Notes under the pieces: generated by a model
Databases searched by the model: none
What the model was told of the DNA's origin: nothing
The model's input: only the letters and a program-made list of their open reading frames with translations
DNA from: Candidatus Poriferihabitaceae bacterium
GTDB taxonomy: Bacteria > Pseudomonadota > Gammaproteobacteria > Arenicellales > Poriferihabitantaceae
Reading direction: 5' to 3'
Length of the DNA: 64,000 bases
NCBI GenBank assembly: GCA_965212085.1
Contig: OZ243042.1
Span: 2,217,990 to 2,281,989 of the forward strand
In this document: positions 1 to 64,000 of the stretch, piece by piece
Numbering within the stretch: the first letter of the stretch is position 1
Layout: each line of letters starts with the position of its first letter
Program-made: the position numbers and the translations under genes

Positions 1-1014
1 TGGATGATGTGGAACTGGCTGGTCAGCGGCCTGGCCTGCGGCTGCGCGCTGATTTTGTACGACGGCGCGCCGTTCTTCCCCCGGCGGCGCAGTTTGTGGC
101 AACTGGCCGAGGAAGCGGGCATCACGGTGTTCGGCGTCAGCGCAAGGTACATCGCCGCCCTCGCCAAAGCGGGCATCCGCCCCGGCGCGGAATACGACCT
201 CACCCCCCTGCGCGCAATCCTGTCCACCGGCTCGCCGCTCGCCGAGGAAAGTTTTGATTACGTCTATGCACACGTCAAAACCGACTTGATGCTGTCCTCC
301 ATTTCCGGCGGCACCGACATCGTCTCCTGCTTCGTCACCGGCAACCCCCTGCGGCCGGTGTATCGCGGCGAGATTCAAGGCCGCGGCCTCGGCATGGCGG
401 TGGACGTCTACGGCACCGGCGATGGCGGGCCGGTGCGCGGGCAACGGGGCGAGTTGGTGTGCACCAAACCTTTTCCGAGCATGCCGCTGGGCTTCTGGAA
501 CGAGCCCGATCAACGCCGCTATCACGAAGCGTATTTTTCGCGTTTCAAAAACGTCTGGGCACAGGGCGACTACGCCGAGATCACCGCCCAAGACGGCGTC
601 ATCATCCACGGACGCTCGGACGCGGTCTTGAATCCGGGCGGGGTGCGCATCGGCACCGCGGAAATATACCGCCAGGTGGAAAAGGTCGACGCGGTGCTCG
701 AAAGCCTGTGCATCGGCCAGGCCTGGGAAGACGACGTGCGCATCGTATTGTTTGTCATGCTCCGCGAAGGCGCGCGGCTTGACGACGATCTAAAAACACG
801 CATCCGCGACACCGTCCAGTCCGGCGCCACCCGGCGTCACGTGCCGAAAAAAATCATCGCCGTGCCCGACATCCCGCGCACCTTGAGCGGCAAAATCGTC
901 GAACTCGCGGTCAGGAACGTAGTCCACGGGGAGGCGGTCAAAAACACCGCAGCCCTGGCCAACCCCGAAGCCCTTGACTACTTCCGCGACCTGCCGGAAT
1001 TGCAGGAAGACTGA
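1..1014 (+). CDS. acetoacetyl-CoA synthetase (acetoacetate-CoA ligase), C-terminal part; 5' end outside window
   Basis: Frame open from base 1. Acyl/AMP-ligase C-terminal motifs [20 protein letters not shown] and [15 protein letters not shown]; overall resemblance to the acetoacetyl-CoA synthetase family. Confidence 0.8.
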
Positions 1015-1044
1015 AAAGAATTCAAAATTACACCCGCCACCGCC

Positions 1045-2448
1045 TTACTTCCACAACCCCTCCCGCCGCAAATCATCCATCACTTCAACGATGGACTCAC
1101 GCAACACCGACACCAGCGTATCAATCTGCGCGCGGGTCAGTATCAACGGCGGCGAAAGCACGTTCAGGTGCGCGATGGGCCGCACCAACACGCCGCGTTT
1201 TTGCGCGGCGCCGGCGATTCGCTCGCCCACGCGGATGTCCGCCGAGAGCAACTCTTTGGTTTCCTTGTCGGCGACGTTTTCCACGCACATCATAAAATGA
1301 CTGCCGCGCACGTCGCCGACGATGTCGAGTTCGGCAAGGGAAGCCAGCTGCGCTTCCAAGTAGGGGCCGACCTCGCGCACGTGGCCGCAAATATCTTCGC
1401 GCTCCATGATCTCGATATTTTTCAACCCGGCGGCGCAGCACACCGGATGCCCGGAGTAGGTGAAGCCGTGGGTCAGCAACGCGCCCTCGGCCTGGGGTAC
1501 GCTGATTACGTCGTAAAATTCATCGGACAAGATGGTCGCGGACAGCGGCGCGTAAGCGGATGACAGCCCCTTGGCGCTGGTGATGAGGTCGGGCACCATG
1601 CCGAACACGCTTTCCGAGGCGAAGAAATGACCGAGGCGGCCAAACCCGGTGACCACTTCGTCGGCGATGTAAAGTACCTGGTATTTTCGGCACACTTCGA
1701 GCATGCGCGCGTGGTAACCCGGCGGCGCAACGATGACGCCGCCGGCGCCCATGATCGGCTCGGCGATGAACGCCGCGACGTTTTCGGCGCCGAGTTGCTC
1801 AATCTTGTCTTCAAACTCTTGCACCAGCGCATCGCAGAACTGCTCCGGCGTTACGCCATCGGGCCGCCGGTAGGTGTTGGGGGATGAAACGCGCTGGATG
1901 AGGCCGTCTTCAATGATGTCGAACCCCTGGTGATCAAACGCCACGCCGGTCAGCGACATCGCCAGGTAGGTGCTGCCGTGGTAACCGTCGTGGCGGGTAA
2001 TGATTTTCTTTTTGGATTTTTTGCCGAGGCGGTTGAAGTAAAAATGGATCATGCGCACCGCGGTGTCATTCGCCACTGAACCGCCGGTGCCGAACTGCAC
2101 GTGGTTGAGCGCAGCCGGTGCCAAAGAAGCGAGTTTCTGCGCCAACTCGGCGGCGGGAATGGAGGTGTGGGCGCCGAAGGATGAGTAGTACACCATCTTC
2201 TCCGCCTGCTCGGCCATGGCCCGGGCGATTTCCTTGCGCCCGTAGCCAACGTTGACGCACCACAACCCGCCGATCCCGTCCAGGTAGCGGTTGCCTTCGG
2301 CGTCGCAAACAAACGCGCCTTCGGCATCCGCCAGCACCATGGACCCGGTTTCCTTGAAGGTGGAAAAATCAGTCCACGGATGGACGTGATGGTCCCGGTC
2401 TTTTTGCCAGATTTCTTTGGGGGTGTTGGGTTGGGGGGATAGGGCCAT
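1045..2448 (-). CDS. class-III (omega) aminotransferase, SpuC/putrescine-pyruvate aminotransferase-like
   Basis: 467-aa ORF with PLP-fold motifs ADEVVTGFGRLG and TSAKGLSS (PLP lysine). Last gene of a co-directional amine-uptake operon. Confidence 0.85.
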   Translation of the reverse strand: MALSPQPNTPKEIWQKDRDHHVHPWTDFSTFKETGSMVLADAEGAFVCDAEGNRYLDGIGGLWCVNVGYGRKEIARAMAEQAEKMVYYSSFGAHTSIPAAELAQKLASLAPAALNHVQFGTGGSVANDTAVRMIHFYFNRLGKKSKKKIITRHDGYHGSTYLAMSLTGVAFDHQGFDIIEDGLIQRVSSPNTYRRPDGVTPEQFCDALVQEFEDKIEQLGAENVAAFIAEPIMGAGGVIVAPPGYHARMLEVCRKYQVLYIADEVVTGFGRLGHFFASESVFGMVPDLITSAKGLSSAYAPLSATILSDEFYDVISVPQAEGALLTHGFTYSGHPVCCAAGLKNIEIMEREDICGHVREVGPYLEAQLASLAELDIVGDVRGSHFMMCVENVADKETKELLSADIRVGERIAGAAQKRGVLVRPIAHLNVLSPPLILTRAQIDTLVSVLRESIVEVMDDLRREGLWK

Positions 2449-2486
2449 GGCCGCCGCCTCGGTTGCGCGAAAGTTACGCGAAAAAA

Positions 2487-3530
2487 CTACTTCAAGAGGT
2501 TGGTCCAGATGCGGTCGTACAAGCGGATCACCTTGTCGTCGCAGGGCGGCACAAACTCCGGCGCCGGGGCTGAGGCCGGATAGTTCACCTCGTGGGCGGT
2601 TTTCAGTTCCGCATCCAGAAACGCTTCGGTGCCCTTGACGCCGGCGGTGTAGCGGGCGAAGTTGGTGAGGGTTGCGGCGTTTTCCGGCTCAAGCATGAAG
2701 TTCAGGAATTTTTTGGCGTTGGCGAGATTGGGCGCGCCCTTGAGCACTACGAGGTTGTCCATCCAGCCGGTGATGCCTTCCTTCGGATAGGCGTACTTGA
2801 GGGAGGATTTTTCCGCCCGCGCGCGCATCCCGAAGCCGTTCCAAATCTGCCCCGCCGCCGCGTCCCCGGACACCAGAACCTCTTTTGCGCCGTCGGAGTT
2901 AAAGCTCAGCCAGTGCTGCTTGACGTCGGCCAGCAGCGCGTTGAGTTTTTTCAAGTCGTCGGGGTTGCCGTTGCAGCGTTCCAGTCCGAGATAGCGCAAC
3001 CCGGCGTTGAGCACGTCGTTCACGTCCTTCAGCATGTTGATTTTGCCGCGCAGTTCCGGCGGCGGGTTGAAAATGATTTCCAGGGTGTTGATGTCGCCGC
3101 CGTACACCGCGGTGTCCACCATGAAGCCGGTGGTGCCCCACTGGTAGGGTACTGAGTACTTTCTGCCGGGATCCCAGTACACGTCAACGTAGGCGGGGTC
3201 CATATACTTGAAGTTGGCGAACCCGGATGCGTTGATTTGCTCCAGCATGCCTTCGCCGATCAAAATCTGCACCATGTAATCGCCGGGCACGGCGACGTCG
3301 TAGCCGGTGACGCCCGCTTTCAAGCGCGCCAGCAGCGACTCGTTGGAGTCGTAGGTGTCCAGGGTTACTTCAACGTCGTGTTCTTTGGAGAACTTGTCGA
3401 TGAGTTCCTGGGGCAGGTAGTCAAACCAGTTGTAGATGTTGAGTTTGCCGGCGGCGAGGGTGGGGCCGGACAGCGTGCTCAAACCCAGAGAGACGATAAA
3501 AGCAATCAGTATTTTCTGCATCTTGTTCAT
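2487..3530 (-). CDS. polyamine-type ABC transporter periplasmic substrate-binding protein (PotD/PotF family)
   Basis: Signal peptide MNKMQKILIAFIVSLGLSTLSGPTLAAG. NWFDYLP and YDV.VPGDY motifs typical of PotD/PotF. ATG at 3530 is preceded by GGAGG; the ORF track start at 3554 is less likely. Confidence 0.85.
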   Translation of the reverse strand: MNKMQKILIAFIVSLGLSTLSGPTLAAGKLNIYNWFDYLPQELIDKFSKEHDVEVTLDTYDSNESLLARLKAGVTGYDVAVPGDYMVQILIGEGMLEQINASGFANFKYMDPAYVDVYWDPGRKYSVPYQWGTTGFMVDTAVYGGDINTLEIIFNPPPELRGKINMLKDVNDVLNAGLRYLGLERCNGNPDDLKKLNALLADVKQHWLSFNSDGAKEVLVSGDAAAGQIWNGFGMRARAEKSSLKYAYPKEGITGWMDNLVVLKGAPNLANAKKFLNFMLEPENAATLTNFARYTAGVKGTEAFLDAELKTAHEVNYPASAPAPEFVPPCDDKVIRLYDRIWTNLLK

Positions 3531-3596
3531 CTTGACCTCCGGCCAAATGGCCATGGTAGTAGTGTTATCAAAACAACCTTGCAGTTCGCCGCGGGA

Positions 3597-4412
3597 TCAG
3601 TTCGCCGCGGGATAACGCCTCCTCCCCAGCAGATACGAGAGCGTAACACAAAATATCGAAACAAGCAAGAGCAAAGTGGACACGGCGTTGATTTCCGGGG
3701 TCAGGCCGGTGCGCACCAGGCCGTAGATAGCCAGCGGCAGCGTGCTTGAGCCGGGGCCGGCGACAAAGTTGGTGATGATGAAATCGTCCAGCGAGATGAT
3801 GAACGCCAGCATAAATCCGGCAACCACGCCGGGCAGCAGCATCGGCAGCAAAACATAGCGAAACGCCTGGCGGCCGTCGGCGTACAAGTCGTTGGCGGCT
3901 TCTTCGTAATACCCTTCGATGCCTTCCAGCCGCGCGCTGATGGGCAGGTAGGCAAAGGGAATGCAAAACACCGTGTGCGCCAGCAAAATGCTGCCGATTC
4001 CCAGCGGAATACCCACCAGCACGAAGAACACCAGGGTTGCGATAGCCGTAACAATTTCCGGCACCATCAGCGGCAGGTTGATGATGCCGATGCTCGCTTC
4101 GCGGCCACGGAAGTTGCGCCGGCGGATGATGGCGAGGGCGGCGGCGGTGGCCAGGGTGGTGGCGCAGGTCGCCGCCGAAACCGCGATGATGAGGGAGTTG
4201 TAGGTGGAGCGTTGAATGAGGTCGTTGTTGAACGCCTTGATGTACCAGTGCAAACTGAAACCGCCCCATACCGTGATCGAACGGATTTCATTGAACGAGT
4301 ACAAGGCGATGACGATCAACGGCCCGTACAAAAAAATCAGGCACGCCCAGGTGATGCCGCCGAAGCCGGGGTAGCGTTTCAGGTCGCGGGGTTTTTTCGG
4401 CGCGTTCATCAA
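3597..4412 (-). CDS. ABC transporter permease (PotC/PotI-like)
   Basis: 271-aa multi-TM ORF with an EAA-type loop (EEAANDLYADGRQAF), adjacent to the other Pot components. Confidence 0.85.
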   Translation of the reverse strand: MMNAPKKPRDLKRYPGFGGITWACLIFLYGPLIVIALYSFNEIRSITVWGGFSLHWYIKAFNNDLIQRSTYNSLIIAVSAATCATTLATAAALAIIRRRNFRGREASIGIINLPLMVPEIVTAIATLVFFVLVGIPLGIGSILLAHTVFCIPFAYLPISARLEGIEGYYEEAANDLYADGRQAFRYVLLPMLLPGVVAGFMLAFIISLDDFIITNFVAGPGSSTLPLAIYGLVRTGLTPEINAVSTLLLLVSIFCVTLSYLLGRRRYPAAN

Positions 4413-4427
4413 GCGTGCATCAATGGG

Positions 4428-5405
4428 TCAGCGTTGTTGCGCGGTGCGCGCCTTGTTCTGCTGGCGCACATAGACCATCAGCGCACACAACACCACGGTC
4501 ATCAAAATGACGGCGGCGGCGGAGCCGAACGGCCAGTTGCGCGAGCCTTGGAATTGCAACGCGATGAGGTTGCCGATCATCAGGTTTTTGCCGCCGCCCA
4601 GCAGGTCCGGGGCGATGAACGCCCCCAGACTTGGAATGAACACCAGCAACGCGCCGGCCACCACCCCCGGCATCGCCAGCGGCAGGATGATTTTTCGCAG
4701 TATGGTCCAGCGTTTGGCGTACAGATCGTAGGCGGCTTCCACGAGGCGAAAATCAAAGCGCTCGATGGCGGCGTACAACGGCAGCACCATGAACGGCAGG
4801 TAGGTGTAGATCAGCCCGATGCCGACGCCGATATTGGTGTAGGCGATTTTTACCGGTTCATCCACCACGCCGATGAACAGCAGGGCGTGATTGAGCGGCC
4901 CTTCGTTGCGCACCAGAAACAGCATGGCGATGGTGCGGATCAAGAGGTTTATCCAGTAGGGCACCGTGATCAGCAGCACCCACATATATTTTTTGCGCTC
5001 CGGCAGGGTGGCGATGTAGTACGCGGTGGGAAACCCGATCAGGAAGCAGGCGATGGTGGTGCACAGCGCCTGCACGAAGGAGCGGAAATAGATTTGCAGG
5101 TAGGCCGGGGAGAACACCAGCGTATCGTCGAAGAGGTCCCGTTCAAACAAAAACTGTATGTAGGACTCGGTGGAAAACTGCCAGATGACGCCGCCGTAAG
5201 TGCCCGGCGTCAGGAATGAATACACCACGATGATGCAAATCGGCACGATCAAAAAACAAACGATGAGCAGCAACGCCGGGGAGAGCAGCAGCGCGCGGTT
5301 CCTGAACAAGCGTTTTTCCCCGGCGTCTTCCAAACCAGTGCGGGGCGCGGTCAGGGTTTTGAGTTCCACGTCAGTTCTCCAGCACCCGGCAGGCCGCTTC
5401 GTCAA
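4428..5405 (-). CDS. ABC transporter permease (PotB/PotH-like)
   Basis: Multi-TM ORF with EAA loop (VEAAYDLYAKRW). The start is uncertain: ATG at 5405 overlaps the upstream ATPase gene by 35 nt, and an in-frame GTG at 5369 lies just after its stop codon. Confidence 0.8.
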   Translation of the reverse strand: MTKRPAGCWRTDVELKTLTAPRTGLEDAGEKRLFRNRALLLSPALLLIVCFLIVPICIIVVYSFLTPGTYGGVIWQFSTESYIQFLFERDLFDDTLVFSPAYLQIYFRSFVQALCTTIACFLIGFPTAYYIATLPERKKYMWVLLITVPYWINLLIRTIAMLFLVRNEGPLNHALLFIGVVDEPVKIAYTNIGVGIGLIYTYLPFMVLPLYAAIERFDFRLVEAAYDLYAKRWTILRKIILPLAMPGVVAGALLVFIPSLGAFIAPDLLGGGKNLMIGNLIALQFQGSRNWPFGSAAAVILMTVVLCALMVYVRQQNKARTAQQR

Positions 5406-6489
5406 TCAACACGCTAACCCGTTCCCCGGTTTCAAAACCGTGCGCCCGGCGGCTGTTCTGAATGCGAACCAGCAGCGAGGTGCGCGCATCCAGGTCAACT
5501 TGATAGTGGGTGTCGGTGCCGAGATAGATAACCCGTGCGATGGTTCCGTTCAGGTCCGGGTCGGTGCCCCGGCCACCGTTCCGGTCGGCGGAGTCGCAAG
5601 GTTGCAGGGCGATTTTTTCCGGGCGCACCGACAGCGTCGCGTCGTCGCCGGGCCGCCGGGGAGCACTCAAGGCCGCGGTAACTTGCGCGCCGCCGGCGAG
5701 AACGCAGCGCGCCTGCTTGCCATCCACCGACTCAATGCACACTTCAAGAAAATTGGTCTCGCCGATAAAATCGGCGACAAAATGATTGACCGGTTTTTCG
5801 TATATTTCCCGGGGCGTTCCGGTTTGCCGGAGGCGGCCGTTTGACATCACCGCAATGCGGTCGCCCATGGTCAACGCCTCTTCCTGATCGTGGGTCACCA
5901 GAATAAAGGTGATGCCGGTTTCCTCCTGCAACTGCTTCAGTTCAACCCGCATCGCCTGGCGCAGTTTCAAATCAAGGGCCGACAACGGCTCGTCCAGCAG
6001 CAGCACCTTGGGCTGGCTGGCCAGCGCCCGCGCCAACGCCACCCGCTGCTGTTGACCGCCGGACAGCTGCGCCGGATGACGACCGGCGAACTCGGTCATA
6101 TGTACCAGATTGAGCATGCGCTCGACGGTCTGCGTGATTTCCCGCGGGTCGCGCTTCAACATCCGCAGGCTGAAAGCGATGTTGTCCGCTACGCTCATGT
6201 GCGGAAACAACGCGTATTGCTGAAACACCGTGTTCACCGGCCGGCGGTTGGGGGGCAGGTGGTCAATGCCTTCGTTGAATAACAAAATGCGCCCCGCGCT
6301 CAGCGATTCAAAGCCGGCGATGCAACGCAACAACGTGGTCTTGCCGCAACCCGAAGGCCCAAGCAAAACAAAAAACTCGTTGTCCTTGATGGAAATGGAA
6401 ACGTCATCCAGCGCGGTAACGGCGGCGTCGCCGGTTCCGTAAGTTTTGCTGACGGAGATGCCGTTAACGGCGAAGACGTCGGAGGTCAT
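5371..6489 (-). CDS. ABC transporter ATP-binding protein (PotA/PotG-like)
   Basis: Walker A GPSGCGKTT, ABC signature LSGGQQQRVALARAL, Walker B LLLDEPLSALD, C-terminal TOBE-like domain. Confidence 0.9.
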   Translation of the reverse strand: MTSDVFAVNGISVSKTYGTGDAAVTALDDVSISIKDNEFFVLLGPSGCGKTTLLRCIAGFESLSAGRILLFNEGIDHLPPNRRPVNTVFQQYALFPHMSVADNIAFSLRMLKRDPREITQTVERMLNLVHMTEFAGRHPAQLSGGQQQRVALARALASQPKVLLLDEPLSALDLKLRQAMRVELKQLQEETGITFILVTHDQEEALTMGDRIAVMSNGRLRQTGTPREIYEKPVNHFVADFIGETNFLEVCIESVDGKQARCVLAGGAQVTAALSAPRRPGDDATLSVRPEKIALQPCDSADRNGGRGTDPDLNGTIARVIYLGTDTHYQVDLDARTSLLVRIQNSRRAHGFETGERVSVLIDEAACRVLEN

Positions 6490-6501
6490 GGGTTGTCCGT
6501 T

Positions 6502-7674
6502 TCAATCCCCACGCATTGCACCGACTATCAAACGCGCGAACTGTTGTTGCACCGGATCCCAGTAAGGAGACAGCACACCGCCGTCAAACCCTTCCGACAG
6601 CCGCCCGGTCTGCATGCGTTCGATTACGCCGATGTCTTCGTGATTGAGTTCATTCCAGTTTTTGACAACCCGCTCGCGCGCTTCGGCGTATTGCGGCGCG
6701 CTCGCGCCTTCACCGGCAAAGTACAATGCAATGGTCTCTGCGGAGTGGCTGCTATTGAGGGGCGTGGTAATCAATACGGCGACCTGATCGGGGAATATCT
6801 CAAAGGCAAAATTGGGAAACAGCACGTACCAGTCGCCGCGCCGTTTTTTATGTTCCGGCAAGCCGGGGAAATAAGGCAATCCCTGGCCGCGGGCGGGATC
6901 GGTTTTATGGAAATCGTATCCGCAGTACAAAACATGATCCCGGAACGAAGGCGGTGTGCGTTCCGCCATGGTAACAAAAGAATGCAACCAGGGATGGCAT
7001 GAGAATACATGATAGGGTTCAATAAAGTTTTCCATGGTTAATTTCCAGTTGGCCTTGACGTCGAACTTAAGTTGGTCGGCGAAACGGAGCGCGGAAAAAT
7101 CGTAATCAGCCAGGCGTTCAGAAATAAAACCGATGTGCTCAGTGAAGTCCGGCGCTTGTCCGCCGATGTTGACAAAGATCCAGTCGTGCCAGACCGCGCT
7201 GCGGATTTCCACCAGATTCGCGCGATGCCGCGCCGCATGGTTGACGTCGTGCCGGTCGCCGCCGAAAAAGTGTGGCCGCGCCAGCAGCCGCCCGTCGAGG
7301 TCGTAGCTCCATGCGTGGTTGGGACAGACGAAGGATGGGCTGCCCGACTTTGCTTCGGCCACCAGTTTGGCGCCACGGTGGCGGCATACATTGTGAAACG
7401 CCTTGATTTTCTCCGCGCTGTTTTTAACGATCACCAGAGGTTGCCCGGCGACTTCCACGGGTTGCATATCGCCGGCCTGCTGAAGTGCGTGCGCGAATCC
7501 GGCAAACACCCAGGTGTTACGGAACACGGTCTGCTGCTCGAAAGCAAAAAAGTCCTCATTTGTGTAGGCGACATTGGGCAATGCCGATCCGTATTCAGTG
7601 GGTTTGGCGAGGTGTTCACTCAACCCCGGATCAAAAAAATCGGACAGGCGCGGATGGTTTTGATTTTGGGTCAT
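6502..7674 (-). CDS. Rieske [2Fe-2S] non-heme iron oxygenase, alpha subunit-like
   Basis: Rieske motif CRHRG...(17)...CPNHAW. A C-terminal catalytic-domain-like region follows. Start taken at MTQNQNH (ATG 7674) rather than the ORF-track start at 7764. Confidence 0.8.
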   Translation of the reverse strand: MTQNQNHPRLSDFFDPGLSEHLAKPTEYGSALPNVAYTNEDFFAFEQQTVFRNTWVFAGFAHALQQAGDMQPVEVAGQPLVIVKNSAEKIKAFHNVCRHRGAKLVAEAKSGSPSFVCPNHAWSYDLDGRLLARPHFFGGDRHDVNHAARHRANLVEIRSAVWHDWIFVNIGGQAPDFTEHIGFISERLADYDFSALRFADQLKFDVKANWKLTMENFIEPYHVFSCHPWLHSFVTMAERTPPSFRDHVLYCGYDFHKTDPARGQGLPYFPGLPEHKKRRGDWYVLFPNFAFEIFPDQVAVLITTPLNSSHSAETIALYFAGEGASAPQYAEARERVVKNWNELNHEDIGVIERMQTGRLSEGFDGGVLSPYWDPVQQQFARLIVGAMRGD

Positions 7675-7778
7675 CGGGTTTCTTCGGCAAGTTTGGTGAT
7701 TGCGATATTTTTTTTTTCCCCACGCCCGGATTATAGAGTACTCCGCCGCCAATGCCGCCGTCAATGGAGTTTCGCCCG

Positions 7779-8642
7779 CTACCCCTGCTTCGCCTGCTGA
7801 TCAAAAAATGACGCCGATTCCGGCACCTCAGGCAGGTCCATTTCATAGCGGCAGCAGCGCACGCGGTTGGTTTGCCGGCCACGAACGATCTCGCCGGCGT
7901 AGCGGCTGGGCAGGGGGTTGGGGGACAGGGGCAGGGCGTCTGCGGCGCTGTAGATGGCGATGAACAGGGTGCGCGGGCGGGGCGAACGGTTGGCGGCGGA
8001 ACCGTGCAGCAGGCGGGTGTGCATCAGGCACGCGGCGCCCGCCGGGCCGGTGCATTGGACGGTTTTTTGTGCGGCTTCGCGGGCGGCATCAACGGCGATG
8101 GCGCCGGTGAAAATCCCGTCGTGCCACAAGCCGTGCAGCGGCCCGGTGTGGGAGCCGCGGACGACTTCGAGGGGGCCGTTTTGTTCGGTGACTTCGTCGA
8201 GGAATAGCAATGCGGTGATCAGGTCGTCGTTGGTATGGGGTTCGTACAAAAAATCCTGATGGAACTTTACTTCGGTTCCCGCGCCCGGCAACTTGGCGTT
8301 GATCTTGCAGTGGTGAAACTTGATGTCGGGTCCGAGCAACTCGGCGATGGCGTCCACCGCGCGGTTTTCGCGCATCGCCCGCAGGTAGTCTTTGGAAATC
8401 TCGATGGGCGATGCGACTCGCCTGAGCGCCGGCTGTTTGGCGTTGTGGCCGGGTTCCAGGTCAAAGCGCGCACGGCCGTCGAGGGTCGCGCCGTAGGGCT
8501 TGTTGTGTTCCCGGCTTTCATCGCGCCATTGTTCAAACTGCGCGGTGAGGGGCGTCAGCAGTTCGGCGGGCAGCGCGTCTGCCATCACCAGAAAACCGTC
8601 CCGGTGGAATTGTTTGATCTGCTGCGGGGAAAGAGTCGGCAT
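7779..8642 (-). CDS. phytanoyl-CoA dioxygenase (PhyH) family Fe(II)/2-oxoglutarate oxygenase
   Basis: N-terminus QIKQFHRDGFLVM and HQDFLY...H motifs are typical of the PhyH family. Confidence 0.75.
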   Translation of the reverse strand: MPTLSPQQIKQFHRDGFLVMADALPAELLTPLTAQFEQWRDESREHNKPYGATLDGRARFDLEPGHNAKQPALRRVASPIEISKDYLRAMRENRAVDAIAELLGPDIKFHHCKINAKLPGAGTEVKFHQDFLYEPHTNDDLITALLFLDEVTEQNGPLEVVRGSHTGPLHGLWHDGIFTGAIAVDAAREAAQKTVQCTGPAGAACLMHTRLLHGSAANRSPRPRTLFIAIYSAADALPLSPNPLPSRYAGEIVRGRQTNRVRCCRYEMDLPEVPESASFFDQQAKQG

Positions 8643-8650
8643 GGTCGGGA

Positions 8651-8661
8651 GGGGGGGGGGG
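8651..8661. repeat. G11 homopolymer (C11 on the coding strand), 9-19 nt upstream of the PhyH start codon
   Basis: Read directly: ...cggga ggggggggggg cagggcgg... Confidence 0.95.
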
Positions 8662-8672
8662 CAGGGCGGACG

Positions 8673-9350
8673 TTACAGGTCGCCGGGCACGCCGTAGGAC
8701 GGCGCGTCACCGGGGCTCACCGCCCGCGCCACGTACGCGTCCATCTGCGGGCGGTAGTCGTGCCACAACTCGCGTAAAGCGCCAACCGGATCGTGATCGC
8801 GCCAGTCCACGCGCAAGTCCGCCAGCGGGAACGGATGTTGATCCGCCACCAGCAGGGCTGCGGAATGAACTTCCCCCTGTTCGCCGCCCGCCGCCAGCCC
8901 GCCTTCAATGGCCTTGAGCAATCGCTCGCCGAGGTGGTCTTCTGCGTGCCGCGCAAAAGTTTGGGCGATAGCCGCGACCACCGACTCGTCCGCCAGCAGG
9001 TTGCCCGCCGCGAAGCAATCATCGCCGGCGGCTTGGCCGTGGATTCCGAGCATTTGCGCGCCCGAATGACAGGCGGTATTGCCGTGGCGGTCTACCACGG
9101 TTACTTGCCGGTGTTGCAGGTGCGCGCAGCCGTGCAACGCTTCCCGCAACGCCGCCGGGGCATCCAGGCCCGCCGCGAGTTGCTCGAGCACCGCCGGGCC
9201 GAGGGTCGGGTCGGTGAGGTTTTGCGTGGCCACCGCGCCGACGCCGGCGTGAACAAACGGGCAGCGCGCGCCCACGCAGATGCTGGAAGTGGTGATCGCC
9301 ACGCCGAACATCCCGGTGCGGCCACAGCGGCCAACGATGGAGAAGGTCAT
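8673..9350 (-). CDS. DUF1028 family (Ntn-hydrolase fold) protein
   Basis: N-terminus MTFSIVGRCGRTGMFGVAITTSS is the characteristic DUF1028 start (Thr/Ser nucleophile after Met). 4-nt overlap with the upstream RidA gene. Confidence 0.7.
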   Translation of the reverse strand: MTFSIVGRCGRTGMFGVAITTSSICVGARCPFVHAGVGAVATQNLTDPTLGPAVLEQLAAGLDAPAALREALHGCAHLQHRQVTVVDRHGNTACHSGAQMLGIHGQAAGDDCFAAGNLLADESVVAAIAQTFARHAEDHLGERLLKAIEGGLAAGGEQGEVHSAALLVADQHPFPLADLRVDWRDHDPVGALRELWHDYRPQMDAYVARAVSPGDAPSYGVPGDL

Positions 9351-9799
9351 CGCTTATTATCCCGGTCATCCGGGTCATCCGGGATTACCGCCGTGGCCTC
9401 GATCTCCACCACCCATTCGGGCCGCGCCAGCCCGCTGACGATCAAGCCGGTGGACACCGGATACACGCCCTTCAACCATTTTCCGATGGCTTGATATACC
9501 GCGTCTCGGTGGGCGCGGTCGGTGATGTAGACCTGAATGCGGCAGACGTGGCCGAGTTCCGAACCGACTTCTTCCAGCAACTGCTTGACGTTGCGCATCG
9601 CCTGATCGGCCTGCGCGCCGGGGCCGGCGTCGGCAATGCTCGCAAAGCCCTCAATTTCCTGGCCGACCTGCCCGCGCACGAATACCAAAGTGCCGCGCGC
9701 GACTACGACCTGGCACAAATCGTTGTCAAGGTTTTGGTTCGGGTAGGTATCGCGGGTGTTGAACTTGCGATGGCGTTGATGGGGGTTTGTGGTTTTCAT
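9347..9799 (-). CDS. RidA/YjgF/L-PSP family enamine-imine deaminase-like protein
   Basis: 150 aa, with a RidA-like core (VFVRGQVG ... VYITD ... VEIEATAV). Overlaps both neighbouring genes by 4 nt. Confidence 0.7.
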   Translation of the reverse strand: MKTTNPHQRHRKFNTRDTYPNQNLDNDLCQVVVARGTLVFVRGQVGQEIEGFASIADAGPGAQADQAMRNVKQLLEEVGSELGHVCRIQVYITDRAHRDAVYQAIGKWLKGVYPVSTGLIVSGLARPEWVVEIEATAVIPDDPDDRDNKR

Positions 9800-11244
9800 T
9801 TTCGGGTCACCCTATCCGACAACTCCGCCGCATTCTTCACCAAATCCAGCGGCCCGTCCCAACCGAAATTCCGGTACACCGCGGCCAAGTGAGCGAACGG
9901 CGGCGACTGCGCGAACAGTTGAAAGGTCAGGCGGTGGCTGGCGTAGCCGGAGTTGAGCAGGTCGCGGGCGAAGGCCAGCAGTTTGCGGCGGTCTTCGGCG
10001 ACCCAGTTTTCGTTGATGGAGTAAAACTTGCTGAGCCATTGGCCGGTTTGTTCGGACTCAAAGGAGGCGGCGTCCGGGGTTACGCAAATTTGCCCGCCGC
10101 ACAACTCCCGCGCCACGTGCATCATCGCCGGCAGGTTGGCGCAGGCGTGTACGCGGCCGGTGAACAACAATGACTGGTTGGGCATCAGCAACCCGCTCGG
10201 ACTTGGCTCGCCGGTGGCGATGGATGCGGTCAGGTGGGCGTTGATGCCCTCGCGGTACACCGCCAGTTGCGCGAGTTTTTCCTGCACCGCCGGTTGGTTT
10301 TCGAGGCCGGTTTGTTTGATGTTCCAAAGCGCCGCGCCGATCATCAGGTCGGCGTAGGTCAGGATGCGCTGGACGAAGGGAAACGCGGAGTAGCGGTGCA
10401 GCGTGGCGCGAATGAAGGACGCGGCGCGGGTGTGGCGGTGGAAAAGCACGTCCTCCCAGGGGATTTGCACGTTGTCGAGGATGATCAAGGTGTCCACCTC
10501 ATCGAAGCGGTTGGACAGCGGATAGTCTTTGGCCGAGGCGTTGCCGGCGAAACCGGCGCGGCAGATGTGCTTGACCCCCGGCGCGTTCATCTTCAGGATG
10601 CAACCCACCGCGTAGTCGGAAAACGAGGCGTCTCCCCAGTTGGCGATGGTCGGTTTCAGGAACGCCTGATCCGAATACGCCGCCGCGGTCTCGTACTTTG
10701 CGCCGCGAATGACCAGGCCGCGGTCGTTTTCTTCAACCACGTGCACCAGCATATCGGGGTCCTGGTCCTGGGGTTTTTTGGAGCGGTCGCCCTTGGGGTC
10801 GGTGTTGGCGGAGACGTGGAACGGGTCGTTGCGGATGGCGGTTTTGATGTGGCGTTCAATGTTCTCGGCAAAGCGCGCATCAATTTCGTTGAGGATATCG
10901 GCGCCGTCCCACAACGACCACATCTCGCCGATGGTCTCGTCGCCGACCCGCGTGACCACGCCGCCGATGTCTTTCATCACCAGATCCACGGCGTTGCGTT
11001 TCGCCTCCCAGTGTTCGCGGGTTTTCGGCAGTTGCAACCCGACGGCGAAGCGTTCGCCGTCCTCCGCGTAGGTCATCGCCTCCCGCGTCGCCTCCTCGTG
11101 GGCGAGGTCGTAAATCCGCGCGCGAATATCCACCACCGGCTTGAACTGCGGGTGCGCGGTCACGTCGTCCACCCGCACGCCGTCCATATACACCTCCCGC
11201 CCGTCCCGCAGGCCGTTTCGGTATTGTTCGCCGGTTCTGATCAT
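9796..11244 (-). CDS. HpaB-family flavin-dependent monooxygenase oxygenase component / 4-hydroxybutyryl-CoA dehydratase-like protein
   Basis: 482 aa. N-terminus MIRTGEQYRNGLRDGREVYMDG.RV.DVT.HP is typical of the 4-hydroxyphenylacetate 3-hydroxylase family. First gene of the minus-strand operon. Confidence 0.7.
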   Translation of the reverse strand: MIRTGEQYRNGLRDGREVYMDGVRVDDVTAHPQFKPVVDIRARIYDLAHEEATREAMTYAEDGERFAVGLQLPKTREHWEAKRNAVDLVMKDIGGVVTRVGDETIGEMWSLWDGADILNEIDARFAENIERHIKTAIRNDPFHVSANTDPKGDRSKKPQDQDPDMLVHVVEENDRGLVIRGAKYETAAAYSDQAFLKPTIANWGDASFSDYAVGCILKMNAPGVKHICRAGFAGNASAKDYPLSNRFDEVDTLIILDNVQIPWEDVLFHRHTRAASFIRATLHRYSAFPFVQRILTYADLMIGAALWNIKQTGLENQPAVQEKLAQLAVYREGINAHLTASIATGEPSPSGLLMPNQSLLFTGRVHACANLPAMMHVARELCGGQICVTPDAASFESEQTGQWLSKFYSINENWVAEDRRKLLAFARDLLNSGYASHRLTFQLFAQSPPFAHLAAVYRNFGWDGPLDLVKNAAELSDRVTRK

Positions 11245-11280
11245 CTGCTCATAATCTCGTTACGCGTTAACTCCTCCGCC

Positions 11281-11585
11281 GTCATTCCCGCAGGATTTTA
11301 GCGGGAATCCAGTCCAACCGGTAGCGTAGTCGCTGACTTTCTGGATTCCCGATACGATGAAAAATATGGTCGCTATCGCTCCCTATTTTTCTATCGTTCG
11401 GGAATGACGGCAGAGGCGTAAGGAAGAACAAAGGAAGCAACCAAGCATCGCCGCTTTGACGCCGGATACCCACAAATGCGGGTATACACCGAGGAACGTG
11501 GCAACAACTCTGTCGTCATTCCCGAGCGTTAGTGTCCGTTGCCGCGCAAGCGGCTTACGGACACTTGGCGCTCTCGGGAATCCAG
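11281..11585. repeat. Mosaic intergenic repeat array R1 (units C, A-reverse, B-forward)
   Basis: Unit C at 11281-11312 is GTCATTCCCGCAGGATTTTAGCGGGAATCCAG. Unit A in reverse lies at 11341-11408. Unit B lies at 11464-11585, with its lead hairpin GGATACCCACAAATGCGGGTAT and the stem AGTGTCCGT...ACGGACACT. All units end in GTCATTCCCG / CGGGAATCCAG. Confidence 0.9.
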
Positions 11586-11712
11586 TTAACCACAAATCCC
11601 CCGAACCCGGAAATCGCCACCGGGGTTTTATGGCATAATTCCCGGCGTTTTTCTATGCTTGGCATTGCCAAATAACCATTCAATAACCGGCACGGGATAC
11701 ACGGGATACGGC

Positions 11713-12660
11713 ATGTGTGGAATCGTTGGTTTGTACTACAAAACCGCCGCCCTTGAAGGGCAGTTGGGGCGGATGCTGGCGGCGATGCTGGTGCAGATGA
11801 CCGATCGCGGGCCGGACAGCGCCGGGGTTGCGGTGTACCGCAATCCGGTGGCGGCGGGCGGCGTCAAAATTACCTTGCAATCCGCAGGCGCAAGCCCCAC
11901 TGAAACCGGAACCGGAACCGAAACCGACTGGAATCGCATCGGCGAGACCATCCGCGCCGAAATCGCCGCCGATGCCGTGCTTGCGCCGCTGGCCAACCAC
12001 GCGGTGCTGTCGCTGACCGGGGACGGCGATTGGGGCGCTGGCAGGGCCGCCGACTGGATCGAAGCCAACCTCGACGGCGTCAACATCACCAGCATCGGCA
12101 GCGCCATCGAAATCTACAAGGAAAAGGGCCTGCCCGCCGAGTTCATCACCCGCTTCCAACTGCACGACATGTCCGGCTCCCACGCCCTCGGCCATACCCG
12201 CATGGCCACCGAAAGCGCGGTCACCACCGAACATTCCCACCCGTTTTCCACCGGGCTGGATTTGTGCCTGGTACACAACGGCTCGCTCTCCAACCACAAC
12301 CGCCTGCGCGAAAAACTGCGCGCCGAAGGCATTCGGTTTTACACCGACAACGACAGCGAAGTGGCGGCCGGCTACCTGACCTGGCGATTGTCCCAGGGCG
12401 CCACCCTCGTGGAAGCCATGCAAGCGGCCCTCAAAGACCTCGACGGTTTCTACACCTTTGCCATCGGCACCCGCGACGGTTTCGCGGTGATGCGCGACCC
12501 CATCGCCTGCAAACCCGCGATCCTCGCCGAGACCGATGAATGGGTGGCGATGTCATCTGAATACCGCGCCATCGCCCAACTGCCCGGCAGCGAACGCGCC
12601 ACCATCTGGGAACCGCAGCCGGCGAAGATTTATAGTTGGCAGCATGAGCGGGCGGCATGA
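11713..12660 (+). CDS. mgsA: class-II glutamine amidotransferase, N-methylglutamate synthase subunit A-like
   Basis: Start placed at MCGIVGL, because class-II GATases need Cys as the first mature residue. The gene is followed by GXGXG and FMN glutamate-synthase-domain genes, with a gmaS-like gene nearby. Confidence 0.75.
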   Translation: MCGIVGLYYKTAALEGQLGRMLAAMLVQMTDRGPDSAGVAVYRNPVAAGGVKITLQSAGASPTETGTGTETDWNRIGETIRAEIAADAVLAPLANHAVLSLTGDGDWGAGRAADWIEANLDGVNITSIGSAIEIYKEKGLPAEFITRFQLHDMSGSHALGHTRMATESAVTTEHSHPFSTGLDLCLVHNGSLSNHNRLREKLRAEGIRFYTDNDSEVAAGYLTWRLSQGATLVEAMQAALKDLDGFYTFAIGTRDGFAVMRDPIACKPAILAETDEWVAMSSEYRAIAQLPGSERATIWEPQPAKIYSWQHERAA

Positions 12661-13367
12661 GCGGGGCCGCAAAAAAGCAACCCGTGGCGGCGGAATTCGA
12701 CCTCGCCGACGCCCCGGTGCGCGAACTCAACCACGCCTTGCACGCTGACGACTCCGAAGGCGCAAGCATGCGCGTACTGAACCCCGGCGGCAAACACAAC
12801 ATCGCAGTCGGCGCGCGCTTTGCCGGCGACATCGTCATTGACGGCCACGTCGGCTACTACTGCGCCGGGATGAATCAGAACGCCGAAGTCGTCATCAACG
12901 GCAACGCCGGGCCGGGGCTGGCGGAGAACATGATGTCCGGCAAGGTCACGGTCAAGGGCGACGCCTCCCAGTACTGCGGCGCCACCGCCCACGGCGGCTT
13001 GCTGGTCATTGAAGGCAATGCGGCGGCGCGCTGCGGCATATCAATGAAGGGCGTGGACATCGTGGTGGGCGGCTCCATCGGCCATCTGAGTGCGTTCATG
13101 GCCCAGCGCGGGCGGTTGGTGGTATGCGGAGACGCCGGCGATGCCCTCGGCGATTCCATCTACGAGGCGCGGATTTACGTGCGCGGCAAAGCCGGCAGCC
13201 GGGGCGCGGACTGCGTGGAAAAACCCATGCGGCGGGAACACCGGGCGGAACTCGCGGAACTGCTGCGCCGGGCCGGGTTTGACGGGATGAACGCGGACGA
13301 TTTCCGGCGCTACGGCTCGGCCCGAAAGTTGTATAACTTCAGCATAGACAACGCCGGGGCCTACTGA
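12657..13367 (+). CDS. mgsB: glutamate synthase GXGXG-domain protein, N-methylglutamate synthase subunit B-like
   Basis: Repeated beta-helix G-rich motif (INGNAGPGLAENMMSGKVTVKGDA...GGLLVIEGNA...). 4-nt overlap with mgsA. Confidence 0.75.
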   Translation: MSGAAKKQPVAAEFDLADAPVRELNHALHADDSEGASMRVLNPGGKHNIAVGARFAGDIVIDGHVGYYCAGMNQNAEVVINGNAGPGLAENMMSGKVTVKGDASQYCGATAHGGLLVIEGNAAARCGISMKGVDIVVGGSIGHLSAFMAQRGRLVVCGDAGDALGDSIYEARIYVRGKAGSRGADCVEKPMRREHRAELAELLRRAGFDGMNADDFRRYGSARKLYNFSIDNAGAY

Positions 13368-14689
13368 TGAGCAAAAACGTTGACCGCTCGTGGCTCACCG
13401 AATCGCATACCTTCCCGCGCCCGGTGATCCGCGAAATCCAGCGCGCCGCCCGCGAGGGCATCTACGACATTCGCGGCTTCGGTGCCAAGCGGCGGGTGCC
13501 GACCTTCGACGACCTGCTGCTGCTCGGCGCCAGCATGTCCCGCTATCCGCTGGAGGGCTACCGGGAAAAATGCGACACCACGGTTGCCCTCGGAACCCGC
13601 CACGCCCGCAACCCGCTCACCATCGCAACCCCCATCACCATCGCCGGCATGAGTTTTGGCGCGTTGTCCGCCCAGGCCAAGGAAGCCCTGGGGCGCGGCG
13701 CGTCTGAAGTGGGCACCAGCACCACCACCGGAGACGGCGGCATGACCCCCGAAGAGCGCCGCCACTCAGCCTTGCTGGTGTATCAATACCTGCCGTCTCG
13801 CTACGGCATGAACCCCGATGACCTGCGCGCCGCAGACGCCATCGAAATCGTCGTCGGGCAGGGCGCCAAACCCGGCGGCGGCGGCATGCTGCTGGGGCAG
13901 AAAATCACCAAGCGCGTGGCACAAATGCGCGACCTGCCCGAAGGCATAGACCAGCGCAGCGCCTGCCGGCACCCGGACTGGACCGGCCCAGACGACCTCG
14001 AAATCAAGATCCAGGAACTGCGCGAAATCACCGACTGGAGCGTGCCCATCTACGCCAAGGTCGGCGCCAGCCGCCCGTTCTACGACGTGCAACTCGCGGC
14101 CAAAGCCGGCGCCGACGTGGTGGTAGTGGACGGCATGCAGGGCGGAACCGCGGCCACCCAGGAAGTGTTCATCGAGCACGTCGGCATCCCCACCCTGCCG
14201 GCCACCCGCATGGCCGTGGAAGCCTTGAAGGACATGGGCCTGCACCGCGAAGTGCAACTCATCGTCTCCGGCGGCATCCGCAGCGGCGCCGACGTCGCCA
14301 AAGCCCTCGCCCTCGGCGCAGACGCCGTATCCATCGGCACCGCCGCCCTCATCGCCATGGGCGACAACAGCCCCGAATTCGAAGCCGACTACAACGCCAT
14401 CGGCACCAGCGCCGGCTACTACGACGACTACCAGCAAGGCCGCGACCCCTCCGGCATATCCACCCAAGACCCGGAACTCGGCCAACGCTTGAACCCCGAA
14501 ACGGCCGGGCGGCGGGTTGCGAACTATTTGCGCTGCCTGACCCTGGAAACCCAGACTTTGGCCCGCGCCGCCGGTAAAAGCGACGTGCGGAATTTGGAGC
14601 CGGAAGACCTCGTAGCCCTGACCGTGGAAGCCGCAGCGATGGCAAAAGTCCCGCTGGCGGGGACGGAGTGGGTGCCGGGAATGGGGTAG
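13367..14689 (+). CDS. mgsC: FMN-binding glutamate synthase family protein, N-methylglutamate synthase subunit C-like
   Basis: GltS FMN-domain motifs (IVVGQGAKPGGGG, VVVDGMQGGTAAT, SGGIRSGADVAKALALGADAV). Confidence 0.8.
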   Translation: MSKNVDRSWLTESHTFPRPVIREIQRAAREGIYDIRGFGAKRRVPTFDDLLLLGASMSRYPLEGYREKCDTTVALGTRHARNPLTIATPITIAGMSFGALSAQAKEALGRGASEVGTSTTTGDGGMTPEERRHSALLVYQYLPSRYGMNPDDLRAADAIEIVVGQGAKPGGGGMLLGQKITKRVAQMRDLPEGIDQRSACRHPDWTGPDDLEIKIQELREITDWSVPIYAKVGASRPFYDVQLAAKAGADVVVVDGMQGGTAATQEVFIEHVGIPTLPATRMAVEALKDMGLHREVQLIVSGGIRSGADVAKALALGADAVSIGTAALIAMGDNSPEFEADYNAIGTSAGYYDDYQQGRDPSGISTQDPELGQRLNPETAGRRVANYLRCLTLETQTLARAAGKSDVRNLEPEDLVALTVEAAAMAKVPLAGTEWVPGMG

Positions 14690-14713
14690 AATGACAGTAT
14701 GAAAAAATATCCT

Positions 14714-15149
14714 TCATTTCCGAATGATATAAATGCGCCGTCATTCCCGAACGATAGAAAAATAGGGAGCGATAGCGACCGTTTGTTTCATTGCTATTCG
14801 GGAATCCAGAAATTAAACCAGCGGTGTCGGCGGTGGGTCGTGCGGCGCTGGATTCCCGAGTACGCAAGTGTCCGTAAGCCGCTAACGCGGCAACGGACAC
14901 TAACGCTCGGGAATGACGGCAGAGTTGTTGCCACGTTCCTCGGTGTCATACCCGCGCATGCGGGTATCCAGTTTTATATGGTTCGGCGGGGGTGGGCGTA
15001 GGGACAGATCGCGACCTGTCCGCATTTGCCAGTGAATTAGTGAACCTATAGAATTCCCACGACAATATGACCTACTCCGCTGTCATTCCCGAACGATAGA
15101 AAAATAGGGAGCGATAGCGACCGTTTGTTTCATCGTATCGGGAATCCAG
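14714..15149. repeat. Mosaic intergenic repeat array R2 (partial A, A-forward, B-reverse, D-like hairpin, A-forward)
   Basis: Unit A lies at 14740-14809 and again at 15072-15149. Unit B in reverse lies at 14848-14969 and includes an intact CGCTCGGGAATGACGGC site. A hairpin GGGACAGATCGCGACCTGTCC lies at 15001-15021. Confidence 0.9.
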
Positions 15150-15187
15150 ATTAAAATGCAAATTGTATTCATTCACCAAAATCAGAG

Positions 15188-16303
15188 ATGGACATGAAAC
15201 AGATGACTAAAATGAATATGGTATGGATTGCAGTTGCAAAACTTTTGCACTCGCATACCGCTTCGTTTGTTACAAAGAAGGATATTGATGAATTAGTATT
15301 TAAGTTATTCCAAACCAAAATAACCCCAGCGATGATTAACAGCCACTTGGTCAGCTCGGTGGATCGTCAAGCTGACAAGGCAAACCCACAACGTGGTGGT
15401 AGTCGCAATCGGTATTTGTACAAAGAAAATAACGGTAAATTTCGCTTGTATAAAGAGGCGGATGGTATTCATGATGGTTGGGAAAAAACCGGTCGGATTT
15501 GTCCGTCAATAGACGACATGCCATCCGAGTACCATTATCTTGTTACGTGGTACCAGACCGAGTATTTTCGCATGGTTACAAAATTTTCGAAAACATCGCC
15601 GGAAGTAATCAACGCAAAACTTGGTAGATTTCCGACTATCATCAAATCTGTTACGCGTGTAAACGGTAGTAAATATCGACCGGGCTTCTACTATGAGGAT
15701 ATGTATGAAATAGAAACAGAAGACGGCGTCTACATAAATGACGGCGTTCGCCAAAAAAGAGATAACTTCACCTGGAAAATTAATGAGCGAGTAGAAGTAT
15801 CAACCAATAAAGACTCGCCTAGGGAAAATCTTCCAGAAATACCTTGGCGTTGGATTAACTTAAAGGCTAATGTTTCAAAACAAAAAAATGAAGAAGAATC
15901 CACATTCATAAAACTTGAAGACGTATTGCAAGGCGAAATTCCCGCCAAACATTGTTATGTTTACAAACTCGAAGTCGGCCCAGAAATTTATGTTGGCTTT
16001 ACGAGCAAAGACCCTAAAAGCCGAATTGACAAACATATTGAGCACTCGAAAAACAACGCACCGCAAGAAGTAAATAAAGCATTACGCAAATGGGGCTACC
16101 ATCACACTTGGGAAATTATTGGTAAATACGAAAATGAAATACTTGCCCTGTTAGCGGAGAAGATTCATATTGTAAAATTAAAAGCTACTTTGAATAAATC
16201 TGCCGGCGGCGAGGGTGATAATTTTAAAATTGTGGAAGAAAAATGTGAAACTGGTGAAGAAATACTTTATGTTCATGACAAGAACGGCATATTGACAAAG
16301 TAA
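15188..16303 (+). CDS. orphan GIY-YIG nuclease-domain protein with an uncharacterised N-terminal region (possible winged-helix)
   Basis: AT-rich 371-aa ORF. The C-terminus CYVYKLEVGPEIYVGFTS...R..KH fits the GIY-YIG core. The N-terminal 80 aa (..KDIDELV...NRYLYKENNGKFRLY) resembles Mrr_N-type wHTH domains. The middle region is not recognised. Confidence 0.6.
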   Translation: MDMKQMTKMNMVWIAVAKLLHSHTASFVTKKDIDELVFKLFQTKITPAMINSHLVSSVDRQADKANPQRGGSRNRYLYKENNGKFRLYKEADGIHDGWEKTGRICPSIDDMPSEYHYLVTWYQTEYFRMVTKFSKTSPEVINAKLGRFPTIIKSVTRVNGSKYRPGFYYEDMYEIETEDGVYINDGVRQKRDNFTWKINERVEVSTNKDSPRENLPEIPWRWINLKANVSKQKNEEESTFIKLEDVLQGEIPAKHCYVYKLEVGPEIYVGFTSKDPKSRIDKHIEHSKNNAPQEVNKALRKWGYHHTWEIIGKYENEILALLAEKIHIVKLKATLNKSAGGEGDNFKIVEEKCETGEEILYVHDKNGILTK

Positions 16304-16358
16304 ATTCCGATACAATACAAGGCAAATTAAACCGATTATTTTATCGATAGGTAGCATC

Positions 16359-17666
16359 ATGACCACTAACCTAACCACCATCGCAAAAGAGCGAAACATC
16401 CAATACTTCCTAATCAGTTTCGTGGACCTGTTCGGCACCCTGCGGGCCAAACTCGTGCCGGCGCGGGCTATCGGTGATATGCAGAAAGACGGCGCCGGGT
16501 TTGCCGGGTTTGCTTCGTGGCTGGACATGACGCCGGCGCATCCTGATATGTTTGCGATGCCGGATCCGGACAGTTTGATTCAGTTGCCGTGGAAGCCGGA
16601 GGTGGCGTGGTTGGCGAGTGATTTGTGGATGGACGGCCAGCCGGTGGATGCGTCGCCCAGGGTCGCGCTCAAGCGGCAGATTATTGCGGCGTATGAAATG
16701 GGCTACCGACTCAAGACCGGGGTGGAGTGTGAATACTTTCTGATCACGCCGGACGGAAACAACATTTCAGACTCGCGGGACACCCAGGCCAAGCCGTGTT
16801 ACGACCAGTCGGCGTTGATGCGCCGCTTTGATGTGATTTCGGCGATTTGCGATAGCATGATCACGCTCGGCTGGGGGCCGTACCAGAACGACCACGAGGA
16901 CGCCAACGGCCAGTTTGAAATGAACTGGGACTACGACGATTGCCTGGTGACCGCCGACCGCCACGTGTTTTTTAAGTACATGACCCGGCAGATCGCCGAG
17001 GATCACGGCTTGCGCGCCACCTTCATGCCCAAGCCGTTTTCGCACTTGACCGGCAACGGCTGCCACGCCCATGTATCGTTGTGGGATCAGGCCGGCGAAA
17101 AAAACCGCTTCCACCACAATAGCGATGAACTCGGCCTGTCGCAACTGGCCTACCGGTTTCTCGGCGGCATCATGCACAACGTCGAAGGGCTGGCCTCGAT
17201 CTTCAATCCCACGGTGAACAGTTACAAGCGCATCAACGCGCCGCGCACGCAGTCGGGCGCGACCTGGGCGCCCAACGCGGTCAGTTATTCGGGCAACAAC
17301 CGCACCCACATGATTCGCGTCCCCGACAAGGGTCGCTTCGAAATGCGCCTGATGGACGGCGCCGCCAATCCGTATTTGATGCAGGCCGGCATCCTCGCCG
17401 CCGGCCTGGACGGCATCAAACACAAACGCGACCCCGGCAAGCGCCTCGATATCAACATGTACACCGACGGGCACAAACCCAAAGGCTTAAAAAAACTGCC
17501 GCTCAACCTGCTGGACGCCATCCGCGCCACCGAAAAAAGCCAGACCCTCAAGGACGAACTCGGCGCCGAGTTGGTGGAGAGTTACTGCAAACTCAAGCGC
17601 GAGCAATGGAACGAATACACCCGCGCCATCAGCCAGTGGGAATACGACCACACGCTGGACTGCTAG
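16359..17666 (+). CDS. gmaS: glutamine synthetase family protein, gamma-glutamylmethylamide synthetase-like
   Basis: 435 aa with a GS catalytic domain (NGCHAHVSLW, NSYKRI, R.PD.GRFE.R). Lies downstream of mgsABC. Confidence 0.75.
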   Translation: MTTNLTTIAKERNIQYFLISFVDLFGTLRAKLVPARAIGDMQKDGAGFAGFASWLDMTPAHPDMFAMPDPDSLIQLPWKPEVAWLASDLWMDGQPVDASPRVALKRQIIAAYEMGYRLKTGVECEYFLITPDGNNISDSRDTQAKPCYDQSALMRRFDVISAICDSMITLGWGPYQNDHEDANGQFEMNWDYDDCLVTADRHVFFKYMTRQIAEDHGLRATFMPKPFSHLTGNGCHAHVSLWDQAGEKNRFHHNSDELGLSQLAYRFLGGIMHNVEGLASIFNPTVNSYKRINAPRTQSGATWAPNAVSYSGNNRTHMIRVPDKGRFEMRLMDGAANPYLMQAGILAAGLDGIKHKRDPGKRLDINMYTDGHKPKGLKKLPLNLLDAIRATEKSQTLKDELGAELVESYCKLKREQWNEYTRAISQWEYDHTLDC

Positions 17667-17682
17667 GCCACAGGATACCGCC

Positions 17683-18474
17683 ATGCCCACCCAAAGGATT
17701 TTGTTTCTCGCCGCCGCGTTTCTCGGTTGCGGTTTATTTTTCGGCGCGACCGGAAGCGGGTTCACGCAGACCCTCGATGACGCCGTCGAGGAAGCGGTGC
17801 AAGGCGCGCGCGCGGGAGCCGTGTCGCAGTTGCGCGTGGACGAGTTGGATGACGAAGCGCGCGCCTTGTTTGCCGAATACCGCACGGTGTTGCGCCGCGT
17901 TGAGACCCTGGAGAGTTACCGCGACCGCCTGCAACAACTGGTCGGCGACCAGCAGGACGATATTCGCCGCCGTGAAAAAAACATTGCCAACGTGCAGAAT
18001 TTTGAGCGCGACCTGTTCCCGGCCATGGAGCGCATGACCGATGCCCTCGAGCGTTTTGTCGGCGCCGACCTGCCTTTTCTGCCCGAAGAACGCAGCGCGC
18101 GCGTGGCGCGGTTGAAACAACTTTTGACGCGCTCCGACGTGACCGCGTCTGAAAAATTCCGCCAGTTGATGGAAGCCTTTCAAGTGGAAAGCGACTACGG
18201 CCGCACCATTGAAGCCTGGCGCGGCAACATAAACCAGGGCCACGCCGAACGCGTGGTGGATTTCCTGCGCGTGGGGCGCAGTTTGCTGGTGTACCAAACC
18301 CTCGACGGCGCCGAGTCGGCGCGGTGGGACGCCGCCACCGCCGCGTGGCATCCGCTGGAAGACGACTATCGCGCCGACATTCGCCGTGGCTTGCGCATCG
18401 CGCGCAAGCAGACCACCCCCGGCCTGTTGTTGCTGCCATTCAGCGCGCCGGTTGCGCGGGAGGATTTGCAATGA
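17683..18474 (+). CDS. DUF3450 family periplasmic protein (TtpB-like component of TonB2-type systems)
   Basis: Signal peptide, coiled-coil region, then PFLPEER..R...L motif. First gene of a TonB2-type cluster. Confidence 0.7.
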   Translation: MPTQRILFLAAAFLGCGLFFGATGSGFTQTLDDAVEEAVQGARAGAVSQLRVDELDDEARALFAEYRTVLRRVETLESYRDRLQQLVGDQQDDIRRREKNIANVQNFERDLFPAMERMTDALERFVGADLPFLPEERSARVARLKQLLTRSDVTASEKFRQLMEAFQVESDYGRTIEAWRGNINQGHAERVVDFLRVGRSLLVYQTLDGAESARWDAATAAWHPLEDDYRADIRRGLRIARKQTTPGLLLLPFSAPVAREDLQ

Positions 18475-19913
18475 CGCGGCGCAAGTGTGCGGGCGCGGTT
18501 TTGCTGGCCTTCATCGCCGCCGCCGCCATCACCACCGGCACGCCGGCGTTCGCCGACCAACACGCCCCGGCATCCAACAACCTGAGCGACCTGCTACAAC
18601 AAGTCCGCGCCGCGCGCCAGGCCGGCAGCGCCGCCAACCGCGAACGCGAACGCGCGTTCATCCAAAAACGAGACGACCGCCGCCGCCTGCTGGATGACGC
18701 CAAACGCCGCCTCTCGGAACTGGCCGCCACCGGCGACCGCTTGGAAAAACAGTTCAACGCCAACGAACTCAAACTCGCGGAACTCGAAACCCTGTACCGC
18801 CAGCGCGCCGGCAACTTTGACCAACTGGCCGGCGTGTTCAGCCGCGCCGCCGCCGACCTCGCCGCCCAGTACACCAACTCCATCGCCGCATTGGGGCTGG
18901 AACAACGGCGCGCACAACTCGCGGCGATGGGCGCGCAAAAACACCTGCCGGAGGCGGCGCAGTTTGACGATCTGCTGCTGGCGTTCCTGGAACTGATGAC
19001 CATGCAGGCGGCCAACGTGCGTTTTGAAAGCGAAGTCGTGCTGCCCGGCGGGGAAGGGAAGCGGCGGCAGGTGGTGCGTTATGGGCCGTTCACGGCGACC
19101 GCCGGCGGTGATTTTCTTTCCTATCTGGCGGCGGAAGGGGGCGAAGATGGCAAAGGCGGCAAGCCCGGTCAACTCTTCCAACTGGCGCGTCATCCGGCGT
19201 CTCGCTATGTCAACGCCGCGCAATCGTTCGCAACCGCCGGGTCGGGCACTGATTCGGATTCGGGTTCAAACTATTTCGCCGCGCCCATAGACCCCTCCCG
19301 TGGCGCGGTGCTGTCGCTGCTGGTGCGCGCGCCGTCCCTCGCCGAGCGCGTCGAGCAGGGCGGCATAGTCGGCTACTTCATCCTGCTGATCGGCGCCGCC
19401 GGCGTGTTGCTCGGTCTGGAACGATTGTGGACCTTGAGCCGCGCCCGCCGCGCGGTCAACCGGCAACGCCGCGAAGTCGACAACCCGCGGGACACCAACC
19501 CCCTGGGCCGGGTGTTCGCGGCCTGCGCCGCTGAACGCGCCACCGACGGCGCCGCCTTTGAGTTGCTGGAAATCAAACTGGAAGACGCGGTGCTGCGGGA
19601 ACTGCCGGCGCTGGAACGGGGGCTTGGCGCGATGAAGGTGTTCGCCGCGGTGGCGCCGCTGCTCGGCCTGCTGGGCACGGTGACCGGCATGATCGAAACC
19701 TTTCAGGTAATCACCTTGTTCGGCACCGGCGACCCCAAACTCATGGCCGGCGGCATCAGCCAGGCGCTGGTGACCACCGCCCTCGGCCTCATCGTCGCCG
19801 TGCCCATCCTGCTGCTGCACACCCTCGCCCACGCCCGCAGCCGCGCCATCCGGGAAATCCTCGAAGTCCAGAGCGCCGGCCTGCTGGCCCGGCACGCCGA
19901 GGCGCGGGCCTGA
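18471..19913 (+). CDS. large MotA/TolQ/ExbB family proton-channel protein (TtpC-like)
   Basis: Start at MTRRKCAGAVLL (ATGA overlap with the upstream stop). Long periplasmic coiled-coil region, then a C-terminal MotA/ExbB channel domain (APLLGLLGTVTGMIETF). Confidence 0.75.
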   Translation: MTRRKCAGAVLLAFIAAAAITTGTPAFADQHAPASNNLSDLLQQVRAARQAGSAANRERERAFIQKRDDRRRLLDDAKRRLSELAATGDRLEKQFNANELKLAELETLYRQRAGNFDQLAGVFSRAAADLAAQYTNSIAALGLEQRRAQLAAMGAQKHLPEAAQFDDLLLAFLELMTMQAANVRFESEVVLPGGEGKRRQVVRYGPFTATAGGDFLSYLAAEGGEDGKGGKPGQLFQLARHPASRYVNAAQSFATAGSGTDSDSGSNYFAAPIDPSRGAVLSLLVRAPSLAERVEQGGIVGYFILLIGAAGVLLGLERLWTLSRARRAVNRQRREVDNPRDTNPLGRVFAACAAERATDGAAFELLEIKLEDAVLRELPALERGLGAMKVFAAVAPLLGLLGTVTGMIETFQVITLFGTGDPKLMAGGISQALVTTALGLIVAVPILLLHTLAHARSRAIREILEVQSAGLLARHAEARA

Positions 19914-19918
19914 TAGCA

Positions 19919-20473
19919 ATGAACCTGCCGGCCCTGCTACCGTGGGTGGACGACGCCCACTACCACGCCATGGGCGCGTTCTTCGACAGCGGCGGCCTGG
20001 TGCTGGCGGTCATCCTCGCGTTCACCTTCCTCATCTGGCTGCTCATCATTGAGCGTTACTGGTATTTCGTCTTTCATTCGGGGGCGCGCGCGGCTGCGTT
20101 CAGTGCCGGGTGGAGCGCCCGCGCCGAGCGGCGTTCGCGCGCCGCCCGCGCCTTGCGCGCTTGCTGGCTGTCGCAGTTTCGCTTGCAACTGGAGCAGCGC
20201 ATCGGCCTCATCGGCACGCTGGTCGGCATCAGTTTGCTACTCGGCCTGCTCGGCACGGTGAGCGGCATGGTCGGCGTATTTGAAGGGTTGTCGGTGTTCG
20301 GCGCCGGCGCAAGCGGGGGGATTCGCGCGGTGGCGGACGGCGTCACCCGCGCCACCATCCCGGCCATGGCGGGCATGGTCGCGGCGTTGTCCGGGGTTTA
20401 TTTTTCCGCGCAACTGAAAAAACGCGCCGCCCGTGAAGTGCGAAAACTGCGCGCCCAACTGGCGCTCGGCTGA
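19919..20473 (+). CDS. exbB: ExbB (MotA/TolQ/ExbB proton channel)
   Basis: 184 aa, three TM segments, LLGLLGTVSGMVGVF motif. Confidence 0.8.
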   Translation: MNLPALLPWVDDAHYHAMGAFFDSGGLVLAVILAFTFLIWLLIIERYWYFVFHSGARAAAFSAGWSARAERRSRAARALRACWLSQFRLQLEQRIGLIGTLVGISLLLGLLGTVSGMVGVFEGLSVFGAGASGGIRAVADGVTRATIPAMAGMVAALSGVYFSAQLKKRAAREVRKLRAQLALG

Positions 20474-20883
20474 TGCGAAGACGCCGCGAAACCCTCGCCG
20501 AGGAAGACGCCGGACTCAACCTTACGCCGATGATTGACATCGTCTTCATCATGCTGATTTTTTTCATCGTAACCGCCTCGTTCGTCAAAGAAGCCGGCAT
20601 CGCCGTCAACCGCCCGGCGGCGCACAGCGCGGTGGTGCAGGAACACGCCGCCATCATCGTTGCCATCACCGCCGCCGGCGAAATCTGGATTGACCGGCGG
20701 CGCGTGGATATCCGCGCGGTGCGCGCCAACGTAGAACGCCTGTACCTGGAAACCCCGCGCGGCGGAGTGGTCATTCAGGCCGACCAACGCGCCCGCCACG
20801 GCGTGTTCGTTGAGGTGCTGGACCAGGTGCGCCTCGCCGGCGTGGAAAAAATTGCCATTGCCGCCGATGCGGAACGCGACTGA
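20473..20883 (+). CDS. exbD: ExbD/TolR biopolymer transport protein
   Basis: N-terminal LNLTPMIDIVFIMLIFFIV, 136 aa. Confidence 0.85.
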   Translation: MRRRRETLAEEDAGLNLTPMIDIVFIMLIFFIVTASFVKEAGIAVNRPAAHSAVVQEHAAIIVAITAAGEIWIDRRRVDIRAVRANVERLYLETPRGGVVIQADQRARHGVFVEVLDQVRLAGVEKIAIAADAERD

Positions 20884-21529
20884 GTTATTGCACGAGTCTC
20901 CGTCCGGCGGCTGGCGCTGGGCCGCCGCCGCGCCGCCGGCGGCGCTCGCCACCGGCGCATTGTTCGCGCTGATGTACTACTTTACCGCCGCCGGCAACGG
21001 CGCCGCGCTGACCCTCGACCAACGCCCGCTGGTGCTTGATTTCGTGCGCATCCAACGCGACACCCGGGTCATCGAAAAAACCCGCCGCCTGCCGCCCAAA
21101 CCCAAACTGGACAGCCAAGCCGCCGCGTCCCGCAGCGCGCGCCTGCCGTCGCTGCCCGAGCGCGCGCCCCCGGCGTTGGCGCCGCCGGACGTGCGCGTAC
21201 CGGCGTTTGTGCCACGGCTGGACGGCGGCTTCGGCGCGTTTGGTTTTGCCGGCAACCGTGAGGTCGTGCCGCTGGCGCGCATCAGCCCGGTCTATCCGCT
21301 GCGCGCCGAGCGCCGCCGCATTGAAGGCTGGGTGCGGGTCGGGTTCACCATCGGCGAGGACGGCGGCGTGATCGCGCCCCGCGTGCTTGAGGCCGAGCCG
21401 GAAAAAATCTTTGACCGCGCCGCCCTCAACGCCATCTCCCGGTGGCGCTACCAACCCCAACTCATAGACGGCCGCGCGGTGCGGCGCAGCGGCGTGGAAG
21501 TCATCGTGCGCTTTCAGTTGCCGGAGTAA
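20867..21529 (+). CDS. tonB: TonB family energy transducer
   Basis: TM anchor, Pro-rich spacer (PPKPKLD...PPALAPPDV), and C-terminal TonB domain (YPLRAERRRIEGWVRVGFTIGEDG...RWRYQP). The start is uncertain: ATG 20867 or in-frame TTG 20888. Confidence 0.75.
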   Translation: MRNATELLHESPSGGWRWAAAAPPAALATGALFALMYYFTAAGNGAALTLDQRPLVLDFVRIQRDTRVIEKTRRLPPKPKLDSQAAASRSARLPSLPERAPPALAPPDVRVPAFVPRLDGGFGAFGFAGNREVVPLARISPVYPLRAERRRIEGWVRVGFTIGEDGGVIAPRVLEAEPEKIFDRAALNAISRWRYQPQLIDGRAVRRSGVEVIVRFQLPE

Positions 21530-21538
21530 TCACCGATC

Positions 21539-22720
21539 ATGCGCCGCGCAGTTTTTTTTGGCCGATGGTTGTTTTATGGCGCGTTGCTTTTGCCGTTCGT
21601 CGCCGGCACCGCCACCGCCGCCAACTACCTGGTCTCGGAACGCGCCTACCGCGCGCTGGCCAAAGCCGAGGAGCAAATGCAGGCGCAAGCCCACGCGGGC
21701 GCGGTGCAAACCATTGACCGCGCCCTCAAGCGGCGCGGGCTGAGCGGATACGAACGCGCGCTCTTGCAACGCCTCGCCGGGGCGGCATTGCTGGATGCCG
21801 GCGAGCACGCGGCGGCGGCCACGCGCCTGCAAGCCGCGCTGGCCGGCGAAACCCTGCCTGTAGCCATGCTGGAAAAGCTGCGCTATCAACTGGCGCAGTT
21901 ATACCTGCACGAATCCCGCTACCAGGACGCGCTGGCGGTCAGCAAGCCGTGGAGCGAAGCGGGCGCGCAGCCGTCCGCCGCAGTGTGTTTCGTGATCGCC
22001 TCGGCAAATGCCGCCCTTGAGCAACTGCCCGAAGCGTTGCGCTGGGCGGAACGCGGACTGAAGCAACTCGCGAGCGAGAACGAGAATGTTGTGCCCGCCG
22101 AATCCCGCTACGCCTTCGTCGCCGGGCTAAACCTCGCCCTGGAACGCTATCCCCGCGCCGCCGAACTGCTGGAGGAACTGGTCAGCCGCTATCCGCAGAC
22201 CGCCCAACACTGGCGGCAGTTGACGGCGGTGTACCATCACCTTGAGCGCGCCGAACGCGCCCTCGCCGTGGCCGAACTCGGGCATCTGCGCGGCGCGTTG
22301 ACCACCGCCCGGGACCTTGACCTGCTGGCGCGCTTGTATTTGCGCCACGACCTGCCCCATAAAGCCGCGCTGCTGCTGGACGATGCCCTGCAAAACGCCG
22401 CCGATTCAGATTCCGCATCGGCCTTTGACGCGCCCCGCTACCGCCTGCTGGCCAACGCCTGGGTCGCGGCGCGGGAATACGCCCGCGCCCTCGCGCCGCT
22501 GGAGGCCGCCGCCGCCCTGCTGCGCGCCGCCGGTAACGCGGGCCGCGAAGCCGAGGTGCGCCTGCTCAAGGGCATCGCCCACGCCCACCTTGAACAGCCC
22601 GTTGCGGCGGCGCGGGAGTTGGCCCATTCCCTCGACCACCCCGGCACCCGCAAGGCCGCCGGCCAATGGCTGAGCTATGTGGAAGCGCGGGAAAAACCGC
22701 CCGGCGGGGCTGGCCTTTGA
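21539..22720 (+). CDS. TPR-repeat protein (TtpD-like, last gene of the TonB2-type cluster)
   Basis: Signal peptide plus Ala/Leu-rich TPR-like repeats, in the position downstream of tonB. Confidence 0.6.
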   Translation: MRRAVFFGRWLFYGALLLPFVAGTATAANYLVSERAYRALAKAEEQMQAQAHAGAVQTIDRALKRRGLSGYERALLQRLAGAALLDAGEHAAAATRLQAALAGETLPVAMLEKLRYQLAQLYLHESRYQDALAVSKPWSEAGAQPSAAVCFVIASANAALEQLPEALRWAERGLKQLASENENVVPAESRYAFVAGLNLALERYPRAAELLEELVSRYPQTAQHWRQLTAVYHHLERAERALAVAELGHLRGALTTARDLDLLARLYLRHDLPHKAALLLDDALQNAADSDSASAFDAPRYRLLANAWVAAREYARALAPLEAAAALLRAAGNAGREAEVRLLKGIAHAHLEQPVAAARELAHSLDHPGTRKAAGQWLSYVEAREKPPGGAGL

Positions 22721-22799
22721 GTGGCGAATGGGGTAGGGTAGCCCCTGTTACTGGCGAATATGAACCCCAAGCCCACCCCCCACACCCTCGGAGGTAGTC

Positions 22800-25202
22800 A
22801 TGACACACCCAACCTTTGCGTTTCATTCTCTCGCCCGGATGACCCGGATCGCCCGAGTGTCCCGCCCGTTGCTTGTTGCCCTGCCGGCGGTAGTGCTTGC
22901 CGCGGGGCTTCACCACCCGGCATCGGCGCAACAGTCCGCGTCCGCGGCCCCGTCCGCCACCTTGCTGGAAGAGGTGGTGGTAACCGCGCGCAAGCGCGAG
23001 GAATCCGCCCAGGACGTGCCGCTGCCGATTACCGCCTACGGCGCCGAGCAGATTGACGCCCTCAAGGTGCGCGACCTGACTTCGCTGGCGGTGGGCATCC
23101 CCAACGTGGCGCTGGACGACATCGGCACCATCAAAGGAGTCGCCAACTTCTCCATCCGCGGCCTCGGCGTCAACAGCTCCATCCCTTCCATTGACCCCAC
23201 GGTCGGCGTGTTCGTGGACGGCGTCTATATGGGCGTCAACTACGGCATTTTGTTCGACACCTTTGACCTGGAAAGCATTGAAGTGCTGCGCGGGCCACAA
23301 GGCACCTTGTTCGGGCGCAACGTTACCGGCGGCGCGATCCTGCTCAACAGCAAAAAGCCCGGCCCGGAGCGCGAATCCGTCATCAAAACCGCCGTGGACC
23401 GAGGCGATGACGGCGGCCACGACGGCCTCAACCGCTACTTGATGGGCAGCACCAGCGGCCCCATCAGCAAAACCGTGAACGCCAAAATCACCGCCTACTA
23501 CAATGATGACGACGGCTGGTTTGAGAACGATTTCAACGGCGACAATTTCGGCGAACTGGAGCAGGTGATGTTCCGCCCCAGTCTGGTGTGGACGCCGAAT
23601 GACGACGTGGAGTTGTATGTGAAGTATGAAAATATGGACATCAAGTCGGATGGGCCGGCGGCGCAGTCGCATACCAACGGTAGCGGCACCCCCGGAACCC
23701 CGAACAATTATGACCGCAACAGCCACAAGTTTTCCATTGATACGGAAGGTTTTCTGGAGGCGGAGAGCGATTTGTTTTCCGCCCAACTGGACTGGCGGGC
23801 GCACGGCGGCACCTTCACCAACATCTTCGGCTGGAAAGACTACGAACATTCCTCGCTGAGCGACATTGACGCCCAACCACTCAATCTGTTCGATGCCCCC
23901 ATTGACTTGGAAACCGACCAGTTCAGCAACGAGTTGCGCTGGAACGGCCTGCTGGCGAACGACCGCCTCAACTTCACCGCCGGGTTGTTCTACTTCACTC
24001 AGGATATATCGTACGCCGAGCGGCGTATTCTAAGTACTGAGCATGCTCCCGCACCTCTGCTCGGTGCCCCACCTGCGCCACCTGTGGAGCAGTTTATACT
24101 GGACGGCGGCGGCGAATACGAAGTGGAGACCACCGCATTGTTCCTCGCCGGCGATTACGACATGAACAACGCCTGGACCCTGAACCTCGGCATCCGCTAC
24201 ACGGAGGAGAAAAAAGACGCAAAAATTGCCTCGCTCATAAATAACCGTACCTTTTTCTCGGATGCCGAAGACCCTACTTCAACAATCGCTGCGGGAGGAG
24301 GGGATAACCGCTGCAACGTGGTGGACGGCACTTGCGGGTTTGATTTTGATGATGACGATGACTGGAACACCTGGTCGCCCAAGATCGGCATCACCCGCCA
24401 CTTGGACAGCGGCGGGCTGGTCTATGCCCACTGGGCGCGCGGCTATCGTTCCGGCGGCTACAACCTGCGTAATACCGCCTCGCGCGACGACACGCGTCAA
24501 GACTTTATTCAAGTCGAAGCGTTTGACGAGGAGCGCACCGACAACTTTGAAATCGGTTACAAAAGCGACTATGCCCGTGGCCGCTTCAATGCTTCAATTT
24601 TCTACAACCGCATTGAAGATATGCAGCGGGAATTGAACATGCCTAGCCAAGGTGCCGGCGTGGTGCAAATCGTTCGCAACACCGCGGACGCGCGCATCGT
24701 GGGGATTGAACTGGAAGGCATCTACAAGGTAACCGACTACTTCATCCTGAACGCATCGGTGGGTGCGATAGACGCCGAGTACACCGAGGTGAAGGAAGAC
24801 CTGAACGGAGACGGCAATGTTGACGGGGCAGACGAAGATTTGGATCTGCCGCGCGCCGCCGACCTGACCTGGAGTTTGGGTTTCAACTGGGACGTGGAAA
24901 TCGGCGGCTGGGGCTTTATGACCGCGCGCGCCAACTACGCCTACCGGGATGAGTCCGCCTATACCGATAGCAACCTGGGCTTCATCAACGAACAGGACAT
25001 CGTCAACGCCGGGCTGGACTTCTACGGCAACAACGGCTGGACCATCGGGTTGTACGGCAACAACCTGCTGGATGAGGTCAAGCACGGCGGCGACACCCAA
25101 CTGCCCGGCTTTATCGGCGTCCAGGCTAATATGCTCGGCGGAACCTTCTCCCCGCTGGCAAAAGGCCGCCACTACGGCGTGGAAGTCAAGCGCGACTTTT
25201 AA
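22800..25202 (+). CDS. TonB-dependent outer-membrane receptor
   Basis: Signal peptide, plug domain (EEVVVTARKREES.QDVP), beta-barrel repeats, C-terminal ...GVEVKRDF ending in Phe. Confidence 0.9.
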   Translation: MTHPTFAFHSLARMTRIARVSRPLLVALPAVVLAAGLHHPASAQQSASAAPSATLLEEVVVTARKREESAQDVPLPITAYGAEQIDALKVRDLTSLAVGIPNVALDDIGTIKGVANFSIRGLGVNSSIPSIDPTVGVFVDGVYMGVNYGILFDTFDLESIEVLRGPQGTLFGRNVTGGAILLNSKKPGPERESVIKTAVDRGDDGGHDGLNRYLMGSTSGPISKTVNAKITAYYNDDDGWFENDFNGDNFGELEQVMFRPSLVWTPNDDVELYVKYENMDIKSDGPAAQSHTNGSGTPGTPNNYDRNSHKFSIDTEGFLEAESDLFSAQLDWRAHGGTFTNIFGWKDYEHSSLSDIDAQPLNLFDAPIDLETDQFSNELRWNGLLANDRLNFTAGLFYFTQDISYAERRILSTEHAPAPLLGAPPAPPVEQFILDGGGEYEVETTALFLAGDYDMNNAWTLNLGIRYTEEKKDAKIASLINNRTFFSDAEDPTSTIAAGGGDNRCNVVDGTCGFDFDDDDDWNTWSPKIGITRHLDSGGLVYAHWARGYRSGGYNLRNTASRDDTRQDFIQVEAFDEERTDNFEIGYKSDYARGRFNASIFYNRIEDMQRELNMPSQGAGVVQIVRNTADARIVGIELEGIYKVTDYFILNASVGAIDAEYTEVKEDLNGDGNVDGADEDLDLPRAADLTWSLGFNWDVEIGGWGFMTARANYAYRDESAYTDSNLGFINEQDIVNAGLDFYGNNGWTIGLYGNNLLDEVKHGGDTQLPGFIGVQANMLGGTFSPLAKGRHYGVEVKRDF

Positions 25203-25242
25203 TCCGCCGCTGGCACAAGTAACAGGTGGATGACGTTGCGCG

Positions 25243-26538
25243 TCAAAACAAGGCGCGCAACGCTTCCACCAGCCGTGCGACTTCCGCTTCGGTGTTGTAG
25301 TGGGCAAAACTGATTCGTAACACCCCGTCCTCGCTGTCTTTGAGTCCCACCGCCTCCAGCAACCGCCTGGCGTAAAAATGACCGTGGCCGGCGGCGATGT
25401 CCTTTGTCGCGAGGGCCGCCGACAACCGCGCAGACGAATAGCGTTCGCATACCAGCGCGAGGTTGGCTTCGCGGCCTTGCATGGTGTCGCGCCCGATGAC
25501 GCGCAGGGGCAACTCCCGCACCGCCTCCAGCAGGGTCGCGCACAGTTCGGTTTCGTGGCGGCGCATGATCTTTGAAACCGCCAGGGCTTTGTCGTTGAGC
25601 GAAACATCCGCTTCATCGGAACCGGAACCGGAACCGGAACCGGATTCGCCGAAGTGATGCCGGTAACTCGCCGCGAAATAATCCCCGAGGCCGGCCAGCG
25701 CGGCGATGGCGGCGTGATCCGGGCCGGCGGCGTCCAGGCGTTTCTCCGCGTGGCCGGTGTTGAAATAGTGGCACTGCGGGTCAAGGGCCGCGGCAAACTC
25801 CGGCGCCGTGTACATCACGCCGAGGTGGGTGGCGTAGGTTTTGTAGGTGCTGAAACAATAGGTATCGGGGCGCAACGCGGCGAGGTCGGGCCATTGATGG
25901 GGGGCGCAGGAAACCCCGTCCACCACCACCCTGATCGGGTTTTCGTTTCCATTCTCGCGGCACAAGCCGATCACTTCGCCCACCGGATTGAGCGTACCGA
26001 TGATGTTGGAACTGTGCGTCATGCACAGGATTTTCACCCGCGCATCCAGCAGTCGCCGCAGCGCATCCACGCACAACTCGCCGGTCTGCGGATCCACCGC
26101 CCACATCACCAGTTTCGCGCCGCTGCGCCGGCAAAGCCGCTCCCATGCGCCGATGTTGGCTTCGTGATCCTGCCCCGAGACGATGACCTTGTCCCCCGGC
26201 TTGACGATGGCGGCGCAGGCCACCGCCAGGGTGTTGAGGTTCTGAGTGGTGGACGGGCCGAGGGTAACGGTGTCCGTTGCCACCCCCAGCAAGCCGGCCA
26301 TGCTGCGGCGGCCATCATCCATTTGCTCGCCGGCAACGCGCAAGATTTCGGCGGCGCCGTAAGGCTGCGCCTTGTTGGCGCGGTAGAAGTGCAACAACCG
26401 CTCCAACACCCCCCCGGCCACATAACTGCCGCCGGCGTTTTCAAAAAACGCAGTCCTGGCCGGCAACGGTTCGGCAAAAGCGGGGAAACAGGCGCGCACG
26501 AACTCCAAGTCAAGACGCGGGTCGGGGGGTGGGGTCAT
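25243..26538 (-). CDS. class-V aminotransferase / cysteine desulfurase-like protein
   Basis: Start at MTPPPDPRLDLEFVR (ATG 26538). Class-V fold motifs (FENAGGSYV, HSSNIIGT, FSTYKTY). Contains a (GS)n insert encoded by a hexanucleotide repeat. Confidence 0.75.
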   Translation of the reverse strand: MTPPPDPRLDLEFVRACFPAFAEPLPARTAFFENAGGSYVAGGVLERLLHFYRANKAQPYGAAEILRVAGEQMDDGRRSMAGLLGVATDTVTLGPSTTQNLNTLAVACAAIVKPGDKVIVSGQDHEANIGAWERLCRRSGAKLVMWAVDPQTGELCVDALRRLLDARVKILCMTHSSNIIGTLNPVGEVIGLCRENGNENPIRVVVDGVSCAPHQWPDLAALRPDTYCFSTYKTYATHLGVMYTAPEFAAALDPQCHYFNTGHAEKRLDAAGPDHAAIAALAGLGDYFAASYRHHFGESGSGSGSGSDEADVSLNDKALAVSKIMRRHETELCATLLEAVRELPLRVIGRDTMQGREANLALVCERYSSARLSAALATKDIAAGHGHFYARRLLEAVGLKDSEDGVLRISFAHYNTEAEVARLVEALRALF

Positions 26539-26614
26539 GGATTGCGTGGCGTTATGGAAATGAGGCAAGGCGGCAGTGTGCGCCCGCCGGCGGCGGCGTG
26601 TCAAATGGTGTGGG

Positions 26615-27069
26615 GCGCGAGGGCGCGGGGTGGGTTGCGCGTGACGCGCATTGTGGGGGGGAGACCCCCCACGCCCCCCTGTGCGGCGCGGGAAAACATC
26701 CTGTTTTCAGCGCCGCTGCGCACATCCCTGTGCGCGATGGCCGGCTATCGCCGGGCCGAAAAAGCGGATCCGATACGATGAAAAATATGGTCGCTACGCT
26801 CCCTATTTTTCTATCGTTCGGGTATGACACCGAGGGCGTAAGGAAGGACAAAGGAAGCGCAAAAGAAGCGACCAAGCCTCTTCGTTTCCCTTGCCCGTCT
26901 TTACACCCCTGCGGCCGTCCAACCGGCGGCGTAGCCGCTAACTTCGGCGTGCGCAGGACGCGCACGGCGGCGCTGGAAACAGGATGTTTCCCCGCGCCGC
27001 AAGGGGGGTCTGCGGGGGGTCTCCCCCCGCAAATGCGCGTCACGCGCAACCGCACCCCGCGCCTCGCGC
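26615..27069. repeat. MITE-like element: imperfect inverted-repeat arms of about 120 bp flanking a centre that contains a repeat unit A
   Basis: The left arm (26615-26735) and the reverse complement of the right arm (26951-27069) align over their full length with scattered mismatches. Each arm carries the GGGGGGAGACCCCCC palindrome. Unit A in reverse lies at 26766-26828. Confidence 0.85.
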
Positions 27070-27096
27070 CCGCGCCCCGCGCCTCGCGCAACCGGT

Positions 27097-27651
27097 TTAG
27101 CCTCTGGATTGTTCGTACCGGCCTTTTTTGCCGGGTAAGCGGGATAACCGGGAGCGGCGTTTGTCGCGGGTGTTGATTACCACCATGCGCCATACCACCC
27201 GCACCGCGAAGTATGCGGCGCAGGCCAGGGCGACGCCGAAGATCAGGCAGCCGAGCCACAGGGCGGCCAGTTCCTGCATCATGGTTTCGATGGTGATGCG
27301 GTGGATGGACAGGCCGGTGTCGCCGAGTAGCGCCGACCCCAGCAGGTAGGGGGGCGCGTACAAGACGATCCAGGTGAACGGGTTGGATAGCCACACCAGC
27401 ACGATGGACAGCGGCAGGTTGGCGCGCCACAACACCGCCAGCAACGCCGCCGGCAGCATTTCCAGGGGCATCGGCAGGTAGGCGCAGAACAGGCCGACGG
27501 CGGCGGCGCGGGAGATGGTGTTGCGGTTGATCATCCACAACGCCGGGTCGCTGAAGCGAATCCCCAGGTAGTGGAACGGCGGCAGGGATTTGATGCGCCC
27601 GGGGCCGGGCAGGTATTTTTTTATGCGCGCTCTGGGCATGGTTTTGCTCAA
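27097..27651 (-). CDS. DUF2062 domain-containing membrane protein
   Basis: Motif GLFCAYLP.P......A.LLAVLWRANLPLSI.LVWLSNPFT. Divergent from comEC, a commonly seen arrangement. Confidence 0.7.
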   Translation of the reverse strand: MSKTMPRARIKKYLPGPGRIKSLPPFHYLGIRFSDPALWMINRNTISRAAAVGLFCAYLPMPLEMLPAALLAVLWRANLPLSIVLVWLSNPFTWIVLYAPPYLLGSALLGDTGLSIHRITIETMMQELAALWLGCLIFGVALACAAYFAVRVVWRMVVINTRDKRRSRLSRLPGKKGRYEQSRG

Positions 27652-27721
27652 CTATTTGGTCAACGCGGGGCGATTGGTGGTAGTATAGCCGGGACAAGGA
27701 TAGCGATCAGGATGATCCATT

Positions 27722-30217
27722 ATGCGCCAGTTTGCGGACGGCTGTAACAACTCCCACCCCGACCCCCACCCCAAGCCCCACCTTCATCTGTGGCTGCTGG
27801 CGTTCTGCGCCGGCGTCGTCTCGCTGCGGTTTTTCCCGCAACTTCCGCCGCCGGCGTGGGGCGTGGCGGCGCTGCTGATGCTGACGCCGTGCGCTATGCG
27901 TTTTGCGTGGTTGCGGCCGGTGGCGGCTTTCGCGGCGGGTTTTTGCTGGGCCGGGCTGGTGGCCGCGGCGGTGCTCGACGCCGGCATTCCGGCGGCGCTG
28001 GAGAAAAAGGACGTGGTCATTTCCGGGCGCGTGGTGGGCGCGCCCGTGGCCGCGGGCGAGTATCAGCGCTTTGATTTTGAGGTGGAGCAACTGGCGTGGC
28101 GGGGAAGCGCGTATCCGCCGCCGGGCAAGATTCGGCTGAAACTGTACCGCGCCCAACCGCACATCCTGAGCGGCCAGAAATGGCGCTTCACCGCACGCCT
28201 CAAACGCGCTCGCGGCTACCACAACCCCGGCGCGCCGTTTAACTACGAAACCCACCTGTTTCACCACCGCCTGCGCGCCACCGGCTACGTGCGCGAGCAG
28301 CCGCCGCCGGTGCTGCTGGAGCCGCAGAGCGCGTTTTCCATCACCGCCTTTCGCCAGCGCGTGGCCGGCTTCATTCGCGCCTCGCTGCCGTCCGGTGGGC
28401 GCGCCGGGCTGGTGACCGCGCTGGTGGTGGGCATCCGCAGCGACATGAGCGCGCACGACTGGGAGGTCCTGCTGCGCACCGGCACCATCCATCTGGTCGC
28501 CATATCGGGCCTGCACGTCGGCCTGGTGTCCGGGCTGGTGCTGCTGCTGGGCGCGTACTGCTGGCGGTGGGCGGGCGCGCTGCCCCTGCGCGTGCCGGCA
28601 ACCCAGGTCGGGGTCGCCGCCGGGCTGCTGGCGGGGGTGGTGTATGCGCTTTTGGCGGGCATGACCATACCCACCCGGCGGGCGGTGTGCATGCTGGGGG
28701 TGGTGGCGCTGGCGATGTTTTTGCGGCGCCGGGCGTTTGGCGGTGAAACCCTGGTGATGGCACTGGCGGCGGTGCTGGCGGTGGACCCCCTTGCAACCCT
28801 GGCCGGCGGCTTCTGGCTGTCATTCGGCGCGGTGGCGGTGCTGGGCTTCGGCGTGGCGCGCGCCGGTGCGCGTCCCGCAACCGGCGTCAAACCGGAACTG
28901 AAACTGGCACCGGCAGCGGAACCGGTGCGGCGGATTTTGCGCAAACTGGGGGCGTGGACGGCGATACAAGGGGTGTTGTTCGTGGGCATGATGCCGCTAC
29001 TGCTGGCGTTGTTTCACCGCGTCTCCATCGCCGCGCCGCCGGCCAACCTGGTGGCGGTTCCGGTGGTGGGGATGATCGCGGTTCCGGTGGCCTTGCTGGG
29101 GTTGCTGCTCTATGCCATCGGGCTTGAAGGGTTGGCGGCGTTGGCGTTCCAGGGTTCATTGTGGGTCATTGAGCGGTTGTGGGTGCTGCTCGAATGGCTG
29201 GCCTCGACGGGCTGGGCGGTGTGGGAGCAGCCGTCGCCGCCGTTGTGGTCGCTGCCGCCGGCGGCGGTCGGGGTATTGTTACTGTTGTCGCCGAAAGTTT
29301 TTCCGGCGCGCTGGACCGGGTTGTTGTGGTTGCTGCCGTTGTTCTGGACTGGTGCCACCGCCCCCGCCACCGGCGAGTTCCGCTACACCATGCTCGAAGT
29401 CGGCCACGGGCTGGCGTCGGTGGTGCAGACCCGCAACCACCTGCTGGTGTACGACGCCGGGCCGCGCTTCAAAGGCGGCCTCGACGCCGGGCGCATCGTG
29501 GTGGTGCCGTTCCTGCAGCAATTGGGCGCCGGGGCCATTGACGTTTTCATCATCAGCCACGGCGACAACGACCACCTCGGCGGCGGCGGCGCGGTGCTGG
29601 AGCGTTTTGAGGCCGGGCGCGTCCTGAGCAGCGTCCCGGAAAAAATACCGGCGGCGCAGCGATGCCACGCCGGGCAAACCTGGGTGTGGGACAAGGTCCG
29701 GTTTGAAATGCTGTGGCCGCCGCGCCCCGGATCATCAGCCGCATCCGCCGTGGACGGCAACGACGCCTCCTGCGTGCTCAAGGTCAGTTCCGAGTTCGGT
29801 TCGGTGTTGCTGACCGGCGACATCGGCAAACCCGCGGAGCGCGCCCTCGCCCTCGCCCGCGCCGAATCCGGCGGGTTGAATCTGGCCGCGGACGTGTTGC
29901 AAGCCCCCCACCACGGCAGCAAAACCTCTTCCACAGAGGGGTTTCTGAGCCGCGTACAGCCCGCCGTCGCGCTGGTCAGCATCGGCTACTTGAATCGCTA
30001 CCGCCACCCCCACAAGAGCGTTGCCAAACGCTACGCGCGCCGCCAAATTCCGGTCTATAACACCGCCGACGAAGGCGCCATCAGCGCGTCCTTTTCCGCC
30101 GCCGGCATCAAAGTGCAGGGGCATCGCGGCGTCCACCGGCGATACTGGTTGCAACGCGCCAAGCAACTGGGTTCGGTGGTGCGCGTCAACTCCCGGTGGC
30201 GGGATGAGCCGCCCTGA
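27722..30217 (+). CDS. comEC: DNA internalisation-related competence protein ComEC/Rec2
   Basis: 831 aa with an N-terminal OB-like region, a multi-TM competence domain, and a C-terminal metallo-beta-lactamase domain (ISHGDNDHLGG, QAPHHGS). Confidence 0.9.
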   Translation: MRQFADGCNNSHPDPHPKPHLHLWLLAFCAGVVSLRFFPQLPPPAWGVAALLMLTPCAMRFAWLRPVAAFAAGFCWAGLVAAAVLDAGIPAALEKKDVVISGRVVGAPVAAGEYQRFDFEVEQLAWRGSAYPPPGKIRLKLYRAQPHILSGQKWRFTARLKRARGYHNPGAPFNYETHLFHHRLRATGYVREQPPPVLLEPQSAFSITAFRQRVAGFIRASLPSGGRAGLVTALVVGIRSDMSAHDWEVLLRTGTIHLVAISGLHVGLVSGLVLLLGAYCWRWAGALPLRVPATQVGVAAGLLAGVVYALLAGMTIPTRRAVCMLGVVALAMFLRRRAFGGETLVMALAAVLAVDPLATLAGGFWLSFGAVAVLGFGVARAGARPATGVKPELKLAPAAEPVRRILRKLGAWTAIQGVLFVGMMPLLLALFHRVSIAAPPANLVAVPVVGMIAVPVALLGLLLYAIGLEGLAALAFQGSLWVIERLWVLLEWLASTGWAVWEQPSPPLWSLPPAAVGVLLLLSPKVFPARWTGLLWLLPLFWTGATAPATGEFRYTMLEVGHGLASVVQTRNHLLVYDAGPRFKGGLDAGRIVVVPFLQQLGAGAIDVFIISHGDNDHLGGGGAVLERFEAGRVLSSVPEKIPAAQRCHAGQTWVWDKVRFEMLWPPRPGSSAASAVDGNDASCVLKVSSEFGSVLLTGDIGKPAERALALARAESGGLNLAADVLQAPHHGSKTSSTEGFLSRVQPAVALVSIGYLNRYRHPHKSVAKRYARRQIPVYNTADEGAISASFSAAGIKVQGHRGVHRRYWLQRAKQLGSVVRVNSRWRDEPP

Positions 30218-30326
30218 TGCCTTGATGTGTACGCGGCAAAGGCGGTTTCAGATGCGTTCTAACCCGAATCGAATAAAGTTTCCACTCAGGTAAGCGTGCG
30301 GATGCGGGTTGCGGGGCTATCGGCCA

Positions 30327-31619
30327 TTACGCTTCCCGCGCAGCGCGTACGCCGTCCGCGACGTTGACCTTCCACAACAGCCAGCCGCCGATGACGAACA
30401 ACAGCAGCAGCGAGAGTATGCTGTCGCGCTGACCGGCACCGGGGATGAGCAGGGGCGTGGCCGCCATCAGCAGCGGGCCGAGGATCGCCGCGAACTTGCC
30501 CACCATGTTGAAAAATCCGAAGAACTCGGCGCTTCGGGTTTTGGGCACGAAGCGCGCGTACATAGAGCGGCTGAGGCTTTGCACGCCGCCCTGGACAAGG
30601 CCGATGGCGGTGGCGAGGAGGTAGAAGTCGGCCGCTGAGTTGAGCCACCGCCAGGCGTACAACACCACCGAGACATACACCGCAAGCCCGATCAAGATGC
30701 CGCGCCGCGGGCCGATTTTTTGGCCGAGCCAGCCGAAGAACAAGGCCGCCGGGAAGGCCACAAACTGGGTCAGCAGCAGCGCGATGATCAGGCTGTCCCG
30801 TGGCAGGCCGAGGATGCGGTCGCCGAAAAACACCGCCATTTTGATGATGGTGCCGACGCCGTCAATGTAAAACCAGTAGGCGATCAGGAACAGGAACAGC
30901 GTGCGCATGCGGCGCAGTTCCTTGAAAGTGACCGCGAGTTGCGCGAGTCCGGCGCGGATTGCTTCGCCTGCGCGGGGTTGGTGCGCGGGCGCGGTTTCCT
31001 TGACCGTCAGCAACAGCGGCACGGTGAACAATCCCCACCATACCGCGACGCTGATGAAGGCGGCGGACAACGCCGATGCCGCGTCGGCGAAACCGAACCA
31101 CTGGGGCTGGGTGACCATCAGCACGTTGAGCGCGAACAGCAGGCCGCCGCCGATGTAGCCGAGGGCGTAGCCGCAGGCCGAGACGACGTCGAACTGCGCC
31201 GGTTCCGAGACCTCCACGATCATGGAATCGTAGAAAATGTTGGCGCCGGAAAAACCGATGCTGCCGAGGCCGTAGAGCAGCAACCCGACCCACCACAAGC
31301 CGGCGTGCACCCAGGCGAGGCCGGCGCTCATCAGGATGCCGGTCATGGCGAACGCCGCCAGAAATTTTTTGCGGCTGCCGCCGTGGTCGGAGATCGCCCC
31401 CAGCAGCGGCGCGGCGACGGCGATGAGGAGGCTGGAGGCGGCCAGCGTGATGTTGAACCAGAACTGCGCGGCGCCGGTGTCCATGCCGGCGGTGAGCACG
31501 TTGTAGTACACCGGAAAAAAACCGGCGATGACGGTGGTGGCGAAGGCGGAGTTGGCCCAATCATACATTGCCCAGGCCAGCACCGGGCGGTTTCGCAGGA
31601 GGTTGCGGGGTTGGTTCAT
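30327..31619 (-). CDS. MFS transporter (UMF1/Atg22-like family)
   Basis: Start at MNQPRNLL (ATG 31619). N-terminal WAMYDWANSAFATTV motif and about 12 TM segments. Confidence 0.75.
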   Translation of the reverse strand: MNQPRNLLRNRPVLAWAMYDWANSAFATTVIAGFFPVYYNVLTAGMDTGAAQFWFNITLAASSLLIAVAAPLLGAISDHGGSRKKFLAAFAMTGILMSAGLAWVHAGLWWVGLLLYGLGSIGFSGANIFYDSMIVEVSEPAQFDVVSACGYALGYIGGGLLFALNVLMVTQPQWFGFADAASALSAAFISVAVWWGLFTVPLLLTVKETAPAHQPRAGEAIRAGLAQLAVTFKELRRMRTLFLFLIAYWFYIDGVGTIIKMAVFFGDRILGLPRDSLIIALLLTQFVAFPAALFFGWLGQKIGPRRGILIGLAVYVSVVLYAWRWLNSAADFYLLATAIGLVQGGVQSLSRSMYARFVPKTRSAEFFGFFNMVGKFAAILGPLLMAATPLLIPGAGQRDSILSLLLLFVIGGWLLWKVNVADGVRAAREA

Positions 31620-31730
31620 CGGGAGCGGGTTGTCGTTTCGGGACGGGTGGTGGCGAGTGGCATGGCTCAATACAAATGAGACAGACCCTGTTGGTTGGTG
31701 CGGGCAGATCGGCGATAGCCGGACTGTCTT

Positions 31731-33032
31731 TTATACCCTTGCCGGGTTTTTCCGTGACGGATGGCGGTACACCACCTTGCCGCCGATCAGGGTGGTGACT
31801 ACTTTGCCGGTCAGGGTGTGGCCGAGCCAGGGGGTGTTTTTGCCGTTGCTGTGCATGGACGCCGGTTCCAGGGTCCATTTCAGGGCCGGGTCGAACAGGC
31901 ACAGGTCGGCGAGTGCACCGACGCCGAGGTGGCCGGCGTCTATGCCGATGATGGCGGCGGGGTTGGCGGTCAGGGCTTTGATGGCGGTGGCGCGGGGCAG
32001 CGCGCCTTGATTTATCAACGCCATGGTCAGGGGCAGCAGGGTGTCCACCCCGGAGATGCCGGGGGCGGCTTCTACGAAGGGCGCGAGTTTGGCGTCGGCG
32101 ACCTGGGGCTGGTGGTCGGAGCAGATCGCGTGGATGGTTCCTTCGCCGACTCCCCGCAGCAGGGCGAGACGGTCGCGTTCGGTGCGCAGCGGCGGGAACA
32201 CCTTGTAGCGAGTGTCAAAGGTGCCGATGTGTTGGTCGGTGAGGTGCAGGTGATGGACGGCGACGCCGGCGCTGACCGCCAACCCTCGTGCGGTGGCTTC
32301 GGCGATCATTTCCACCGCCCGGCCGCTGGAGAGCAGGTCAAAGTGGGCGCGCGCGCCGCTGGTTTCGATGAGCGCGAGGTCGCGGGCTACGCCGGCGGTC
32401 TCCGCGGCTTCGGGGATGGCGGGCAGCCCGAGGCGGGTGCTGACTTCGCCTTCGTGGACGACTCCATTACCCTGCAACCACGGATCGCACGGGGTCACGA
32501 ATACCGGCAATCCGTAAGTGGCCGCGTACTGCATGGCGCGGCGCATTACCAGCGTGTTCGCCACCGGCCGCAGGCCGTTGCCGACCCCCACGCAGCCGGC
32601 GTCCATGAGCAGGGCCATGTCCGCCAGCCGTTCGCCGCCGAGGCCGGCGGTCAGCGCGCCGAGGGGGTGCACGCGGCTGAAACCGCATACCCCGGCGCGG
32701 TCGCGGATCATCTGCGCCATGGCCGGGGTGTCAATCACCGGCGCGGTGTCCGGGGGGCATACCATGCGCGTGATGCCGCCGGCGGCGGCGGCGCGGGTTT
32801 CCGAAGCGATGGTGGCGGTGTGGGCGGCGCCGGGTTCGCGCAGCCGCGCACACAGGTCAATGAGGCCGGGAAGCACCAGTAGCCCGGCGGCGTCAATGCG
32901 GCGCGCGATGGTGAAGGCTTTGGGTTTTTTGCCGATGGCGGCGATCTTGCCACGGCCCACGTACAGGTCGCGGACTTCGTCCAGGTTGTTGGCCGGATCC
33001 AGCACGTGGCCGCCGGCGATCAGCAGGTTCAC
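31731..33032 (-). CDS. dihydroorotase-like protein, probably non-catalytic (PyrC'-type)
   Basis: DHOase fold, but the metal-binding D.H.H.REPG motif reads [10 protein letters not shown], so both His residues are replaced. 4-nt overlap with pyrB. Confidence 0.8.
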
Positions 33033-34003
33033 GCGCGTTCCTCCGAGCCGCCCATGATGGTGGCCATGATGGACATGCGCACGGCGATGCCGTTGGTCAC
33101 CTGGTCGAGGATCACCGAGCGCGAGCTGTCGGCCACCGCCGAGGAGATTTCCAGGCCGCGGTTGATGGGTCCCGGATGCATGACCACCGCGTCTTTGTCG
33201 GCGTGGCGGAGTTTTTCTTCGGTGAGGCCGTAGCGGTTGTAGTATTCCTGCTCGCTCGGCACCAGTTTGCCGTCCATGCGCTCGCGTTGCAGCCGCAGCA
33301 TAATCACGACGTTGATGCCGGCCAGCCCTTCAATCATGTCGCTGGTGGCGGTTACGCCCATGGTTTCGATTTCCGTGGGGATCAGCGTGCGCGGCCCGAC
33401 CACGCGGATCTCGGCGGCGCCGAGGGCGGTGAGGGCGTGAATCTGCGAGCGCGCCACCCGCGAGTGCAGGAGGTCGCCGATGATGGCGACCCGCAGGCCG
33501 TCGAAGCCGCCCGTGGCGCGGCGGATGGTGAACATATCCAGCATCGCCTGGGTGGGGTGGGCGTGGCGGCCGTCACCGGCGTTGATGACGCGCACCGGTT
33601 CGGGGAGGTGGGCGGCGATCAGGTGGGCGGCGCCGCTGGCGCTGTCGCGCACCACGAACAGGTCGGTGTGCATGGCTTCCAGGGTTCGCACGGTGTCGAG
33701 GATGGACTCGCCCTTGATGGTGGACATCCGTGAAGCGTTGAGGTTGATGACGTCGGCGGACAGGCGTTTGCCGGCGATCTCGAAGGTGGTGCGGGTGCGG
33801 GTGCTGGGTTCAAAAAACAGGTTGACCATGGTCTTGCCGCGCAGCAGCGGGACCTTCTTGATCTCGCGCTTGCCGAAACTGACGAACGATTCGGCGGTGT
33901 CGAGGATGCCCACCAGGACTTCGCGGGGCAAGCCGCTGACGGTCAGGAAATGTTTGAGTTTTCCGTTTTGGTCAAACTGGATGGAGTCGGCGGCGGGGGT
34001 CAT
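33029..34003 (-). CDS. pyrB: aspartate carbamoyltransferase catalytic subunit
   Basis: [13 protein letters not shown] and HPGP motifs. Confidence 0.95.
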
Positions 34004-34530
34004 TGCTTGGATGCTCCGGTGCCGGGGCCGAGGTTGATAATGTTGAGGGCGAGGCGGCCGTGGTCGTTGCTGAGTTTGGCTTCCTGATGGCCGGCGAGAT
34101 CCAGGGACTGCCCGATAACGTCGGCCTGGATCGGCAACTCCCGTCCCGGCCGTTCAATGAGCACCGCCAGGCATACCCGTTCCGGGCGACCAAATGAGAA
34201 GATTTCGTTGAGCGCGGCGCGGATGGTGCGCCCGGTGTGGAGCACGTCGTCCACCAGAATAATGTCGCGGTCGTCCACCGCCACCGGCAAGTTGGAAGCC
34301 TTGACTTCGGGGTTGAGCCCGACGCGGCTGAAGTCGTCCCGGTAGAAGGATATGTCGAGGGTGCCGAGAGAGGCAAGGGGTGGAGCGGAGCCGAGGGCCG
34401 CTTGCAGGCGTTCGGCGAGCCACGCGCCGCCGGTGTGGATGCCGATGAGAATGGGTTCGCGCAACCGTTGAGAATGGATCTCGTCAGCCATCTTTTGGAT
34501 GATCGCGGCCAGTCGCTCGGAATCGTACAC
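34000..34530 (-). CDS. pyrR: bifunctional pyr operon regulator / uracil phosphoribosyltransferase PyrR
   Basis: PRPP-binding motif [18 protein letters not shown], 176 aa. Confidence 0.9.
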
Positions 34531-35006
34531 TAGTTGCGGTTGTCCTCCAGCCAGGTGCGAACGATCAACTCCGCGGCGAGGTTGTCTCGGTGTTTGATGC
34601 GCCTTTGACGGAGCGATTTGCCCGGCGTATTCGTCCTTGCCGCCGCCAGCAACTCTTCGGCGCCGGCGGTGGTCAGGCGTTCGTCAACGTACACCACGCT
34701 GAGGCCGAAACGCCGCCCCGCGCGTTCGCCGAATTTTCGCGCCCGCGCCGCCATACTGCTTTCACTGCCGTCCATGTTGAGGGGCAGGCCGACGATCAGG
34801 GCCGCGGGCAACCATTCCTCAATGAGCCGCCCGACCGCAAACCAGTCCGGGGTTCCGGCTTTGGCGGGCACGGTGGACAGCCCCTGGCTGGTGCCGGTGC
34901 GGGTGTTGCCGGTGGCGACGCCGATGCGTTTCAGGCCGAAGTCGAAGCCGATGACTCTGGCGTTCACGTCCGCGTTGGGCGTTGCACCCTTCGTCAAAAC
35001 CCGCAT
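34530..35006 (-). CDS. ruvX: Holliday junction resolvase-like protein RuvX (YqgF)
   Basis: VIGFDFGLKRIGVATGN motif. Start at ATG 35006, with 35027 as an alternative. The rest of the ORF-track N-terminus is an unlikely extension. Confidence 0.85.
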   Translation of the reverse strand: MRVLTKGATPNADVNARVIGFDFGLKRIGVATGNTRTGTSQGLSTVPAKAGTPDWFAVGRLIEEWLPAALIVGLPLNMDGSESSMAARARKFGERAGRRFGLSVVYVDERLTTAGAEELLAAARTNTPGKSLRQRRIKHRDNLAAELIVRTWLEDNRN

Positions 35007-35019
35007 GGTAACCCCGGCC

Positions 35020-35589
35020 TCAGGCATGACCGACCTCGGTGGACAGCTGCGCGTAGTCAATGCCCAGCAGTTCGGCGGCCTGATGCCATTTGTGGTCAAT
35101 GCGGGTGTTGAAGATGATGGAATGGTCGGCGGGGGCGTGGAACCAGGAGTTTTGCTTGATTTCAAACTCCAGTTGCCCCGGACCCCAGCCGGCGTATCCC
35201 AGGATCATCATCGCGTTCGCCGGCCCGCGTCCGCCGGCGATGGCGCCGAGTATGTCCCGTGAACTGGTCAGCCACAGCCCGCCGCCGATCTCCAGGGAGG
35301 ATTCCCAGCGGTTGTTGCTTTTTTTGTCGGCGTGAACCACCAGCCCCAGTTCGGGGCTGATCGGCCCGCCTTCAAAGACCGGCTGCTCGATGCGGTTGAG
35401 GCTGGAAACCGGCAGCGAAAGTTGATCGAAGACGTCCCCCAGGCGGTGATCCGTGAGCCGGTTGACGATTACCCCGATGGCCCCGTTGGCGTCGTGCTGA
35501 CAGATCAGCGAGACCGTTTGATGAAAACTCGGATTGGTCAGCTGCGGCATGGAGACCAGCAACTGGTTTTTCAGGGAAGTGCTCTTCAT
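35020..35589 (-). CDS. YqgE/AlgH family protein
   Basis: LKNQLLVSMPQLTNPSFHQTVSLICQHD...GAIGVIVNR motif. Start at MKSTSLKN (ATG 35589). Confidence 0.85.
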   Translation of the reverse strand: MKSTSLKNQLLVSMPQLTNPSFHQTVSLICQHDANGAIGVIVNRLTDHRLGDVFDQLSLPVSSLNRIEQPVFEGGPISPELGLVVHADKKSNNRWESSLEIGGGLWLTSSRDILGAIAGGRGPANAMMILGYAGWGPGQLEFEIKQNSWFHAPADHSIIFNTRIDHKWHQAAELLGIDYAQLSTEVGHA

Positions 35590-35769
35590 CTTTTCGGGGC
35601 GGCGATTCCTCCGGGTTCGGGTCGGCGGCTGGGCGGGTCGGGGGTTATTCATCGTCATCGGCAAGGTTTCCCCATTATACTAAATTTCCGCGCCGGATGA
35701 TGTCGTATAATTGCCCGTGATGATACCGGCGTCCACCGACCCAATCCGGCCTCCAGGCCAACTTCCAAC

Positions 35770-36363
35770 TTGATGGCCAATCCAGTGGCCGATCCAATGA
35801 CATTGCTGCAGCAGCTCGAAGACGCCGGTTCCGGTGGCAAAGCCGATGCCGATGCCCCGGGGCCGGGACCGGGGCGGCCGGCCACCGGCCTGTGGCGCGG
35901 GTTGGCGTTCACCATTGAAGACCTGAATCTGGTAACGCCCGACGCCGGTGGCCTGCGGGTCGCGCCGGGCCGGGAGGCGCAGTTGTTGCCGCTGCCATGG
36001 TGCCGGGAATGGGTCAGGGGCATGCTCCCGGTCGGCGGGGAAATCTATACGGTGATTGACTTTGCGCGCTTCATCGGCCGCCGCCCGCTGGCCGCAAGCC
36101 GGGATGCCAGCCCGAATGCCTACCGGAATGCCAGCCTGCTTTTGATGCCCGGCGATTCGTTCAACAGCGCGCTGCTGCTGGACAGCCGCATCAGTTCAAG
36201 GACTTTCAGCCACGATTGGCCGCAGACCGAGGTCGCCGATTTTGACCCGGCCCTGGCGCCTTTTTTGAGCGCGGTGCTGATGGATGGCGGGCAACCCTGG
36301 GGGGTGCTCGATACCACGGCGTTGATGGGTTCGGAAAGCTTTATCCGTATCGGTTGCGGTTGA
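35770..36363 (+). CDS. CheW-like coupling protein (PilI position)
   Basis: Single CheW-like domain (...WVRGMLPVGGEIYTVIDFARFIG...). First gene of a CheW-MCP-CheA cluster divergent from yqgE. Confidence 0.7.
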   Translation: MMANPVADPMTLLQQLEDAGSGGKADADAPGPGPGRPATGLWRGLAFTIEDLNLVTPDAGGLRVAPGREAQLLPLPWCREWVRGMLPVGGEIYTVIDFARFIGRRPLAASRDASPNAYRNASLLLMPGDSFNSALLLDSRISSRTFSHDWPQTEVADFDPALAPFLSAVLMDGGQPWGVLDTTALMGSESFIRIGCG

Positions 36364-36384
36364 TGCAGCCGGTTCTGACTGCAA

Positions 36385-37551
36385 ATGACCGCTAAGGCCG
36401 CCCCCGACCCACCCACTCAATCCGGCCAAACCGGCGTCGGCAGGCAGATCGCCTGCTGGATGGTGGCGTTGCTGGGGGCGTTGACCGGGCTGATTTACTT
36501 CCACTACCAGCCCGATTGGGGCGGGTTGGCCGGGGCGGCCGGAAGCCGCCGCGCCGAAATTTTCGGGCACCTGCCGTGGATGCTCGGCGCGGTGGGTCTG
36601 CTGGCGTTGCTGGCCTTGTTCTGGATCATCAACCAGCAGACCCGGCGTCGCAGCGACGCTCACCTGCACCGCGCCCGGCAAGCCGAAAGGGCGCTCGCCG
36701 GATTGCGGGAAGAGATTGAAATCGCCTGCGGCGAAACCCCCGGCACGGACGCCGCCGCCGAACATCCCATCGCTCGCTGGCAGGCCGCCAATGACGCGCA
36801 GGCGGCGGAAATCAAGCGCATCGCCGGGGAAATCGCGTCCATGACCGAAGCCCTGGGCCGCATCAACGAATCGGCATCCGAAGCCGCCGGGCAGGCGCAA
36901 CTTGGGGCGGAGACCGCGCACAAGGGCGCGGCGGCGGCGCACAATGCCATTGCCGGCATAAACGACACCCGTAGCCGGATTCAAGACGCCGCCGACCGCC
37001 TCAAACACCTCGCCCAAAGCACCCGGCAGTTCAACGAAACGGTGCGCCTGATCCGGGATGTGACCGCGCAAACCGGGGTGTTGTCCCTCAACGCCGCCCT
37101 GCGCGGTGGCGGGGGCGGGGCCGGGGCGGCTGAGGTGGAGACGGCGGAAGAAATGCAACGCCTCGCCGACCGCGCCGCCCGTGGGGCCGGGGAAGTCGCC
37201 GAACTGGCGCGGGCGATTCAAAGCGACGCCGACGGCGTGATCGCGTCTTTGGAAATCACCGCCGGCAAGGCCGCCGCCGGCACCGCCCCGGCGGATGAAG
37301 CGGGTCGCGCATTGGCGGACATCGAAAACGTTGGCCGGGAGTTGCGGGAGATCATGGAGCGGGCGGCGAGCGGGGCCGCCGCTGAAGCCGCCCACGCGCA
37401 AGCCGTCGGCGAAAAAATAGCCCAACTCAGGAGCGCCGCCGAACAATCAAACGCGAATGTATCCCAAATTGCCGCCGGCCTCGAAAAACTGCAAGCGGCG
37501 GCGGCTAATCCGGGGCAGTCAACCCCCGCCGCCAAACCGCCGGAACGCTAG
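36385..37551 (+). CDS. methyl-accepting chemotaxis protein-like protein with a divergent signalling tip (PilJ position)
   Basis: Two TM segments with almost no periplasmic loop. MCP signalling domain (VTAQTGVLSLNAAL...), but the hairpin tip reads RGGGGGAGAAEVETAEEMQRLA where [23 protein letters not shown] is expected. Confidence 0.7.
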   Translation: MTAKAAPDPPTQSGQTGVGRQIACWMVALLGALTGLIYFHYQPDWGGLAGAAGSRRAEIFGHLPWMLGAVGLLALLALFWIINQQTRRRSDAHLHRARQAERALAGLREEIEIACGETPGTDAAAEHPIARWQAANDAQAAEIKRIAGEIASMTEALGRINESASEAAGQAQLGAETAHKGAAAAHNAIAGINDTRSRIQDAADRLKHLAQSTRQFNETVRLIRDVTAQTGVLSLNAALRGGGGGAGAAEVETAEEMQRLADRAARGAGEVAELARAIQSDADGVIASLEITAGKAAAGTAPADEAGRALADIENVGRELREIMERAASGAAAEAAHAQAVGEKIAQLRSAAEQSNANVSQIAAGLEKLQAAAANPGQSTPAAKPPER

Positions 37552-37607
37552 CACCAATGCCAATGCCCCCGGTTCACCACCCCGCCATCCCCTGATCCCC
37601 TGAGGAA

Positions 37608-39515
37608 ATGTTTTTTTCGCAAAGCGAAGCGATTCTTGGCCGCATCCACGACCATCTCGCCGCGTGGCGCGCGAGCGGCCCGGACGCGGAGTTGCTGGGG
37701 TTGTTGCGGGGCGAGTTCAGCACCCTGAAAAGCGGCGCCGATGACGCCGGTTTTGACGACGTGTCCCGGCTCAGCCACAGCGTCGAAAACCTGCTCGCCC
37801 AAAGCGGCGACGTGGCCGGCCCCGATGACGTGGGACTGCTCAACCTGCTTGAGGAAACCCACGATGGGCTGGTGGCGGATCTCGGTTTTGTGCCGTTGGC
37901 GTCCCGGGATCAGGTTCAGTCCTTGAACAGTCTGGTGGCGTCGTTGCTGGGCGACGGGCCGCAAACCGAAGGCACGTCACTGCATCCGGCGGGGGTGGCC
38001 GTGGGCGCGTTTGATGAATGTCTGCCGCAGTTGCGCCGCGTCGCTGAAGCCGAAGCCGAGGCAAGCGGCAAGCAGGTGGAACTGTCCCTCACCGGCGGCG
38101 GCGTCGAAGCGGAGCGGCGGGTTCTGGAGCGCATAACGGCGGCGTTCGCACACCTGATTCGCTGCTCCGTCGCGCACGGCATCGAATCCGCCGAGCAACG
38201 CGCGGCCTCCGGCAAGGATGCGGCCGGGCGCATCGGCATCGCCGTGGTGCGGCGCGGCGGCGAATTGTTGATTGAGTATTGGGATGACGGCCGGGGGCTG
38301 GATGCGGAAAAACTCGCAGCCGATGCGGTGGCGGCGGGCATGGTGCAGCGCGCCGATGAAATCGGTGAAGAACATTTGCTGCAGATTCTTGCCCGGCCCG
38401 GTGGCGGTCTGGAAGCGGTGTGCCGGGCGGTGCGCGAACTCGGCGGGCTGATGGCCGTGAAATCGGAAATCGGCACCGGCGTTCGCGTTCAGTTCCTGCT
38501 GCCGGCGATCCTCGGCGCGCAGCGGGCGTTGCTGGTTACGGCGGGGAAATACCGCTTCGCCATACCCGCGCACACCATCGAGCGTGTGATGCGGGTGCCG
38601 GCGGATGAAGTGCCGGCGCGTGATGGACAAACATATCTCGCCGTGGGCGAGCGGCGGATACCCGTCGTCAACCTCGCGGCGCGAGTCGGCGCGGACGATG
38701 CGCAACGGACGCAGCCGGCCGCTTTTACTTTGCTGGTGCTGATTCGGCTCGCGGACCGGGTCAGCGCCTTTGCGGTGGACGAGTTCCACGACATCCACGC
38801 TATCAACGACCCCGCCCCCAAAAACCCCGGCGCGCAACTGGCCTCCATCCGCGGACTCGCCGGGGTCGCAGTTTTAGCGGATTCCGGCAGGGCGGTGATT
38901 CTCGACCCCGGCGCGTTCATCCATCGTGAGTTGCCGGAGCGCCACGGGCTGACCCGGTTTCCGCTCGGCGATTGCGATCTGTTTCCGGCGTCTGCGGACA
39001 GCGCGAAAGCCCCGGAGCAGAGCGCGGCCCCGGAAAAAACCATGCGCGTGGTCGTGCTGGAGACGCCCCCCGGCCCGTTGGTGATTCCCGCCTCTTTGGT
39101 GGCGGAGGTGGTCGGCGGGGTGGAGCCGCAACCGTCCGGGCGCGAACATGAATGGATCTGCGGTGATTTTCTCTGGCGTGGTTTCGCGGTGCCCGTGATC
39201 AACAATACCACCGCCTTCGCTGCCGATGAAGACGCGGATGCCGAAGAATCCGAACCCTGCGAACACGCGGTAATCCTGTGGCCGATGAAAGACACTCGGC
39301 CCGACGAGTTTTTTGCGCTGACCGGTTCGGCCCCGCCCAGGGTAGTTGAAATTGCCCCCCAACCGGCCCCCACTCCACCCGCCGCCGCCGCCACCGCCAC
39401 CGCCACCGCCAATGGGCAGCCGCCCAACCTGCTGGGCTATGTGCAAATTGACCGGCGCACCGGCCTCATTCCCGATCTCAAAAGCCTGGCCCACGGAATT
39501 TTCCATGACCGCTGA
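37608..39515 (+). CDS. CheA/ChpA-like protein with degenerate Hpt and ATPase motifs and two CheW-like regions
   Basis: The Hpt-like N-terminus reads FSTLKSGA where HTLKGSA is expected. The HATPase N-box reads HLIRCSVAHGIE (canonical HLIRN..DHGIE). The G1 box DDGRGLD is retained, and the G2 region is shortened. No receiver domain. Confidence 0.7.
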   Translation: MFFSQSEAILGRIHDHLAAWRASGPDAELLGLLRGEFSTLKSGADDAGFDDVSRLSHSVENLLAQSGDVAGPDDVGLLNLLEETHDGLVADLGFVPLASRDQVQSLNSLVASLLGDGPQTEGTSLHPAGVAVGAFDECLPQLRRVAEAEAEASGKQVELSLTGGGVEAERRVLERITAAFAHLIRCSVAHGIESAEQRAASGKDAAGRIGIAVVRRGGELLIEYWDDGRGLDAEKLAADAVAAGMVQRADEIGEEHLLQILARPGGGLEAVCRAVRELGGLMAVKSEIGTGVRVQFLLPAILGAQRALLVTAGKYRFAIPAHTIERVMRVPADEVPARDGQTYLAVGERRIPVVNLAARVGADDAQRTQPAAFTLLVLIRLADRVSAFAVDEFHDIHAINDPAPKNPGAQLASIRGLAGVAVLADSGRAVILDPGAFIHRELPERHGLTRFPLGDCDLFPASADSAKAPEQSAAPEKTMRVVVLETPPGPLVIPASLVAEVVGGVEPQPSGREHEWICGDFLWRGFAVPVINNTTAFAADEDADAEESEPCEHAVILWPMKDTRPDEFFALTGSAPPRVVEIAPQPAPTPPAAAATATATANGQPPNLLGYVQIDRRTGLIPDLKSLAHGIFHDR

Positions 39516-40377
39516 AAACCTTTTGCCCAACCCCGCCGCCGATCACGCGCCATCCGATCTGCCCGATCTTTCCGAACTGAGCGCCCTGGTCCGGCAAACC
39601 GCGCTCAAGGAACACGCCGCCGCCCGTGGTGACGTGGTCCGCACCACCAAGCAGGACGGCAGCTGGGTCACCGACATTGACCGGCGGATGCAGAACCAAC
39701 TGCTGGCCCAACTCCGCCGACGCTGGCCGCAGTACGGTTTCATCGGCGAGGAGATGACCCACGCCGACCAAGTCGCGGTGTGCGACCGCAGCCGCGCCGG
39801 TTACTGGGTGCTCGACCCCCTCGACGGCACCACCAACTTCACCGCCGGATTCCTGTTCTACGGCGTTTCCCTGGCGCTGGTGGTGGACGGCCGCGCGCGC
39901 CTCGGAGTGGTTTTCGACCCGGTGCGCGGCGAATGTTTTTCCGCCCGGGCGGGGCGCGGCGCGCGCCTCAACGGCGAGCGGCTAACGTGCTCCGCCAGCG
40001 CCACGCACACCCTCGGCGAGTGCATCGCCATCATTGATTACAAGCGGCTGGTGGGCGACCTCGCCGCGCAACTGGTGCGCTCCCCGCCGTACCGCTCCCA
40101 GCGCAACCTCGGCTCCTCGGTGCTGGAATGGTGCTGGCTGGCCGCCGGACGCGCGCAACTCTATCTCCACGGCGGCCAGAAACTGTGGGATTTCGCCGCC
40201 GGCTACCTGATCCTCACCGAAGCCGGCGGCGTCGCGACCTCGCTTTCCGGCAAGCCCCTGGACTGCGCCCGCCTGCGCAAACGCTCGGTGGTAGCAGCGG
40301 TCAACCCCGACCTGCTGACGCGCTGGGACGCCTGGATAAACGCCAACAGCGCGGCGCCGAAGGCTTCGCCTTTGTGA
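39505..40377 (+). CDS. inositol monophosphatase family protein (SuhB/CysQ-like)
   Basis: WVTDID, WVLDPLDGTTNF and LWDFAAG motifs. Start at MTAENLL (ATG 39505). Confidence 0.85.
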   Translation: MTAENLLPNPAADHAPSDLPDLSELSALVRQTALKEHAAARGDVVRTTKQDGSWVTDIDRRMQNQLLAQLRRRWPQYGFIGEEMTHADQVAVCDRSRAGYWVLDPLDGTTNFTAGFLFYGVSLALVVDGRARLGVVFDPVRGECFSARAGRGARLNGERLTCSASATHTLGECIAIIDYKRLVGDLAAQLVRSPPYRSQRNLGSSVLEWCWLAAGRAQLYLHGGQKLWDFAAGYLILTEAGGVATSLSGKPLDCARLRKRSVVAAVNPDLLTRWDAWINANSAAPKASPL

Positions 40378-40396
40378 TGGATGCAACGAGTGCCCC

Positions 40397-40421
40397 GCGC
40401 CCGTTTTGCGGGCGCAATTTT
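40397..40421 (+). terminator. probable rho-independent terminator after the IMPase-family gene
   Basis: 7-bp GC stem GCGCCCG / CGGGCGC with loop TTTTG, followed by AATTTT. Confidence 0.6.
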
Positions 40422-40453
40422 GATAGAATGCCTTTCAAACTCAAGACAAACCA

Positions 40454-41220
40454 ATGTTTGAAAAAACTTTCAAAAATATAGACGACATCCTTTTCAAGGA
40501 GGCCGGATGTACCACTGAGCTTGACTACACCGAACAGACTTCGTGGATACTTTTCCTCAAGTATCTTGACGACCTGGAAGGGGAACGGATGATGAAGTCG
40601 GGGCTTTCCGGCAAGCCCGGAGAATTTCTGATCCGCCTTTCGGCGGCAAAGAGCGCAAAGAGGTTCAGCAGAATTTTTCCATCAAGACCGGCGAGACCGC
40701 TTTCCTGTTTTTGCAGCATTTCATCAAACGCCTCAAAGCCGGCGGCCGGGCGGCGGTGGTTATCAAGAACACCTTCCTGTCGAATTCGGACAACGCATCC
40801 AAGGCTCTGCGCAAGGAATTGCTGGTGAACTGCAACCTGTACACCGTGCTTGACTGCCCCGGCGGAACTTTCCTCGGTGCCGGGGTAAAAACCGTGGTGC
40901 TGTTTTTTAAAAAGGGCGTGCAGACGCGAAAAATATGGTTCTACCAACTGGATCCTGGCCGCAGTCTCGGCAAAACCAACCCGCTGAATGACAACGACCT
41001 CGCCGAGTTCGTTGAATTGCAGAAGACTTTTGCCGACTCCGGTCAATCGTGGACGGTGGACGTGGCCGATGTTAATCAGGATACTTTTGATCTGAGCATA
41101 AAAAACCCGAACACACCGGAAGAAGCGCCGTTAAAGCACCCGCAGGAAATCCTGGCGCAGATCAGGCTTTTGGATGAAGAGGCAAACAAGGTTTTGAAAT
41201 CCATTGAGGAACTGGTATGA
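40454..41220 (+). pseudogene. hsdM: type I R-M methyltransferase subunit (hsdM) remnant with a large internal deletion and a frameshift
   Basis: The first ~55 aa (MFEKTFKNIDDILFKEAGCTTELDYTEQTSWILFLKYLDDLE) match an HsdM N-terminus. A different frame from 40633 reads PPFGGKE...FLFLQHFIKRLKAGGRAAVVIKNTFL..., which is motif IV onward to the HsdM C-terminus. The AdoMet-binding part between them is missing. Confidence 0.8.
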
Positions 41221-41642
41221 GCAAGCAAGACACACGCTGGGTTCAACGTTTCGACTACTATCAGAAGGCTCTGACACAGCTGGAAAAAGGGATTGAATTG
41301 GCATCGGAAAGGGATCTGAGCGACCTGGAAAAAGAAGGCGTTATTCAACGTTTTAAATACACTCAGGAATTGGCCGGGAATGTTCTCAAAGACTTTTACG
41401 CCGCACGGGGCGACCAAAATATACAAGGCAGCCGAGACGCTTTCCAGTTGGCTTTTGAGCGCGGGCTAATCACATCCGGGAAAGAACTGCTGGACAGCAT
41501 AGATACTCGCAACAAAACTTCTCACGCATATAACCGCGAAAAAGCCGAGGCGATATTCCACGACATTGTCAATAGATATTACGGCGCTTTTGAAGAGTTG
41601 CGAGCGGTCTTGCGCAACGAAAAAAAACAAAGGAACCTGTAA
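41217..41642 (+). CDS. HEPN-domain nucleotidyltransferase substrate-binding protein (HI0074 family)
   Basis: 141 aa with the RNKTSH (R-x4-H) motif. 4-nt overlap with the hsdM remnant. Confidence 0.8.
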   Translation: MSKQDTRWVQRFDYYQKALTQLEKGIELASERDLSDLEKEGVIQRFKYTQELAGNVLKDFYAARGDQNIQGSRDAFQLAFERGLITSGKELLDSIDTRNKTSHAYNREKAEAIFHDIVNRYYGAFEELRAVLRNEKKQRNL

Positions 41643-41644
41643 TC

Positions 41645-42571
41645 ATGTTTGGGCTGGATGTGGATACGCTGCGCGGCATAAGAGGTGCTATTTCCCGCTT
41701 TACTCACATTGAAAAAGTATTGATCTATGGTTCCCGCGCAAGGGGGAACTATAGAACCGGTTCGGATATTGACATTACGCTTCTTGGAAAAAACCTGACG
41801 CTGGATAACTCTGTCTATCCGTTGATGAGAGCGTTGGATGATCTCTACTTGCCCTACAAGTTTGATATTTCCATTTTCAATCAGTTGGAAGAGTTGGATT
41901 TTATTGAGCATATATTGCGGGTTGGGAAGAGTTTTTATCAGAAAGAAAATAGTGTGATGGATGTATGGGAACAATCCGCTCTTGGCACAGTTTGTGAGGT
42001 AATCGCGGGACAATCTCCAAAGGGTAGAAATTACAATGATACAGGGGATGGGCTACCTTTCTATCAAGGCAAGAAAGAGTTTAAAGATAAGTACCTGGGT
42101 GCTCCTGCGAAGTGGATGACGCAAATAACTCGTGAAGCTATTGCCGGAGATGTTTTGATGGCTGTGAGGGCGCCAGTAGGGCCAATAAATTTCGCTACTA
42201 AACGGATTTGTATCGGTCGTGGTCTTGCCGCCATACGTGCTGGCGAACAGGTTCATCGAGAGTTTCTATTCTATTTCCTGCTTTCGATGCAGGATGAAAC
42301 TAAGGGGAATGAGGGTGCTGTTTTTGCATCAATCAAGAAAGAGCAGATTGAGTGTATTTCGTTCAGTAAGCCACCCCTTTCCGAGCAGAAGAAAATTGTG
42401 GCGGTCCTTGATAAACTCTCGGCAGAAAAACAGTCCCTTGAACGTATCTATGAAACCAAAGACCGCGCCCTTGCAGAACTCAAACAATCCCTTCTGCATC
42501 AGGCATTCACCGGCGAATTGACCGCTGATACCAAAGCCGCCAACCGCATACTTTCGGAGGCCGGTATATGA
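41645..42571 (+). CDS. fusion ORF: minimal nucleotidyltransferase (MNT, HI0073-like) N-terminal domain joined in frame to a single-TRD (half) type I specificity subunit HsdS
   Basis: Residues 1-100 carry GSRARG...SDIDI (pol-beta NTase). From residue ~105 the sequence is HsdS-like (WEQSALGTVCEVIAGQSPKG...PPLSEQKKIVAVLD...LKQSLLHQAFTGEL). There is no stop codon between the two parts. An internal ATG lies at 41957. Confidence 0.7.
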   Translation: MFGLDVDTLRGIRGAISRFTHIEKVLIYGSRARGNYRTGSDIDITLLGKNLTLDNSVYPLMRALDDLYLPYKFDISIFNQLEELDFIEHILRVGKSFYQKENSVMDVWEQSALGTVCEVIAGQSPKGRNYNDTGDGLPFYQGKKEFKDKYLGAPAKWMTQITREAIAGDVLMAVRAPVGPINFATKRICIGRGLAAIRAGEQVHREFLFYFLLSMQDETKGNEGAVFASIKKEQIECISFSKPPLSEQKKIVAVLDKLSAEKQSLERIYETKDRALAELKQSLLHQAFTGELTADTKAANRILSEAGI

Positions 42572-43986
42572 CCCCCATTGAAACACTTGAGAAATGGTTG
42601 TGTGCTCCCGCCGAGAGTGAACATCTGGAATTCAAAGTAGCTTCCCAGCAATATAACCCAGATGAAGTATTGAAATATTGCGTTGCTCTGTCTAACGAAG
42701 GCGGGGGACACCTCGTTCTAGGGGTTACAAACACGCCGCCGAGAAAAATAACCGGTACGCGGGCGTTTCTATCGGCAAGGCAATTAAATAAACTGAAACG
42801 GATAATTGTTGAGCAGCTGCGGATCCGGGTGAATATCCATGAAATCACACATCCTGATGGACGGGTGCTGGTCTTTGAAATACCATCGCGGCCCGTTGCA
42901 CAACCGCTGGGCCTTAATGGCCGCTATCTGATGCGTGCCGGCGAGAGTGTAGTTGCAATGACTCCCGACCGCTTGAAAGAAATTTTTGCCGAAAATACTG
43001 ATGATTGGTTTGCACAGACGGTTATGGAAGGTATCAACGCTGAAGACGTCATCGCTCTGCTGGATACGGAAGTTTATTTTGGCTTGCTGAAACTGCCCTA
43101 TCCAAGTACGGAGTCCGCGATTTTACAATGCCTTCAAGACGAAGGTTTTATTCAAAACCAATCCGAAAAATGGGCGATTACCAATTTGGGAGCTATCTTA
43201 CTGGCCAACGATATAAAAAAATTTCCCAAGGAAATTGCCCGTAAGGCAGTCCGCTTTGTGCTTTATGATGGAACCGGAAAAATCAAAACACGCAAGGATA
43301 TTCAGGGGGCATTCGGTTATGCTATTAAATTTGAAAGTTTAGTGCATTTTGTACATAACGAGGCACCACGTAATTACATTCTTGAGGAGACAGTCCGCAA
43401 AGAATATCGAATGTTTCCCAAGCAGGCGCTACGTGAATTGATCGCCAATGCGTTAATCCATCAAGATTTCACTGTTACTGGCGCGTCAGTGATGATAGAA
43501 ATGTACACGGACAGGGTAGAAATTTCTAACCCTGGAAAACCTATTATCGAAGTTGATCGGTTCATTGACGGCTATAGGTCCCGCAATGAAAAACTAGCTG
43601 ACATCATGCGTCGGTTTGGCTTTTGCGAAGAGAAAGGTAGTGGTGTTGATAAAGTCATTCAGCAAGTTGAGATTCACCAACTTCCCGCGCCGAATTTTAG
43701 AAACGACGAAATCCGAACTATGGCCACCCTGTTTGCCCATCAGGATTTCTCCGAGATGAGTAAAAATGACCGCATCCGTGCCTGCTACCAACATTGTTGC
43801 TTGCTTTATGTTGGCAATCAGCGGATGACAAACTCGACCTTACGCAAGCGTTTCCAAGTTACCGAGAAGCAGATGGCTACAGTCTCCCTGGTTATTACTG
43901 CGACTAGAAAAAAGAACTTGATTAAACTTGACGAGAGCAAAACAAGGTCACTCCGATATGTCCGCTATTTGCCCTTCTGGGGTTGA
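42568..43986 (+). CDS. AlbA_2 (Schlafen-like DNA-binding) plus HATPase_c_4-type ATP-binding domain protein
   Basis: N-terminal ESEHLEFK...ALSNEGGGHLVLGV motif. Central RELIANALIHQD and GSGVDKV motifs. This architecture commonly accompanies type I R-M operons. Confidence 0.75.
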   Translation: MTPIETLEKWLCAPAESEHLEFKVASQQYNPDEVLKYCVALSNEGGGHLVLGVTNTPPRKITGTRAFLSARQLNKLKRIIVEQLRIRVNIHEITHPDGRVLVFEIPSRPVAQPLGLNGRYLMRAGESVVAMTPDRLKEIFAENTDDWFAQTVMEGINAEDVIALLDTEVYFGLLKLPYPSTESAILQCLQDEGFIQNQSEKWAITNLGAILLANDIKKFPKEIARKAVRFVLYDGTGKIKTRKDIQGAFGYAIKFESLVHFVHNEAPRNYILEETVRKEYRMFPKQALRELIANALIHQDFTVTGASVMIEMYTDRVEISNPGKPIIEVDRFIDGYRSRNEKLADIMRRFGFCEEKGSGVDKVIQQVEIHQLPAPNFRNDEIRTMATLFAHQDFSEMSKNDRIRACYQHCCLLYVGNQRMTNSTLRKRFQVTEKQMATVSLVITATRKKNLIKLDESKTRSLRYVRYLPFWG

Positions 43987-44127
43987 TAGGGCCTGTAAAA
44001 AGTGCTTTAAAGCAAATCAAAAAAGCCGATTTTTGAGGTTAATATCCTATAAAATACAATAAGTTAAGTGCTTTAATGCAAAACTGAAAACACTTGGAAT
44101 CACCCCAAATCCCGGAGACAACACACA

Positions 44128-44740
44128 TTGAACGAAGCCGAAACCCGCGCCGAACTGATTGACCCGGCCCTCAAAGCCGCCGGTTGGGGTGCGGTTGCGG
44201 GCAGCCGGGTGCGGCGCGAGGTGATTACTATCGGCCGCATCCAGGGCGCGGGCACGCGGGCGAAGCAGGACATCGCCGACTATGTTCTCGTTTATAAGAA
44301 CCAGAAACTCGCGGTGATTGAGGCCAAGCGCGAGAGCGCGTCCGTTACCGAAGGGTTGGAGCAGGCCAAGAAGTACGCCCAAAAGTTGCAGACCTCGTTC
44401 GCCTACGCCACGAACGGCCACGGCATTTACCGCGTGGATATGCGCATCGGTGAGGAGGGGCATGCCGATCGTTACCCTACGCCGGACGAGTTGTGCGCGG
44501 CTTTTCGGCGAACTGCCCGGCCTGTTCAAAAACGAAGACGAACTGCACAAGATCTGGAGCAGGTCCGATACGCGCCGGAAACTGCTCATTTTGGAAAACC
44601 ACAAAAGATTTGCTATGTTATGGTGCCGTTTGCTTTACTATACCGGCCCCGGAGTTGCCGGCGAATGGTCGGCAAATGGCCGGCAAATCAGATGTTTCCC
44701 AACAGACTACCGCACACAAAATGCCCGACCGCCTGATTGA
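44128..44740 (+). pseudogene. hsdR: type I restriction subunit (hsdR) remnant: N-terminal nuclease-domain start and C-terminal tail only
   Basis: The TTG-start ORF NEAETRAELIDPALKAAGW...ADYVLVYKNQKLAVIEAKRE...YPTPDEL is an HsdR N-terminus. A second frame near 44500-44620 reads LFKNEDELHKIWSRSDTRRKLL, an EcoEI-type R C-terminal motif. The helicase core is absent. Confidence 0.75.
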
Positions 44741-44761
44741 AAATCGCCATGACCACGCGCC

Positions 44762-46783
44762 ATGAGCACGGCTGACCGGCTTAACCGGCGGCGCAAGGCC
44801 AACGCCATTCGCGCCTTGAGTATGGATGCGGTGCAGCGCGCCGGGTGCGGGCATCCCGGTGCGCCTATGGGCATGGCCGATCTTGCCGAGGTGTTGTGGT
44901 CCGGCCACCTCAAGCACAACCCGAAAAATCCCCGGTGGTGCGACCGCGACCGGTTTGTGCTGTCCAACGGCCACGGCTCCATGTTGCTCTATTCGCTGCT
45001 ACATTTGAGCGGCTATGAACTGACCATCGAAGACCTCCGGCAGTTTCGCCGCCTACATTCCAAAACCCCCGGCCACCCGGAATACGGCTACGCCCCCGGC
45101 GTTGAAACCACCACCGGCCCGCTCGGCCAGGGCCTCGCCAACGCGGTGGGCATGGCCATCGCGGAAAAAACCCTGGCGGCGCAGTTCAACCGCCCGCAGC
45201 ACCGGATCGTCGATCACTTCACCTACGTGTGCATGGGAGACGGCTGCCTCATGGAGGGCATATCCCACGAAGCCTGCTCCCTGGCCGGCTCGCTCAAACT
45301 CGGCAAGTTGATCGCCTTCTACGACGACAACGGCATTTCCATTGACGGCGAAGTGAGCGGCTGGTTCAACGACGACACGCCGAAGCGTTTTGCGGCTTAC
45401 GGCTGGCACGTCATCGCCACGGTGGACGGCCACGACCCGGCGGCGGTGGAGCGGGCGATCCGCGCCGCCAAAGATGAACCCGGCCGCCCCACCATCATTT
45501 GCTGCCGCACCACCATCGGCTTTGGCGCGCCCAACAAGGCCGGCAAAGCATCCAGCCACGGCGCGCCGCTGGGGGAGGATGAAGTGGCGCTGGCGCGCGC
45601 GCAGCTGGAATGGCCGCATCCGCCGTTTTCGGTTCCCGAAGAAATTTACGCCGCCTGGAACGCGGTGGATGCCGGGGCTGCGGTGGAGCAGGAATGGAAC
45701 CGGCGGTTCGCGGCCTATCAGCAGGCCCACCCGCAACTCGCCGCCGAGTTCAGCCGCCGAGTCGCCGGGGAGTTGCCGCATGCGTGGCGGGCGCAATCCG
45801 GCGAGGTGATCGCGGCGGTCAACGCCGCCGGAGAGAGCATCGCCTCGCGCAAGGCTTCGCAGAATGCGCTGGAGCATTTCGGCCCGATGCTGCCGGAACT
45901 GCTCGGCGGCTCCGCCGACCTGACCGAGTCCAACCTGACATTGTGGTCCCAATCCGAATCCATCCGCGAGCAGCCGGCGGGCAACTATATCTACTTCGGG
46001 GTGCGTGAGTTTGCGATGGCGGCGATCGTCAACGGCATCGCGCTACACCGCGGTTTCAAGCCCTACGGTGCCACCTTCCTGATGTTCTCCGAGTACGCGC
46101 GCAACGCACTGCGCATGGCCGCCTTGATGAAAATCCCGAGCATTTTTGTGTTCACCCACGACTCCATCGGCCTCGGCGAAGACGGCCCCACCCACCAGCC
46201 CGTGGAGCAGCTGGCCAGCCTGCGGTTGATGCCGCGCATGTCGGTGTGGCGGCCCTGCGATGCGGTGGAAACCGCGGTCGCCTGGCGGCTGGCCCTTGAG
46301 TCCGTGGAGCAACCCTTTACCCTGGCGTTTTCGCGCCAGACCCTGGCGCACCAGCCGCGCAGCGACGCGCAACTGGCGTTGATAGAAAAGGGCGGCTACG
46401 TGTTGAAGGAGTGCCGGGGCGAGGGCGCTCCCGAAGCCATCCTCATCGCCACCGGCTCCGAAGTGTCGCTGGCCATGGAAGCCGCCGAGCGGTTGAGCGA
46501 GAAACCGGTTCCGGTGCGCGTGCGCGTAGTTTCCATGCCGTCCACGGACCGCTTCGAATCCCAGGACGCCGCGTACCGGGAAGCGGTGCTGCCGCAAGCG
46601 GTGACCGCGCGGGTCGCGGTCGAAGCCGGCGTTACCGCGCTCTGGGCAAAATATGTCGGCGCGCGCGGCGTGGTGGTGGGCATCAACACGTTCGGTGAAT
46701 CGGCGCCCGCCAAAGACGTGTTCAAGGCGTTTGACATCACCACGGAGCGCGTCGTCGAATGTGTCGAGCGCCTTCTTTCGTAA
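44762..46783 (+). CDS. tkt: transketolase
   Basis: [30 protein letters not shown] and [16 protein letters not shown] motifs. Confidence 0.95.
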
Positions 46784-46843
46784 CGCGGCTTTGTGATGCG
46801 GCTTTCGTGATACATTCAAGCAAACCGATTGTGGAGTAAAACC

Positions 46844-47845
46844 ATGACCATCAAAGTCGCCATCAACGGCTATGGCCGCATTGGCCGCAACATTCTGCGC
46901 GCCAAGTATGAATCCGGCTATGACGAAATTCGCATCGTCGCCATCAACGACCTCGGGGACGCACAGACCAACGCCCACCTGACGCGCTACGACACCGCCC
47001 ACGGCAAATTTCCGGGCAGCGTTGAGGTGTCCGGCGACGACCTCGTGGTCAACGGCGACCCCATCCGCGTGCTGGCGGAACGGGATCCGGCCAAACTGCC
47101 GTGGGGCGAGTTGGGGGTGGACGTGGTCATCGAGAGCACCGGTTTTTTTGCCGACAAGGAAAAGGCCGGCGCGCATATCGCCGGCGGCGCGCGCAAGGTC
47201 ATCATCTCCGCACCGGGGGGCGCGGACGTAGACGCCACGGTGGTCTACGGCGTCAATCACGACGTGCTCAGGGCAAGCCACACGGTAATCTCCAACGCCT
47301 CGTGCACCACCAACTGCCTGGCGCCGCTGGCCAAGGTGTTGAACGATTCGGTGGGGTTGTTGCACGGCCTGATGAACACCATCCACGCCTACACCAACGA
47401 CCAGGTGCTGACCGACGTCTATCATACTGACCTGCGCCGCGCGCGCTCGGCCACCAGTTCCATGATTCCCACCAAGACCGGCGCGGCGGCGGCGGTGGGC
47501 ATGGTGCTGCCGGAACTGGACGGCAAACTGGATGGTTTTTCGGTGCGCGTGCCGACCATCAACGTGTCGCTGGTGGACCTGACCTTTGTCGCCGCCCGCG
47601 CAACCTCGGTGGAGGAAATCAACGCGTTGCTGAAGTCGGCGGCGGACGGCAAGGTGCTGGGTTACACCGACGAGCCGCTGGTGTCGGTGGACTTCAACCA
47701 CTCGCCGCTGTCGTCCACCGTGGACGCCGGCATGACCCGGGTGCGCGGCGGGACGCTGGTGAAGGTGTGTTCCTGGTACGACAACGAATGGGGTTTTTCC
47801 AACCGCATGCTTGACACCACCCTGGCCTTGATGAACGCGCCTTGA
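46844..47845 (+). CDS. gap: type I glyceraldehyde-3-phosphate dehydrogenase
   Basis: [10 protein letters not shown] and [12 protein letters not shown] motifs. ATG 46844 lies 7 nt after GGAG. Confidence 0.95.
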
Positions 47846-47890
47846 TGTGCTTTGACGCGCCTTGATGCCGCCGCGACCCGCGGGCCGTCC

Positions 47891-49078
47891 ATGTCCGTAA
47901 TCCCAATGGCGGCGCTTGACCTGAACGGCAAGCGCGTGCTGATACGCCAGGACCTCAACGTGCCCGTGGCCGGCGGGAAAATTGCCTCGGCGCAACGGAT
48001 TGACGCCGCCCTCGGCACCATCCGCGCCGCCCTCGAAGCCGGCGCGAAAGTCATGCTCATGTCCCACGTTGGCCGCCCCGAAGAAGGCCGCGCCGATCCC
48101 GATCCCGCCCTGTCGCTGGCGCCGGTGGCCGAATACCTCGGCCATGCCCTGGGCCGTGAAGTAAAACTGTGCGCGGATTATCTGCAACGCCCGCCGGTTC
48201 CGGGCGATGGCGAAGTCATGGTGCTGGAAAACGCGCGCTTCAACACCGGCGAAAAAGCCAACGACCCGCAACTCGCCCGGCGGTACGCCGCGTTGTGCGA
48301 CGTGTTCGTCATGGATGCGTTCGGCACCGCCCACCGCACCCAGGCATCCACCCACGGCGTTACGCGCTACGCCCCCGAAGCTTGCGCCGGGCCGCTGCTG
48401 CTGGCGGAACTCGAAGCCCTGGGCAAGGCCCTGGAAAAGCCCCGGCGCCCGCTACTCGCCATCGTCGGCGGCGCCAAGGTCTCCACCAAACTGACGGTGC
48501 TGGAATCGTTGTCGGCGCGGGTAGATCAACTCATCCCCGGCGGCGGCATCGCCAATACCTTCCTTGCCGCCGCCGGACACGCGGTCGGCAAATCCCTGTA
48601 TGAACCGGACCTGGTCGGCGCGGCGCGCGACTTGCTGGAACAGGCCGAGGCCCGCGGACGGCCCATCCCGCTGCCCACCGACGTGGTGGTGGCCAAGGCG
48701 TTATCCGCTGATGCCGGCACCGAAGCGCGCGTAAAAGCGGCGCACCGGGTTGCCGGTGATGACCTGATCCTCGACGTCGGCCCGGACACCGTTCAACACT
48801 ACGCGCAAATAATCAAACGCGCCGGCACCATTCTCTGGAACGGCCCGCTGGGCGCGTTTGAGTTTGCGCACTTCGCCCACGGCACCGAATCCCTCGGCCA
48901 CGCGATTGCCGAATCCCAAGCCTATTCCGTGGCCGGCGGCGGCGACACCCTGGCGGCCATAGAAAAATTCAACCTCGCCGAAAAAATATCTTGCATCACC
49001 ACCGGCGGCGGCGCCTTCCTGGAACTGCTCAAAGGCAAAACCCTGCCGGCGGTGGTAGCTCTTGAAGCCCGCGCCTGA
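47891..49078 (+). CDS. pgk: phosphoglycerate kinase
   Basis: [20 protein letters not shown] and GGGDT motifs. Start at [11 protein letters not shown] (ATG 47891). Confidence 0.95.
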
Positions 49079-49127
49079 TACTTTCGCGCCTCGCTTGCCG
49101 CCCCGCACCCCGAAACCCCGCGCTGCC

Positions 49128-49295
49128 GTCATTCCCGAGCGTTAGTGTCCGTTGCCGCGCCAGCGGCTTACGGACACTTGCGTACTCGGGAATCCAGCCC
49201 CACGCACCCACCGCCGACTAACCCCCCGGATTCCCAAAAGCGATGAAAAATATAGCCGTCGCCACTCCCCATTTTTCTAACATCGCTCACATTCC
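49128..49295. repeat. Mosaic intergenic repeat array R4 (unit B forward, degenerate unit A reverse)
   Basis: Unit B lies at 49128-49197 (GTCATTCCCGAGCGTTAGTGTCCGTTGCCGCGCCAGCGGCTTACGGACACTTGCGTACTCGGGAATCCAG). A decayed unit A lies at 49228-49295. Confidence 0.85.
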
Positions 49296-49458
49296 ATAAC
49301 ATTTTTGACTCTGAAAGGGCGATTTCCATCTCAAACACCTCCCCATTTACCGCATTTTTCAACCAACCCGGCGTAATATCTGGTATGCTTCCCGGTCAAG
49401 ACCACGAACGGCGCAACTCAGGCAATCCCGCCAAACCGGCCACCGAAATTAAAACACC

Positions 49459-50061
49459 ATGAGTACTTTTTCCACGATACTGCAAACGCTAAACCACTCA
49501 TGGACTTGGGTTCTCGTAGCCCTTGTTGTAATTGCTATTTGGAAAGTGCCAACCTGGAAAGTAAGTATTGAGCACAGGCTGTCTGCCGTAGAAAAGGCCG
49601 TGGACGGGTTGTCCGGAAAAATGGACGAGGTTTATAGTGTGATCATTAATAAGTATGGCCGCGCCGTAGATCAGGCCGGCAGCCCGGTAACTTTGACCGA
49701 GTACGGCAAGGAGCTTTTCGCCAGAATAGACGCCGAAAAAATCGTGGATAAATACGTGGATAGATTACTTCAAGAAACAAAAGACATGAATGCCTATCAG
49801 GTACAAGAGCATTGTTTTCTTTTTTGCAAGGAAACATTGTTGGCGGATTTAGAAGAGCAGGACAAGGATAGTTTTGAAAAAATATCCACGGTCGCATTTG
49901 AGGAAGGCATTGATTTAGAAAAAATCACGCGGGTTGTTGGTATATCATTACGAGACCGAGTGCTTCCAATGCAAGGTAAATCGCATATCGAAGTGGACGA
50001 TCACTCTCCCCCGGTTCGGGGAAAACAACGTTCCGGCCAGCAGTCCCCTGGCCAATTTTAG
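49459..50061 (+). CDS. hypothetical membrane-anchored protein
   Basis: AT-rich 200-aa ORF with one N-terminal TM helix (WTWVLVALVVIAIW), a short coiled segment and an unrecognised C-terminal domain. Confidence 0.5.
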   Translation: MSTFSTILQTLNHSWTWVLVALVVIAIWKVPTWKVSIEHRLSAVEKAVDGLSGKMDEVYSVIINKYGRAVDQAGSPVTLTEYGKELFARIDAEKIVDKYVDRLLQETKDMNAYQVQEHCFLFCKETLLADLEEQDKDSFEKISTVAFEEGIDLEKITRVVGISLRDRVLPMQGKSHIEVDDHSPPVRGKQRSGQQSPGQF

Positions 50062-50071
50062 TACACAATCT

Positions 50072-50416
50072 ATGAATGCAAACCCCGGAAATCCCCCGGC
50101 GGTCAGCGTAATTCTGCCCGCTTTCAACGCCGAAAAATATCTCGGCGAGGCGCTTGATAGCATCCTCTCGCAAACCTTCGCCGACTTTGAATTGATCGCC
50201 GTCAATGACGGCTCAACAGACCGCACGCTGGAAATACTGCGTGGTAATTCCGATTACCGAATACGAATAGTATCCAACGACAAGAATCTGGGGCTGGCAA
50301 AATCCTTGAACGAGGGAATCTCCAAAGCGCGTGGCCGTTACATCGCCCGGCAGGATGCCGATGACATCAGCCTGCCGGAACGGTTGAATACACAATTGTT
50401 CCAATTTGGAAAGTGA
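50072..50416 (+). pseudogene. family-2 glycosyltransferase, N-terminal ~105 aa only (truncated)
   Basis: VSVILPAFNAEKYLGEALDSILSQTF.DFELIAVNDGSTD...ARQDADDIS is a GT2 N-terminus. Homology stops near 50385, where antisense sequence of another gene's 5' end begins. Confidence 0.7.
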
Positions 50417-50467
50417 TTTGCCAATCCATAGGGATTGAATAACGGGTAGTTTCCTTTTACTGTTCAC
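50384..50467 (-). pseudogene. orphan 5' fragment of an IQSLWIG-type glycosyltransferase gene
   Basis: It translates to MNSKRKLPVIQSLWIGKSLSKLEQLCIQ, matching the N-terminus of the intact gene at 51233-52012. It abuts the truncated GT2 gene. Confidence 0.65.
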
Positions 50468-51254
50468 CGGTTTGTTGCCGTAATTTGGGCGGGTGGGTTA
50501 AATAAAACCACCGGCGCCGGTATGACCGGATCCTGGCATTCAACCAAGCCGAGCGGGAGATCCAAAATGTCCGTCCGACTTTTTTAGAAGTTATGCGATG
50601 CAAGGTTGTTTCCACTTCGCTGTGAAATGCAACCGCCGGAAGCGCATTGTAATGACGGATTTTGTGATACCAACTTTCATTCCAATAAGCATCAACGACA
50701 ATTCGCATTGGAATCGCTTGACTTGCCAAGTTGGTAGCTCCGGTTGGGGTGACTAAATACGCTATTGCGTAATGCTGGGTTTTTTTGCATTGCACCAATG
50801 CAGAACCATTAGCCAATTTGCAAATGGTGGTTTTTACTTTGGGCTTTACGGTTTTATCAATAAAACTGCGCCCAGCCAAATTCACCAAATCCCATTTCCA
50901 TGTGCAGTTAACCAACTCGTCAATTACGCCAAAGAAATCATCATTCCAAACCGCATCGTCTTCAAGTATTAAAGCGGGCGTGTCCAGTTTGGCGATGCGT
51001 TGCCACAAGCGATAATGCGAAAAATAACAGGCACATTCACCTGGTCCCAACTTTCTCCCATAAACTCGCCATGCAATATCGTGGCGAATCTTATCTTGCC
51101 ATTCGCCAATCTCGGCTTTGCCGTCCACGGCATCAACAATTTCATAGTTAACCCCGGCGGCATCCAACCGGGCTTTGATTGTTGACCGTCGATCAGTTTC
51201 ACGGGCAAGTGAAATCACATAAATGGGAATGCTCACTTGATTTTGTGTTTGCAT
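50457..51254 (-). CDS. family-25 glycosyltransferase (LOS/LPS beta-1,4-galactosyltransferase-like)
   Basis: N-terminus IPIYVISLARETDRR...I......GV.YEIVDAVDG is typical of GT25. Confidence 0.8.
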   Translation of the reverse strand: MQTQNQVSIPIYVISLARETDRRSTIKARLDAAGVNYEIVDAVDGKAEIGEWQDKIRHDIAWRVYGRKLGPGECACYFSHYRLWQRIAKLDTPALILEDDAVWNDDFFGVIDELVNCTWKWDLVNLAGRSFIDKTVKPKVKTTICKLANGSALVQCKKTQHYAIAYLVTPTGATNLASQAIPMRIVVDAYWNESWYHKIRHYNALPAVAFHSEVETTLHRITSKKVGRTFWISRSAWLNARIRSYRRRWFYLTHPPKLRQQTGEQ

Positions 51255-52012
51255 TTTAGTTGTTCCAACAATGAATTCCGTGGAAAGTCAGCGTTTTTAT
51301 CAGTGCCTAATCTGCGCCAATGTTCATTCCATAAATGAATTGCGAATGTGTCCTGGGTAAATGGTGAGTGGTCGGCAAAGGTATTGTCAAAAATGCTGTC
51401 GCAGTTTTCCCAATGGACAGGGAAAAACCAAGTATGTGGTTTGGCTTTTTCAAACAAGTTGTAATGTTTTAATGCCGCTGACAATGAAACCGGGCCGCCG
51501 ACCATGCCAAAACTCGCACCTTCTTGCCCACGCCGCATTAATCGCATTTTGAATTTACGCCGCCGTAATTTGTTGCTGTCCCACGGACTGGTTTTGGGAA
51601 AGTTCCGGCACGATTTTTCCAACTCAGCAAACACCGCCACCTTCCCGCCAAGCACAGCCGTTCCGGTAATGCTGAATGTGCTACGCCCAACAATAAACTC
51701 ATCGCCAAAATCAAACGGCTTGATGCAGACCACATCCATATCCACCCAAAACCCGCCGACCTTGCAAAGCATTGCATAGCGGAACCAATTGGAAAACCCG
51801 CCATAACCGCCGTTTTTATATTTGAAGATTGTGCTACTCGGCAGAATGTCATTTGCGTCTTTGATGACACAACCATCGGGGATGTTTTGCACTTCGTCAT
51901 AAACATATAAACGAAATTCGTGCCCGTTATCCAGGAACGATTGAACGCACAATCGTTCAACCTTGGATAACGACTCGCCAATCCAGAGCGATTGAATTAT
52001 TGGAAGGTTCAT
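51233..52012 (-). CDS. glycosyltransferase with DXD motif (Gly_transf_sug / capsule-synthesis-like)
   Basis: MNLPIIQSLWIGESLSKVERLCVQSFLDNGHEFRLYVYD and FWVDMDV motifs. Confidence 0.7.
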   Translation of the reverse strand: MNLPIIQSLWIGESLSKVERLCVQSFLDNGHEFRLYVYDEVQNIPDGCVIKDANDILPSSTIFKYKNGGYGGFSNWFRYAMLCKVGGFWVDMDVVCIKPFDFGDEFIVGRSTFSITGTAVLGGKVAVFAELEKSCRNFPKTSPWDSNKLRRRKFKMRLMRRGQEGASFGMVGGPVSLSAALKHYNLFEKAKPHTWFFPVHWENCDSIFDNTFADHSPFTQDTFAIHLWNEHWRRLGTDKNADFPRNSLLEQLKCKHKIK

Positions 52013-52080
52013 TTTTTTAGCCGTGTGATAAGTTCAAATTTTTTCGCTGACAGGTAAGCGGTTTTTTGAGGGCGGTTCAT

Positions 52081-52716
52081 TCAGCCTGGGATACGGCGAC
52101 ACAGCATGAACCAACTGTTTCGGAAAGCATCTTTATGATGACGCACCGTATATCCGTTATCCGCAATCAGGCGATTTAGATTTTCGAAATAGGCAATGTT
52201 GTCTACGCCGTCAAACGAGCGGTTATGTGCAAAGAACAGATAGTCAAAATGCCGGTAATAAGGCTCCAACGCTTGCCTGGCTGGTAGCGGCATTTCGTTC
52301 ACGCTGAATGTGGCAATAAGCAGGGATGTTGCCGATTGCTTCGACAGTAATGCCGGCATATCAAGCGGTGAAAACTCCACACCGGTTATGTCGTTGGCGC
52401 ATAGATAGTCTTTTTGTAATTCCAACATTTCTTCAAGGTCGGCAATAATGTAGCGCCCGTTGTATCCGAGTCGCTTGACGAGACGGCAAAAGTTTCCGTA
52501 TCCACCGCCGATTTCAACGATATGAGAAACTGACTTCGGCACAGAACACTTGAGTTCGACATGCAACAGATTGAGGTAATACATGTGTTGAATGGTTAAC
52601 GGGCTCGCCTGCGGTAGTAACTCAAACTGGTAAGGCGTGCCCACACGACCATCTAGTGTTTGGGGCAGTAAGACATCTTGATAAAACTGACTTTTCAACA
52701 ATTCTGCGTAATACAA
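52081..52716 (-). CDS. class I SAM-dependent methyltransferase (putative sugar O-methyltransferase)
   Basis: Motif I VEIGGGYGN and a post-I acidic residue (IIADLEE). Confidence 0.7.
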   Translation of the reverse strand: MYYAELLKSQFYQDVLLPQTLDGRVGTPYQFELLPQASPLTIQHMYYLNLLHVELKCSVPKSVSHIVEIGGGYGNFCRLVKRLGYNGRYIIADLEEMLELQKDYLCANDITGVEFSPLDMPALLSKQSATSLLIATFSVNEMPLPARQALEPYYRHFDYLFFAHNRSFDGVDNIAYFENLNRLIADNGYTVRHHKDAFRNSWFMLCRRIPG

Positions 52717-52914
52717 CTTGGCTAACTTTTACTGGTTTGGATGCAGCACCCGGCTGATGGTCTTTTGTCGCAAAAAAGATTGCGGGGATTGCTTCCATTC
52801 GGCAATAATCTGTTGTGGCAGGCTGTCCCACAACGGCCCCGCCGTTTCGGGATGAGTAGTTCTGCTTCGACGGCGGTTCCACCGCTTGAGAATATTCTTG
52901 AACATACTTTCTGT

Positions 52915-53011
52915 TCCTACTATGGTCTAAAAATGAATGGATGCATAAATTCTTCAGATTGGAAAGCGGGTTGCCAATCCAAAGCGATTGGATTATTGGG
53001 AAATTCATCAT
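52915..53011 (-). pseudogene. second orphan 5' fragment of an IQSLWIG-type glycosyltransferase gene
   Basis: It translates to MMNFPIIQSLWIGNPLSNLKNLCIHSFLDH, then loses similarity. Confidence 0.65.
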
Positions 53012-53115
53012 TGTCGTGCCCTTTGTGGTGACGGCGTTGTCGGTAAAAGTGGTGGTGGTTGGCGGTAAGGTGACGGCAGGCAAAATGCCGGAGACACGAC
53101 GGTGTGAATAGCAGA

Positions 53116-54558
53116 TTATACACATTTTTGAATGATGACTTGGGGGTAAGCGGAAAGAACGCGATACTCACCGATGTGGCGATTTAAGAAGTGGTCAATT
53201 GCATGGCGAGGTTGATGTCCAGCGTACTCCGCATGCCCAATTGCATAATCGTCCCACACCAGCACGCCGCCGTCACTAAGCACTCGCCACGATAGATAAG
53301 TATCAATTAAAACATTAGGTTCAAAATGTCCGGCGTCAATATAAACCACATCAAACATTTCGCCGTCGTTAATCAATTTTGACAACGCGCTAAAAGTGTC
53401 GGATTTTATTTTTCGCAGTCGTTTGGAGAATGGCGCGGTGACCTTGTCAAAAATGGACTCCGCTTCATCCAAGTTTGTCAGCTTTACAAAGTATTCTTTC
53501 CAAGCGTCAACGCAAGTAATGTTTGCGTCTGGAAACAAGTGCGCCCACACCACAGCGGACCCGCCCTGATAACTGCCCAATTCCAAAATCCGGGACGGTG
53601 CAGTTGTAATCGCACCTTTCCATGCAATATATGAACCGTGAATGGATGGGAAATCGTCATGGTTAAATGCGTCAAACTCGCCGCTATACTTAGCCCGCCA
53701 ATATCGGTAATTATGCTTGGATTTTATGTAGTGCGGACGCAAAATTTTGCCGAGTTGCCAATACCGGTTGCGGAAAATCGCCGGGCGTTTGGGTTTGTAG
53801 TATGCATAACTCTTGGTTTTCTCCGTAGTGGCGGCGGTGCCGGTAAAAGCGGTAGCGTTAATTTCAATCCCGGCTAGCGCATTACCATCAATCAAACCTC
53901 TTTGCACCAGGCCGTTGTAGTTTTCAATTTTCGGTCTTTTAAGCCCTTTCGTTGATGTTTTCATGCGAATATGAATCAAGGCGGCGTTTTCAATGCCGGG
54001 CATGTAACTGCCGTGACACCACTTCTCTCCATCGGGGAATATGTGAGGCTTTTCAAGCCGCGCCAGAGATGCCAGGCGGTGCATGACACCTTCGTCGTGG
54101 TGGCAGTATTTGCCGCTGAACTGCGCCATTTCGTCTTCCCTGATGTGTGGTCTTAGTTTTATTCTTATGTCCCGCTCCAGACGCCAAACCGCGCCACCCC
54201 AATAAGGATATTTTCGGTTTGTCAGGTCGGGAAATTTTTTCTGCACGCTTTTGAACAGTCGTTTCTGAACCTTGGTGGACATGCCTATCCCGCTGACGTC
54301 TTCAAACACATCTTCTTCCATCCCCTTCCTTGTGAACATGTCTATGTCAAGCATGACCACAATATCATAATCGTCAAACTCCTCGTTAAGCATATAAAGT
54401 TTTTGGCATTGGGCGCTAAGATTTGGCCTGAAAACATGACCCCGTAAAAGTCTGTATTCGGCGCCGACTTTCTCCGCATAGCGGGATATGTTGGCGATGG
54501 AGAGATGTTCCAGTTCTCCGAGTTCACCGCTCCAGTGCTGCAGGATTATTTTTTTCAT
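53116..54558 (-). CDS. bifunctional glycosyltransferase (N-terminal, DXD) / class I SAM methyltransferase (C-terminal)
   Basis: Start at MKKIILQHW (ATGA overlap with the upstream stop). The N-terminal domain is paralogous to 54555-55355 (VMLDIDMF). The C-terminal domain carries ILELGSYQGGSAV ... VVYIDAGH ... GGVLVWDDY (Methyltransf_24-like). Confidence 0.7.
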   Translation of the reverse strand: MKKIILQHWSGELGELEHLSIANISRYAEKVGAEYRLLRGHVFRPNLSAQCQKLYMLNEEFDDYDIVVMLDIDMFTRKGMEEDVFEDVSGIGMSTKVQKRLFKSVQKKFPDLTNRKYPYWGGAVWRLERDIRIKLRPHIREDEMAQFSGKYCHHDEGVMHRLASLARLEKPHIFPDGEKWCHGSYMPGIENAALIHIRMKTSTKGLKRPKIENYNGLVQRGLIDGNALAGIEINATAFTGTAATTEKTKSYAYYKPKRPAIFRNRYWQLGKILRPHYIKSKHNYRYWRAKYSGEFDAFNHDDFPSIHGSYIAWKGAITTAPSRILELGSYQGGSAVVWAHLFPDANITCVDAWKEYFVKLTNLDEAESIFDKVTAPFSKRLRKIKSDTFSALSKLINDGEMFDVVYIDAGHFEPNVLIDTYLSWRVLSDGGVLVWDDYAIGHAEYAGHQPRHAIDHFLNRHIGEYRVLSAYPQVIIQKCV

Positions 54559-55355
54559 TCCTCCAACCCCCATTCCCGTTCCGGCAGGTTGGTGATTTTC
54601 CAAAGCGTACCGGCATCAAGGTCATCGGCACCACTTAACTGAATATGCACAAACTTTGTGTTCTCCGTTCGCATGTCGTTCAAGTGTTTTTTATTTTCGG
54701 AATCAAAATACCAATGGACATAGCTGTTCCAGCCGTTATCCAGTTCAACATAATCCATATCCGCGACCTTGAGCATTGCATGAATATAGTTTTGGTCGGA
54801 TTGGTAGATACCGCGAAGCCCCTGCGATTTGACATACTTCATGTATTTCTTGAATGGTACAAATTTCTTTCGCGCTTTCATAATACCCTTGTTGGAAAGC
54901 ATAAAAAGCCCGCCGTTATACACTTTCAATAGCCCCGAATCAGTGCGTGGCATTTCCACTTTCCAGCGGGCGGTTATCGCTTGCGCCCACTGTTCCTCTG
55001 TTTCACCGGTGAGTTTGCCGCTGAGCGTTTTGCGAAATTCGGGTTGGAACGGCTCGGTGCAAATACCCATCTCGGCGGTGAAACCGTCAAATATATTTTC
55101 CCGCAGACCGTCCACGGCGAAGATGTCCGTGTCCGCATATAATATGTTGTCGTATTCGCCGAAAGCCTTGTCAAAAATCGGTTTGAGGCAACCATAGACT
55201 TTGGAATATCGCCCCAGATTGGTAACGAATCCCGGATTGTCTTCAAAAACATGCTCGGCGCCGATGTGCTTGGCATATATGCGCATATTTTCCCATCCGA
55301 TTTTGCAACCAGACGGTGCATCGCCGTCCCAGTATTGGTATATCAAGTTTTTCAT
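54555..55355 (-). CDS. glycosyltransferase-like protein with DXD motif
   Basis: MKNLIYQYWDGD...YAKHIGAEH...ILYADTDIF; a paralogue of the N-terminal domain of the downstream gene. Confidence 0.65.
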   Translation of the reverse strand: MKNLIYQYWDGDAPSGCKIGWENMRIYAKHIGAEHVFEDNPGFVTNLGRYSKVYGCLKPIFDKAFGEYDNILYADTDIFAVDGLRENIFDGFTAEMGICTEPFQPEFRKTLSGKLTGETEEQWAQAITARWKVEMPRTDSGLLKVYNGGLFMLSNKGIMKARKKFVPFKKYMKYVKSQGLRGIYQSDQNYIHAMLKVADMDYVELDNGWNSYVHWYFDSENKKHLNDMRTENTKFVHIQLSGADDLDAGTLWKITNLPEREWGLEE

Positions 55356-56728
55356 TTCAGAGATTTCAAAAAAGTTTTGATTTTTCTTTTAACCATCTTG
55401 CGCTTGTATCTTGGAAAAAACCTTTGCCAATAATGGGCAAGCTGAGCAAACTCATACATCAGGTTCATTTTACGCCATCTTCTGATTAGTACAAGGTCAC
55501 GCCGGTCTTTCCTTTCCCGGCGCAATCTTTTCATGTTCATCAACACCGGCAAACTGACAAATTTGATGCCGTAAAAATAAAAATACAGGCGCGGGTCGTC
55601 CAACAAATCGGCGAGCGAACAGTCGGCATACTGCGCCTTCTCGTTGCTCAGGGATATGCCGGCACCGTTTGTATTCAGCGCCTCCCCGCTTGCGCTGATG
55701 TAGTCCAGATCGTTCGCCGGCCGCACCCCGTACACTTCCATCACGGAACTGCCGTGAATGGCAAAGCACTCGCTTACCCCCCCCCTATCGTTCACGGCGG
55801 CGGCATAACGCAAAAAGCGTTCGTGAAAAGCCGGGGAGTCAATGGGCGTTGCGTGGGCAAGGAAATGTATGCTGTTGGCGTTGAAAAATGTTTTCGCCAT
55901 GCAAATTGTTTCGGCGTGGTCGTCTGTTATGTGCAGCGATTCTTTTCCCATTCCGATTAAGTCCCGTATGCTCTCTTTGACCGGCACGACATCCGCATGG
56001 TTTTTTACTTCCAATAAAAGCACATAAAACGACCGCTCTCCGGTAAAACAATTCTTTACCTTGCTTCGGGTGCCGGGAAATTTTTCCTTGTGCGTTCCGT
56101 CCCAGAAAATGTCGGGGTATAACTGCCTAATCGTATTCACCGCCATTCTCATTCCCAGTACCGGTATCTTTTTGTGACAGATTATTTTTCCCGCTTCCGC
56201 CAGCATGGATTGAATCGTCTCAATCTTCGCCGAGGCGCAGGGATATACAACGGCGAGGTAACAATCGCTTTTCAGGCGGCAATATTCCAGTGCCATGTAA
56301 TCCAGAATATCGGGGTCAAGACCGCGTTTTTGGAAAAGGCCCCAGCTGCTGTCGTAGCGTTCTTGTGTATCCAATACTTGGCATGTCAGGGGAGTGTCAT
56401 AAAACAAACAGGCGGCGATGCGGTGAGCACCGTTTAGCGCCGTGCGGTTGCGGGCTATCGGCACTGCTTTTGCGTCGTCAAAGCCGCGTTCCTTAATTGA
56501 GTTCAGTAACGTTTCGTAGTTTGTTACGAATTCGGAAATGCCGGATTTTTCTATTTTGCCGTGGCGGAACTCTATGCCTTGATTCATGGCAAAGATGTGG
56601 GATTCATAGACCGTGCGTCCCCATTGGGTAGATGGGTTTTGCTCGCGCAGTCGTGCGTAGACGTGCTTGGCGCAGATGTCGAGGCGTTGCGGTGTGAGTA
56701 GGTGGGTGGGGGAGATGTGTTGTTCCAT
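55352..56728 (-). CDS. hypothetical protein; possible ParB/Srx-like N-terminal motif and pol-beta NTase-like C-terminal motif
   Basis: 458 aa. ALNGAHRIAACL resembles the DGxHR box of ParB-like domains. HGSSVMEVYGVRPANDLDYI resembles the GS...DxD NTase signature. No confident family assignment. Confidence 0.45.
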   Translation of the reverse strand: MEQHISPTHLLTPQRLDICAKHVYARLREQNPSTQWGRTVYESHIFAMNQGIEFRHGKIEKSGISEFVTNYETLLNSIKERGFDDAKAVPIARNRTALNGAHRIAACLFYDTPLTCQVLDTQERYDSSWGLFQKRGLDPDILDYMALEYCRLKSDCYLAVVYPCASAKIETIQSMLAEAGKIICHKKIPVLGMRMAVNTIRQLYPDIFWDGTHKEKFPGTRSKVKNCFTGERSFYVLLLEVKNHADVVPVKESIRDLIGMGKESLHITDDHAETICMAKTFFNANSIHFLAHATPIDSPAFHERFLRYAAAVNDRGGVSECFAIHGSSVMEVYGVRPANDLDYISASGEALNTNGAGISLSNEKAQYADCSLADLLDDPRLYFYFYGIKFVSLPVLMNMKRLRRERKDRRDLVLIRRWRKMNLMYEFAQLAHYWQRFFPRYKRKMVKRKIKTFLKSLK

Positions 56729-56732
56729 TTTA

Positions 56733-57512
56733 TTATGAGTTGGACTGTTTTGTAATCGTTAAAAATATCCACCCCAAGAGATCATCCGTCTTTGGCATAA
56801 TAAAAAATCGAGTCGCATAGTTTTTATTTTTAAAATACTCCGCATACTGCCAAACATCACGTTGCCTGATATCTTCAATAACATAGACTCCATGATCAGT
56901 TAATCGGTCAATCACATTTTCAAACAAGGTAATACCCGCATGATATCTATGTAAGCCATCGTCAATCACAATATCAAACTTGCGGTCGGGTATTTGATTT
57001 AAGAATTGCTTAATACTTTGCGCGTTAGTTTGGTCGCATTGGTAAGTTTCAATTCGCTCATCGGTAAATAAGCAATTTGAATCAATATCAATTCCGGTGA
57101 TTGTTGCGTTGGCGAAATATTCCCGCCACATTCTTAAACTCGGGCCAAGCGAATTTTCATTGCTATCTTTTGGATTAATTCCATCCCGCCTGTCCAATGT
57201 TGCAATGCCACACTCAAGTAAATGCTCTATATTGTTGCGACTTTGAGAGAATAACAAATCATAAACGCTTGCATAGTCGTGGGTATATCCCCGGCGTTTG
57301 CCGAAATTGTGCGTTGCTATATCGGTATGCCCTTTGTCTGTGCCGTGCTTTTGGCAAAGCTTATGCAAATCGGTGTGGTGGTCTGCAAATGACGCAATGC
57401 CGACCATATTATTAACCCCGTGTTTTTTTAAACCACGCCTTGCAAAAGAATGGCGATATTTAACAGAGTGCTTGGTAAGTCCAAATCGTGGGTCAAATGG
57501 ATTAAGTTTCAT
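56733..57512 (-). CDS. class I SAM-dependent methyltransferase
   Basis: Start at MKLNPFDPRF (ATG 57512). Motifs LLECGIA, ITGIDID, FDIVIDDGLH and GVYVIEDI. Confidence 0.7.
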   Translation of the reverse strand: MKLNPFDPRFGLTKHSVKYRHSFARRGLKKHGVNNMVGIASFADHHTDLHKLCQKHGTDKGHTDIATHNFGKRRGYTHDYASVYDLLFSQSRNNIEHLLECGIATLDRRDGINPKDSNENSLGPSLRMWREYFANATITGIDIDSNCLFTDERIETYQCDQTNAQSIKQFLNQIPDRKFDIVIDDGLHRYHAGITLFENVIDRLTDHGVYVIEDIRQRDVWQYAEYFKNKNYATRFFIMPKTDDLLGWIFLTITKQSNS

Positions 57513-57709
57513 TTCAATTCTCGGTTTTCGATTATGCGTGTATTTTAGCACAGCCAACACACTGTCAGTGTCGATTTTATCCGAAATCCGGTTCGAATCT
57601 CATCATACAACAACCAATCCAGCAAGGGTATTAGGAAGTTAAGCACATCCAATAGGGGCTAACTTTATGATATATCACTAAAAACAGGTATTATCGCTGT
57701 TCTCGAATC

Positions 57710-57933
57710 AGGGGCAGGTGCGACCTGCCCCTACGCCACCGCTTAGCCACTTCCTTACGCCCACGTCGTCATTCCCGAACGATAGAAAAATAAGGAGCGC
57801 CAGCGACTATATTTTTCATCGTATCGGGAATCCAGTTTTATATGGTTCGGCGGGGCGCAGTCATGCGACTGGATTCCCGAGTACGCAAGTGTCCGTAAGC
57901 CGCTAACGCGACAACGGACACTAACGCTCGGGA
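57710..57933. repeat. Mosaic intergenic repeat array R5 (D hairpin, unit A forward, unit B reverse truncated by the IS)
   Basis: Hairpin AGGGGCAGGTGCGACCTGCCCCT lies at 57710-57732, and unit A starts at 57768. Unit B ends at ...CTAACGCTCGGGA (57933), where intact copies continue ATGACGGC. Confidence 0.9.
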
Positions 57934-57949
57934 GTATCTGTGTTCAAAG

Positions 57950-58909
57950 TCAAGTTTTTAATGGCGCCGAGGGGTAGTTTTCGACCCACGGCGTACCTCG
58001 GCGGATAATCGCGTGGCTCAGCAACAGCATCTTGCGCATTACCGCCACCAGCGCCACCTTGCCCGGCTTGCCGCGCTTGCACAGGCCCTGGTAAAAACGC
58101 CGCATGTCGCGGTCGTAACGGATCGCCGACAGCGCCGGCATATACAACGCCTGGCGCGCCGCCCCGCGTCCGCCGCGGATGCTGCGCTTGCCGTGGTACT
58201 GCCCGCTGTCGCGCGCCCACGGCGCCAGGCCGACCAGCGAGGTCAAGGTATGGCCGGAGCCTTCGCCCAATTCCGGCAGGTGGCCGAGCAACGCCGCCGC
58301 CGAAACCTGGCCGATGCCTTTGATGCTTTGTAAAAGCGCCGCACGCTCGGCCAGTTTGCCACTGCTCAAGGCCTGGGCGATGGCCTTATCTATGGCCGTA
58401 ATCTCGCGGTTCAGCCACTCAATGTGGCGGCGGCAGGATCGCACGGCAAGGAGCGAAGGCCGCTTCTCCACGCGGTTCAACTCCTGGATACGCTGATCCA
58501 CTAACTGCCGCCGACGCTCGGTTAGACCGCGCAAATGCTGGACTTCCGGGTCCACGGCAACCACCGCCGGCAAGGCCATCTGCTCGCCATATGCGCACAG
58601 CATGCGGGCATCCCAGGAGTCGGTCTTGGCTCCGATGCCGGCGGCGCGGGCGAACGCACGCGCCCTCGGCGGATGCGCCTGGCAGGCCTCAATATCGGTT
58701 GCCAGCAAGGCTTGAAGCAAACCTCGCTCGTAGCCGCCACTGGCTTCGAACACCGCCCGCGTAACGCCGCCGGCGCGCAGCCAGCGAAGCAACCGCGCAA
58801 TGCCACCGGCGGTGTTATCAAAACCTTTGGCCGTAGCGCCTGATATGGACGCATCGAGCCGATGTTTGCCGACGTCAATGCCGGCGACTATTTTCTTTTC
58901 AGGTTTCAT
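57950..58909 (-). CDS. IS110 family transposase
   Basis: MKPEKKIVAGIDVGKHRLD is the DEDD N-terminal domain. SIKGIGQVSAAALLGHLPELG and GKRSIRGGRGAARQALYMPALSAIRYD are the C-terminal IS116/IS110/IS902 domain. The ORF-track N-terminal extension to 59254 runs out of the element and is rejected. Confidence 0.9.
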   Translation of the reverse strand: MKPEKKIVAGIDVGKHRLDASISGATAKGFDNTAGGIARLLRWLRAGGVTRAVFEASGGYERGLLQALLATDIEACQAHPPRARAFARAAGIGAKTDSWDARMLCAYGEQMALPAVVAVDPEVQHLRGLTERRRQLVDQRIQELNRVEKRPSLLAVRSCRRHIEWLNREITAIDKAIAQALSSGKLAERAALLQSIKGIGQVSAAALLGHLPELGEGSGHTLTSLVGLAPWARDSGQYHGKRSIRGGRGAARQALYMPALSAIRYDRDMRRFYQGLCKRGKPGKVALVAVMRKMLLLSHAIIRRGTPWVENYPSAPLKT

Positions 58910-59126
58910 TTTATGTCTCCGAATGAGTATGATGTGATCGCACTGCACACTTGTATCCGGGGCTTGTTCCCCCCATGTATCTGTTCGCAGCTGCAAATCG
59001 GCGTGAGGGGTGTCGAACTCCCGAACGGCGCGAAAGCCATACTGGTTTTCCGCCCAATGACAGACGACGCGCCCCTCACGCCTCCCCCGCAAACTGGCCT
59101 GAATGCGGGGGAAAATCAACATACAA
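58910..59126 (-). ncRNA. candidate IS110 bridge RNA in the 5' non-coding end of the element
   Basis: On the minus strand there is a hairpin CCCCGC...GCGGGG (59085-59110). An 11-bp stem GGCGTGAGGGG/CCCCTCACGCC (59072-59082 with 59000-59010) encloses a 61-nt loop with an inner hairpin. A second internal loop surrounds GGGG..CCCC (58961-58975). Loop segments match the insertion-site flanks and the element ends (see findings). Confidence 0.5.
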
Positions 59127-59420
59127 ATGACGGCGGAGTTGTTGCCATGTTCTTCGGTGCCATACCCGCATTTGCGGGTAGTAGGGGCAGGTCGCGACCT
59201 GCCCCCGTCACCGCTTAGCCGCTTCCTTTGCTCTTCCTTACGCCTTTGCGTCATTTCCGAACGATAGAAAAATAAGGAGCGCCAGCGACTATATTTTTCA
59301 TCGTATCGGGAATCCAGTTTTATATGGTTCGGCGGGTCGCAGTCATGCGACTGGATTCCCGAGTACGCAAGTATCCGTAACCCGCCAACGCAACAACGGA
59401 CACTAACGCTCGCGAATGAC
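59127..59420. repeat. Mosaic intergenic repeat array R6 (tail of the interrupted unit B, then a second complete D-A-B composite)
   Basis: The array starts ATGACGGCGGAGTTGTTGCCATGTTCTTCGGTGCCATACCCGCATTTGCGGGTA. It continues with hairpin AGGGGCAGGTCGCGACCTGCCCC and unit A (GTCATTTCCGAACGATAG...). Unit B in reverse ends CGCTCGCGAATGAC at 59420. Confidence 0.9.
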
Positions 59421-59506
59421 GGCGTAGAATAAAAAATTTGCCAGCGAAATAGCGAATATGTACGGGACTGACGAACAGCTAGTGAGACAGTGATTGTTTC
59501 CCAAAC

Positions 59507-60601
59507 CTACACGTTAAACCGAAAGTGCATTACATCGCCGTCGCGGACCGTGTAGTCCTTGCCTTCAAGGCGCAGGCGGCCGGCTTCTCTTGCGCCTTGT
59601 TCGCCGTGGTAGCGAATGTAGTCTTCAAAGGCGGTGGTTTCGGCGCGAATAAATCCTTTTTCAAAGTCGCCGTGGATGACGCCCGCGGCTTGCGGGGCGC
59701 GGGCGCCGACCGGCACCGTCCACGCGCGCACTTCTTTGGGGCCGGCGGTGAAGTAGGTATGCAGTCCGAGCAGCGAGTAGCCGGCGCGGATCAGGCGGTT
59801 GAGGCCGGCTTCCCGCCAGCCCATTTCTTCGAGGAACAACAGCCCTTCGCGCTCGCTGAGTTCCGACAACTCCTGCTCAATGGCGGCGCAGATGGCCACT
59901 ACTTGGGCGTTTTCCTCGGCGGCGATTTTTTCGATGGCGGCGAGGCGCGGGTTGTCCGCCGGGCCGTCTTCGCTGAGGTTGGCGATGTACACGGTCGGCT
60001 TGGCGGTGAGAAAACACAGCGGTTTCAAGTGTTGCCGTTGATGCTCGTCCAGGGTCATGGCACGCACCGGTTCGCCGCGGTCGAGGTGCGCCTTTGCTTC
60101 GGCGAACAAGTCCCGCAACTCTATCGCCTGCTTGTCGCCGGCTTTGCTTTGGTTGGTCGCGCGTTGCAATGCTTTGTCCGCGGTTTCCATATCCGCCAGC
60201 AGCAGTTCGGTGTTGATGGTTTCAATGTCGGCGGCCGGGTCAACGGCACCCGGAACGTGGGTGACGGCGCTGTCTTCAAAGGCCCGCACCACGTGGGCGA
60301 TGGCGTCCACTTCGCGGATGTGGGCGAGGAAGCGGTTGCCGAGGCCCTCGCCCTGGGATGCCCCGGCCACCAGCCCGGCGATGTCAACGAACTCCATGGC
60401 GGCGGGGATGACCTTCTGCGGTTTGACCAGGGCCGCGAGTTGCGCGAGCCGCGGGTCGGGCACTGCCACCATGCCGACATTGGGGTCAATGGTGCAAAAG
60501 GCGTAGTTGGCGGCCTCGGCGGCGCGGGATTTGGTGAGCGCGTTGAAGAGGGTGGATTTGCCGACGTTGGGCAGGCCGACGATGCCGCATTTAAAACCCA
60601 C
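59507..60601 (-). CDS. ychF: redox-regulated ATPase YchF
   Basis: [23 protein letters not shown] and a C-terminal TGS-like domain ([13 protein letters not shown]). Confidence 0.95.
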
Positions 60602-60603
60602 GG

Positions 60604-61200
60604 TCAGGTTCCATTCTGCGCTTCACCGTGCAGCCGGGTCATGGCGGCGTCGAAATTTCCGGCGATGACGTCGTCAAGCACATCAAGGGCGCGCGCCGTG
60701 GCCTTTTCGATGCGCAGTTGATCGCCGGCGTCGGGGCGGTTCAGCACGTAGGCGGAGACGTCCCGCTCCGGGCCGGGGTGGCCGATGCCGATGCGCAGGC
60801 GCGGGAAGTCGCGGCTACCGAGGCGGGCGATGAGGTCGCGCAGTCCGTTGTGGCCGCCGTGACCGCCGGACGCCTTGAGGCGGACGGCGCCGGGCGCGAG
60901 GTCGAGTTCGTCGTGTATCACCAGAATTTGCCCGGGCGGTATTCGGTAAAAGGCGGCCAGGGGCGCGACCGCTTGGCCGCTCAGGTTCATCAGGGTGGCG
61001 GGGGCCATGACGCGCACCGTGCGGCCGTCCACGGTGAAGCCGCCGACCTCGGCCTTGAAGCGTGACTCAACGGCGAGGCGGAAACCCTTTGCGGCCTGCA
61101 AACGCTCAATGAAGCGAAAGCCGGCGTTGTGCCGGGTGGCGGCGTAGCGGCTGCCCGGGTTGCCAAGCCCGGCAATCAGGGCGATGCCCGATTGCGCCAT
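60604..61200 (-). CDS. pth: peptidyl-tRNA hydrolase
   Basis: [21 protein letters not shown] and HGGHNGLRD motifs. Confidence 0.95.
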
Positions 61201-61259
61201 CGGTGTGGGGATGCGGGATGCGGGTTGGAGGGCGGAGGGCGGATGGCCGGACTCGCGCC

Positions 61260-62018
61260 TTAGTCGCCTTTGCCGTCGCCTTTGCCGTCGCCTTTGCCGT
61301 CGCCTTTGCCGTCGCCCTTGCCGGATTCGCCGCCGGCGTCAGCGGCGGTCTCTGCGTCTCCCTCGCCGGCTTCGGCTGCGGCCACGGCTTCAGCCTCTTC
61401 CGCTTCGGCCTCCTCTTCTTCGATGAGGCTGACCTTGGGCGGCAGCACCGCGACCACGGCGTGGTCGTGTTCGTTGTTTTCGTCGTACATCAGGGTGGTG
61501 ATGTTGACGCCTTCGGGAAGTTTGATGTCGGAGAGGTGCAGGGAGTCGTTGAGGTCGAGGGCCGAGACGTCTAGTTGCAGCGATTCCGGCAGGTCTTTGG
61601 GCAGGCAGGAAATCTCCACCTCGGTCATCAGGTGGGAGATGATGCCGGCGGCGGTTCTGACGCCGAGGCATTCCTCTTCGCCGCTGAAGTGGATGGGCAG
61701 CGACATGGTCAGCACCTTGCGGTCGTCAACGCGCTGGAAATCCGCGTGCAGGATGCCGGTCTTGTGGGGATGGCGCACGACGTCGCGCAGGATCGCCTGC
61801 TCCTTGTTGCCGTCGGTGTTGATGACGATGATGGCGGAATGAAATTCCTCCTTCTCGAGGCTGTGAAACAGCACGTCGTGATTGATGGCGATGCTGATGT
61901 TTTCCTTGCCGCCGCCGTATAAAACCGCCGGCACGTCGCCTTCGCGGCGCAAGCGGCGCACCAGCGCGGTGCCGGAGCGGGCGCGGGTTCGGGCAATCAG
62001 TTCAAATTGGTCGCTCAT
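61260..62018 (-). CDS. rplY: 50S ribosomal protein L25 / general stress protein Ctc, with an acidic low-complexity C-terminal tail
   Basis: The Ctc-form L25 N-terminal and central domains (RRLRREGDVPAVLYGGG ... LHADFQRV) are followed by EEEEAEAEEAEA... and (GKGD)5. Confidence 0.9.
   Translation of the reverse strand: MSDQFELIARTRARSGTALVRRLRREGDVPAVLYGGGKENISIAINHDVLFHSLEKEEFHSAIIVINTDGNKEQAILRDVVRHPHKTGILHADFQRVDDRKVLTMSLPIHFSGEEECLGVRTAAGIISHLMTEVEISCLPKDLPESLQLDVSALDLNDSLHLSDIKLPEGVNITTLMYDENNEHDHAVVAVLPPKVSLIEEEEAEAEEAEAVAAAEAGEGDAETAADAGGESGKGDGKGDGKGDGKGDGKGD
61263..61322. repeat. 12-bp tandem repeat x5 (GTCGCCTTTGCC) encoding (GKGD)5 at the C-terminus of L25
   Basis: Four perfect copies and one copy with a single substitution, read directly. 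In frame, immediately before the stop codon. Confidence 0.95.
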
Positions 62019-62055
62019 TTTTCTGTCCTCAAAAAAAAAAAGAAAAAAATTGGTA

Positions 62056-63006
62056 TTAGTCGATAAAAAGGCTGCTGATGGAATCGCCGGTGGAGATGCG
62101 GCGGATGGATTCGGCCAGCAGTTCGGCGACGCTCGACTGCTTGATCATCGCGCATTCGCGGGCCTGCGGGGCGAGCGGGATGGAGTTGGTCACCAGCAGT
62201 TCGTCGAGCTGCGATGCTTTGATGCGCTTGACCGCGTCTCCGGACAGCACCGGGTGGGTGCAGCACGCCAGCACCTTGACCGCGCCTTGTTTTTTCAACG
62301 CCCCGGCGGCCTCGCACAAGGTGTTGGCGGTGTCCACCATGTCGTCAATCAGGATGCACGAGCGGCCCTTGACCTTGCCGATGATGTGCATCACCTTGGC
62401 CTCGTTGGTGCGCGGGCGGCGCTTGTCAATGATCGCGAGGTCGGTCTCCAGTTGCTTGGCCATGGCGCGGGCGCGCACCACGCCGCCGACGTCGGGGGAG
62501 ACCACGATGGGGTTGGGCAGTTGTTTCCGCCACAGTTCGCTCATCAGCACCGGCGAGGCGTAGATGTTGTCGGTCGGTATGTCGAAAAACCCCTGAATCT
62601 GATCGGCGTGCAGGTCAATGGTCAGCACCCGGTCGGCGCCGGCGACGCTGATCATGGAGGCCGCCAGTTTGGCCGAAATCGCCACCCGTGCGGTGCGCGG
62701 ACGGCGGTCCTGCCGGGCGTAGCCGAAATACGGCACCACCGCGGTAATCCGGCCCGCCGACGAGCGCTTGATGGCGTCCATCATCACCAGCAGTTCCATG
62801 AGGTTGTCGTTGCTCGGCGCGCAGGTCGGCTGGACCACAAACACGTCCTGGCCGCGCACGTTTTCCATCACCTCAACGTTGACCTCGCCGTCGCTGAACC
62901 GCCCCACCAGCGCCCGCCCCAGGGGGATGCCGAGGCACTGCACGATTTCATTGGCCAGTTCCGGGTTGGCATTCCCGGCAAATACCGCCAGATTATCCGG
63001 AGACAC
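62056..63006 (-). CDS. prs: ribose-phosphate pyrophosphokinase
   Basis: [11 protein letters not shown] and [13 protein letters not shown] motifs. Confidence 0.95.
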
Positions 63007-63064
63007 GGCGCGTCCTCCTCAGGGCAAGGGCGCCCAAGACCAGAACGATCAGGGCGCAGGGCAG

Positions 63065-63142
63065 TGGCTGGGGTGGGAGGATTCGAACCTCCGAAATGCC
63101 GGAATCAAAATCCGGTGCCTTGGACCACTTGGCTACACCCCA
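63065..63142 (-). tRNA. tRNA-Gln (anticodon TTG)
   Basis: The reverse complement reads TGGGGTGTAGCCAAGTGGTCCAAGGCACCGGATTTTGATTCCGGCATTTCGGAGGTTCGAATCCTCCCACCCCAGCCA. It has a 7-bp acceptor stem, anticodon stem CCGGA/TCCGG with loop TTTTGAT, T-arm GGAGG-TTCGAAT-CCTCC, and an encoded CCA. Confidence 0.9.
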
Positions 63143-63251
63143 AAATTGTAGAAATATCAACTTGATAAATACCATACCTAATGCACTCCACTCAATCGCG
63201 CACAGGACATCCCCGCGGGCGTTTCGGGTCACACTCGGCTAATTCAGGTTC

Positions 63252-63284
63252 AATCGGAAACAAATCGGAAACAAATCGGAAACG
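63252..63284. repeat. 11-bp tandem repeat x3 (AATCGGAAACA)
   Basis: Read directly in the intergenic region between tRNA-Gln and the ABC permease gene. Confidence 0.9.
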
Positions 63285-63467
63285 GTTTGGAGCGGCCTCG
63301 GCCTGACCGTCGAAAAGTCGCGCTATTGTGATTGCACGGCGGTATGGTGTCAATGGATAATCGTTGATGGCCTGCCGATGGCAAAACCGGGCTGCGTGGA
63401 AGGAGAGGTTGAATCAGGGCGGCAAAAAGGGCGTTGGGTCAGGATCGCAAGGCGGTGTTTTCCGGCG

Positions 63468-64000
63468 CTAACGCGTAGTAGCGGATTTTCCGAATACTTG
63501 GGCGATGACCAGTGCCGCCGAGGAGATGATGATCATGACGGTGGAGATGGCGGCGATGGTCGGGTCAATCTGGTCGCGCAGGGCGAGGAACATGCTGCGG
63601 GTGATGGTGGACATGTTGCCGCCGGAGATGAACAGGGCGACGATTACTTCGTCGAATGAAACGATGAACGCCAGTAGCGCGCCGGTGATTACCGAAAAGC
63701 GGATTTGCGGCAGGGTGATGACCAGAAAAGCCCGCAGCCGGGAGGCGCCGAGGCTGCGCGCGACGCGTTCCTGGTTCATGTCGTAACTTCGCAGCCCGGC
63801 GCTGATGACGATCAGCGACATGGGCAGGGCCAGCGCGGAGTGCGCGAGCACCAGCCCGAGCAGGGTGTTGTTGAGGCGCAGGTGGGTGTAGGCGAAGAAT
63901 ACGCCGATGGCGATCAGGATTACCGGCACCATCATCGGCGTTATCAGCAGCACAAAAATATAACGCGCCGCCTTGAGGTTGGAAACGTACAGGCCGTAGG
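63468..64000 (-). CDS. ABC transporter permease (polyamine/opine-type), N-terminus outside window
   Basis: Multi-TM ORF with EAA-type loop (ERVARSLGASRLRAF). The frame stays open to the window edge. Confidence 0.8.
   Translation of the reverse strand, partial: YGLYVSNLKAARYIFVLLITPMMVPVILIAIGVFFAYTHLRLNNTLLGLVLAHSALALPMSLIVISAGLRSYDMNQERVARSLGASRLRAFLVITLPQIRFSVITGALLAFIVSFDEVIVALFISGGNMSTITRSMFLALRDQIDPTIAAISTVMIIISSAALVIAQVFGKSATTR

What the first reader, a model, noticed from the sequence alone, without database searches (positions are those of the whole stretch)
57934..59126. IS110-family element inserted in a GGGA|ATGAC repeat terminus, with a candidate bridge RNA whose two loops match its own target and donor junctions
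Intact copies of repeat unit B read CGCTCGGGAATGACGGC (for example around 14905-14921). Here that sequence is split at 57933 (CGCTCGGGA) and 59127 (ATGACGGCGG). This delimits a roughly 1.19 kb insert with no terminal inverted repeats and at most a 1-nt duplication, as expected for IS110-type elements.
The 217 nt upstream of the transposase ATG (58910-59126, read on the minus strand) can be drawn as two stem-enclosed internal loops.
- Loop 1 is closed by GGCGTGAGGGG/CCCCTCACGCC. Its 5' side carries GTCATT (59056-59061), identical to the left target flank GTCAT|T. Its 3' side carries CGTTCGGGA (59019-59027), the reverse complement of the right target flank TCCCGAGCG with one mismatch.
- Loop 2 carries ACAGATAC (58977-58984), identical to the last 8 nt of the element. 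It also carries ATACAA (58951-58956), the reverse complement of the first 6 nt, TTGTAT.
In both loops the left half is matched in the same sense and the right half in antisense. That is the geometry reported for the target-binding and donor-binding loops of IS621/IS110 bridge RNAs. The guides would then be programmed for the GTCATTCCCG termini that occur about ten times in this window.
Basis: partly seen in the sequence, partly recalled or inferred. Interest (0 to 1): 0.72.

Follow-up and report, generated by a model that had tools for sequence, protein, structure and literature searches.

The report
IS110-type insertion sequence with bridge RNA
This is a 1.19-kb IS110-family mobile element that carries its own two-loop "bridge" guide RNA, programmed for the repeat terminus it sits in; it is a well-supported, unnamed new member of a class described in 2024, not a new kind of system.

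Summary
A 1193-bp element (57934-59126, minus strand) precisely interrupts the terminal stem of a 172-nt structured repeat. It encodes a 319-aa DEDD/Ser IS110 recombinase, 32% identical to IS621, with all five catalytic residues. Upstream of the ATG lies a ~176-nt RNA (58937-59112) with a 5' stem-loop and two stem-closed internal loops.

The four guide segments match the element's own target and its own end-to-end junction, same sense on the left and antisense on the right. Chance for all four matches is about 2e-8.

Across 12 orthologous guide sets and 32 insertion sites, the guides track their flanks (0 of 20,000 permutations). The stems show 20 compensatory pairs. A covariance model built without the window sequence hits it at 149.6 bits, and also picks out the published IS621 bridge RNA.

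A sigma-70 promoter forms only at the circle junction.

One peculiarity: the target core is TT but the donor core is CT.

Verdict: new member of a known kind. Activity and expression are untested.

The parts
57934..59126 (-). Whole insertion sequence, 1193 bp. On the minus strand it reads TTGTATG...ACAGATAC, with no terminal inverted repeats.
   Evidence: Junctions read. The empty site reconstructed from the flanks equals the intact repeat copy at 14890-14935, apart from one substitution beyond the repeat end. About 70% nucleotide identity over its full length to the nearest relatives L016, L024 and L025.
57950..58909 (-). Recombinase gene, 319 aa (DEDD RuvC-like domain plus Tnp domain with catalytic Ser). 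GGAG lies 8 nt before the ATG.
   Evidence: Pfam PF01548 (7e-19) and PF02371 (2e-16). PDB matches ISCro4 9t56 (6e-38) and IS621 8wt6 (1.6e-35). 32% identity to IS621; D12, E55, D97, D100 and S235 align with IS621 D11, E60, D102, D105 and S241.
58937..59112 (-). Bridge RNA gene, about 176 nt: 5' stem-loop, target-binding loop (TBL), donor-binding loop (DBL).
   Evidence: Covariance model R1, built without the window sequence, gives 149.6 bits, E 1.3e-36, full length. Fold; consensus structure and covariation.
59083..59112 (-). 5' stem-loop with the conserved GGCCAG loop.
   Evidence: 8 of 12 pairs have compensatory changes. The loop motif is shared with IS621.
59000..59082 (-). Target-binding loop module, closed by GGCGUGAGGGG/CCCCUCACGCC.
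59056..59064 (-). Left target guide UCUGUCAUU. It has the same sense as the left target plus core (GCCGTCA-TT): 7 of 9 match, and the last 6 are contiguous.
59018..59027 (-). Right target guide CGUUCGGGAG, antisense to core plus right target. 8 Watson-Crick pairs and 2 wobbles with TTCCCGAGCG; perfect on the TCCCGAACG of the other repeat arm.
59016..59017 (-). Candidate handshake nucleotides (UU) 3' of the RTG. The first U can pair with donor A7.
   Evidence: Inferred by analogy with IS621 positions 81-82 (PMC11208158). The trinucleotide AGU is invariant in 12 orthologues.
58937..58999 (-). Donor-binding loop module.
   Evidence: Helix 5 has 7 of 12 pairs with compensatory changes.
58977..58984 (-). 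Left donor guide ACAGAUAC, the same sense as the last 8 nt of the element.
   Evidence: It covaries with the right end in orthologues: UAGAUAC goes with CATAGATAC.
58950..58956 (-). Right donor guide AUACAAG, antisense to CT-TGTAT of the right-end/left-end circle junction.
58948..58949 (-). Candidate DBL handshake nucleotides (UG), which can pair with target C6 and A7 (GTCA).
   Evidence: Inferred from the IS621 model. AAGUG is invariant in 12 orthologues.
59118..59123 (-). -10 half (TATGTT) of the split promoter, in the left end.
   Evidence: No sigma-70-like site on this strand in the integrated state.
57948..57953 (-). -35 half (TTGACT) of the split promoter, in the right end, overlapping the stop codon. 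It lies 17 nt from TATGTT only when the ends are joined.
   Evidence: The same arrangement is seen in orthologues: TTGACA, then 17-18 nt, then TATGTT.
59127..59135 (-). Left target half: the minus strand reads CGCCGTCAT, followed by the shared T.
57925..57933 (-). Right target half: the minus strand reads TCCCGAGCG.
57767..57933 (+). Body of the interrupted 172-nt structured repeat. Its last 5 nt are at 59127-59131. The IS target lies in its terminal stem.
   Evidence: Repeat copies listed. The ssDNA fold is -51.5 kcal/mol, z = -8.1.

Best explanation
This is an intact IS110-group insertion sequence of the IS621 type, that is, a bridge-RNA-guided recombinase.

Inferred life cycle. The element leaves as a circle. 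Joining right end to left end creates the donor site ACAGATA-CT-TGTATG. It also assembles a sigma-70 promoter (TTGACT, 17 nt, TATGTT) that transcribes a ~176-nt bridge RNA from the left end.

Roles of the two loops.
- Target-binding loop: it holds the repeat terminus GTCA-TT-CCCGA(A/G)CG. The left guide pairs with the bottom strand and the right guide with the top strand.
- Donor-binding loop: it holds the circle junction in the same way.
- A tetramer of the DEDD/Ser recombinase then exchanges strands next to the 2-nt core, inserting the element without duplication.

Shown here:
- the anatomy of the element;
- homology of the protein and of the RNA to IS621;
- guide-to-flank complementarity and its covariation across orthologues;
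- a precise insertion;
- the split promoter, at sequence level only.

Inferred, not shown:
- transcription of the RNA;
- existence of the circle;
- catalysis;
- the handshake pairs.
For: Protein.
- Pfam DEDD_Tnp_IS110 plus Transposase_20.
- Best PDB matches are the two structurally solved bridge recombinases, ISCro4 and IS621.
- All five IS621 catalytic residues are conserved.

RNA.
- MFE -93.7 kcal/mol, z = -4.17.
- Consensus of 12 orthologues: 45 pairs, 96.1% of cells paired against 45-52% when slid; 20 pairs with double changes against 1-6 when slid; 0 of 500 shuffles reach the observed value.
- The guide segments fall in the unpaired internal loops.
- Model R1, built without the window, scores 149.6 bits at 58937-59112(-). 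Its top hit in an E. coli IS621 locus is the 177-nt published bridge RNA, end to end (13.1 bits, E 0.0025, filters off).

Guides.
- The chance of all four matches together is about 2e-8.
- Over 32 unique insertion sites and 12 guide sets, a guide matches its own flank at 7.1+7.1 of 16 positions, against 5.4+5.0 for other elements' flanks.
- At non-core right-target positions the figures are 5.1 of 6 against 3.0 of 6. None of 20,000 permutations reaches the observed total.
- Single-base guide differences track single-base target differences: CTCCGGCG against CTCCAGCG, and CCGTCATT against CTGTCATT.
- The LDG tracks the right end (CAGATAC against TAGATAC).

Donor site. ACAGATA-CT-TGTAT is nearly the IS621 donor ACAGTAT-CT-TGTAT.

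Promoter. It exists only across the joined ends, as reported for IS621 (PMC11208158).

Target choice. REP-like repeats are typical targets of the family (PMC12288879; reference list of PMC11208160).
Against: - There are no expression or activity data.
- The element is single-copy in its 2.77-Mb contig, although at least four better-matching sites in this window alone are unoccupied. It may be inactive, tightly repressed, or a recent arrival.
- The target core (TT) differs from the donor core (CT), and IS621 prefers CT in both (PMC11208160).
- The second TBL handshake position (U) cannot pair with donor T6.
- The R1 hit on IS621 is weak (13 bits). RNA-level homology to the validated RNA therefore rests mostly on shared architecture and shared donor sequence.
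- The orthologue sequences are related to each other, so the shuffle statistics overstate independence.
Confidence: 0.93

Rival explanations
1. The leader is only an ordinary structured 5' UTR or translational control region of an IS110 transposase. On this view the four short matches to the flanks are chance, or reflect subterminal protein-binding repeats rather than RNA guides.
For: The region does lie between the element end and the ATG. It contains the RBS just downstream of the structured part. No Rfam family matches it.
Against: - The joint chance of the four matches is about 2e-8.
- The loop segments change together with the flanks across 12 guide sets.
- Left-sense and right-antisense geometry is kept in both loops.
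- The Rfam negative is uninformative, because IS621's own bridge RNA also gets no Rfam hit.
- Protein-binding repeats would not need to track the host target sequence.
Confidence: 0.02
2. The element is a dead relic. On this view the bridge RNA and recombinase are recognisable, but the element no longer moves, and the RNA/flank matches are a fossil of one past insertion.
For: The element is single-copy in a 2.77-Mb contig. Four perfect GTCATTCCCGAACG sites within 64 kb are unoccupied. No promoter is found in the integrated state. Decayed relatives exist, such as L010 with a ~95-nt deletion.
Against: - The ORF is full length and all catalytic residues are present.
- Every helix of the RNA is intact and scores 149.6 bits against the orthologue model.
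- Both promoter halves are present.
- Lack of a promoter in the integrated state is the normal condition for IS621-type elements (PMC11208158).
Confidence: 0.2
3. The element belongs to the IS1111 subgroup and is guided by a seekRNA encoded at its 3' end.
For: It belongs to the same superfamily, and it also targets repeats.
Against: Only 16 nt separate the stop codon from the right end, while 217 nt precede the ATG. No subterminal inverted repeats are reported within the element by the repeat finder. The RNA aligns with the left-end-encoded IS621 RNA.
Confidence: 0.01

Closest known systems
IS621 (E. coli), the founding bridge-RNA recombinase (Durrant et al. 2024, PMC11208160; Hiraizumi et al. 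2024, PMC11208158)
   Same: - Same domain pair and catalytic D-E-D-D-S residues.
- The RNA is encoded in the left end, about 176-177 nt, with a 5' stem-loop carrying a GGCCAG loop, then the TBL, then the DBL.
- LTG and LDG are in sense, RTG and RDG in antisense.
- The donor is almost identical (ACAGATA-CT-TGTAT here, ACAGTAT-CT-TGTAT in IS621).
- The LDG ends ...C-A, with a mismatch at core position 9, in both.
- The -35/-10 promoter is split across the ends.
- It inserts into extragenic repeats.
   Different: - Only 32% protein identity.
- The RNA is only weakly alignable (13 bits).
- The target is GTCA-TT-CCCGA rather than ATCAGGC-CT-AC.
- The target core is TT with LTG ...UU, while the RTG keeps AG (a CT reading).
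- The RTG is longer (up to 10 nt against 4-7).
- The RDG pairs contiguously rather than with two flipped-out U.
ISCro4 / IS622 (PDB 9t56; bioRxiv 10.1101/2025.05.14.653916)
   Same: It is the best PDB sequence match (6e-38) and has the same family architecture.
   Different: It is distant in sequence: the phmmer alignment spans residues 9-308 but is gapped. Its RNA and target were not compared here.
Unnamed orthologues in metagenome assemblies and MAGs (P0002-P0006, L001-L047; Dehalococcoidia and gammaproteobacterial MAGs)
   Same: - 52-62% protein identity and about 70% nucleotide identity for the closest.
- The RNA is alignable along its whole length.
- The same donor site.
- Many share the LTG ...GUCAUU and insert in GTCATT-CC... 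REP-like palindromes.
   Different: Their RTGs differ, each matching its own host's repeats. One sub-clade (P0003 type) uses ATCA-CT with a canonical CT/CT core.
ISPpu9 / ISPpu10 of Pseudomonas putida (PMC12288879; bioRxiv 10.64898/2026.03.19.712850)
   Same: These are IS110-family elements that insert specifically into repetitive extragenic palindromes.
   Different: No sequence comparison was made here. The abstract for ISPpu10 reports a bridge RNA with a distinct architecture.
ISMno7-family transposases (the nearest named IS in the plasmid collection)
   Same: IS110-family transposase with 42% identity over 97% of the protein.
   Different: It is too distant to be the same IS. Its RNA and target were not examined.

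Membership tests
IS110 family, IS110 group (bridge-RNA recombinases) | N-terminal DEDD RuvC-like domain plus C-terminal Tnp domain with a catalytic serine | tested here: met
   PF01548 and PF02371. D12, E55, D97, D100 and S235 align to IS621 D11, E60, D102, D105 and S241. PDB hits to IS621 and ISCro4.
IS110 family, IS110 group (bridge-RNA recombinases) | Long non-coding left end upstream of the recombinase gene, very short right end, no terminal inverted repeats, and no target duplication beyond the core | tested here: met
   217 nt precede the ATG and 16 nt follow the stop codon. No inverted repeat involving the ends of the element is found. The empty-site reconstruction shows only a shared T.
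IS110 family, IS110 group (bridge-RNA recombinases) | A left-end-encoded ~150-250-nt RNA with a 5' stem-loop and two stem-closed internal loops, conserved with covariation | tested here: met
   (20 compensatory pairs; 96% of cells paired against about 50% in slid controls). Covariance-model hits.
IS110 family, IS110 group (bridge-RNA recombinases) | First loop: the 5' strand has the same sense as left target plus core, and the 3' strand is antisense to core plus right target. Both covary with insertion sites. | tested here: met
   Window: 6 contiguous matches (7 of 9) on the left and 10 of 10 on the right if two wobbles are counted. Across 32 sites and 12 guide sets, 0 of 20,000 permutations reach the observed match.
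IS110 family, IS110 group (bridge-RNA recombinases) | [quoted passage not shown] | tested here: met
   ACAGAUAC matches the right end and AUACAAG is antisense to CT-TGTAT. The LDG covaries with the right end (CAGATAC against TAGATAC).
IS110 family, IS110 group (bridge-RNA recombinases) | The same conserved core dinucleotide (CT in IS621) in target and donor, flanking the integrated element | tested here: inconclusive
   The donor core is CT. The target core in intact repeats is TT, the left junction keeps TT and the right junction keeps CT. This holds in 21 of 21 sites of the GTCATT clade, while the sister clade is CT/CT. T9 is kept. The published work says the first core base is less conserved and that TT cores support recombination (PMC11208158).
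IS110 family, IS110 group (bridge-RNA recombinases) | A promoter for the RNA reconstituted only at the circle junction | tested here: met
   At sequence level only: TTGACT, 17 nt, TATGTT across the joined ends. No such site is found in the integrated state. Transcription was not tested.
IS110 family, IS110 group (bridge-RNA recombinases) | RNA-dependent, reprogrammable recombination activity | not testable with these tools
   This needs an in vivo or in vitro recombination assay.
IS1111 group (seekRNA at the 3' end, subterminal inverted repeats) | Non-coding RNA encoded downstream of the transposase gene, and subterminal inverted repeats | tested here: not met
   Only 16 nt follow the stop codon, and no subterminal inverted repeats are found.
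Same IS as a named element (ISfinder-style identity criterion; criterion recalled from general knowledge) | Near-identity to a named IS | tested here: not met
   The best named relative is the ISMno7 family at 42% aa, and IS621 is at 32% aa. The best unnamed relatives reach 62% aa and about 70% nt. ISfinder itself was not searched.

The most novel reading that the evidence does not exclude
The GTCATT clade to which this element belongs may be naturally wired for unequal cores: target TT and donor CT. The LTG reads UU, while RTG, LDG and RDG read C at core position 8.

In 21 of 21 independent sites the left junction keeps the target's T and the right junction keeps the donor's C. Core position 8 therefore acts as a natural strand-of-origin marker.

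This would show that in wild populations the top strand alone fixes the product. That fits the top-strand-insertion model (bioRxiv 10.1101/2025.10.25.684509) or top-strand-templated repair. The rG.dT wobble before exchange turning into a G-C pair after exchange in the target loop might also bias the reaction forward.
Probability: 0.25. Interest if true: 0.45.

Novelty: new member of a known kind. Interest (0 to 1): 0.3.

Why it matters
- **Tool mining.** It adds a well-documented natural bridge recombinase and a clade of at least 12 guide variants, distant from IS621 and ISCro4 (32% identity to IS621). These come with mapped guides, donor, target, handshake candidates and promoter. Such information is used when searching for new programmable recombinases.
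- **Modular retargeting.** Within one clade the left guide (GUCAUU) stays fixed while the right guide is re-tuned to each host's REP-like repeat.
- **Genome annotation.** The public 390-aa gene call runs through the RNA gene. The ~172-nt repeat family is the landing pad for the element.

None of this changes current understanding of the mechanism.

Tried and rejected
- **Rfam scans.** The scan of 57000-60000 gave only sub-threshold chance hits. The control scan of an E. coli IS621 locus showed that Rfam 15 also misses the validated bridge RNA. The negative result is therefore meaningless.
- **Exact-protein look-up.** The 319-aa product is not on record, because the public call is a 390-aa over-extension (P0001).
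- **Metagenome (JGI) pattern scans.** No further copies of this exact element were found, so the test "same loops, other sites" could only be done on multi-copy orthologues.
- **Model R1 on IS621.** With default filters it found nothing. A hit appeared only with filters off.
- **Alternative core register.** I considered AC instead of CT as the core, because ACT is shared by both junctions in the P0003 clade. I rejected it because the donor aligns base for base with IS621 ACAGTAT-CT-TGTAT, and T9 is the invariant position in the published structure.
- **The 434-aa ORF.** The ORF from 59254 is not the true gene. Orthologues are 312-319 aa, an RBS precedes 58909, and the upstream part is the RNA gene.
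- **Organism.** The organism behind the window was not identified.
Full report
**1. Observation**

Every coordinate in the finding is correct.
- On the plus strand the repeat terminus CGCTCGGGA ends at 57933 and resumes with ATGAC at 59127.
- Joining the two flanks gives CGGACACTAACGCTCGGGA|ATGACGGCGGAGTTGTTGC. This equals the uninterrupted copy at 14890-14935 through 14 nt beyond the repeat, apart from one substitution there (GGCGGAG against GGCAGAG).
- The insert is therefore exactly 1193 bp, with no duplication or deletion apart from a T shared by both junctions.
- The 14-mer GTCATTCCCGARCG occurs 10 times in the window with at most 1 mismatch, against 0.05 expected.
- No inverted repeat joins the ends of the element.

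**2. The protein**

The real gene runs from ATG 58909 to the stop at 57950 on the minus strand and encodes 319 aa. GGAG lies 8 nt upstream of the ATG.
- Pfam finds DEDD_Tnp_IS110 and Transposase_20.
- The only PDB sequence matches are the two solved bridge recombinases: ISCro4 (6e-38) and IS621 (1.6e-35).
- Against an E. coli IS621 copy fetched here (L030), identity is 32% over 315 aa. D12, E55, D97, D100 and S235 align with the IS621 catalytic residues D11, E60, D102, D105 and S241 (residues as named in PMC11208158).
- The longer 434-aa ORF and the public 390-aa call (P0001) run through the RNA gene and are artefacts. Orthologues are 312-319 aa.

**3. The RNA**

*Fold.* The 217-nt leader folds at -93.7 kcal/mol (z = -4.17). 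The fold has a 5' hairpin, a loop module closed by GGCGUGAGGGG/CCCCUCACGCC, and a second loop module.

*Relatives collected.*
- Dehalococcoidia and gammaproteobacterial MAGs from the genome collection, about 52% aa identity.
- Metagenome contigs carrying proteins at 53-63% identity.

*Conservation of the structure.* Twelve distinct leaders align over their whole length.
- RNAalifold recovers the same architecture, with 45 pairs.
- 96.1% of cells pair, against 45-52% when partners are slid.
- 20 pairs show changes on both sides, against 1-6 when slid. No shuffle in 500 reaches the observed value.
- The guide segments lie in the unpaired internal loops.

*Covariance models.*
- Rfam gives nothing for the window. 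It also gives nothing for the validated IS621 RNA, so it simply lacks the family.
- A model built from 10 orthologues, excluding the window, hits 58937-59112(-) end to end at 149.6 bits, E 1.3e-36. This is the only strong hit in 64 kb.
- With filters off, its best hit in the 3.2-kb IS621 locus is 1575-1749. That is the published 177-nt bridge RNA, aligned from the first to the last model position (13.1 bits, E 0.0025).
- The IS621 RNA sequence I recalled from memory was verified as 100% identical in E. coli genomes, next to the annotated IS621 transposase.

**4. Guides in the window element**

Read on the minus strand, the junctions are CCGCCGTCAT|TTGTATG...CACAGATAC|TCCCGAGCG. With the IS621 numbering (LT 1-7, core 8-9):
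- target = GCCGTCA-TT-CCCGAGCG;
- donor (circle junction) = ACAGATA-CT-TGTATG. IS621's donor is ACAGTAT-CT-TGTAT.

The guide segments are:

| Guide | Sequence | Coordinates | Match |
|---|---|---|---|
| LTG | UCUGUCAUU | 59056-59064 | 7 of 9 positions of LT plus core; last six contiguous |
| RTG | CGUUCGGGAG | 59018-59027 | reverse complement of CTCCCGAACG; pairs with all ten positions 8-17 of the used target if rG.dT (position 8) and rU.dG (position 15) wobbles count; perfect on the TCCCGAACG of the other repeat arm |
| LDG | ACAGAUAC | 58977-58984 | LD plus C8, followed by a mismatched A, exactly as in IS621 (ACAGUAUC-A) |
| RDG | AUACAAG | 58950-58956 | antisense to CT-TGTAT, so it spans the circle junction |

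The nucleotides just 3' of the two core-binding AG dinucleotides sit where IS621 has its handshake guides.
- U at 59017 could pair with donor A7.
- UG at 58948-58949 could pair with target C6 and A7.
- This is inference by analogy.

In shuffles of the leader the four matches occur at 3.9%, 3.5%, 0.2% and 0.7% singly, and never together in 20,000 trials.

**5. Covariation of guides with flanks**

Guide strands and both flanks were extracted for every locus. Over 32 unique sites and 12 guide sets:
- a guide matches its own flanks at 7.1 of 8 (left) and 7.1 of 8 (right);
- it matches the flanks of elements with other guides at 5.4 and 5.0;
- at the six non-core right-target positions the figures are 5.1 against 3.0;
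- none of 20,000 permutations of sites among elements reaches the observed total.

Examples:

| Element(s) | Guide (RTGs as reverse complement) | Flanks |
|---|---|---|
| P0061 element | RTG CTCCGGCG | CTCCGGCG in 9 of 9 loci |
| P0095 element | RTG CTCCAGCG | CTCCAGCG in 5 of 7 loci that include the right flank |
| L001-3 | RTG CTTCGAGC | CTTCGAGC |
| L004 | RTG CTCTGAGA | CTCTGAGA |
| L004 versus L005-9 | LTG CUGUCAUU versus CCGUCAUU | CTGTCATT versus CCGTCATT in L005 and L007-L009 (L006 flank ACGTCATT) |
| L025 | LTG UCUGUGAC | TCTGTGAC |

The donor loop covaries too. Elements whose right end reads CATAGATAC have LDG UAGAUAC.

One element (L029, with a truncated protein) matches poorly on the left.

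Because the sequences are related, the permutation figure is not a true probability. The single-base correspondences are nonetheless direct.

**6. Promoter**

TTGACT (57948-57953, overlapping the stop codon) and TATGTT (59118-59123) are 17 nt apart only when right end and left end are joined.
- Orthologues have TTGACA, then 17-18 nt, then TATGTT across the joined ends.
- In the integrated state no sigma-70-like site is found on that strand.
- This is the arrangement reported for IS621. Transcription itself is untested.

**7. The target**

The landing site is the terminal stem of a ~172-nt repeat.
- Full copies lie at 14739-14917 and 59249-59420, with several partial copies.
- As single-stranded DNA it folds into three hairpins closed by the terminal inverted repeat (-51.5 kcal/mol, z = -8.1).
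- Both arms of that stem carry the target.
- The orthologues likewise sit in GTCATT-CC... palindromic, REP-like sequences. Insertion into REP elements is a known habit of the family (PMC12288879; reference 11 of PMC11208160).

**8. The one peculiarity: unequal cores**

- In this element, and in all 21 unique sites of the GTCATT clade, the left junction reads TT and the right junction reads CT.
- In that clade the LTG ends UU, while RTG, LDG and RDG read C at position 8.
- The sister clade is CT/CT.
- Intact repeats in the window show that the target core is TT.

This agrees with published statements: T9 is nearly invariant, the first core base is less conserved, and TT cores work. It is also the outcome expected if the top strands, cut after position 9, define the product. 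That fits the IS621 structural model, and it fits the top-strand-insertion model of a 2025 preprint. It is a variant of detail, not a departure from the family.

**9. Verdict**

- The element is an unnamed IS110-group insertion sequence with a bona fide bridge-RNA gene.
- Its closest relatives are uncultured-genome elements at no more than 62% aa and about 70% nt identity.
- The nearest named relatives are at 42% (ISMno7 family) and 32% (IS621).
- It is a new member of a known kind.
- Not shown: transcription, circle formation and recombination activity.
- The single copy number, with several unoccupied perfect targets nearby, leaves open that it is quiescent.

Noticed in passing
window 58910-59254 (minus strand): The public gene call for the recombinase (P0001, 390 aa) and the 434-aa mechanical ORF start upstream of the true ATG (58909). 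Both read through the bridge-RNA gene, so the annotation over-extends by about 71 codons.
   Followed up: partly
window 57767-57933 + 59127-59131; also 14739-14917, 59249-59420; partial copies at 11341-11409, 11515-11586, 15082-15149, 26770-26828, 49128-49279: A ~172-nt repeat family with 13-15-nt terminal inverted repeats (GTCATTCCCGA[A/G]CG). It folds as ssDNA into a three-hairpin cruciform (-51.5 kcal/mol, z = -8.1). It looks MITE- or REP-like, its function is unknown, and it serves as the landing pad for the IS.
   Followed up: partly
window 57706-57740 and 59176-59200: A GC-rich hairpin (GGGGCAGGTCGCGACCTGCCCC), followed by CACCGCTTAGCC.CTTCCTT, precedes each of the two repeat copies next to the IS. 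The intergenic region is thus a tandem array of two kinds of repeat unit.
   Followed up: no
L001-L009, L031-L046 and the window (left and right junctions): In 21 of 21 unique sites of the GTCATT clade the left junction core is TT and the right junction core is CT. The LTG ends UU while the RTG core-binding bases are AG. The sister clade (L014-L029) is CT/CT.
   Followed up: partly
L010:1376-1520 (Candidatus Spongiihabitans MAG): A decayed relative of the window IS. [quoted passage not shown] It is still flanked by ...CGTCAT|T.
   Followed up: partly
L030:1478-1640 (E. coli ETEC-2264, IS621 locus): A 72-nt partial left end of IS621 is duplicated in tandem. The junction lies exactly after the LTG-coding ATCGGGCCT, which mimics the natural target ATCAGGCCT. 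It looks as if IS621 inserted into the LTG-coding DNA of another copy.
   Followed up: no
L002:1250-1300 and 2440-2500: The target of this Dehalococcoidia copy is itself tandemly repeated (TCGAGCGCCTTAATGTCAT occurs on both sides of the IS). Several target units therefore lie side by side.
   Followed up: no
L014/L015:919-982: A second TTGTATG motif lies 64 nt upstream of the real left end. It could be a remnant of another left end or a chance match.
   Followed up: no
window 26989-27048 (minus strand): A GC-rich (77%) nested hairpin gave a weak hit to the bridge-RNA model (17 bits, E 0.005), with most of the model skipped. This is probably just a stable palindrome close to a partial copy of the repeat.
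   Followed up: no
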